A stretch of DNA of 47,937 nucleotides from Circinaria calcarea. Its lineage: Eukaryota. The stretch spans positions 1-47,937 of the forward strand of contig JAVECS010000011.1 in assembly GCA_051942165.1 (NCBI GenBank). Direction: 5' to 3'. Position numbers and translations under genes: made by a program. Positions 1-47,937 of this stretch are shown here, piece after piece. Numbering within the stretch: position 1 is the first letter of the stretch; every line of letters begins with the position of its first letter. Below the pieces are notes generated by a model. The model was given only the letters and a program-made list of their open reading frames with translations, had not been told where the DNA came from and searched no databases.

Positions 1-576
1 AATAGGGAACCATTGGCATACGATACTTGTGACATACCTTGGCAATCTCCGAGACCTCGGCGGTCGATTTGGGATAGGCGACCGCAATGGGCAGGGTGTC
101 AATATTAGTTGATGACCACTCCGAGAAGCCATGTGCTTTGAGGTCTTCGTCGTCTGTGCTAATGGCGTCTTCCCCGAGGGACTGACGGAGTTCGGCGATG
201 GCCTAGAAACAGTCAACATTCAATGCTTGAAGGTAAGCCACAATGATGAGCTGACTCTCTCGAGCTCCTTGGCATTACCATACTGAGGCTCTATTCTCTT
301 ATTCTTTTTCTGTAGGTCTAGCTCGGTGAGATGAGATCTGGCATCCGTAATCCCATAGACATAGGCAAGCGAGCCGACGAAGGCAGAGAAAACAAGAGTA
401 CGACCAGTTGTCCAGAACGAATCTCTTCGATGTGAAACGGTTTGCCCATCTACCGCCGTACTGCTTCGGTTTCTCCGCCATGCTGGAGTCGCCTGCCGAA
501 ATAGCAAAGGTTGACGACCAGCTGACGAGGGCCATTCGACGCGCAGAGGTAGGCGGTTCGCACGTCTCAGCATCAT
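1..576 (-). CDS. DLD1: Mitochondrial FAD-linked D-lactate dehydrogenase (cytochrome), 5' part; runs off the window's left edge
   Basis: Arg-rich presequence (MMLRRANRLPLR) and a TM segment. After intron 203-255 (GTCAGC...CTAG) it continues AIAELRQSLGEDAISTDDEDLKAHGFSEWSSTNIDTLPIAVAYPKSTAEVSEIAKVCHKYRMPMVPY, typical of the FAD-binding PCMH N-terminus of DLD1-family enzymes. Confidence 0.85.
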
Positions 577-1145
577 GACTTCTGGTGCTCTTCTCGCTAA
601 GCTCAGAGCACAGGATGACCATATCCAGCAACGTTATTTTGCAACAATCATCCGATTTACATGACTTGGAGAGCTATGAGATCAGAGAGGTTCTCGTCGA
701 GATGGTTTCACTCAGGGCCGTGGGCAAGCTCTGCATCAGGCAACAACAGGATGGGATTATGTACAGAGCCGCTGATTTCATCCCATATACAGAAAACAGT
801 ACGCACTTGCCTATCAGACGCCGAGGGGAAAGGGATGGGGGATAACCGTAGAAAGAATGCACAAGTGAGCTGATTGGATGAGTGTCGTCGCCGATCTCTT
901 CTCGATATCTATGATATCTAAGCGAACCAACCTCCTTCAATGCTAAGGAGTCAGTACATCGAGCTCTACTTGGCCATGTTAATTTGAGGAAGCTCCTGGT
1001 ACTTATTGCCCTGACAAGCATTCGACGATTCTTTATTAGATGAGAGCTACTTTAATGAAAGGTATCCATTCGAAATCCTGCGCGCAGAGTATAACATCCC
1101 CGTAACAATTCAAGACGCTGTACACCCAAACCCATGCACCGCCTC

Positions 1146-1710
1146 TCATCCTACCTTCCTCCTTCCCTTGCCGTTTCCCCTTCTGCTCTTCCCAAACCAC
1201 CCGGCGAGGTACGCGCACCTGGTGGCGAACAGGAAGCACGTGACCCCCACATTCCCCCAGGCCATGTCGTTCCACCCCCTCACATTCCGCGATGTCGCCC
1301 ATCCCAAGCCCCACAGTGAAGCAGCCACATGGCCGACGTCAGCGATGGCGAGTGCGTAGAGGTAGGAGTGGAGGACCTCTTTGCTACAGCTACGGGTGTT
1401 GAGGATGAAGAGGGCGAGGAGGGCGGAGAGGAGGTAAAGGTTCCCGAGTTGGTGGGCGACGATAATGGTCTGGTGGGATGGAGGACTGGCGGGCGTGGGA
1501 GGGGAAGTAGGTGGCAGCTGGGCGGAGATAAAGTAGGGGGTGTTGAAGAAGGCGGAGAGGACACCGGCGACGCTGTACGCCAAGGAACGGTGTCAGCTGA
1601 GTGGGACACTTTCCGAAGGAAGGACGAAGGAAGGACGGGCGATGTTACAGAGAGATGGGCTCAAAGATCTGGAAAACGAAACGCGGGAATGGGGGCAGGT
1701 GGGATGCCAT
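1146..1710 (-). CDS. Small fungal multi-pass membrane protein of unknown function (resembles the DUF7704 family)
   Basis: Exon1 1649-1710 (MASHLPPFPRFVFQIFEPISL), intron 1573-1648 (GTAACA..GCTGAC..CAG), exon2 1146-1572. About four hydrophobic helices, with QLGNLYLL, ALAIADVGH and WGNVG motifs and a basic tail. Confidence 0.75.
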
Positions 1711-2348
1711 AGCATGGGGAACAGCTGCGAATACCGCTGATAAATGGGGTAGAGAGGTTGGTATCACAGGAATCTCGCCGACACTTCAGACGGAGAGACT
1801 AAAACATGTATCGGCTGCCTCACGTATCCAATCGAAAAAGGTTCAATGGGGGGCGGAATCCTCTACCCTTGCAGAGATCTACCTATCCCGATATCATAAT
1901 CCCAAGATAAATATAACGCATGTTTACTCTGCGATAGGCACAACGCGCATGAAACTGATAGACCTTTGGCTTCGACCTTGAATTGAGATCAGGTAAGTCA
2001 GCAATTATACGCTTGCCTGTGGCCGTGCGTGCCCTCGAGGCCAATGAAAGGACTGATCGAGCATAAGATACTCAAGCCGTGTGCTAGAGCGCATACATGG
2101 GGACCATTTGTCCGACTCGAAATCCTGGACTGCCTTGGTACAACGATCTCAAGCGGCAGCAAATTGTGCCACGGTTTATCTAGGAGGTTGGAGCTTGAGG
2201 TGTTAAAGGGCCATCGCCTCAGGTTGCTGTGTCACGCTCTCTCCATATCTGCTGAACATGGACCAAGGCATTGAGGGGTTCAAAGATTATTTGGAAGCCG
2301 ATAGCTACTGCACTATCTAATTCAACCACAGCCTTTGACCTCCATTCA

Positions 2349-3634
2349 CTAGTGACCTGCAATCGCATGCGCTCTGCGACGATCTCTTTCCTCAGCAATA
2401 GACAATTTTCTGGGAAGCTGTTAGCATGACAATACCGGATAACGAAGCAGATGCCATCTCAACATACACTCCCTTGCCCTTTGGCAAGCTAACCCATGGC
2501 TTCTCCTTTCCGATGACGAACACGTTGCTCTCCCGTGTGGCAAACGAGTTGTCAATCGCGTCCTTGATATGCACAATATTGAACCCTCCATCGTGACGTT
2601 CCCGATGTGTAATAACGCCAACACGGCCCATGTTACGTCCACCAGTGGCCATTGCGATAACGCCGGTATCGAACCGGATGAATTCCGTGATCTTGCCAGT
2701 TGACAAGTCGATCTTGACGGTATCGTTGACCTTGATCAGCGGGTCAGGGTAACGGATCCTACGAGCACCCGTGCCCCTCGTCAGCACCCCGTGTTGCGTA
2801 GAATACTACCAAAACTTGGTCCAACGACTGAATCAATGCAGCAAACTTACGTTCGCGCATCATGCGTAACCAAGAATGGGATTCCGCCCTTGCCTAGTTG
2901 TACCCTCTTGACCTTTCCGAGCTTGTATTCTGCTTCTTCGGCGGTGATGCGATGGACAGTGAAGCGACCTTTCGTGTCGTAGACTAGGCGAAAGTTTTCC
3001 CCAGTTTTCTCGATGGAGATGACATCCATGAAGCCAGCTGGGTAGGTGGAGTCGGTGCGAACTTTACCGTCGACTTTGATGAGGCGTTGCATAACAATCG
3101 CTTTGGTTTCTCGGCTGTTGAGAGCATACTTTAGACTATATGTACACGATTTTATTAGCTCATGCCAGATATGAAGGCTGGAAATCAAGTTCGGCGGACT
3201 GACCGATTGCGGATGAAAACGATGAGAGGCATGCAGTCGCGAAGTTTGTGAGGTCCCGGTGAGGCGCGAGGAGCATAGGCACCGGACAGTTTGTCTAACA
3301 GCCAGTGCGATGGCGCACTAAGGCGTTTCTGATGCTTCTTTCTATTGAAAGCACCCTGTCAGCCATCAATCCGGCTGAGTTCTCATGAAGCACAGAGGCA
3401 TGTGTTCCGTCTCCTCTGCCACACAATTGAATGTTCATAAAAATATTGCCCGCCTTGTCGTAAGAAAGCCAAAAATACTCAAGGCCGGTGCTGCGTGGGG
3501 AATCCAAGGGCTCTGTTCTTTACACCAGGAGGGTTCGTCTGCTTGAACGCCTATCGACATCCACTCCCTTCCAACCAAATGTGCTAAAGCCATAACCTCA
3601 TACAGGAGATATTTACTTACGGTCCACGACCCAT
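2349..3634 (-). CDS. RPS4: 40S ribosomal protein S4 (eS4)
   Basis: Exons 3621-3634, 3204-3341, 2851-3135, 2468-2758, 2349-2409 give [25 protein letters not shown]...[15 protein letters not shown]...[19 protein letters not shown]. Confidence 0.98.
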
Positions 3635-4688
3635 AATTGCGGTATCACTGGGTCTACTTCAGAAATTGTTGTCGACGAATTCTGGTGGTTTGCTGCATTA
3701 AAACCAAATCTTGACGTTCAGTTGCTTAGCACCGTGGGCCGACCGGATTAGCCGAGAAGCGAGCTTTGCCCTAAGTTTCCTTTTGTGTAATCCGTACGTT
3801 ATTGAAAAAGGAAACTATCTGCTACGAAGTACAACGACCGTCACCACCATATTTTGACATAAATGGACGCTGTCATGTATGCTGGTAAGCTATTGCTGTT
3901 ATTACATGCTGCAAACTAATTATAATCCTTCTTTCCGTCTCACGCTCGCTAAGTATTCACTACAGTTTCTAAAAACTTCCATTAACACTTGCAGTCGATA
4001 AATTTCACCAATCATTTCATACAATCCTGAGTGTTACTCTTAACCAATAATTAGGAAATCGCCAAATTTCTATCCTGTTAATACCCATGATAAAAAGCAA
4101 GACATGAGAATCCACTAGACTGTTGCCTACAAATGAGCTTAATGCAACTCTTACGACGTAAACCGTGGAGTAAATGAGTTCTCATCTAAGGCCAGTCTGG
4201 AAGATTAGAGAGACGGTTCTACATGTGATACCGGACCCCTTTCCCTGATCCTACTCAACGTGTGCCAATGTTCTCGCTGAAAACAACCAGGGGAGTTTCT
4301 GGTAAATAGGACCAAAAGTCGCTGAGTTTAGTAGCAGTCCACGCGAGATCGATAGAAGTGAGAACACAATAAGATACACTTTGGAACTGTTAAGTATGAA
4401 AATAGATGCAGTATCAGAGTGGCATATCAACCAATTATGTACACCAAGACTGTACATTGCTATTGTTCCCCAATTTCGGTGAACGCTGCCTCAGTGACAT
4501 AATTCCTTGTAGGATAAATCTGATATACCCGCAGCACATACCCGCTAAAGTTGCTCACCAATTCCATTCACAAGCATGTACAAACACTACCGTCTAATCT
4601 CCGACTCCTTCCGCTTCATTTTCTCTTTTCCAGATGATTTTAGAAACTTATTCTTAAGCCTCCCTCCGCTATGCTCCTTCCCCTCCGC

Positions 4689-5265
4689 TTACCACGAATT
4701 CCTATCCCAGTTTGGATCTGCCCAAGGATTAGCTCCTAATTTCCATAAGGCATGCGTAGCGATCTCCTTTGTCCCCTGACCAGCGAAAGCACTTACCCTG
4801 CACGAACCCAGCCAGAACTTTACTCCCCGTCTGCAATAGCGGGTGCCCCACCACAATCTGTAAGAACCTCTGCAGTCCCTCTCTCCGATGCTCAATCACG
4901 TCATCGCTGAATCGGTTCGTAAACACCTTCCCCGGCAGCGGTGGGATCGTTACCCTCGCGCTTTCCCTCTCCAGAATATCGCGAAAGTATTCAAAGTCCG
5001 AGTAGCGTCTCCGGACGGTGCTGTGCTTGAGTTTGAAGGCAGGGATGTTAGTGCGGCAGACGATTTCATAATCCGTATACATGCCGCGGGATGTGCCATG
5101 AGTTTGAGGATTTTTGACCTGAGAGAAGATTGGTGGGTGAGCAGGTATGGAGGAGTGTGGGGGGAAGGACTCTAGGATACGGACCTCTATCTCGAGAAAG
5201 TTTTCCGGTGGGCCATAAATCTCCTCGAAGCTTTGCTGGCGCGCGTCCGGCATGATAGCCTGCAT
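4689..5265 (-). CDS. SNX3: Sorting nexin-3 (PX domain, Grd19)
   Basis: [28 protein letters not shown]...[30 protein letters not shown]...DPNWDRNSW; introns 5119-5184 and 4718-4796. Confidence 0.95.
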
Positions 5266-5982
5266 CTTGAAAACTGATTTGAGAGCAAGACTGGCGTGTG
5301 TGTATGGAGGGACGCAACTATCGTACGGAGGTGGGGCTGCACCGGTGAGAACAGCGAGTTCACGGTTTGTAAGCTGTTTGAATGTGTCAACCTGATGGTA
5401 GCCAGGTAATTGAGTGCTGATGGCTGCTTTGCGTAAGTTGTCACTGTTGGGCGGATTGCGTGGCGGATGTCGAAAAGGCAATCGGGAATGATGTATTCAG
5501 AGGGGTTCCCAGCAGGCTTATTCTAGGGCTGTTCCACCTCGCTTAATTCTTGTCAAGGTAAAGAAAACGACCCCGGAGGCTTCTCCGTATTTATCTACTG
5601 TACATCCAGAGCTTCTGACATAACAATGACTTTCTACCGATTATTGATGATATATGATTCCTTAACAGAAGCAATGCGCTGATCAAATATGCGTCAAGGT
5701 GTCAACCCTGTAAGTAAGCCTACCCCATACACCTGCATTAATACTCTGGGGATCTTCTCTCGTTAAGTACAGCTTCCTTTCAATGGCATCAACGGAAGAT
5801 GGTTTTTTCTCAGGCAAACCAGTGTTCTCGACAGTCTCATGCAATGCGGCGAAAAGCATCGTATCGGTGCTCGTTGACGTCCCCAAATCAACCACATTCC
5901 TTAAACCTCCTGCCACCAATGACCAAATATCCATCCAATCACTCATGCGTTCTATCCGGCTCTCTCTAGTACATACCAACAA

Positions 5983-8120
5983 CTAACAGGCCTTCCCCAC
6001 GATTTTCCTTACTTCCTCATCATCCCCCAAGTCTGTCCAACCCTCAAGCCGCCTCCTGATTCTCTCCACTGACCCATCGCTCCCTCGAGCTCCTGCCCGC
6101 CTCAGTATTTCCCTCTCCCTTTCTCCCTTTCCGAAATCTGTCCACCTTTCGTACCTCCTCATGGCATTCCCGACCGTCCCATTAACGCCCCAAGGAACAC
6201 TCCCCCTCGACACTTTCTCCCTACGTGCAGTCGTGGACTGAGTCCCGGACCCTACCGAGTCGTAACAGCTAGAAGCTACGGACAACACTCCTGTGCTGAC
6301 TGCTCGCGGGTGTTGATCTTGGTCGATGGGGGCATTGATATGCTCATAGGCGCGTGTCGATTCATCGCGCTTATCTGGCTTGTCACTGGGGAGAATATTG
6401 GACAAAGACGAAGGTAGCGGTTCATTGCTGGCGTGGCTAGAGTAGCCGTGGGGGGAACGGTGGTGGAGTCCGGATATGGAAGGAGCTTTCGATAGGTGCT
6501 TATCAGGAACTGGGAAAAGAGTTGAGGGGGGAAAGGGATGGGTGGATATGTCTTGATTCCACGCATCTGCCTCCTGGTGCATGGTTGTAGGTCGTCTGAT
6601 GAACAATCTTTGAAGGAGCTGGATAGGGGTAATAATCCCAATCGGAGATATCGCATTCATGCCATCTGGTCCACTGTGGTATCCACCGCTTGGTAGACTT
6701 AAAGCAATTCCGTCCACTGTATTGAATGGCTCGTTGGCTATTTGAGGGACCACAATAGCAACGCTATGGCAATGTGTCAGTGCCTTTCATCGGTAGAAAA
6801 CCATTTTGACATACTGGTCCTGAGCACCTAAGAGCCAGTCTGCCAAATATAAGAGTCGACAAGTTTCGTAAACGATAGCAACAGGCAGAATCCCGAGATC
6901 CTTTACCAATACCCGCTCATAATTGCTGAAGCAATCATCTGAAAGTAAGACCTGTTGTTTGCTGGTAAGTATAGTTAAGTTTTGAACGCGAGCCTAATGA
7001 AGGCCAACCTTCTTGGGCAGTATCCCCAGCACCTCTCCGGGCATTTCTTGGGTTCCCCAGGGTCTGCCTATAGACTCACCGTCCACTCGTTTCATGACCA
7101 CGGCAAAATCGTATCTGGTCTGGGATATCATGTCATATAGGAGGTTCCTATCGATGTTGCTCGAGTCTTCTCGTCGTGTTTCCTTCCAAGTGTGTTTCGC
7201 AACAATGCAATCGGAGTCAACTTTCAATACATAATCCCAGTTGCACCCTCTCTCAACCATCTCATTTCTTGCGTGAAGGATCCTCCTCAGCAGACTGCCC
7301 ATGCGCACATCCAATGCCCCACCCCACCCTTGATCCACCTCATGCATCCTCAAAAACTCACCCAATTCATCAACTTTCAAGATACCCTCCATCTGTGGCG
7401 TGGCTGCTTTCAGCCTACAATATCGAAATACCCAGGCAATCGGCGCACTCAATGGGGCTGTCAACCACATCACTCCGTGGACAAACCAACTGCATCTGTG
7501 CACAAGTGGTAGAATGAACATGGGCATAATGGCCTGCGGAAGAAGCTCACCCACAATGGCGACAAGCAACGTGCTGAAAATGAAGGGCTTCCAGTCTCCA
7601 GCGTCGAAGAGATGGTTCATAATTAGAGAAAGGCCTTCAGCAAGTGCAACAGATGCTAGGATAAGCGAGTTCAGAAGCCAGTCCGGATGACGTCGAATAG
7701 AAAGGATTGTCTGGGCTTGAGTGCTGCCGTAGAGAAGTTAGTCGGCCTACGATTGTGTATTGAGAAGTGAGAGGAGTGAGAGGAGTGAGATCAGTACCGC
7801 CGTTCTGGAGCCCCTGTATTACTCCAGACTCTCAACCGTGTAGAATCGATGCTCATAACTCCCAATGTCAAGCCAGCCAGTAGACCTGTTAAAAGTATGA
7901 TTATGATAGCTAGTGTTCCCATTCCCCACCACAACGCGCCCTCAAATTTAACTGGGACGGTACAAGGGAGGGACTTGGTGACGCCTCGAGTCGTTGGATG
8001 CAGCATTGGTTCCGGAAGGGGATTATATTCAGAGGGAAGGGGATAGGTAGATGCTAATACTAACAACTGAATAGGAATCAGCAGAGTAATACAACTGACG
8101 CTTGAAGTCATCATATGCAT
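5983..8120 (-). CDS. Divergent CNNM/DUF21 (Mam3-like) membrane protein with a degenerate CBS region, ~651 aa
   Basis: Exons 7798-8120, 7009-7723, 6815-6951, 5983-6763 join in frame. Signal-like N-terminus and DUF21 motifs LTGLLAGLTLGVMSID and STLLVAIVGELLPQAI, followed by VMWLTAPLSAPIAW. CBS-like remnants (LGILPKKVL, DHVAIVV) precede a disordered tail. Confidence 0.8.
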
Positions 8121-8754
8121 CCCCAAAGACCCATATAGTGGAAGCCTTCAATATACTGTGTGGACTGCAATTCGCAGATACATTTATGCCACGAATGCGG
8201 GTAGTTTGCGATACGAAGGGAGAGAAGGAGCTGGTGAGCTGATATGTAAAAGACATTTTAGCACGTACACATAGAAAGCGTAGGATGGGTAAGCCCGGGG
8301 AAAGCGCGTCCGCCCAAAAACGACCCATTGTACATTTGTAGAGAAGCCGCACCTACTGAACCGCCAAGCGAAATACCCAAATGGCCTTGAACGCGTGTTG
8401 TAACCTTTTGAAATCGAAAAACCTCAAGCAGAGCTTCGAGAGCCCATAGTCGTCGCCAACCGGGACTTTCAGTGCTTCCTACGCTCAAGATGACCTGCTC
8501 CCAATGGCATATCCAGAGTCTGAGAAGCAAGCTTAGGCAATCCACCATTGTTTAAGGCTTTCAACATGTGGAGGCTGATAAGAAAATTGTTATACAACCG
8601 GTAAGAGAAAGGTCATGGTAGCTCCCAACCATATCCCTAAATTTCCCTGCTCCCAGATGAGCATCTTGAGACGCCATTGCCTTGAAGATATGACCGTTCA
8701 GCTGGCAGTGCTGTTAGATAATGTATAACAATGATGCCGGTCCCTTTGACAGTT

Positions 8755-10335
8755 TCACTCCTGTCTCGTTCGCTTGGCGCCGTGCGGATTCCAGCTAGAG
8801 TCTCCAACGCCAGTGCCCTGAGTTCCTTGCTGCTGCTGGAAGAAAGCCGGGTTGTAATGAGGTTGAGCCCCCTGAAAACCCGTTGAGCCTACTGGAGACG
8901 ATGCTTGCTTTAGCTTTCCGTTCTGATCTGGTAAAGGGGTATGTACAGCAGCCGAAGCAACTGAATAAGTAGGGGACGAGTAGACTGAGCGTGATGTCGA
9001 CTGCGCTCCCGTCTTTACGGAGGCCGGCGTACTTCTAGCATTGTTCGAATACCAAGCATTTGGATTGTAGCGGATCGAATTTGGCAGATGTGTATATTGG
9101 CCGGAGGTCGTCGAGGTTGTGGGAGGATAAGAAAATTGACCTTGCATACCTTGCAGACCCATTCCTGCGCCCATTTGCGGCATACCCATGCCCATGCTTC
9201 CCATTTGACCCGGCAATCCCCCCATACCCATGGCACCCATTGGCATACCCATCATACCACCCCTCCCACCTCGCATACCCATCTGCCCGCCACGCATACC
9301 GCCCATCATGCCTCCACGATTTTGAAATCCGCCATAGGACTGCATATTGGTCATGGGTGATCCTTGAAAGCTAGTCATGGGTGTAGCTTGAAATCCACTA
9401 GTCATAGGCTGCTGGAAACCACCTCTGTTATAACCACCCACGTTCGGCATCCCGTTACTTCGGTTGTTGTTGTAGCCACCGCGGTTCCCACGAAAGCCAC
9501 CGTTGGAGTTGTACCCCGTTTGCTGTTGAGGTAGGCCTCCGGCGGCCCCGGTGTTGTTGTAAGCACCAGACGTTGATCGATTACCCTGCTGATTGTTCCG
9601 CATTGGTCCGTCCTTGGGTAACGTGCGGAAAGGGTTAGTGAACGGATTTGTATAGCTGACGGTGAATTTCTTCGTGTATTGTTGGCCTTCGCCAAATGAC
9701 TCGATTTTATGCTTGGCCGCTGTAGCAGCCTGGGGAGATTTAAATAGAACATAAGCCTGTCTACACGCCATGGGATCACATGCGTTAGTCAACCAGTCAA
9801 GCTGACGAGTTTGACGATCTTACCCTTTGCTCTTTCCATTAACCTTGTGTTCACTGAATGTCATATCCTCAAGCTCATCTTCACACTGGCTTTGATTGGC
9901 CCATCCGCGTATGTCATCGTCAGTTATCCACCAGTGTAGCTCGGAAATGAATAGGGCAGTCGTAGCGCCAGGATCAACAAATCTGTCATCAGTACCATCC
10001 TTACGCTTTAGGCCCTGTGTTTGTGGGGCTTGTTTGGGGAGATGTAAAGGGTCATGTGCAGATTCATCTGTGCTAACTATCTTTTGCGCTACATCGCTGG
10101 TCTGGTCACTACCATTCTCGCGTTTAGGCTCGGGATGCGGTGCCTGGCTCGTTGATATTTCTTCAGCGGTGTCCTCAATAGTTTCGGAGGCTTGGTTGGT
10201 TTGCGCCGGCGTACTTGGGGCTGCTTCTGTGGGCTGTTCTGGTTTTACGTCTGACTCGGTGTGTTCATCCTGCTGGTAATCCTCACCGCCATCACCGTAG
10301 ATGTCAATATCGAAGTTATCCTCTTCAGTAGCCAT
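8755..10335 (-). CDS. RRM/RGG RNA-binding protein, Rbp35 / cleavage factor I 68-kDa (CPSF6)-like
   Basis: MATEEDNFDIDIYGDG N-terminus; RRM ALFISELHWWITDDDIRGW...FSEHKVNGKSKGQAYVLF; RGG/Met-Gly-rich region; C-terminal NPHGAKRTRQE. Introns 9761-9823 and probably 8889-9149. Confidence 0.85.
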
Positions 10336-11361
10336 TGAGAATTTAGAGATTCAATGTTGAGTATGTATTGGGTCTTATGCACAACAAGGACTCGAAAGCT
10401 CGAGTAGAAGACAGGTCTGCAAAGGTACAAATAAAAGTATTAGCATCGAAGAAATTCTGAAACCGACATGACCTTGCTTGGGACGCTCTTGCTCATCCAC
10501 TGGCATACAGGTAAATCGCCAATGCTAACCCCACGGGGCCCAAGAGACATACGTACATTTGAACGCAGTGGATGCAGAAGATACAGTCCTGAACACGTAG
10601 AAGCGGACAACAAGTGATCTCGCCCAACAGCTCTTTTGCACAATGTTTGTAGCTTGTAAAGAAGGACAAAAGGTGAAGCGTTTGTATTGGCCGTAGCCTG
10701 CTGCAATGAGTCCTCCACACCTCGCTGAACTCCTTAGAGAAAGAAGATGTCACAGAGTGTCAGTGAGGTGAAGGAAGACGGAGTAGGAAGATAGGTTAGT
10801 GAGCCTCTGCGACCTCTACCGATAGCCCGACTCCCGCCCGACTGTTTGCCTGATTGGAGTCTGATTGATCTGATGTAGCGAGTTGGGATACGAGTGCGTC
10901 AAGTTTGGAAACGTGCCAAAGCAGTGGGAGTTGTAGATGGATGAAGGCAGCGCGAGTAGATATTTCGTAGTATGAAGCTCCATCACATTCACTTCGAATG
11001 CCCGGCGGCATGTGTTTAGCGTGCTGGATAACACCGCTTGACGGTCTCAAATTTACAGAACACCGACCAGTTTTGCAATATTATATTTACGATTACTTTA
11101 TAATCTGTTCTCGGATTGCAACTCTATCGCCAGCAGACCTTGTCCTTCCTGCTAAAAACAAGTCAATCCTGCACCTCTTCCACGCTCACCATTCTCAATC
11201 CACCCCACTCCTTCAACCACGAATTCCGAAAATTTGGTTTCCAGTCTCGGCCTGCAGAAGCACTCTTCTCGAGTAGCCACACTCCCAGGAAGACCATAAA
11301 CTCGAGGGATCACCTCTGATCCACTCGCGCGCCTATAAGGATCGATATCTTCTCCGTCGAA

Positions 11362-11953
11362 ATGTCAGATCAATTCAGAGAAATCGCCGAAATACCAAGA
11401 GACTTCCTGAAGGTAACTTAAATGGCTTATCCCTTAGAATCAGTCTTCTTACACTTATAGGACGGCACCCAATTTCTGGCGCGATGGTTTGTTAAGTCCG
11501 ATCCTGAGTCAGTTCAATGTTGACCATATCTCTAGTACCAAACGTACGTTCTCGATCCAGCCAGTCGGCGATGTTCTACCTCCCCTTTTTCCTCCACACT
11601 GCTTTGAAGATATAGCTGGTCTTCGCCAAAAATGCACGCTTGCTTTCGACTAACGACTTGCTAATTTCTTGGTGATAACATTCAGCCGACAAGCGAGAGT
11701 TTATCAAGATCTCACAAGCCGTAGGGATGGGCTTTGTGATAATGGGCGTGATTGGATATGTCGTTAAGCTGAGTATGTTTTTACTACCCACCAAATTTCT
11801 TTGGACAGAGGGACGGTGGAGGGGAGTATTTGCATACTTTCATCACGGATACGGCATGGACGGTGCATTCATTACCTGAAGCAGAATGTAGAGCTGACGG
11901 GCAGGGTTATAGTTCATATACCCGTCAACAATATATTAGTAGGAGGAGCATAG
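11362..11953 (+). CDS. SSS1: Protein translocon subunit Sec61 gamma (Sss1)
   Basis: Exons 11362-11412, 11461-11486, 11536-11543, 11686-11772, 11913-11953 give MSDQFREIAEIPRDFLKDGTQFLARCTKPDKREFIKISQAVGMGFVIMGVIGYVVKLIHIPVNNILVGGA. Not represented in the ORF track. Confidence 0.96.
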
Positions 11954-12229
11954 TATGCGCGAGACCGATGTACGAAGGTGATACAGTATGGCGAAGGCAC
12001 CTAGTGCAAAAAGTCTCAGTTTCCAAGGGGAGCAGGTTGCGTACGGATGTTTGGACAGGCCGTTGTATGATATCGCCGCATCTCTAATTTAGGGGGTTGA
12101 TGTACAATTTTCAGATCGGCTACCATGGAAACCTCGGAGTGGATAGTAGACACCACTGCTTATGCATGATCCCCAGACTCCGCAAATGCCTTGTTAACAG
12201 AGTTCCTCACCCGTCTCCAGCCCATTTCA

Positions 12230-14630
12230 TTACCACCTAACTTCCTCATCGTCGTCATCGTCATTATTGTTCATGGCAGGCACTCTCTGACTCCGCAACC
12301 CTGATCTCGCGGGAGTCCCTGTTGTTCTACCACCGCGTGGCGAATCGCCGTACAGTCGATCATCGTCCTGGAGCCGCTGATCAACCCTTCGGCCCATCTT
12401 TGGCTCGGCCTCATCATCGTCAGCACCATCATTCCAGCTATGCACGCTACATGTTCCTGTGGACATGCCCCAGCCGTTCCATGATGTTGCTGTATTATGT
12501 CAGGCTGATTCAACCGATGCTGGGAAAAATCAACTGCTTACCAGCGATGACAGGCGCACTAGGGTGCCAACTGGCATCTCTAACGCAGGTTTTCCAAGCC
12601 CCTCGACTGTTACGATCATCTATCTCATAAGAAGCGTTATAGAGATTGTGATCCCTTGGCCGTGAGTTCTGCGTTGCCTTGTTCACATCCACCTTGCCAG
12701 CCAGAGTCGCGTCGAGATTGTAGATGTACACACTGCCATCTTCACTCCCCGAGTACACATACCTCGAATTAGTGCTTCCAGGTGGGGAGAAATGACACCT
12801 TATGAGAGTCTTGAGGACCCGATGACCTCTGAATGTAACAAGGGAACAGTCATGCGGATGAGCGGTGTAGTCGCTGTCCGCAAAAGTCATAAAGCGATAA
12901 TCAAAACCCGTGGTAAACCTGCTGGGATCTAATCTAGAGGCCTTTTCTGTTGGCATCATTTTTCTTAGATCCCATAGCTTCATACACTGGTCCTTGCCGT
13001 TACTGAGGACATATCTGCCATCTCCTTTGCTGTCGACATACGTTAAGCCCTCGGTATGGCCCATGAAGACTCCAGCCTCCCGACTGTCGCCCATACTCCG
13101 CCTATCCCAGACCTTAATCAGGGTGTCGTCCGAACCAGAATATAAAATGTGTGGCGATGACTGATCTCCGAAACACACCGCGTTGACATCATCGCTATGT
13201 CCTTGAATTTTCAGTATCGATTGCCGAGACTCAATGTCGTACACGTAGACGGAATGATCCGAGGTGCCAGCGACAATCTCGCGTCCGTCTCCGGAGAAGC
13301 GTATCGACCAGATCTATCGGCACGTAAGCCGGGTCAGCGGCAGGGTAAGGGAATGGTCACATACGCCGAAATGGCTGTACCCGCCGTACGTGCGCCGGGT
13401 GCCCCTGCCCCCCATGTCCGAGAAATCCAAAGAATACGGCTCGGCAGACTCCTCCGAATCTGTTGGAGCAAGACATACGGTACTTCGGATCGAACTGTAA
13501 GCTAAATATCTATTGTCTGGGCTCAAAGACGCATCTGTGATAGTCCACTGCCCATAATTGTAGAGGACCGTTTTGTAGTATTTCCATTCGTATGGGTTAG
13601 ACGTGTCGTACATGCGAACCTTGAAATCCTGCGCACAAGAGAAGAAGAAGTTACCGTCGTCGGAAAACTGACCGGAATAACATCGAGAGTTGTAATGGAT
13701 AATCGTATCCGCATTCGAAGACGGAATGAGGCCCTATTCAGTTCCAGCAGGTCCACTATGATCAGTATGGAGTTCAAGCGGTACCTGAGACATCAGTCTG
13801 TTTTCTGTCTTCGGTTGTGTACCGTCTCTCCCCAGCTCTCTGCTCATCAGTCTCCGAGCCAGTTTTGGCTTCCGCTTCTTAAGTACGTCCTGATAATGTT
13901 CATTGCTTCCGAAGGTACCAGAATCCATGAGCTTCCTCCCTTCTTCACTCGGTACTGGTGGGAGTTTCGATCTGGAAGCTCTCACCCGGCGCCTTCGTCG
14001 ACCTGCCGAGCCTCCATACCCACCCTGAAGGTCATCCTCGTCATCATCCTCATTCTCATCGGCTCCACCGAATTGAAGCCCAGGCAAAGTATGATGTGCA
14101 AATATCCTTCGGAGCCCAGCATGCCCGAGTAGTTGTAGAATCTGATTGCGAGATACTATCAAACCGGGTGAGCCGAAGCTTTCAATAGGTGCTCTAGGAC
14201 TTCACTACCTTGCACTGGGACACCGGAACCCGCAGTTGCTACTATCGGCGTCTGCGTTGTCTCCGTATCGTTCCCTGCCCCGTCGGCCTGCGAATCACTC
14301 TCGCCATCGTCCATGGAAAACTCGATCTCGACACCGCTCAATCCATCGTTCGCATCTACCCATCACAATCATTGATCAGTAACCCAGAGCGGCAAGACCC
14401 CGACTTAAAAGCCTTATGTGAAGCATACCATGAAAGTCATTCTCATCATCTTCTGTAGCTTCGAAATATTCTACTCCCTCATCGTCCTCAGTGGAGGGCT
14501 CAAATTCCATGTCGTCATCGTTTTCCTCGTCTACCCAATCGCCCTCATTATCGTAGATATTCGGTGCATGGCTGGCAGGATCGGGAGACTCGCTACCACG
14601 GTCAGTCAGCTCGGTATTGTTAGAGCTCAT
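12230..14630 (-). CDS. WD40 protein, DCAF11/WDR23/LEC14B-like (putative CUL4-DDB1 substrate receptor)
   Basis: Acidic N-terminus, then RCYSGQFSDDGNFFFSCAQDFKVRMYDT, GHSDDVNAVCF, SGSDDTLIKVWDRR, LSNGKDQCMKLWDLRKM, GHRVLKTLIRCHFSP and VRDASWHP; multiple introns. Confidence 0.9.
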
Positions 14631-15046
14631 CGTAAACGAGTGACGGCCTCTCCAGCGAGTTTGAGATTATTAGGTAGTATGTAAATAGCGGTCAAGTAAG
14701 GCCCCTCCGAGCCTTTGCTGGCTGACGACGGGCAACCTTATCGATAGATCCGAGGTCGATGGCGTTAAGCCTTTAACCCCGAAAGTTTGCACTCTTTAGT
14801 CGCCTGAATTTATACTAATTTGCGAGATGAGGGGGACAGTTCACTTGTGAGAGTCATTTGCATGCTCTGGTAATAGAGAAGATAAGTCTTATTGATTCCT
14901 TTATGATTTATTTGAGCAGATATGGGAGCCTATGTTACATTGTCGATACAAGTGATCTGACCCCGAGCCTCGCATACTGTACATATCCGAATATACAATT
15001 TCTATAGGTCTCAAGATGATTCGGGTGTGAGGTCATTTTATTGGCA

Positions 15047-16309
15047 TTATGCCTCCGTTCCAGCCATCCGGAGTATCATCTCATACCTAGGCAAAGTCAG
15101 TAATGTTCAAACCCGACAAGCCGATCCAACTTACATTCCAAACATGATAGCAGCGCTAGGCACAACCCTCAAGAGGTGTGGAGTCAGTCCGCCATACAAC
15201 GAAGCCATGCCTTCTTCTTGCCAAATGGTTTTGAAGCATTGAACTAGCCCGGTGTACTTTAAGTGTCCATCTTGCAGAGGCGCTTGGCGTAATCGAGTGC
15301 GGACGACTTCGTGTGGGTAAGTAATGACAGCTGCAAACATTTTGGCACTACCGGCCGCCACCACTTTTCCGCCCCAATCCACGGTTCTATCCCATACTGT
15401 AGGGGGTTGCTGAGACGTAAGAAGATTCGCTTTCCTTATCCGGAGGTATTGCTTCATCTGCTCATACAGTACCCACTGTAGGGTACTTTCGGAAACTCCT
15501 AAGTAGCTTGCGCTCAAACCCCGATAGAGACCCTTTATACCTTCGTTGTTTATGGTTTGTCTGAGACAGTCCAGAGAATTCCGGTACTGCCTTACCGATT
15601 GACGCCCAGTCTTTTCTGCATTTGATTTGTCAAGCTGTAGACGTGTCTTGACGAGCCAAATGGGATTAGTAGCTGTACTTGTCACTATGCCTGCTGTAGC
15701 GGCCGCGCAAAGATGTATCCAGGCAGACTCCTCTCCACCGTTGAGTTGTTGGCTTATAAGACGCTTTCCGTTCCCGTAGGTGTAGAAGTTGATAGCTCTA
15801 GCTGGGACGACACCAACAAGGTTTGGTCCAAGGCCTTTGAACAACGCTCGCCAACCTTCAATGCGGTGGATCGAAAAGAGGATTTGGAAAGTTTCACTAA
15901 AGTGCAACAAGGCACTACGAGGAAGCGAGAGTTTTGATGGAGGGGGTATTCCACGCGCAACACGAGAAGCTATGATTTGGGACTGATAGAAGTCTGACTG
16001 AAGTCGGGTCTTGAGGACGTCGAGAGGACAAGTAAGGGTAGCCGACGTCAGCCCACCGGCGCTGGAGAAGATCAGCTTGCGTGCCGAAGTGGATGAACGT
16101 TGGATTCCAACTTACGCCCCTGCAACAAAATGCGCCCATGGCTTTACCACTGGAGCGCCTTGCTTTACTATCGATGAATCATTCTGTCCAGTGGTAGGTG
16201 CAACTCCTCCGCTCTCCCGTGATTGTGGTGAGAAGGTTTTGCTAATCGTACTGGAACTATTATGGTTTTGCGCAAGCGCTGTGCTTTCCGAAGTGGTAGG
16301 GAAGGTCAT
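15047..16309 (-). CDS. RIM2: Mitochondrial carrier, pyrimidine nucleotide transporter Rim2/Mrs12
   Basis: KPWAHFVAG, LFKGLGPNLVGVVPARAINFYTYG, TNPIWLVKTRLQLD and TYPHEVVRTRLRQAP carrier motifs; 3 exons ending YEMILRMAGTEA*. Confidence 0.92.
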
Positions 16310-17411
16310 GAACAACCTGATCGAAGAAGACTAAAGAACAAGGAGTTTGACGTGTAAGTTCATGATATCAATGCATCTGGAGTATGATGATATTCGAATT
16401 CTGTTCTCAACGACTGTGAGTCGACTCTTAGTCCAGTTGGTAATTAGTTGGCCTTTTTTTTTGTGGTCTCAGCCCTATTGATGATTTATGACGATATTTA
16501 TACACACTTCTCTTGGCATATATTTATGTATTGGTGCAGCCCTATCTCTTACTTTGCATGCACATTTTCGGCCGTTTCCAAGCGCTTCTTAAAACAAGGC
16601 TATAAGAGACAACTAGATTTTAGAAACGCTACTTGTGAGTTTGATTTATTTCTACTCCTGTGACTGACCTCTATTGATTCTTACAGGCGAACGTTTCCTT
16701 GCTATGCAAAATCTTCATGTGTGCAAACCGTCTTCATTTATAATTGCAGCTTAATTAAGTCAGAAGAGACGCTCCTTAGTCCAAACAGTGCAGGTCGGAA
16801 GCATAAGTAAGGATTGCACTGGTGGGATGAGGCCGGCATTGTCATCAGGATCGACTGTCCCTCCCAATAGCTTCATAAATCTCATCCCAATCGATTTTTT
16901 TGAAGGGACAAAACGTTCTTCCTTAAGCCTTATAGATAGCAGCTTCACCAAAGGAGGCATACACTATCAAGACATGTGCACGATTTATCTGGCAACCCGT
17001 ATATGAGTTGACGGCTTAGCATGTTCCGGCATTGTTGGCGTACTAGCTGCCATACGTTGCCAACAAAAGATCCACTTTCTAATGGTTCTTGTTCCTTACA
17101 TCTACTTGTTGTGAAATAGCTCAAGGCACCTGGAAGAACATTACGACCCTGCAAATTGTCTTTGGCGAATTGCTACCTGTCAACAACCCTTCTACTTGTC
17201 ACTGATCCGACTTTACATGGTTATCAAGTACCGTAGAAGTTGACCATGGATCTTGTTGGCAATGGCTAGTATTCAGATTGTTGAAGGCATTGGAGAGCGT
17301 AGCGTCATTTGTGCTAAGGACGTTGATGGAAGTAGCAATGAACTTGCTTTATTGCCCTGAGCACACCCCTGGCTAGCTAAAACGCGAAGAAATCACCTTC
17401 GTAGAAGCAGT

Positions 17412-18093
17412 CTAGATAGTGGTCTCGTAAGGAACTGGCACGATCGTCTCCGGTTTGTTGCTCTTTGCATCGACTGTCCTAGCCTCCCTTGGCATCGCCG
17501 GTTGCCTCTTCAAGTGCATGTGTGTACCATCTGATTTCGCCTTTTGCTTCTTGGCAGCATTCTCCTTAACACGACGGATGAAATCGTCTCTTGACCTCGA
17601 TAATGAGACGTGCTCAACTCGAACGTTCACACGCTTTTCGATGTACCGGTTGCCCACTTTTTTGTAGATGATGACCCCGACGGCGCTCTTGGTGACATTG
17701 TAGACGACTCCAGTTTTTCCGTGATAGACTTTGTGTGGCATACTGAAAGATGTCAGACTCCCTCTCATCCTTATTACCATACGTATTCCCCGTCCAATCC
17801 GCGCTTCTTTTAAGTCGAAGAGATTTAGATTGACTGACCCCTTTTGCACAGCACCGTTTGCTTTGATATCCACGATGTCGCCGACTCTGTTATATTCCAT
17901 CAGCATATAGTCTCCCTCGCTTATAGTCGTTCGACGTACTTGTATTGTCTTAAGTAGGTTGAGAGGGGGATCATGCCCCTCTTCCTGAATGGGCGTGAGA
18001 AGGCATACTGCACCGCGGTTAGTCAGCTTTCACGCCAAACAGATTCCGCTTTCATACCCGAGTGCCAGCGCGAAGACCGGCTGAGTGACCCAT
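17412..18093 (-). CDS. RPL21: 60S ribosomal protein L21 (eL21)
   Basis: [62 protein letters not shown]...PVPYETTI across 4 exons. Confidence 0.97.
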
Positions 18094-18263
18094 GGCGGAG
18101 AATGTTAATGGATTCTTGTCGAATGGTTTACTTTCGATATCTCGAAATTTAGAATTGTGGTGATTTCGTAGTGGGAGGCTCGCTTAACCCAGACTAGCGC
18201 CGGCACAGGAAGATCCATCCATAGCTTTTCGAGTTTATCCAGACGACTCTTCCAACAACAATT
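18094..18263. promoter_or_regulatory. Compact bidirectional promoter shared by RPL21 and RPS9
   Basis: Only 170 bp separate the two divergent start codons. Confidence 0.75.
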
Positions 18264-19082
18264 ATGGCACCTAGATCGTACTCCAAGACCTACAAGGTCC
18301 CCCGACGTCGTAAGTAGATGTAGATGCAATCCCTCTCTAAAGTGGTTCATCTAACATATCTTACAGCCTTCGAGTCAGCTCGTCTGTTAGTATCTCCCGG
18401 CCACTGTACAAGAGCTTGTCTCTGTTCATGTCGCTGAGTACCTACTAACTCCCATCTCAGGGATGGTGAACTCAAGACTGTCGGCGAATATGGTCTTCGT
18501 AACAAGCGTGAAGTGTGGCGCGTTATGCTCACTCTCTCCAAAATCCGTCGTGCTGCTCGGTTAGGCGTTGGCAGTGAATTCCAAACGGTCCTGCTCTAAC
18601 AGTTGGTTTTTAGTCAACTTCTTACCCTCGATGAAAAGGATCCCAAGCGTCTTTTCGAAGGTAACGCCCTTATTCGCCGCCTTGTCCGTGTCGGCGTGCT
18701 CGACGAATCCCGCATGAAGCTCGATTACGTGTTGGCATTGAAGGTTGAGGATTTCTTGGAGCGCAGACTACAGACCTGTGTCTACAAATTGGGCTTGGCA
18801 AAGAGTATCCACCATGCTCGTGTCCTAATCAGGCAGAGACATATCCGGTACGTCGCAAGGTGGAGAATAGTACGAGTACCTATGGGCTTACAATGTGGCT
18901 ATAGTGTTGGAAAACAAATTGTCAATGTTCCATCTTTCGTTGTCCGTCTCGACTCCCAGAAGCACATTGACTTCGCCCTTACGTCACCATTTGGGGGTGG
19001 GCGTCCTGGTCGTGTGAGGAGAAAGAAGGCCAAGGCTGCAGAGAAGAAGGACGACGAGGGTGGGGACGAGGAGGAAGAGTAG
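18264..19082 (+). CDS. RPS9: 40S ribosomal protein S9 (uS4)
   Basis: [42 protein letters not shown]...[15 protein letters not shown]...[14 protein letters not shown]; 5 exons. Confidence 0.98.
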
Positions 19083-19327
19083 TCGGGGCAAAATGCATTC
19101 TTTCGATATGGAGAATGTTCCAGCGCTGTAGCTACTAGACACTATGTGTAGGCGACGTACTTGATGCGTGATAGCTACAATCCATTTCGAACGTCCTATG
19201 CAAGCATTATTGCTAAGCGCTAACATATAATGATATTCCCGTTGATGGTATCATGTACACCAGAGCCTCAGCCAAGGCTATGCAAACCGCAACTCCAGCG
19301 CAATGCAACCAGGATCAGCCATGTCTG

Positions 19328-20848
19328 TCAATGAACCAGCTCATCTTTCCCCAGAAAGTTCGCCATGGGATCCTCCGCTACCGTCCTTGACCTCTTGTAG
19401 GCCTCTAGCTCTTCTTCGCTGATTCCACCCTTCATCTCCGTCAGCGTCCTTTTCTTTGCAACACCCTCACACTCTTTACCTTCTCGATCCAACTCCCCTT
19501 CGAAAGTTACGTCGTTGTCAGGATTGGGAGACTTGGACTGATTACCCTTCCATTCAATCGCCTGGATTGGAGCCAATTCTTTGAGTTCACCCCCTGTCCG
19601 TATCCTGTCGGCTTCCTCGAATGCTCTCTTGCCTTCCTCCCCGGTACAGTAGCTATTCTTGACCGTTGAGTGACAACACGCGTATCCCCAACGGAAATCC
19701 TTCCACCAGCTACCCCATACCGACGTGTGATTGTTGACGAGTACATCTTCTGGGTATTTTGATTTAGCAATAGTCTTTGGCGCACCCTTGATTGCTCCTG
19801 ATTCATCATATTCCACGTATCGCTCGTTCTCGGTGACAGCAGCGTCGCGTAAAGGAGCAGGTTGTAGATGTTGTTCCCCTCCATATTTATCCAGCAGCAT
19901 CTTTCGATGAGCTTCCCGCTTCGCCTCGGCTTCCTCCTTCTCCTTTCTTCGGAAATACTCCCCAGATGTTGGATTGGCTTGTATATGGGTTTTATTCTTG
20001 TCGCCCCGTTCTTGGGACTCCCATGCGTATTTCTGCGCCTTTTCAAACTCTGCTGCATCCCCAGACGCCCGCATAAAGTTATCCTCCGCCACCAATGCCG
20101 CTGCTTGATCTGCCTGGGCGCCCATGTCGACCATTGATCTGGTCTTGGGATCGTACTTGGCCGAATCTAGGTCTAGATTCAGGAGGTACTTGGCCGTATC
20201 TTCTCTTAGTCGTAAATTTCGTGTAGCTGTACTTTGCTGTCGACCCATGTCCGACTCCTCAGCATATTTTGCTTCTTCCTCTTCCGCATCCTGTACCTCT
20301 TCCCCGTCCTCCGTTAGCAACTTTTGCCCCATCCCCTCACCTCCTTTCGCCTTCTTTTTAAGGTCCTCTAACTCCTCGTACTCCTGGACTACCGCTCTGT
20401 ACTCCGTAGCATCGTACCCATTCCACCGGTCCCTCTTCGCATCCCAACCGAGGTCCACATCCTGCACCACCTCATCGGCTTGAATATCTCGCCCTGTCCA
20501 CCTTGCACCCTTCGCTCGAGGCCGGCTCAGGCATTCTTTGGTCTTGTGGGTCATAGCACCGCAATTTTCACATGCGCCTTTCCGGAACTTTGTTGCTGCA
20601 GGCCCCAAACGCTTTCCGCGGTCGTACCATTTCGATTGATCTGTCGCTGCTTTCTGGAGACGCTGATGTTCGAGATAATCACTGGTAGTATCATCTCCTT
20701 GAAGATAGAAGGGCTGTTTGGAGATGCTAAAGGTACCAAAAGTTAGTTACCGGAATAGGGTGATCAACACAGCCAAGGAAGCAACTCACAACTGAGGGAT
20801 GTATTCATTAGGTGTTTTGGAGGTCACGTCGGCGGGCTTACGGGACAT
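19328..20848 (-). CDS. SLU7: Pre-mRNA splicing factor Slu7
   Basis: NEYIPQFISKQPFY (one intron at ~20728-20789); zinc knuckle [50 protein letters not shown]. Confidence 0.96.
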
Positions 20849-21176
20849 GATGGGCAAGATTTAATAGGTTTGTGACAGGTTTCAATAGAAATGATAGCGA
20901 GTGCACGTAGAGGTAGGTACTTTATATAAAGGGCGAGGTTCAATCATCTACGATAATGAGGCACACGTGACTTGGCGCTAAGATAACGTAGGCGATTGTC
21001 TGCGGAGTACTTCGTATGAGGCACAAGGAGGGGTCTTGGGAGATGTCCTCGACCAACACACTCATTTGACGTATGGAATTTGCTTCTTGCTTCTGTGCCA
21101 GCTACATCCCAAGTTTGTAGCTCATCATGATCCCCGTCTCACTTAGCTCTGTGGGCTTCCTGCATTCATTGCTCCT

Positions 21177-24100
21177 ATGGAACTCTTCCGTGTCCGACTG
21201 AACTGCGTCGACCACTACCAAGCTACACTTACCCAATTCGATCCACAGCTACAGAAAGCGAATGGGCAGCCTCAACAGCTGGTCGCGCCGAAGGTACCCG
21301 TCATCAGGGTCTTCGGCGCGACTGAGACGGGACAAAAGGTTTGCGCCCACGTTCATGGCGCATTTCCATACCTGTACATCGAGTATTACGGAAGCCTGAT
21401 ACCAGACGAAGGTTACTGGCACATCCGCCTTTCCAGACTGCGGCTACTGACTCCTGTTTAGTAAACGCTTATATCCATCGCCTCCACCTCTCAATTGACC
21501 ATGCGCTGACCATTAGCTACCGTCGAAATGTCTACGACGGAAAAACTGCCTTCGTTGCACACATCACACTCGTTAAGGGAATACCGTTTTACGGATACAA
21601 CGTTGGCTACAAGTTTTTTCTCAAGGTTTACCTGCTGAACCCGTTACATACGACACGACTAGCGGATCTACTACGGCAGGGAACGGTGATGCAGATGGCC
21701 ATTCAACCCTATGAAAGCCACTTACAATATCTTTTGCAGTGGATGTGTGATTACAATCTATATGGGTGCGCCTACATCAACTGTGCCTCGGTCAAGTTTC
21801 GAAGTCCTGTTCCAGATTTTCTGGAATTAAATAGTGCTGTTCATCAGTGGCATGATCGGACAATCACTCCTGGCATGATATCGGACGAAGGCAAGCTGCC
21901 ACGCCAGAGTCATTGCTCAATTGAGGTCGATGTATGCGTTCAGGATATCACGAATCGCCTCGACATTCAAGAGCGGCAGTTGCATCAAGACTTCATCGAG
22001 CGGACCAACCCGCTGGCACCGGACCAGAAACTAGTGCATAGTATGGCTGGGTTATGGCGAGATGAAACAAGACGGAGGAAGGCCAGGATGGGCGACTCAG
22101 ACCCTGACAGCAGTCCTTTCCCTCCAGAAGTTTTAATCACTGTTTCCGCTGATCCTCGGAATTCGCAACCTGGAGGCTGGATTCATGAAGAAGAGTACGC
22201 GGAGAAGATCGCCGCAATAGTGGACGATGAGAAGGCTAAGAGTGATGGGCATGAAATTAGCTTCGACAACTTTGTGAAGAAATGTCCATTCGAGAGCCAG
22301 GTGAAGACAACGTTGGAAAGTGTCGAGGATTTATTTCCTATCAATCTTCCCCGATTTGCGACATCGCCAAAGGGGCCTCAAGCTGATGGAGTCCCTGTTA
22401 ATGGCCTTGAACACGAAGAAGTCGACGTTGACGAGAACCGTATTCTGAACATTGAAACCGATGGCTTCCAGTATGATTCTGACGAAGAGATTGCGCGGGA
22501 CTTTGAAATTTCACAGCATAGAGCAGGTGATCGTGTAGAAGGTCAGCATCTTTATGGTGATTTCAAGGCGGGCGTTTATGGTGATGAGGCTAGGCAAGAC
22601 GGCAACGAGTACACTGTGCAGTCCAAGGATCCTCTCGACCCAAATAGAGTGACGGTACATACAGGTCTCAATAGCTCGTCGGAGCTAGAAGCGTCAGGAA
22701 TTAGGAACGCTGGAGACTATTCTCATATTGAAGAGGATGCTTTCAATATTCCGTCAGGATATACGAGTGATATCAGCCCTGTTATCGCTCAACATGAGCG
22801 AGCGACTGCACTCATGTCAGAGGCAGAACATCCAAACAAACGCCAGAAAGTCATCCATGACTCAAATTTGTCAGAGACTGGTGGGTTAGATCCTCGTTGG
22901 TCAGAAAATAATCCAGGTACAATTGGATTTGATCACAATAGAAATCCGAGTAATACAAAGGCAGATTCGATTGGCAGCAATCGCCCATCTACATCATTTG
23001 ATTTGCTTAACATTGACAGCGAGAGCGAGAAACCGAGGAGCCAGGTGAACGTGTTCAAGCGTACCTTACAAGGAACACCAAGAGCGAATATAAACAGCGG
23101 CAATAGCGTTCTTTCCTACCCCGTTATCAAAGATCCTCAGAATCTACATACCATCGAGCAACACAGTCAGCAAAGCAGCTCCCCTATAAAGAGCTTCCCT
23201 GCAGCGGGATGCTCACCTGCAAAGAGCTCACCTACGAAGAGCTCTCAAAGGTCGAAAGGCAAACATGTCTCTTTTGACACCTCACTAGGACTTGAGTCCA
23301 ATCCCTCAAGTGGTCCAAAAACTCCCTTGTTTCGCTTCAGTCTTGAGTCATCTGTGGTCTCCTCTCAGACCGTCAAAAGTTTCACTCGTCTTCACTATGC
23401 ATTTAGGATTCCCCTATCTAGCCGGATTCTTTGCTTTGCAATCGAACCTCCAACAGCGTTGGAGATCCCAATGATGATGCGAGAGGCGAGGATTCCTACT
23501 GTGCTCTACCAGGATGCTTACTACAGTGATGAGCGTGATGTTCCTGAGCGAGCCCGTGAGTACGCTGGTAAAGACTACAAGCTAGAAAGTAACACCGTGC
23601 CATACCTCCCTGAGTTTGACCCTACCGGGTCTTCCCTTGCTGCAGTTGGAGTTAAGCCGGCCATAGTGGTAGACAAAACGGCAGAACAAAAATTGTTTCA
23701 GAGACAGCGGAGAATTTGCAGTCTTCGTACGTGGGAGGTCGATCGACTTCCTCCCACAAGATCGGAATTGCAGGGATGGCTTGATGGTGAGGACTCAAAG
23801 GATGGGCCTGGCGGCAAATCAACTCTCTACCTAAAACAGTTAGGTGCTAAAGGCAGTCTTTCTCAGATTGACGGGCCTACACAGAGAAATCGACATGGAT
23901 ATAAGTACTCACAGAAGCAGCAATCTACGAGTGTCCAGCACGAGACACAATACATGAGCTTGATGAGCCTTGAGATTCACGTCAATACTAGAGGTGGTCT
24001 AGTACCTAATCCTGAACAAGATGAGATTACTTGCATATTCTGGTGTTTCCAGTCTGACGACGAGACTCTCGAAGTCAACGGTGTCAATGAGGGAACCCAT

Positions 24101-26491
24101 GTTGGGATACTGGTGCTCTCTGAAACTGGAGGGTTGGCAAGGAAGATCTCGCAACAAACGACTGTCGAAGTCGAGGAAGAGTCTAGTGAACTTGATCTCA
24201 TAAATCGAATGGTCGACATTGTCCGAAATTACGATCCTGATGTCTTAACAGGCTTTGAGGTGCATGACGGGTCCTGGGGTTTCATGATTGAACGTGCCCG
24301 GTCCAAGTTTGACTATAACCTGTGCGATGAATTCTCGCGCATGAAGAGCCAGTCTCATGGTCGGTTTGGTAAGAAGAACGATCTCTGGGGCTTCAATCAT
24401 ACATCAACCATTCGTGTTACTGGAAGACATATGATCAATATCTGGCGGGCGATGCGAGGAGAGCTCAATCTCTTGCAGTACACAATGGAGAACATAGTTT
24501 TCCACCTGCTACATCGAAGAATACCACACTTCCCATTCCAGGATCTTACCAAGTGGTACAACAGCTCAAGACCAAGAGACCTAGCTAAGGTCATAGATTA
24601 TTATACTTCTCGTGTGCAGCTCGATCTTCAGATCTTAGAGCAGAATGAGTTGATTTCCAGAACAAGCGAGCAAGCACGTTTACTAGGGGTTGACTTCTTC
24701 TCTGTCTTCTCAAGAGGCTCCCAGTTCAAAGTAGAGTCCTTGATGTTCCGTATTGCGAAGCCAGAAAATTTTGTCCTTATATCGCCGAGCAGGAAACAGG
24801 TCGGTCAACAAAACGCACTTGAATGCTTGCCGTTGGTAATGGAGCCGCAGAGCGCGTTTTTCACCAGTCCATTGCTTGTCCTGGATTTCCAGTCACTGTA
24901 TCCAAGCGTAATGATTGCCTACAATTATTGTTATTCCACCTTTCTTGGTCGAGTAGTGAACTGGCGTGGTCAGAACAAAATGGGGTTTACCGACTTTAAG
25001 AGGGAAGAGAGGCTGCTTGAGCTCTTCAAGGATAAGATTAATATTGCTCCCAATGGGATCATGTATGTCAAACCAGAGATCCGGAAGTCCTTACTTGCAA
25101 AGATGTTGGGCGAGATCCTTGAAACTCGTGTAATGGTCAAGAGCGGTATGAAAGTGGACCGAGATGACAAGATGCTCCAGCGTCTTCTCAACAACAGGCA
25201 ACTAGCCCTCAAGCTTATAGCGAACGTCACTTACGGATATACTTCGGCATCGTTTTCAGGACGTATGCCTTGTTCCGAAATCGCGGATAGTATCGTGCAG
25301 ACCGGGCGTGAAACGCTAGAGAGAGCAATAGCCTTGATCCATTCGGTGGAGAGATGGGGTGCTGAAGTGGTTTATGGAGATACAGATAGTCTTTTTGTTT
25401 ACCTAAAGGGGCGTTCCAAAGACGAAGCCTTCGATATCGGCCAGGAAATTGCAAAGACGATTACGGACACGAACCCGAGACCAGTGAAGCTCAAATTTGA
25501 AAAAGTATACCTTCCTTGCGTTCTCCTGGCGAAGAAGAGGTACGTGGGCTTCAAGTACGAAACCAAGGTCCAAGAAGAACCAGACTTTGATGCTAAGGGT
25601 ATCGAAACCGTCCGCCGAGATGGCACCCCTGCAGAGCAAAAGATCGAAGAGAAGGCGTTGAAGATACTCTTCCGGACCGCAGACCTAAGTCAGGTGAAAG
25701 ACTACTTCCAGCGGCAATGCGCCAAGATCATGAAAGGCAAGGTATCCATCCAGGACTTCTGCTTCGCCAGGGAAGTGAAGCTAGGCACTTATAGTGACAA
25801 AGGTCCGCCTCCACCGGGGGCACTCATCAGTACTAGAAGAATGCTAGAGGACCTAAGAGCGGAACCTCAGTACGGCGAACGTGTGCCCTACGTTGTAATC
25901 ACTGGCGCGCCAGGGGCTCGGCTGATTGACCGGTGTGTTGCTCCGGACGTACTTTTAAATAATTACCACAACGAGCTTGACGCAGAATATTATATCTCGA
26001 AGAATCTCATCCCCCCACTTGAGAGGATTTTCAATCTTGTTGGTGCAAATGTCCGCCAGTGGTACGAAGAGATGCCAAAGTTTCAGCGCATTCGCCGTGT
26101 TGAGGCTGGTAGTCTTCCAAATAACAAGGATTTACTTATCTCGAAGAAGACCCTCGAGTCTTATATGAAGTCGTCTGCCTGCCTTGTGTGCCGCGAGAAG
26201 CTGGAGGCCGAAGTGCCGATCTGCAATGATTGCATAGCTCATCCAGAGACGTCGCTCTTGACACTGCGCCAACGGCTTAATGTAGCCGAAAAGAAGGGCG
26301 TAAGTCTGGAGAAGGTCTGCAGATCTTGCGCCGCTCTACCATGGGGAGAGGAAGTCAGGTGCGATAGCAAGGACTGCCCCGTCTTCTATACACGGACAAG
26401 ACATATGGCTGGCCTGGGAATCACAACGGCGATGGCAGGGCCAGTCATGCTAATGCTGGAGGAAGGACAGGAGGGGTCTGTGGATTGGTAG
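21177..26491 (+). CDS. REV3: DNA polymerase zeta catalytic subunit
   Basis: N-terminus KVPVIRVFGATETGQKVCAHVHGAFPY; intron 21412-21461; family-B motifs VLDFQSLYPSVM, KLIANVTYGY and YGDTDS; C-terminal CysA/CysB clusters. Confidence 0.97.
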
Positions 26492-26932
26492 CAATAAGTA
26501 GGAAAAGATGGGAGCATTGTAGGCGTTTTGCATAAGATACCCCGCGGGAGGACTGGAAAGTTGGATTTTTCGTCTTGATGAAGCAATAGAAGAAATGGTT
26601 GCATAGAGACCTGGTATCATTATCCCTCATGAAATCCTGCTCAGTGGATGTAAGATTTATATTCCGAGGATCCACCATTTTCACCTTCATAACCCAAAAG
26701 CATATATAACAACCAGTACATATAGAGACAGAAGCTGCCAGTAATCATTAGCATTTACCATATATACATTAGATACTGCCGATATCACCGTCTTCTGCGA
26801 TTCAAGTGTCCATGATAAATCACCATCCGTTGGTGGTTACATAATTATATGCCATCGCGGCGCTCACGGTCATCCATCCGCATTCCCTAATTACCAGCAT
26901 GATTTGCTGTCGTGTCCACGGTCGTTTATGAC

Positions 26933-29722
26933 ATGATGGGCATCTCAGCTGCCGTCCTCTTTACTTATGTACTCGGCGGCCTGACGTTCTTCCCCACCCT
27001 CATCGGTCTCATCCTCCTGTATTCATATCTGACTCTGCCTCATCGACCTTCCGATATTTCCTCTGCCACATCCTCACCTGGCACAATCCGCGATGCTAAT
27101 GACGACGACAAAAGCCTTAAATCCGGAACTGCTGCCCTCACGGAACAATTCCATCGAGGCCATGAGCCTGACGTTGCAGAAGGGTATTTTGTTGTATGTC
27201 GAGAGTACGTCCCGGGAGGCCAGAATGGCAAGCCACCAGAAAGAACAACACCCGCCGGAGAAGTTGTAGCGGAGGAAAGCCCTAGTGTATACCAGAGCAT
27301 GTACCGAAGCATCTTCGATCGAAGGCAAGCACCGACATTGGACCCTGGCAAAGCCAACGGGAAGACTACAAGGAAAGCTGCCAACGTCTTCTATATCACC
27401 CTACGGCATTCTCACCTGATTCTTTTTGACGATAGGGAGCAGCTCGAAGTCCGACACGTCATTTCCTTGAACCATCACGATGTCAGCATTTACGGGGGAG
27501 GAAATGAGATACCGGAAGGAGAATTATGGATCAAGAGAAACGCCATCTGCCTGACAAGGAAGCCGAACGTGGGGGATGTCACATCAACGTCGAAACCATT
27601 CTATCTCTTTTCGGATAATTGCTCGGAGAAAGAGGACTTCTACTTCGCCTTGTTACAGAACCAGGAGCGACGGCCTGACGACTCGAACCTGCCTCCTACC
27701 CCTCAGCAATATGAAGTCAAGGACATCATCTCACTCGTCCAACGGTTACATTCGTCAGAAGAACAATTGCAGACCAGATGGATTAATGCACTGATTGGTC
27801 GTCTATTCCTAGCTATGTACAAGACTCAAGAGATCGAGGATTTTGTACGGCTCAAGATCACAAAGAAAATCGCTCGAGTGAAGAAGCCGGCTTTCCTCTC
27901 CGGTATCATTTTGCAAAAGATTGACTTGGGGGAGGCTGCACCATATATCACCAATCCAAGGCTGAAGGATCTTACTGTAGATAGCAACTGCTGCGTAGAA
28001 GCAGACTTCAAGTACAATGGCAACTTCAGATTGGAGATTGCCGCCACAGCTAGAATCGACTTGGGAACTCGGTTTAAGGCCCGGGAGGTTAATCTGGTCT
28101 TAGCGGTAGTTATTAAAAAGCTTGAAGGTCATGTTCTTGTACGGCTAAAACCACCTCCTAGCAACAGGTTATGGATTTCATTCGAAAAAATGCCGAGCCT
28201 TGAGATGAGCATCGAACCTATCATCAGCACTAGGCAGATCACATATGGTATCATTATCCGAGCAATCGAAAGCAGGATCAGGGAGGTTGTTGCTGAGACT
28301 ATAGTCCTACCGCATTGGGATGATAGTCCTTTCACAGATACACTGCACCAACGTTTTCGTGGAGGGATCTGGGCTAATGGTGGACAAGCCGTCACAGTGC
28401 CTGTGCCAGCCACGAGCATACCAGATGAAGAGGCGGAAGACGAATTCCACACCGATGTCCGACCTCATATCTCCTCGCCCATTTCGACATCGTCTCAAGA
28501 CGATAGATCTATGAGCATGCCCGCTTTGGTAGACAGCCTCTCTTCTCATAGATCACTCAAAGACACCAGTAATAAATCTACGCAATCGCTCGTTGAGAGC
28601 ACGGCCGGGCTAGCATCTTCTAGCACCCAGAAAGGGCCGGAACCGCCAAAAGCAATTCGCTCTCGGTCTTTTGCGTCTGCGGCCGATCCCGTCGTCAGCA
28701 TGGACAATGCGAATATTGGTGCATCAAAGAAGGAGAACACGATCAAGTACCAGAAAGACGCCGCAAGTTCAATGCTTGCAATCTCAAGCCGATCTCAGCC
28801 TGCTTCTCCTATAGATACACCAGTGGGCTCCCCCACGTCAACGCGCTCCACCTTAGCAGAAGTCAGCAAACCAGGGAGTTTCTCTTCCGTGTCCTCAAAA
28901 GAGGATAGCAACGCCGTGCATGCAGTACCTCAAACCCCTACTACAAATGCTAGCCAACTGTCAATCCCTCCATCTCCAACAAGCGTTACCTCCAAACCTA
29001 CCATCTCAACCTTAGGCGATGGTGCTAACCATGCAACTGCCCTGCATGCTACACCCTCTGACAAGCGCCAATCGTTTCCTGCACTTGGCGCAACCGCGGC
29101 AGCAGCTAAGAAATGGGGATGGAGCGTGCTCACTCGTAACAACGAACAGAAGAACATCAATAGTCTCAAGTCTACACTAGATCGAGTAGGAACTCCGGAG
29201 CATCCAATTGGCCGTGGCCATCCACTACCACCCATAGGACAACCCTTGCCTCCGCCGGACAGGCATCGGTCCACTCCGATCACCATCCCCAAGAGAAAAC
29301 CGCTACCTTCCCCATCTCTACCGCCGCGCAGGGCAGACCGAACGAAGGCACAAACCATCCCACCGCCATTGCCCAGCCGACGTAGAGAGGATTCGAGTAC
29401 AGTTGGTAATGCTTCCAACGAGGGTGTTATGATAGTCCAAGCCCCTCCCGAGTCAGAACCAACCAGTCCGTTGGGGGATATTGAGGAAGAATTCGTTTAT
29501 CAGATGAAGGTTGGTCCAGATGAAGGAGACAACGCGTCATCGATAGGGCACGAGACACACAATATGTTGGTCGGCGATGAACCCGGCAGTCCCATCGATC
29601 CCAGCATTGGTCCAAAGCTTACAGTATATGGCACTCACGAGGATGTGCCACCAAGCTGGCAAATAGCTCGAGAAGAAGCTAGGCCGAAAAGCATATCATC
29701 GGACGAGCTCGAGCTATCATGA
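26933..29722 (+). CDS. NVJ2: Nvj2/TEX2-like lipid-transfer protein (N-terminal TM, PH-like and SMP domains)
   Basis: TM FTYVLGGLTFFP; PH-like IPEGELWIKRNAI and FSDNCSEKEDFYFAL; SMP QTRWINALIGRLFL...KPPPSNRLW...LPHWDD; long S/P-rich tail; single exon. Confidence 0.9.
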   Translation: MMGISAAVLFTYVLGGLTFFPTLIGLILLYSYLTLPHRPSDISSATSSPGTIRDANDDDKSLKSGTAALTEQFHRGHEPDVAEGYFVVCREYVPGGQNGKPPERTTPAGEVVAEESPSVYQSMYRSIFDRRQAPTLDPGKANGKTTRKAANVFYITLRHSHLILFDDREQLEVRHVISLNHHDVSIYGGGNEIPEGELWIKRNAICLTRKPNVGDVTSTSKPFYLFSDNCSEKEDFYFALLQNQERRPDDSNLPPTPQQYEVKDIISLVQRLHSSEEQLQTRWINALIGRLFLAMYKTQEIEDFVRLKITKKIARVKKPAFLSGIILQKIDLGEAAPYITNPRLKDLTVDSNCCVEADFKYNGNFRLEIAATARIDLGTRFKAREVNLVLAVVIKKLEGHVLVRLKPPPSNRLWISFEKMPSLEMSIEPIISTRQITYGIIIRAIESRIREVVAETIVLPHWDDSPFTDTLHQRFRGGIWANGGQAVTVPVPATSIPDEEAEDEFHTDVRPHISSPISTSSQDDRSMSMPALVDSLSSHRSLKDTSNKSTQSLVESTAGLASSSTQKGPEPPKAIRSRSFASAADPVVSMDNANIGASKKENTIKYQKDAASSMLAISSRSQPASPIDTPVGSPTSTRSTLAEVSKPGSFSSVSSKEDSNAVHAVPQTPTTNASQLSIPPSPTSVTSKPTISTLGDGANHATALHATPSDKRQSFPALGATAAAAKKWGWSVLTRNNEQKNINSLKSTLDRVGTPEHPIGRGHPLPPIGQPLPPPDRHRSTPITIPKRKPLPSPSLPPRRADRTKAQTIPPPLPSRRREDSSTVGNASNEGVMIVQAPPESEPTSPLGDIEEEFVYQMKVGPDEGDNASSIGHETHNMLVGDEPGSPIDPSIGPKLTVYGTHEDVPPSWQIAREEARPKSISSDELELS

Positions 29723-30237
29723 AATCTGTAACGGCAGAATGTGGGGTTTTGGCGGTTGCTGTGCTAAACAGGACGGGGGTCGGAGTTTCGCTGGTCTGCA
29801 TGCGCTGTAGTCTGAAGACTGGTATTCATGATATCATGCATTTTCAGGAGAATATTAGGGTAGCGTTCTCAGTCATTGTTGCTTGGGAGTAGCCGAGAGC
29901 TTGATACTACGGGTGAATAAAGATGGATAAGATAATGAATGTAATCAAGTAGCAATAACTGCCAACTCGAGTTACTTATTCATACAACCCTGCCCCCCCC
30001 AAACTGTCCCGATTGCGTCTCGCCTTACACGTACGCGGCGGATTCGTAGCCTTTTGACGTCGCCAAGACATCTCATCCCCAAGGTCCTGGAATTCTTCCG
30101 TTGAATGCGACTGTGATCACGGATCTCCACCACAACAGTCCCCATGCATGTGCTTCATTTCCACCGGAGTACTCACGCCCACATCTGATCTGAGATGCAG
30201 CAGCTTCTGGCTGCCTAAACTGTCCTGAGCGCTCAGC

Positions 30238-33200
30238 ATGGCTACCAACGGCTATGGGGGTACCCCCGGACGGAACATAGACTTGGGGAAGTAAGAAGCC
30301 GCGGTACTACTGTCTACTTTATGAATGCTGACAATGTCGAGGTCGGAGCAGGAGCTTGCGATCAACATCAGGAAAGCTACGAGTATTGGTGAGCCCAAGC
30401 TGATGAATGCCTCCGCCATTCCAGTTTAGCTAATGAAAACCACTTATAGAAGAGACCGCCCCGAAACGTCTGTCCTCTCCCTTCATATTTCACGCCAAAA
30501 GAGCTCATGAGTCTTAGGCAAACATGTTCGTGCCTGCATTGTCTACACCTGGGACCACAAATCCTCACAATCCTTCTGGGCTGGCATGAAAGTGTGCGTC
30601 TAGGAATATTCCACCCTACTAAAGCCCGCCGGCGGAAGCTTCATCTTACCTGCATTGCTAACTCATTTCATTCTTCTTCATCAGCCAGCCCATTTTAGCC
30701 GATGAGGTGCAAACATTCAAGGCCTTGATCACGATACACAAGGTTCTGCAGGAGGGCCACCCTATTGCGGTTAAAGAGGCGCAGCCGAACACAAACTGGT
30801 TGGAGAGTCTCACGAGAGGGGTATCTGGGGACGGAATCAGAGGTAAGAGCTTGTGATGAGGTTCGACCCCGGACGTCAAACGCAACCAACCGAAAAGACC
30901 TTCTCAGACCGGAGAGGAAATAACGACTACTAGGTTATGGCCCTCTACTGCGCGAGTACGTCTACTTTTTGCTGGCGAAGCTAGCCTTCCATAGACAGCA
31001 TCCTGAATTCAATGGTTAGCAAGAAATATCTATTGCCGTTAATGTCACGCTCATGTAAACCAGGCCTGTTCGAGTACGAGGAGTACATCAGTCTAAAATA
31101 CATCAACGATCCAAATGAAGGGTGAATGAGAGTATTATTACTTGAACTATCGGCCGGGGCTAATCGGTATAGATATGAAACAATTTCCGACCTGATGGCT
31201 CTCCAGGACTTGATCGACTCCTTTCAGAAACTCATCTTCTCCAACTTCCAGAGTGGATCGAATAACGAATGTAGAATATCGGCTTTGGTTCCACTGGTGC
31301 AAGAGAGTTATGGGATCTATAAATTCATCACCAGCATGCTTCGGGCAATGCATACAAGTGTGTTCTCCGTAAAGGCTCAGCAGTGTTTAGGTGCTGATTT
31401 CTCCTAGCAACTGGCGACGATGATGCATTGGAGCCTCTAAGAGGAAGATATGATACCCAATACTATCGCCTTCTCAAATTCTACTACGAATGTTCTAACC
31501 TTCGTTACCTTACCAGCTTGATTAGCGTTCCTAAGTTAGCACAGGAACCTCCAAGCCTTCTAGCGGAAGATGAGGATCGACCAGCGCTTCCACAAAGACC
31601 AAGACAGCAGACCCCAAAACCAAAGGAAGCATCCCCATCTTCGCCTAAAAAGGCTGCTGCTATTGAGCCAGAGCCAATCAATGAATTTTGGCAAGACTCA
31701 CAACGGAGGCAGCAGGAAGAGTATGATGCTCAGCAACGCAGACTGCAAGAACAGTACAACCAGCAGCAATACCAGCAACAACTAGCGCAACAGCAGGCAC
31801 AGCGAGATTTTGAAGAGCAACAACGCCTCCTGGCAGAACAGCAGAGACTAGCGGATGAACAGTTGTTGCGAGAGCAGTATCAAGCGCAGACCAGTGGTCG
31901 GATGGCAGAGTTAGAACGGGAAAATCTCAATGCTCGAGCGCAGTACGAACGTGATCAGCTCATGTTAGAGCAATATGATCGAAGGGTCAAGGACCTCGAA
32001 AATCAGTACAACCAGCTTAACAATAATTTCAACCAGCAAAATGCCTCAAAAGATGATCAAATACGTGCGCTTCAGGAGCAAGTCAACACATGGCGTTCAA
32101 AGTATGAAGCTTTAGCAAAACTGTATTCTCAGCTACGGACGGAGCACCTGGACCTGCTGCAGAAATTCAAAGGCGTACAGTTGAAGGCCGCATCGGCACA
32201 GGAGGCTATAGACAAGCGAGAGCGGCTTGAGCGGGAGATCAAGACCAAGAACCTAGAATTGGCTGACATGATCCGAGAAAGAGACCGAGCTCTACACGAG
32301 AAGGACCGTCTGACCGGTGGAAATCGAGAAGAGCTTGAAATGCTAAAGCGAGAGCTTCGACTGGCATTAGACAGAGCTGACAATGCAGAACGGTCAAAAG
32401 GGTCCGAGATATCGTCGATGCTGGCAAAGTATAACAGGGAAATGGCAGACCTCGAGGAAGCCCTAAGAGTATTTATGCTGTGGTTATGTACGCTATTACA
32501 ATTACTAACAAATCATAGAACAAGTCTCGAGCTCTGGACGATATTCACTCCAAGTATGGAGAGCGAGATGGGGACCTCGAGCGTACTTTGAGGGATAAGG
32601 AAGAGGAGCTCGAGATATCAAAGTCTGCGATGGACCAGGCGCTTTTGGAGCTGCACGAGCTACGGACTGTGGGTCTTGATCGGATCCTAAAAAGGTCGTC
32701 AGAGAGCTAATTTTCATAGACTGGTGGAGATACCGATAAGGCGCTGGACGACCAGATTGATCAGGTCTTGCTTGGGAATATACAGAAGATTAACGACATC
32801 ATTGACTCCGTCTTGCAAAGCGGTGTCCAGCGGGTGGACGATGCCCTGTATGAGTTGGATTCGACTATGCAAGCGGGGAACCAAAACGCTTCGGCGCCGT
32901 ATGTACTCTCACAAATCGAGAAAGCCTCTTCCAGCGCCACGGAGTTCTCAACCGCATTCAACAATTTTATTGCCGACGGACCTAATAGTACTCATGCAGA
33001 AATCATTCGTACTGTCAGCGTGTTTGCAGGTTCCATCGCCGACGTTCTGTCCAATACCAAAGGCCTTACCCGCTTTGCCACGGAAGAGAAGAAGGCTGAC
33101 CAGCTCGTAAGTGCCGCTCGCCAGTCTGCTCAAGCAACAGTGACCTTTTTCCGCGCCTTGCAATCTTTCCGCCTCGAGAGCCTCGAAGATGAGCAGAAAA

Positions 33201-34108
33201 CGGATGTGGTCATAAACAATAGCCACGAAGTGCAGGTAAAACTTCAAAAGCTCTCTAAACTTGCCGATGCATTTGCCCCGAAATCCGCCAAGCTGTCTAA
33301 TCAGGCTGGAAACTTGGAGGATATTGTAGATCGCGAGCTTACGAATGCCGCAAATGCAATTGAGGCTGCTGCAGAGCGCTTGAACAAAATAAAGAAAAAA
33401 CCTCGAGACGGCTACAGCACGTACGAGCTTAAGATTCATGATAGCATCGTCGAAGCTGCCATTGCTGTGACAAATGCCATCGCACGGCTTATCAAGGCCG
33501 CAACGGCTTCGCAACAAGAGATCGTAAAGGAAGGCCGTGGGTCTTCCTCTCGAACGGCTTTCTATAAAAAAAACAATCGCTGGACAGAAGGCCTGATCAG
33601 CGCTGCAAAGGCTGTCGCATCATCTACCAATACACTAATCGAGACAGCGGACGGCGTCATCAGCAGACGTAACAGTCCTGAACAGTTGATCGTAGCGAGC
33701 AACGATGTCGCAGCTTCGACAGCTCAACTCGTCGCCGCCAGCAGAGTCAAAGCTAACTTTGGCTCGAAGACCCAGGACCACCTGGAAGAGGCAAGCAAAG
33801 CTGTGGGTACGGCTTGCAGAGCGTTGGTCAGGCAGGTTCAAGAGATTATCAGCCAACGGAACAAGGATGAGGGCGATGATGTAGATTACGGCAAGTTGAG
33901 CGGGCACGAGATCAAGGTCAAGGAGTTTGAGCAGAAGGTATGCTTCTCCTTTCATGCTGTATTTACCGAGGCCATAATAGGATAGATGGTGGAAGCTTAT
34001 GCTGACGTGCGTGATACACAGGTTGAAATCTTACAGCTGGAGAACGATCTGGCGCAGGCGAGACAGCGATTAGGGGAGATGAGAAAGATTTCTTACCAAG
34101 AGGAGTGA
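30238..34108 (+). CDS. SLA2: Endocytic actin adaptor Sla2/End4 (ANTH, coiled coil, I/LWEQ); MAT flank
   Basis: INIRKATSIEETAPKRKHVRACIVYTWDH; Q-rich coiled coil; FYKKNNRWTEGLISAAKAVA; QVEILQLENDLAQARQRLGEMRKISYQEE*; many short introns. Confidence 0.97.
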
Positions 34109-35965
34109 ACGGTCAAGGTCTAGTATAGTCAGGCGCGCGTCTGTTAGTACCTAGCCAGCAATTCATCTACGCCGTTGAGCGGGATTCTGTAACATGCCTG
34201 TACTTTACGCAAACTCTGTAGCAACCGACATGGGCGCGTTGGTGACCTGTAGTGCCGTGTCCATGTGTAAGATGATAAACATTAGTTATGAGGTTGCTGC
34301 TGGAGCTACGGATTACGGAAGAATGATGTGCAAGGTCGCTGTAATGTGCACAGGCGTTGCTGTCTTACGTCAAGATCAAGGTATCTACAGTGCAATGTAT
34401 GTGCGACTCATGTGCAGGATTGTAACACTTGAATTGATGTCTATGGAGCTATCTATGGATGGGTGTATCTACGAGTGTGTGACGTTTAAAGGACTTCCCT
34501 CTGTCGCGTCGAAGTTTGTTGATATGTACCTTTCGCGTCCGAGGTATTATTTTGGTTGTAGTTTACAAGGTGTAGAGGTTGAAATTTGGTTGTTGGTAGC
34601 GATTTGACTGCGGGACTGATCGGTAGAGGAGGGAAGCTGAGAAGAATGGGGGGTGTTAGCTAGGAGATATGGAAAGAGGGTAGAGGAAGAGAAGAGCCAA
34701 GATAATTTCTCAGATACAAAGGTTGAATGCATTGCGGGCCTTAAACCACTCATACTCATTCCTTCTTAATACGTTTATCATGCAAAGAAAAGGTAAAAAT
34801 AAGATTTACTTACAGCTTTGAATTGGAACCTGACAGTATCTACGAGCAAGGGACTACTATGATATGCTAATGGAAACGCACTCGGAAGGTAAGGTATGTT
34901 AGAAACAATAATTGTGTGTTGTTGTAGCTGTAGAAGGAAGAGATCATGGAGCAGAGGGGTTGGGAGTTTTTATGCTCTCCAGCGGCACTAAACAAGCGAC
35001 CGCCGGGTAAGTCGAGTGGAACATCAAAGCCATGGAAGGGAAACGGGGTCCGAGAAGCGAGTCCTATGGACAGTTGGAGGAAACTGTATCTATAGTCTGG
35101 TGTTCAACAGAGTTCGAAAAAAGGGGTGTAAGGACTCCTTTAATAGCCACTTATCTCAAACACAAACCGCGCAACTTAGACGTATATATTCAGAGATACA
35201 GCACGGAGCTTCATGTAAGACGTTGCTTTTAACGCTAATGGATATATGCAGATATACATTTGTGATGAAGTACATGATTGTTGATTAAGCAAGCAGATCG
35301 TATGTGCATATACATTAAGCTTCAAACACATGTACCATTATACACTGGAGAGTCGTAGACGAGAGGGTGAATGGAAGACCCTGCGTATCACTCAAGTTGT
35401 TGTCGATGGGGAATTTATGGGTATATCGGGACGGGTTTGTAGTCTCCTATTAGCAAGATAGAAGCTGGCTACAGATCTTGAACTCTCTACAGGAGATCAT
35501 GAATTTTGCATCTAGTACTTCCGCAAATGACATGTCTCTGTACTAATTTCATGCATGCATCATTCAAGGAACAGGAAGACCATGGTAGTTGCCTCTGACC
35601 ATAATCTACTTTAGACGCAGGCGCGGTAGAATAGCCGATCGGAAAAATAACCAGAGGACAACCTCAACGTCAACTCGTTTGAGACCCATAGCGCTAATTA
35701 TGTCCCATTCCATTGCTTATTGTTCTTGCTATGCCTTCTAATCAACCATTTGCAGAGAATTAGAATTTAGTTACAATCTGATTCCACCATATCCAACAAA
35801 CGAAGCCTCGCGTCACCTCCATCAACCTATAAAGGCCTTCACCCAACCCCTGTCACAATCCCCCCAAAATAACCCAGAGCTGCTCCTCCCTTCAAATTTG
35901 AGTATGCCCGTTGCTAAAGGTATATCAGTGTTGTAAGGGTGCATCAGAATTGGCGGGAGACTTAC

Positions 35966-37232
35966 TCAGAATTCGAACGAGAATGGGTCAAGATTGTTGA
36001 AGCCATCCTCATATGCGAAACCAGAGAGGTCAAACGGATTGAAGGAACTCCCCATGTAAGGGTTGAAGTCCAACTCAGTATTGAATTCCTCGCCTTCATT
36101 CAGGGAATAGTACTCATTCCCCAAAGCCAGAACTGGATTTGGTACCTGGTCGGCTAAGTTAAGGATTGGCTCCTCTCCAGAACTCTCGTTCTGACTTGTG
36201 GTCCAGGTCGTTAACATTGGGTCTGTGGACTGGTTCGCCCAAGTATCCAGATCAGTGCTGTTGACCGTAGACAACTCGTTAACCTCCGTGGACGGGCCAG
36301 TTACAGTGTCATCGAAGTTATTGTTGGTCATCTCCACGCTCTCGAAGCTGGAGTCAACAGGGAAGGGAGGAGCATCGACATCCTTGGATCCAACCTGTTG
36401 CTCAACGTCGTGTACCTGAACGTCATCATCCTGAGTACGGCCCTGCTCCAGGATGTTGTTGTCCAGGAGGTCTCCAGATTTTTGGACCGGGTTTATGATA
36501 GTAGGTCCCTGTACTCCAGTCGCCATCATCATGGCTGGCTGAAATACATCAAAATCGAGTCCTGCGCCGATGTCCATGAAGTATCCGAACTCGTATGAGT
36601 GCTGAACAATGTCTTGGACAGACAGGTTGGTTGTCAGCAAATCATAGTCAATGCTTGCGAGATCGATTTCTTCACAACGACGAAGGCTGATTTGTCCTTC
36701 TCCATCCATTGTGATCTCCCAGCCTAACATGACAAGATAATCTGCTGGGGCAACGATCCCAACAAACGGCCCGTTAATTTCCAAGAAAGCGTCGAGTGGT
36801 GCGTCTTGCTTACCAACTTTGTCACGGATGACAGAGTAGGCCTTCGCAAGGATCGTCCACTTGGCCTTGAATGGGTCGGCCGACCACAAGTAAGTTAAGA
36901 AGCCCGACTTATCTTTCTGTTGGAGAGTCGTGAAGATAGGGGCGTAGTAGCCTGCAGTGAAGTTTAGCACTGATCATTATAGCTGCTGTGTTATACATAC
37001 TTCGGAAAGCCATCCAAGAGTTGAGCGGCCTAGTTGCCTTGGCCTTGACAGCAACGGTCATAATCTTCTTGGTGACACCCTTGGATGATTTGGTATGCTC
37101 ACCACCGCTGAAATCTCCGCCGACGTAAGCCGCGGATTGCGCCATCTCCGCGATTTGCGCAGGAGAGTAAGCAGCAAGGAGTTGCTGGAATGCTTTCGGC
37201 ACGAACATCGGCTGTTCGTTAGTCTTGGTCAT
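35966..37232 (-). CDS. MAT1-1-1: Mating-type alpha-box transcription factor MAT1-1-1
   Basis: Alpha box RPLNSWMAFR-S-YYAPIFTTLQQKDKSGFLTYLWSADPFKAKWTILAKAYSVIRD, with the conserved phase-1 intron 36952-37000 in the Ser codon; acidic C-terminus. Start is ATG 37232 or 37208. Confidence 0.96.
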
Positions 37233-37614
37233 TAGGAATTGGTCTAAAGATGCTCTGTACAATGGAAACTGAGGCTGCGGTCGCGAAAAAGGTGTGCTTC
37301 AATTATGAAAAGACTAAGTTGAGAAATGAAGAGGTGTAGAAGAGTTGGAAATCGAGATTCGTCGTTGGATTTAAATCATAATGGAGTGGCTGGGAATTCC
37401 CTTTTCCGATAAACAAAGACCGAGCTAAGTTCATTCACTGATCTACTAGACTGTTTGTGTCACATCCTAGCAACAGCTAGTTTTTTATGTGGTTGCATGT
37501 TTACTTGGTTTGGTTCTGGTCTAGGTAGTTTCTGCTCAAGTTGGACTTTTGTTTGTATATCTAATTCTGCTACCTATCGCTTCTCCCATCTCTTTTAATC
37601 ACTTCGCTTTGATG

Positions 37615-38968
37615 CTATGTATCTCGGCCCTGACGACGGTGCTGTACGAATATGACTGGAGGATTGTTAAATCTTGGAATACGTATCCGTGGTCTTTGTA
37701 CGAAACCTGAAAGATGATTATTAGATTTCAAGCGCGGTTGTTGAGTAACGCCCTAGTCTTACCAGAGTCCTGATTCAGTTCTTCTAAGCTTGGCATACCA
37801 TTTCTCAAGAAATTGGAGTTATCCTACTAACTCTTAGCTCCGACAAAAGTATATTTCTGACAGCCCGTACTGAGGTGATGGTATTTGGACTAGGGGCAAT
37901 GCGGCCCTGGCATCTTGTAAGTCAGGTCTCGTGGTTGGAGTGTTTGCAACCTTACCGGCCAACAAATGCGACGCACTCCAGGGTATATGCCTAGGTTTAC
38001 CTAAGCCCTAAGTAAGTATACCATATTTAGAAAGTGGTTATGTTTCGTACTATCTCCGAAAACTGACATTGGTCCTGGATACAGATTAGCCTCAATTACA
38101 ACATAAAAGGGATTGCCCCCACCACAGGTTTACTGACCATTCCAAGTTCTCGACAGGCTGCATTGTTTTCTTGCAACCAATTGGATAGAAGCTGACATCC
38201 TGCGAACGGCACAATCTGTAAATAACCTCCACGGGGTGGGAGTTGCGGCATCGATGATGTGTCAACACCGCTTCCGGGAGCTCCTTTTTGAAAAAATTGA
38301 TTCCAAGGTTTTTGGTGTTCGTCAAAACCTGGGCGATCCTTTTGCGCCATACGGTGAGTCCGGGACTTATGAAGTTCATGCTCATGCTGGTCAATCTCTT
38401 CTAGGTGTTTATTGAGCGCATCCATTTGCTGACAACAACATTTGATCCCCCTGAAAAACTCCTCCCTGGTGTTGTCGTCCGGAAACAGGTCGGGATGACC
38501 TTCGAGTCGCACGAACTCGTAGTAGATGGTGTTCAAGACTTTATCTAAGGTCGTGGTATCTTGCTTTTCTTGTCTTGAGGCACATACTCTGAGCACTCTT
38601 TTGAGGTCGTACAAGATCATTTGTAGGAAAGCAGAGCTGCAAGGCACGGTCATCTCGGTGATGTCTAGAAGCGTTAGCTGTGGAGACAATCATAAAAAGC
38701 AATGATCCATGCTACCTCCAATTTTGCCCTTGTCAAAGTCCGCATAATCCGTGTAAGCACATGTTGCTTTGAGCTTACTATACGGTGCATCCTCGCTGCT
38801 ACTGGATGAGCTCTGGGAGACGGTTTCCCAAGAATCGCTGTCTTCTCGGTCTGCCATTTCACGGTTTAACTCCACAGTGTCCATTCTGATAGCAATGGAG
38901 TCGAGTTGGCAAGATGAAGGTTTGTAGTTTTTGCTGTTAATTTGTGGTAGCAAACTTGTAATCTTCAT
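37615..38968 (-). CDS. Auxiliary MAT1-1 idiomorph gene (MAT1-1-7-like by position), ~308-336 aa, 7 exons
   Basis: Exons 38716-38968, 38138-38664, 38068-38074, 37956-37990, 37871-37906, 37763-37823, 37615-37706 join into a 1011-nt open frame with GT-AG introns of 47-77 nt. It lies directly upstream of, and co-oriented with, MAT1-1-1. TATAAA at 38994-38999 may favour ATG 38884. Confidence 0.75.
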
Positions 38969-39012
38969 AAACTGTCACTAAACCGTTGTGTTGTTTATAG
39001 AACTCTATTAGT

Positions 39013-39591
39013 CTAGTGGCATTCACTGGCTAATCCATTATTCAAAGGGTAACACTCGAATTTTCGTTGCGAGTAGGGTTCTCGGGATACTGTAGCGCCA
39101 GATCCTAATGTAATCTTACAAGAAAAACTTTAGACATTCACCTTCTTGGCTTACCTTTTCTATCGCTAACCTCTTGACTAGTTTCAACGTCGACAGGTAT
39201 GATCTTAATCATCTCAACTCTTCCATCTCCTATTGTTTGATAATCAACCACCGAGCTCAGAAGTAAGAGTCTGCTGCTGGGCGTGCAATGGAGGGCACGG
39301 AGTGCAATGAAAGAAAGCTGGCAACCTGGTTTAAGGATACCGACTCCGGATGCTGTATGCTCCATTCCCAAGAGATGCTGAAAGAACTTCTCAAGCGCTA
39401 TTTGAGTTGTCGTATAAACTAGGGGATAAATTTTAGTCATTCAATTTCCATGCACCCCTTTTACCGTCACAAGGAAAGGTCTAAATCCTGAACTTTAGTA
39501 TCCTACTGCTTTTCTTAGGAATATTGCGTACATCGCCCAGCACCCAGCAGGGTGCTATAAAGACGGCCCAGCTAAGATATTCATACATCAT
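39013..39591 (-). CDS. Putative third idiomorph gene, ~143 aa, orphan (tentative 4-exon model)
   Basis: Exons 39532-39591, 39465-39480, 39155-39418, 39013-39104. The 264-nt middle exon is stop-free and flanked by GACTAA..CTAG and GTAAGC. Confidence 0.4.
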
Positions 39592-41031
39592 AGAAGATCA
39601 TTCCTAATCCTCTCTAGTTCATGTGAGTATCACAGAGTTGAAGATGTCAGAGTTGACATATCCACTTGTAATAATAGGCTTTTTCTCCCGTCCCCACGGA
39701 GTCAAAGAGCTGGCGGGCTGATCGGATACACAATATATGTGATCGCACGTGGTAGTCTCTGGTAAGCATAACCATCATCGCAATTGGGTATTGGGGACCA
39801 TTGGATGCGGAAGATAGATCAGGAGTGCATCCAACACTTGGTCTATAGTCGTACAGGGCGACAAGCCAATGGGTCTGTCGACACAAGTTAAGAAGTGTCA
39901 ATCCTAGGCTCAATAGAAACCACAATCCCTTCCAAACCGGAATGCCATCTCCAGTAGCAGCGACCGGCCCCAATCTGGAGGAGTTATACCGGTTGAAACA
40001 CACCACTTAGTCTGGCTTTCAATGAATCGGACAATGGTGGGAAAAGGAAGAACGATGGTACGTGGATGGATATCGAGTCTTTTCTGTCTGGCCTTCACTG
40101 CACGAGTTGACCAAACAATTTTTTACCTCCTCCCTTTCGCACCAATATATACAGTACCAACTTCCCTAATTCAAGCACATACTTGTTTTGCGCACGCACA
40201 TAGAACAGGGTTGCTGGACAGATTTTTGAGGAACCCCCTCGGCGGTCAGGATAGGAACACAGGGCAAATCTTCTAGATTGCAAAACAGAAAATGCAACTA
40301 GTTGAACGTCAAAGTCTCATGCTTCCTTTTCGTCTACGTGGTTGATATATCTCAAATCCAAATGTCTCATTGTCTTAGATCCAGCCATGTAAACAAAGGA
40401 AAAAACAAACACATTCCTCCCAACTTTTCCCGGGAATTCCAAATTCCCCACATCCCCGAGCCGACTAGCACATCGAACCCCTAACAAAGAAAAGAGGTGG
40501 CTGGTCCTTCCAGCCATTCTTCCTTCGACTCCACCGCTGGAACCCTCTCCTTGTACAGCTCAGCACATCCGATCCACCAAACCGCGCTAGCGACAGATCG
40601 GGCATTCGCCCCAACCTCTCCCTTTCTTCCCATCCAGCATCGCGATGAACACCGAAACGTGGTCTCGGATGGTATGACCCTCTGAAACAGGTGCGCTAAG
40701 ATGGGATGGGAAGCTTTACCACCCTCCACATGGGGACTTTCACCCTTACCTCCATGTGCGCAGGTTTGACTGGGGGATGGAAGGTTCAGGGGGGATGTAC
40801 CAAGATCACGTGGGGTAGAGGGCGCGCAAAGGAATTAGGGTCACGAGAAACAGTGTAGCAATAGGTGTTGCCTCTGCATTGGTCGCTCGTAGTCTAAATC
40901 TTAAGCTAGCTGGGAGATGTTCAAAGTGCATAGTATTTACCACCATATCCCTTCCCGTGGCCCGACTCCCCTCTCGGCCCACACAGATCTTTATCTTCCT
41001 CAAACGACTCCAAACTCATCTACGAGAATAT

Positions 41032-43338
41032 CTACGTGAACCCGGGATTCCAATCGCTACACCATATAAACGTCTGACACCTCCACTGTGTGTTTCTCTC
41101 CTTCGCCCCAGTTGGGCCCAAGGGTCGGGCACACATCCAGAAGGATCTGCCGCAATTCATCCCACTTTTCTTCGTGAGCATGCTGACACAAGGTTCCTGG
41201 TGACCTTCGCAACGAGGCGCGACGGGTTTGGAGAAGAGTTTGGACCAGGACTCTTTAGACTCGATGGGATCATGAACGTCTGCTTGGAGATCGGTGCTGG
41301 CCATGTTGGTCGGGACAGGAGAGACCTCGGTGGACTCAGAGAATGCGAGGTCATTTCGCTTGTCGTGAAGAGGCGTTGTCGTACCTGGGAGCGTTGATGA
41401 CTCCATGCTTTCTTCTGCTTCCTGTGCAACAGTTGGGCTTCCGACGGTTTCCGGAGATGACTGCCACGAGGTTTGTAAATCTGTTGATGCTACATCTGGT
41501 AAACCGTTTTCGTTGGTTGCTGCTCCCTTCGACTTGAAGAAGCCCTTGAGACTTTGCTGTCCTTTACCTGAGGCAGTTGGGCCCGGAGCAGAAGATCCAG
41601 ATTTCACGCGCTTGAATGATCTGGGGACGGATTTCTCGGGTAATTGTCTTTTCTTAATCAGTGATGATGTGGAAGGAGTGGCAGCGACTATCGAAGAGAC
41701 AGTTGACTCGGGTGAAGGCGGCCGTGCATCCTGGTTGATAGGAGACACTGAGACGGTAACGGCCAAGCTTGATGGTAGGGAGCCTTCTTCCAACGCACAC
41801 CCCTCGGTAGAATCGGTAATCTTTTGTTCTTCGGGCGTCGGACTATCCACGTTCGTGCTCGATTCAGCTGTGAGTGTAGGCTTACGCGTGAACATATCCC
41901 GGATGCTTTGTCGGCGATCGAATTCAGGTATAAGCCTTCCCGATAGAGGCAAGATGTCCTTCACAGAATATTCTCTCATCCGCTTTCCATTACGAAATGT
42001 GCCTTTGGGGTTCATAACGTCTTTAATATGAACTTCGTTGTTATCCATAACAATTCGATCCTTCGTTGTGGCAAATACTGGACAGTGATCAGATCCCTAG
42101 TCTAATGTTAGCAATCACAAGTGGAGAGTCGCCATGACGCGGCTGACCAGCAATCCTTCCTGGATATTCGAGTCCAAGAACCAATCCTTCATGTCGAGGC
42201 TACATAGCACATAGTCGATCCTTGAGCCAAAGTTTCCTGGTCGGGCATTGACTTTCTGCTCCCAGCACGTGAACATTCCCTTCCGCAGAGGATGGAAGCC
42301 TCGACAAATGTCCCACATGACTGGCTTCTCCCTTCCCCGATCTCTGTCCCCGTAGATCTTGCCGTCATCGAGAAGATGGTTGAAGAGACGTCGTGCGGGC
42401 GTTGAAAAGTACTCCATCTCTGTCATGCTGTTCTTCCGCATGGCAGCCTCTGCATTGGCTGTGTCAAGTTTTTCCTTGGAGATATTAAGATCTCCTGTCA
42501 AGATCACCCGTTTGCCCATGGCTACGAGATTGCGAACTCGAAAGTCCAATAGATTGAGGAACCCGAGACGGAACTCATCTCGTGTCTCATCGCGATTTGC
42601 TGGGCTATATACGCCTATCAGGACAAAGGCTGGGAATTCGAGTATCACACAGCGGCCTTCGGAGTCCAGAACAGCAAGGTCAACCGTCGGATTTCCCAAC
42701 TCAGAAACCTGGTCGCTTGTCGGATATCCACCAATTCGGGCGTTCTGTGGAAGCTCGGAGAAGCTCAGAGACGAGTTGGGCGGAGATAGTATGCCGGTAA
42801 TTCCTTCCTCTGCACGGATTGGACAGCAAACTGCCTGTCGAGTATAGATTACGACGCCGGAATACCCTACGGGCTCTCAGTAGCCGCAATGGAGATATGG
42901 CTGTCTTACTCGGGCACCTTTCTTGTGTTTTGGCAAGCTGAAAAAGCAGTCCCAGCCTGGCACCAGAACCATATCATCCCGCAGGTCCTTGCGCTGTATC
43001 TTTGTTTCCTGAAAGACTACAATGTCCGCTTCGAGAATGTCGAACATTGCCTGCTCGGCCATCAGCATTGAATCGGAGGTGATCTTTGGCCGCACGAGCA
43101 CTAACCGCGAACGTTCGCTTGTCTTGCCATGGCTGATAGGAAAAGGGATTTCTGAGCCATGATTCTCAGCAAAAACTACAATGGGCTCGAATGAAACAAA
43201 GTCCGATCTGGAGCCTTCTGAGAAAACATAGGGCGGAGTGACGCGTACCGTATGCCGTTGACTGTAGCAAAATCAGCAACAACGCCTTTAATGTTGGGGA
43301 TGGTCCGTACCGTTCCATGTAGTTATACGAAATGGCAT
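41032..43338 (-). CDS. APN2: AP endonuclease 2 (DNA lyase); MAT flank
   Basis: MPFRITTWNVNGIRNPF; DIVVFQETKIQRKDL; LDSEGRCVILEF; GDLN; GSRIDYVLCS; GSDHCPV; PIP-like QQSLKGFF; zf-GRF CEGHQEPC...FWMCARP...CQTFIW. Confidence 0.97.
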
Positions 43339-43639
43339 ATCGGATATGGTACTGCTGGACGCTGCATAACTAAATCATCTTTGCCCCCCGTCAAGATTCG
43401 CTCTCATCGTCGAACAAGAGCAGTGCAATACCTCAGCCACAGCTCCGATCTCTAAAACACCAAACACACCTCGAGCTTTCCCCGGATGTTTTTTTTTTGG
43501 GAACGCGACTTTTGTCAGCCCTATGACGTGAGGATCCTTACGTAAGCCTCAAGGCGCATACTGAGTGGTCCAACCTCGAGGCTCGAGGCAGTGGATGTTA
43601 ACCCAGAACCACGACAGTAATTTCGCGCTTACCCTCACA

Positions 43640-44336
43640 ATGCTCCCTCAACCATCACTCATCCGTGCTTCGCAGCGGATTGTTATACCCGCTCGTAATC
43701 CAGCCGTCAAAACCAACCTGCAACGTCGCTTTGCAACTACTCAGGAGCCCGCACTCACCGGGCCGGCAGACAATGCCTTCAATCGGGAGAGACGGGCGGT
43801 GAAAGCTCACGCTGCAGCGACGAGCGGTAAGGGTACCAGATTATGAACAGAGTTATAGAAGCTCACCGAAGGGTTAGATACTTGGCGGAAGCTGTCGATC
43901 TAGTAAAGAGCCTTTATACTTGACCGGAAGGGGAACAGAAGACTTACAAGTGCCAGTGTGACGATTCCCTGCCTGATTATCGCTTCGGTCAACGCATATA
44001 ATCTGTGGAACGAGCATTGGGAGCATTGGGAACACGAAGGACCGTTGGAGGAACGTATTCAGTATCCTTACCAGAATATCAGAACCAAGAAGTTTTTCTG
44101 GGGCGATGGTGACAAAGTGAGTGGTACCTGTACAGTCCTACAGCTGAAATTGAGAGGCATATGCTAATTTCTCAGTAGACCCTTTTGTGAGTTTCCCCTC
44201 TCCTGAGTTTAAAGTATTCTGATTTAGGGAGTGAGGATGGCTGATGTGGTCATAATCCGAGTCTCATTGGGAGGAATAACTAACGTCCGAATATAGCTGG
44301 AACGACAAAGTCAACTACCATAAGAAGGACGAGTAG
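43640..44336 (+). CDS. COX13: Cytochrome c oxidase subunit 6A (Cox13)
   Basis: Presequence, then DNAFNRERRAVKAHAAATSDTWRKLSIYVTIPCL...YPYQNIRTKKFFWGDGDKTLFWNDKVNYHKKDE*; 5 exons including the 8-nt exon 44179-44186. Confidence 0.96.
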
Positions 44337-44603
44337 ATGGGTCTACCGCATGTCAGCAAATGAATAGTGTGATTGGTTGATCGATAGCGGTCACTGTAAG
44401 CGGTGGAGGACTCCTTGCTATGACACGGTGCTTCGCTTCGAATGAGGTGTTCGCTCGACATCGTCGAGCGATTGTACATATCAAAGAGGCTTCCTCATTA
44501 AAAATTCATACCCTTATTCGAGGGATACAGATCCCTCTTCAAACGGCTATCAACAGTTTAGGGAGCGATTGACGGACGGATCTTTAGCTAATAGTCAGGC
44601 TAT

Positions 44604-47259
44604 CTAAGATGAGGTTTCCTCTCGAGCAACCCTTTCTATATCTAAGTACTTCGCGGCACAATCGTTTGCCAATACCAAATCCCCATTCAGGTGCATAATC
44701 GTCGCTTTCTTAGCCATCATCTCGCATTGCCCTTTCACATCGTCGACCCTCGAGAATCCATCAAAGGATCGATCGATACACTCCAAGGCCTTAGTCATCT
44801 GCTCCTTTCGCTTCAGCGGTTCGGACTTTGCCAACCCGGCCATACCCATGTGGCCATCGGCCAGACAGAGGAAACATTCCGCCGCAAGCTCGCAGTCCTC
44901 ACATTCCAGCACCTGCGGCATGATGCTTTCCAGTAGCTTCGACGCTGCCTCAAATTCTTTCAAGCTGATTAATACCCTGCAGACAGCACCGATAGCCTCC
45001 CAAAGGGCAGGCAATATCCGTGCCTTGTATGCAAGGCCCGCGGCCCTAAGTGCAACAGAAAACCCCTTTTGAGCGATACCGGCTTTGTCAAAAATTCGTG
45101 CTTTCAGCGTCAAAAGCTTGACTTGTTGCATGATATCAGCCTCTTCGCTATAGGCTTTGGTGGATTGCTCTTCAAGGAGTTGCATGGCCTTTGAATAGTC
45201 TTGTCGTCGGATCTGGAGGTTGATTTCTTGAACCGCGATGGCAAATGCTATTATCGGCGTTGGCGGTGGGTTTGCTTGAAGCTGTGAAAGAAAATGCTTT
45301 GCAGCGACGAGATCATTTCTATCCAACACAATCATTTAGCTCACCAGAAGTCCGGATTCACATAGCTATTACACGCGCACCTATGTAGCTTGTTTTGGAG
45401 CCTGAGAAGACCATTGAAGGCTATCCAGTACTGCTGGTTCTTTAGCGTCCGCAGCGTGTCTTGGCCAACTTCATCCATGACTCTCAGAGCATCACCGTAT
45501 CGACCCTTCTGTGCTAACTGTCTGTACTGTAAGCAGCCGTGACACTTGATTGATTAAGGCAGTCACCCACGGCACTTGCGTTGTTACATGTTGCATGTAA
45601 GACATCCTCCACTGGAGATGCGTCTGCATAGCATTCCATAAAGATCTCCTCGTAGGACCATGCTAGATAGCTCACACCTAATTTACTTTCAGTTTTCGTT
45701 CCCAGAGGCAAGGCTGCCAGAACTTATCAGTAATACCTAATCGACTGAAGAGCGATGCTTGCATTGAAGTTTGACTGCCAACTGCATTTGCAATGTTTTT
45801 CACTACGTTGAGATGGGATGCCCGAGTAACATTTTCAAATGCCACGGACATACTCTCGCCCTGATTAATTATTAGAAGCTTAAAGTAGAGAAGGGCAGTT
45901 CAATATTACGCTTTAATAGACACTACTTACATTGGCCAGACCAAGCCTTGCTTCGCTCAGGAGACAAGTACTAAGAATACTCCACATGCTGGTTTCTTTG
46001 GCCTTGGCCTTCAGGAACGCCAGCGCTTCTTTCTCGGTGCCGAGTACTCCACTATTCTGGATGTCCCCAATCTCTTTTGGGTGTGCCTTACCGAAATGGT
46101 ACAGCCAGCTCAGACTGTAGTTGAGACAGCTCATATCCTTATTTTCCCTTGCAGTCGCTATAGTCTCGTGCATCGCCGCAATAGCCTCGCTATAGCACCC
46201 AAAATCCGCTTGCAAGATTGCAAGATTAAGTAAGGCATATTGGTAGAACGTCCGGTCACGGTTTTGCATCGTGTAATCAAAGTAACGGTGTAGGCTGTCA
46301 AAGGACGAAGGATAATCGCCCGCTTTCCACGAATCAAGAAACCTATAAAGCGTTCAGCCTCTTCATAAAGACTAGAGAAAGTCACACACTTGACGTAATG
46401 TGACAGACTGGGTACTGCCACGCCTGTTTCTACCATGTCATGATAGTTTCTCCTCATCACATCTGGGATCCTGTTTCCCGTCCCTAACCGACTGTCAGCG
46501 GTTGTGCTGTAGCACAGAGGACACAACCCCAAAGAAAATACTTTGCATCTGATCAACCTGGAATTCAAGGAGCCTTTCCATATCTGCTGTGCTGACACTC
46601 GCCTCCTTCTGATTCTCGTCCCCTAAATCACCATATAGGAGATCAACTATCTTTTGACTTGAGCCGAACTGGCCCCCAATCAAGTTGGTATCATAGCTAG
46701 TGTTTCCAGCCGAAGGATTCCTCCTCCTCCACATCGGTAATGTTGGCTCTCTGTACGTGACAAAGCTCTTCCACAGTAAGACTTCATCGTGAAGTGACAG
46801 ACGTGTAAACTCAAGCTGGACTCTTCTGACAAAAGTTCCAAAAAGGGACGTTCGAGAGAATGATGCTTGATGTTGCTCTTGCAAGCCGCCATATTCTACT
46901 TCTCCTTGCAGCTCCTCTCGAGTTTTCTGCACCAACAAGGTTAAGGAGTCGAAAAACACATGCAAGGCGTCCAATGAGTTGATTTCCCAAAGCTTTTTCA
47001 AGAAAAGATCCCAGAGAGTACGTCCGGGGATTCCGGAACCATGTGTGATTGTAGCTTTTTGGAAGTTTTCAATAGAAACAATGAATGTCTGTTCTGAACT
47101 GGAGTGTCTATCCCAATTACCAAGGGATGCCGCCGGCAGGAGATGAGCCACGACGAAGGAAAGCACGGGGATGCTTGCAATAGTGGGTACAACATTCTCT
47201 GCATAGAGGGAAATGAGAGCAAGCAGTCCGATCTTTGAAGGAGTCAAATATCGTGACAT
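44604..47259 (-). CDS. APC5: Anaphase-promoting complex subunit 5
   Basis: MSRYLTPSKIGLLALISLY start; WKAGDYPSSFDSLHRYFDYTMQNRDRTFYQYALLNLAILQADFG (ANAPC5 motif); TPR-like C-terminus; several introns. Confidence 0.94.
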
Positions 47260-47655
47260 ACCGAGAACCCACAGGTAGGATCATCTCACTGTGCGCGTGG
47301 GCTCCTGGTCACAACGTTGCTATCCAACAAGGAGGGAAGGGCAATGAACCAGAAGCACTATCCAGCAATATAGTGACACCAAGACGCTTCTCTCAGTACA
47401 GAGTTGTCCTTCCAACTATGACACCAGGGCTTGCTCACGGTTCCACTTTGCATTGCCAAGGGTAGCCGTATGACCCATCGGGGTGTAGCATCGGGGTTAC
47501 TGGTGTCGTTTACAAAAGATGTTTGCCAACGCACCCAAAGGGAAAACTCATTTGTACGAACACACAACCGTCTACAAGGTTACGGTAAGATTGGACCTGG
47601 AGACACTCAACGAATCTGTGTACACCTATCATACAAATCTGGCATCGTTATATCT

Positions 47656-47937
47656 CTATGGAATGGTCGTATTAGCTGCTTGCTGCAGCTCTGGGTTCGC
47701 TTTGATGTACCCTCCTTCCTTCTCCTCTTCACGGAGTAGCTTCTCTTCCGTGACAATCTTTCCCTCGTCCGCATTGTTGGTCGCCCAGATCCGGCTGATA
47801 GCCAGGTCAAATGGCCCCGGAACCCTATCAATCAGCCCAATTCCCACGGTCCGTACTTTCTGCCGGAGCATCTCTCTCTGAGGCTCCACTACCACTCCAT
47901 GGTTGGTCCTTACAAAGTCATTCCACTTGATCAGTAC
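47656..47937 (-). CDS. CIA30: Complex I intermediate-associated protein 30 (NDUFAF1), 3' end; truncated by the window edge
   Basis: VLIKWNDFVRTNHGVVVEPQREMLRQKVRTVGIGLIDRVPGPFDLAISRIWA, the CIA30 C-terminal motif, in its usual position next to APC5. Confidence 0.88.
   Translation of the reverse strand, partial: VLIKWNDFVRTNHGVVVEPQREMLRQKVRTVGIGLIDRVPGPFDLAISRIWATNNADEGKIVTEEKLLREEEKEGGYIKANPELQQAANTTIP

Follow-up and report, generated by a model that had tools for sequence, protein, structure and literature searches.

A possible accessory gene at the MAT1-1 mating-type locus of the lichen fungus Circinaria calcarea

Results

The window analysed here, a 47,937-nt stretch of DNA from the lichen fungus Circinaria calcarea, holds a MAT1-1 mating-type locus. 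Its genes run in the order APN2 (minus strand, stop at 41032), spacer, orphan ORF, auxiliary gene, MAT1-1-1 and SLA2 (plus strand); the accessible portions of two papers give the same gene order for lichen MAT1-1 loci (bioRxiv 2020.12.18.423428; PMC11515122). MAT1-1-1 lies at 35966..37232 on the minus strand, encodes an alpha box (PF04769, E 3e-32) and has one intron (37000-36952). The minus-strand flanking gene at 41032..43338 we take to be APN2 from its translation, its position and the C-terminal GRF zinc finger of its copy on contig C1956; the plus-strand flanking gene at 30238..34108 is, by translation and position, presumably SLA2. The alpha box, the searched part of APN2 (41500-42093) and the searched part of SLA2 each match once in the assembly.

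A conserved auxiliary gene lies next to the orphan ORF on the same strand. It occupies the MAT1-1-7 position at 38096..38884 (minus), with exon 1 at 38884-38716, exon 2 from 38664 and an intron (38715-38665) that scores 8.7 bits in a gene finder that was self-trained on 400 kb drawn from ten further contigs of this assembly. That training set comprised 84 long ORFs and 138 introns, some of the introns being false, and the starting matrices followed a general fungal consensus. The 3' end of the auxiliary gene is uncertain; the gene probably continues beyond 38096, where its stop is placed. At 38137, about where the conserved block of the gene's relatives stops, lies a very strong intron start (11.2 bits; window 38137-37599). 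A close relative's protein (P0005), on a 5,350-base contig, is 75% identical to the auxiliary gene.

Elsewhere at the locus, the motif TTTGTTTA, forkhead-like as we take it, lies beside a GGGAA/TTCCC-rich stretch on the minus strand at two places: 40450-40385, in the flank shared with C1956, and 37425-37390, upstream of MAT1-1-1. C1956 retains the flank copy. Rfam returned nothing at E<=1 across 37200-41100.

The orphan ORF probably lies in the MAT1-1-only part of the locus. When 38900-41100 was compared as DNA with the assembly, a single further place matched: contig C1956, which bears an HMG box. C1956 matches the window at 86% over 41513-40092 (minus strand; the APN2 3' end and downstream spacer) and then diverges, with the end of MAT1-2-1 206 nt further on. 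By this comparison the APN2-side idiomorph boundary is at about 40092, which puts the orphan ORF (39591-39013) 500-1080 nt inside it, on the MAT1-1 side, between APN2 and SLA2. The ORF is single-copy in the assembly, and neither blastn nor tblastn matched it on C1956, the one MAT1-2 copy examined and apparently a displaced one. Because the shared flank ends at 40092 and C1956 lacks the ORF, we place it inside the MAT1-1 idiomorph. Mating-type linkage and idiomorph specificity, both proposed in a preliminary description of this DNA, were thereby upheld against that single MAT1-2 copy. The same comparison ruled out a remnant of MAT1-2-1 or MAT1-2-14, and the assembly searches ruled out a repeat or second copy. 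By position the orphan is placed as an auxiliary MAT gene would be: inside one idiomorph and absent from the examined copy of the other; its frame is intact and its introns are canonical.

Four minus-strand exons join into one open frame. Together they span 432 nt and encode 143 aa with 6 Cys, which reproduces the splice model first proposed. Exon 1 (39532..39591) starts ATG ATG, the gene finder favouring the second ATG (39588), and gives a moderately hydrophobic N-terminus. Exon 2 (39465..39480) is a 16-nt micro-exon required for frame, exon 3 (39155..39418) supplies 264 nt with a coding score of about +6 bits, and exon 4 (39013..39104), which ends in the stop, is the weakest at -5.2 bits. 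The introns measure 51 nt (39481..39531; GTACGC / TACTAAA / TAG, 8.9 bits, GC 0.35), 46 nt (39419..39464; GTAAAA / GACTAAA / TAG, 5.7 bits, GC 0.37) and 50 nt (39105..39154; GTAAGC donor, TAG acceptor). The CTAA-type branch sites claimed earlier are present in all three as CTAAA, a rarer type found in 7/138 of the self-trained introns. The last acceptor is ambiguous, as had been pointed out: position 39105 scores 6.0 bits, 39115 scores 5.4, 39081 scores 2.8 and 39090 scores 2.6, and use of 39115 would give a different C-terminus (138 aa, 4 Cys).

Part of this frame already has a deposited model. The 100-aa hypothetical protein P0002, presumably itself a prediction, runs from an internal Met of exon 3 (39365) through exon 4, with the same last intron and acceptor 39105. 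The preliminary description had called the gene unannotated, which is correct for exons 1-2, missing from this deposited model, and incorrect for exons 3-4.

The orphan frame shows no sign of belonging to a longer gene. The earlier suggestion of a longer gene in decay, of which it would be the 3' part, finds no support: two in-frame stops lie at most 6 codons upstream of the ATG, an upstream 119-codon ORF scores -10.2 bits, and no frame carries sustained coding signal at 40090-39600. A candidate 5'-UTR intron (39614..39665, minus, 52 nt; GTGGAT / TACTCAC / TAG, 5.0 bits) brings no in-frame extension of the ORF. At the other end, a TATAAA (38994..38999, minus), putatively a promoter or poly(A) element, lies 13 nt past the orphan stop, where about 15 bp had been stated, and about 110 nt ahead of the auxiliary-gene ATG. 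With the stop so close to the TATAAA, an orphan transcript must overlap the putative auxiliary-gene promoter, and the anatomy suggests that an effect in cis on the auxiliary gene would be its most concrete activity.

The splice sites could be real and the protein unselected. The exons would then be remains of an old, decaying accessory gene, or else belong, as a spliced leader or uORF, to a long transcript that continues into the auxiliary gene and damps its expression. The gap of 13 nt leaves no space for a separate 3' UTR, which argues for such a reading, as do the intron-like signals that continue past the frame, upstream in the candidate 5'-UTR intron and weakly across the TATA (39026-38972, 1.6 bits). 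The coding score is weak: exon 3 resembles the auxiliary-gene blocks (10.8 and 6.9 bits) but its score is reached by 21/159 background ORFs. TpA/ApT stands at 0.95 in the orphan stretch against 0.59-0.75 in neighbouring stretches and the window, and a comparable ORF of Letharia, lorf, is described as pseudogenising in the part of the source available (bioRxiv 2020.12.18.423428). On the other side, the frame stays intact over four exons and three junctions, one of which needs the micro-exon, and no top single-gene model reads on from the orphan into the auxiliary gene in one frame; the single model that does fuse them needs a 3-nt exon. We regard a structure without protein function as rather unlikely.

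The exons and introns very probably form a real spliced structure, whether working or decayed. Introns 1, 2 and 3 outscore 61%, 25% and 27% of the 138 introns used in training, and 0.6%, 3.4% and 2.8% of 10,960 decoys reach their scores. Across 38900-41030 the orphan model from the second ATG is the best single-gene model on splice signals alone and at a coding weight of 0.3; exons 1-3 appear in all top models at every weight, and at higher weights the 3' end shifts. The chance test used the 1191-nt idiomorph stretch and its top model of 100 aa or more, scored on signals only or with a coding term. The orphan score was reached by 2/150 dinucleotide shuffles on signals only and 1/150 with the coding term, and by 0/150 and 1/150 trinucleotide shuffles, in a comparison biased in favour of the observed sequence because shuffling erases natural compositional patchiness. 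A second set of 600 shuffles yielded a model with three exons or more in 410 cases; 4 matched the score, 5 matched the GC contrast of 0.13 and none matched both. The gene-like structure first described thus exceeds shuffle expectation. GC content is 45-50% in the exons and 32-37% in the introns (Fisher p 0.012; contrast reached by 5/410 shuffled models), a difference far above that of the training introns (0.465 vs 0.495) and hence atypical of this genome.

Chance assembly of the frame is unlikely. A neutral idiomorph spacer could hold three passable splice-like pairs that happen to join an open frame; introns 2 and 3 rank low among the training introns, and signals of their grade occur 1.3-1.6 times per kb of background. 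Real background pieces without long ORFs reached the orphan score in 5/58 cases on signals only and 7/58 with the coding term, some of these pieces probably being real small-exon genes, and the orphan stretch had been picked by the preliminary description out of a 48-kb window. Lack of a homologue in all that was searched also suits a neutral spacer. Against it stand the 0/600 shuffles that match both splice score and GC contrast, a score of -9.7 for the opposite strand of the stretch, and P0002, in which an independent predictor called part of the same structure.

The predicted product is a small acidic protein of 15.9 kDa and pI 5.5, with Cys at 15, 24, 58, 70, 131 and 142. A core MAT factor (MAT1-1-1, MAT1-1-3 or MAT1-2-1) was considered and rejected: the product carries neither alpha box nor HMG box, nor any other known domain, and so is not a mating-type transcription factor. 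Pfam assigned no family to exon 3, P0002 or the upstream ORFs, with nothing at E<=1 for exon 3 and P0002. A single-sequence AlphaFold model of P0002 reached a pLDDT of 34.5, which is uninformative and would also sit with chance.

Secretion of the product is a weakly supported possibility. The preliminary description had likened the N-terminus to a signal peptide. Its hydropathy peaks at 1.82 over 12 residues, a value reached by 38/753 background Met-ORFs (5%) and 8/90 strong gene models. A putative cleavage after G19, before D20, would have Pro at -6 and Val/Gly at -3/-1, a pattern that fits a signal peptide but does not discriminate in background. For the likeness stand the hydrophobic stretch and the -3/-1 fit; against it stand the missing basic n-region, a short h-region that holds W, P and C, and the odd five Cys that would remain once Cys15 left with the signal peptide (three with acceptor 39115). 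A functional small Cys protein, secreted or displayed on the cell surface, produced by MAT1-1 nuclei only and acting in partner recognition or apothecium development, would suit an idiomorph-specific ORF, but P0002 lacks this N-terminus and 9 related MAT1-1 spacers, four of them roomy enough once the short spacers of the L015 and L020 type are set aside, hold no counterpart, and we consider it quite improbable.

No homologue of the orphan emerged from the protein databases and related loci searched. A search of 5.8 billion proteins returned its own P0002 alone among 8 candidates and none among 441 longer candidates. Searching 1.84 billion representatives with phmmer returned P0002 and two tandem-repeat proteins, P0003 and P0004, rejected as repeat artefacts built from 13 and 8 summed stretches. 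ESM Atlas gave no usable match, its recognition value (1246, against 1310 for the conserved auxiliary gene) being uninformative, and a metagenome scan with exon 3 gave 587 pattern matches, 0 of them confirmed. The literature searched, with most subscription papers outside its scope, held no report of the ORF.

Related MAT loci place a loose bound on the orphan's range. A scan with the APN2 C-terminus yielded 55 loci, or 56 with C1956, of which 26 hold relatives of the auxiliary gene at 22-30% identity. The best orphan match in the same 56 loci had E 2.2, all 55 APN2 loci being distant. Neither tblastx nor blastn on 21 and 9 hand-picked related MAT spacers gave an orphan match beyond chance. 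The gene finder, trained on a different species, returned no orphan-like model in 9 related MAT1-1 spacers (best same-strand non-auxiliary model -1.8), and the APN2-side spacer is under 500 nt in one group of loci (L015, L016, L020, L023). A tBLASTn comparison, as proposed in the preliminary description, gave no match on the MAT1-2 copy and none beyond chance in these distant loci. Because these loci are so distant, "lineage-restricted" can be bounded only loosely, and absence in relatives cannot refute a fast-evolving gene. An auxiliary-gene paralogue was rejected: a profile built from 18 positional auxiliary-gene sequences gives the orphan -2.1 bits.

Several related loci have arrangements of their own. 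The metagenome loci L035 and L037 (8226-13531) carry both idiomorphs in line: beyond APN2 come MAT1-2-1 and a MAT1-2-14-like gene, then the auxiliary MAT1-1 gene and MAT1-1-1, which makes a linked homothallic locus in a lichen-type fungus. Auxiliary-gene copies in a near-identical group (L025, L028, L030, L069) differ at conserved positions, L030 with in-frame stops, and the gene is possibly decaying in some of them. Three more distant loci (L047, L051, L066) share by tblastx a conserved gene in the APN2-side spacer that is missing at that position in the window. In L051 and L055 the auxiliary-gene homologue points the opposite way to MAT1-1-1 and APN2, an inversion that the window and most of the other loci do not show.

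The same assembly holds both mating types. The MAT1-2 cassette occupies C1956:1-5298 (L070), with an intact MAT1-2-1 model of four exons and about 375 aa at 3353-2089 (minus) and an open gene in the MAT1-2-14 position from 3711 (plus). Of APN2 it retains the last 483 nt alone, from about 478, with a premature stop; this relic carries 21 C>T among 43 changes, with dS 0.22 and dN/dS 0.29. On its upstream side, a 3-nt microhomology marks where the relic is fused mid-ORF to a repeat ORF (C1956:1-480) that has a weak NDC10_II match (E 0.001, below the cut-off) and is presumably Crypton-like. Copies of that ORF at 79-89% lie on other contigs (L116 = C920:310-804; L117), the C920 copy with stops. The other end of C1956 also runs into assembly repeats, a repeat of about 300 nt at 5000-5298 with dozens of copies at 78-99% identity (47 matches among the 40/222 candidates scored). 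No SLA2 remnant was seen on C1956.

Discussion

The locus holds, within the idiomorph and ahead of its conserved auxiliary gene, a third ORF that has splice signals and no detectable homologue. Our preferred reading, to which we give slightly less than an even chance, is a real, lineage-restricted, weakly constrained and dispensable accessory gene of the MAT1-1 idiomorph, of the kind called lorf in Letharia. Minus-strand transcription would start from a promoter in 40090-39600, three short introns would be spliced, and translation would yield an acidic protein of about 16 kDa. The gene would be young, having arisen, or diverged past recognition, in this lineage. Idiomorphs do not recombine with each other, so the orphan would stay linked to MAT1-1 by that alone and not necessarily by a mating role. 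It would be dispensable, its likeliest effect on the locus being in cis, through a 3' end that would run into the auxiliary-gene promoter. P0002 bears on this reading in both directions: its use of the same last intron is independent support, and its lack of exons 1-2 counts against. Also counting against this reading are the weak coding signal, matched for exon 3 in background ORFs and negative for exon 4, the atypical GC contrast, and the background pieces that reach its score.

The closest described parallel is Letharia lorf, which is weakly expressed and lies just downstream of APN2, according to the accessible part of bioRxiv 2020.12.18.423428. Both are small, weakly predicted ORFs of lichen-forming fungi, placed after the end of APN2 and ahead of the MAT genes (bioRxiv 2020.12.18.423428 / PMC10512270, as far as available). 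MAT1-1 copies of lorf have two possible start codons and the orphan begins ATG ATG, the available text not stating whether the lorf codons are adjacent. The two differ in place: lorf sits at the border of flank and idiomorph beside both idiomorphs (about 96% alike), whereas the orphan lies well inside MAT1-1 and is absent from the MAT1-2 copy. The likeness drawn here is one of position and description.

An accessory gene of this sort would join a known class. Domain-less, taxonomically narrow, idiomorph-specific ORFs include MAT1-2-14, MAT1-1 auxiliary genes of Leptogium and Dibaeis, and Aspergillus MAT1-2-4, in the portions available of bioRxiv 2020.12.18.423428, PMC6414310 and PMC6231087. 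In sequence the orphan is not similar to the gene at the MAT1-2-14 position of C1956. In Leptogium and Dibaeis these genes sit between MAT1-1-1 and SLA2, according to the available part of bioRxiv 2020.12.18.423428, unlike the orphan, which is on the APN2 side. MAT1-1-7 (= MAT1-1-4 or MAT1-1-9), the conserved auxiliary gene of Lecanoromycetes and Eurotiomycetes, shares with the orphan its idiomorph, strand and domain-less accessory type, but the neighbour at 38884-38096 fills that role and the orphan does not fit its profile.

The cassette on C1956 suggests a translocated second MAT locus, and with it homothallism by translocation. Intact MAT genes, a truncated and stop-bearing APN2 relic, repeats on both sides, and single matches for the alpha box and the searched parts of APN2 and SLA2 all fit that arrangement. 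The high dS with low dN/dS of the APN2 relic could also point to a diverged lineage as the origin of the cassette, or the cassette may belong to a second strain, the source being a metagenome-assembled lichen genome. In A. fischeri, a disabled remnant of a flanking gene lies beside the moved locus. Such remnants are reported for homothallic aspergilli in the accessible part of PMC6231087. In the same source, A. fischeri and A. pseudoglaucus have both idiomorphs in a single assembly, where APN2 and SLA2 flank the one and the second lies at another place, the pattern seen here with C1956. Unlike in those aspergilli, it is MAT1-1 that still occupies the ancestral site here, repeats bound the moved cassette, no remnant of SLA2 was seen, and the source is metagenome-assembled.

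Lichen MAT1-1 is described as MAT1-1-1 plus one auxiliary gene in the parts available of bioRxiv 2020.12.18.423428, PMC6414310 and PMC11515122. A third idiomorph-specific gene, if true, would mean that lichen idiomorphs gain lineage-specific genes, like some other ascomycete groups. A secreted product would also be out of the ordinary among MAT loci of filamentous ascomycetes. If that reading held, it would place a mating-type-encoded extracellular protein in a self-fertile member of the Lecanoromycetes, a class reported as almost wholly heterothallic: 39/39 Lecanoromycete genomes of one survey, in the part available of PMC6414310, with a few Teloschistaceae named as exceptions (White et al. 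as cited in the available part of PMC11515122). The full combination, a functional third MAT1-1-specific gene for a secreted or surface protein without known relative, in a self-fertile lichen fungus with a repeat-bounded, translocated and intact MAT1-2 cassette, strikes us as very improbable. As a weakly constrained orphan, the ORF would be of modest interest, and the side finding on C1956 may be the more important one: if an intact MAT1-2 cassette has indeed moved beside repeats, the fungus would be an instance of primary homothallism through translocation.
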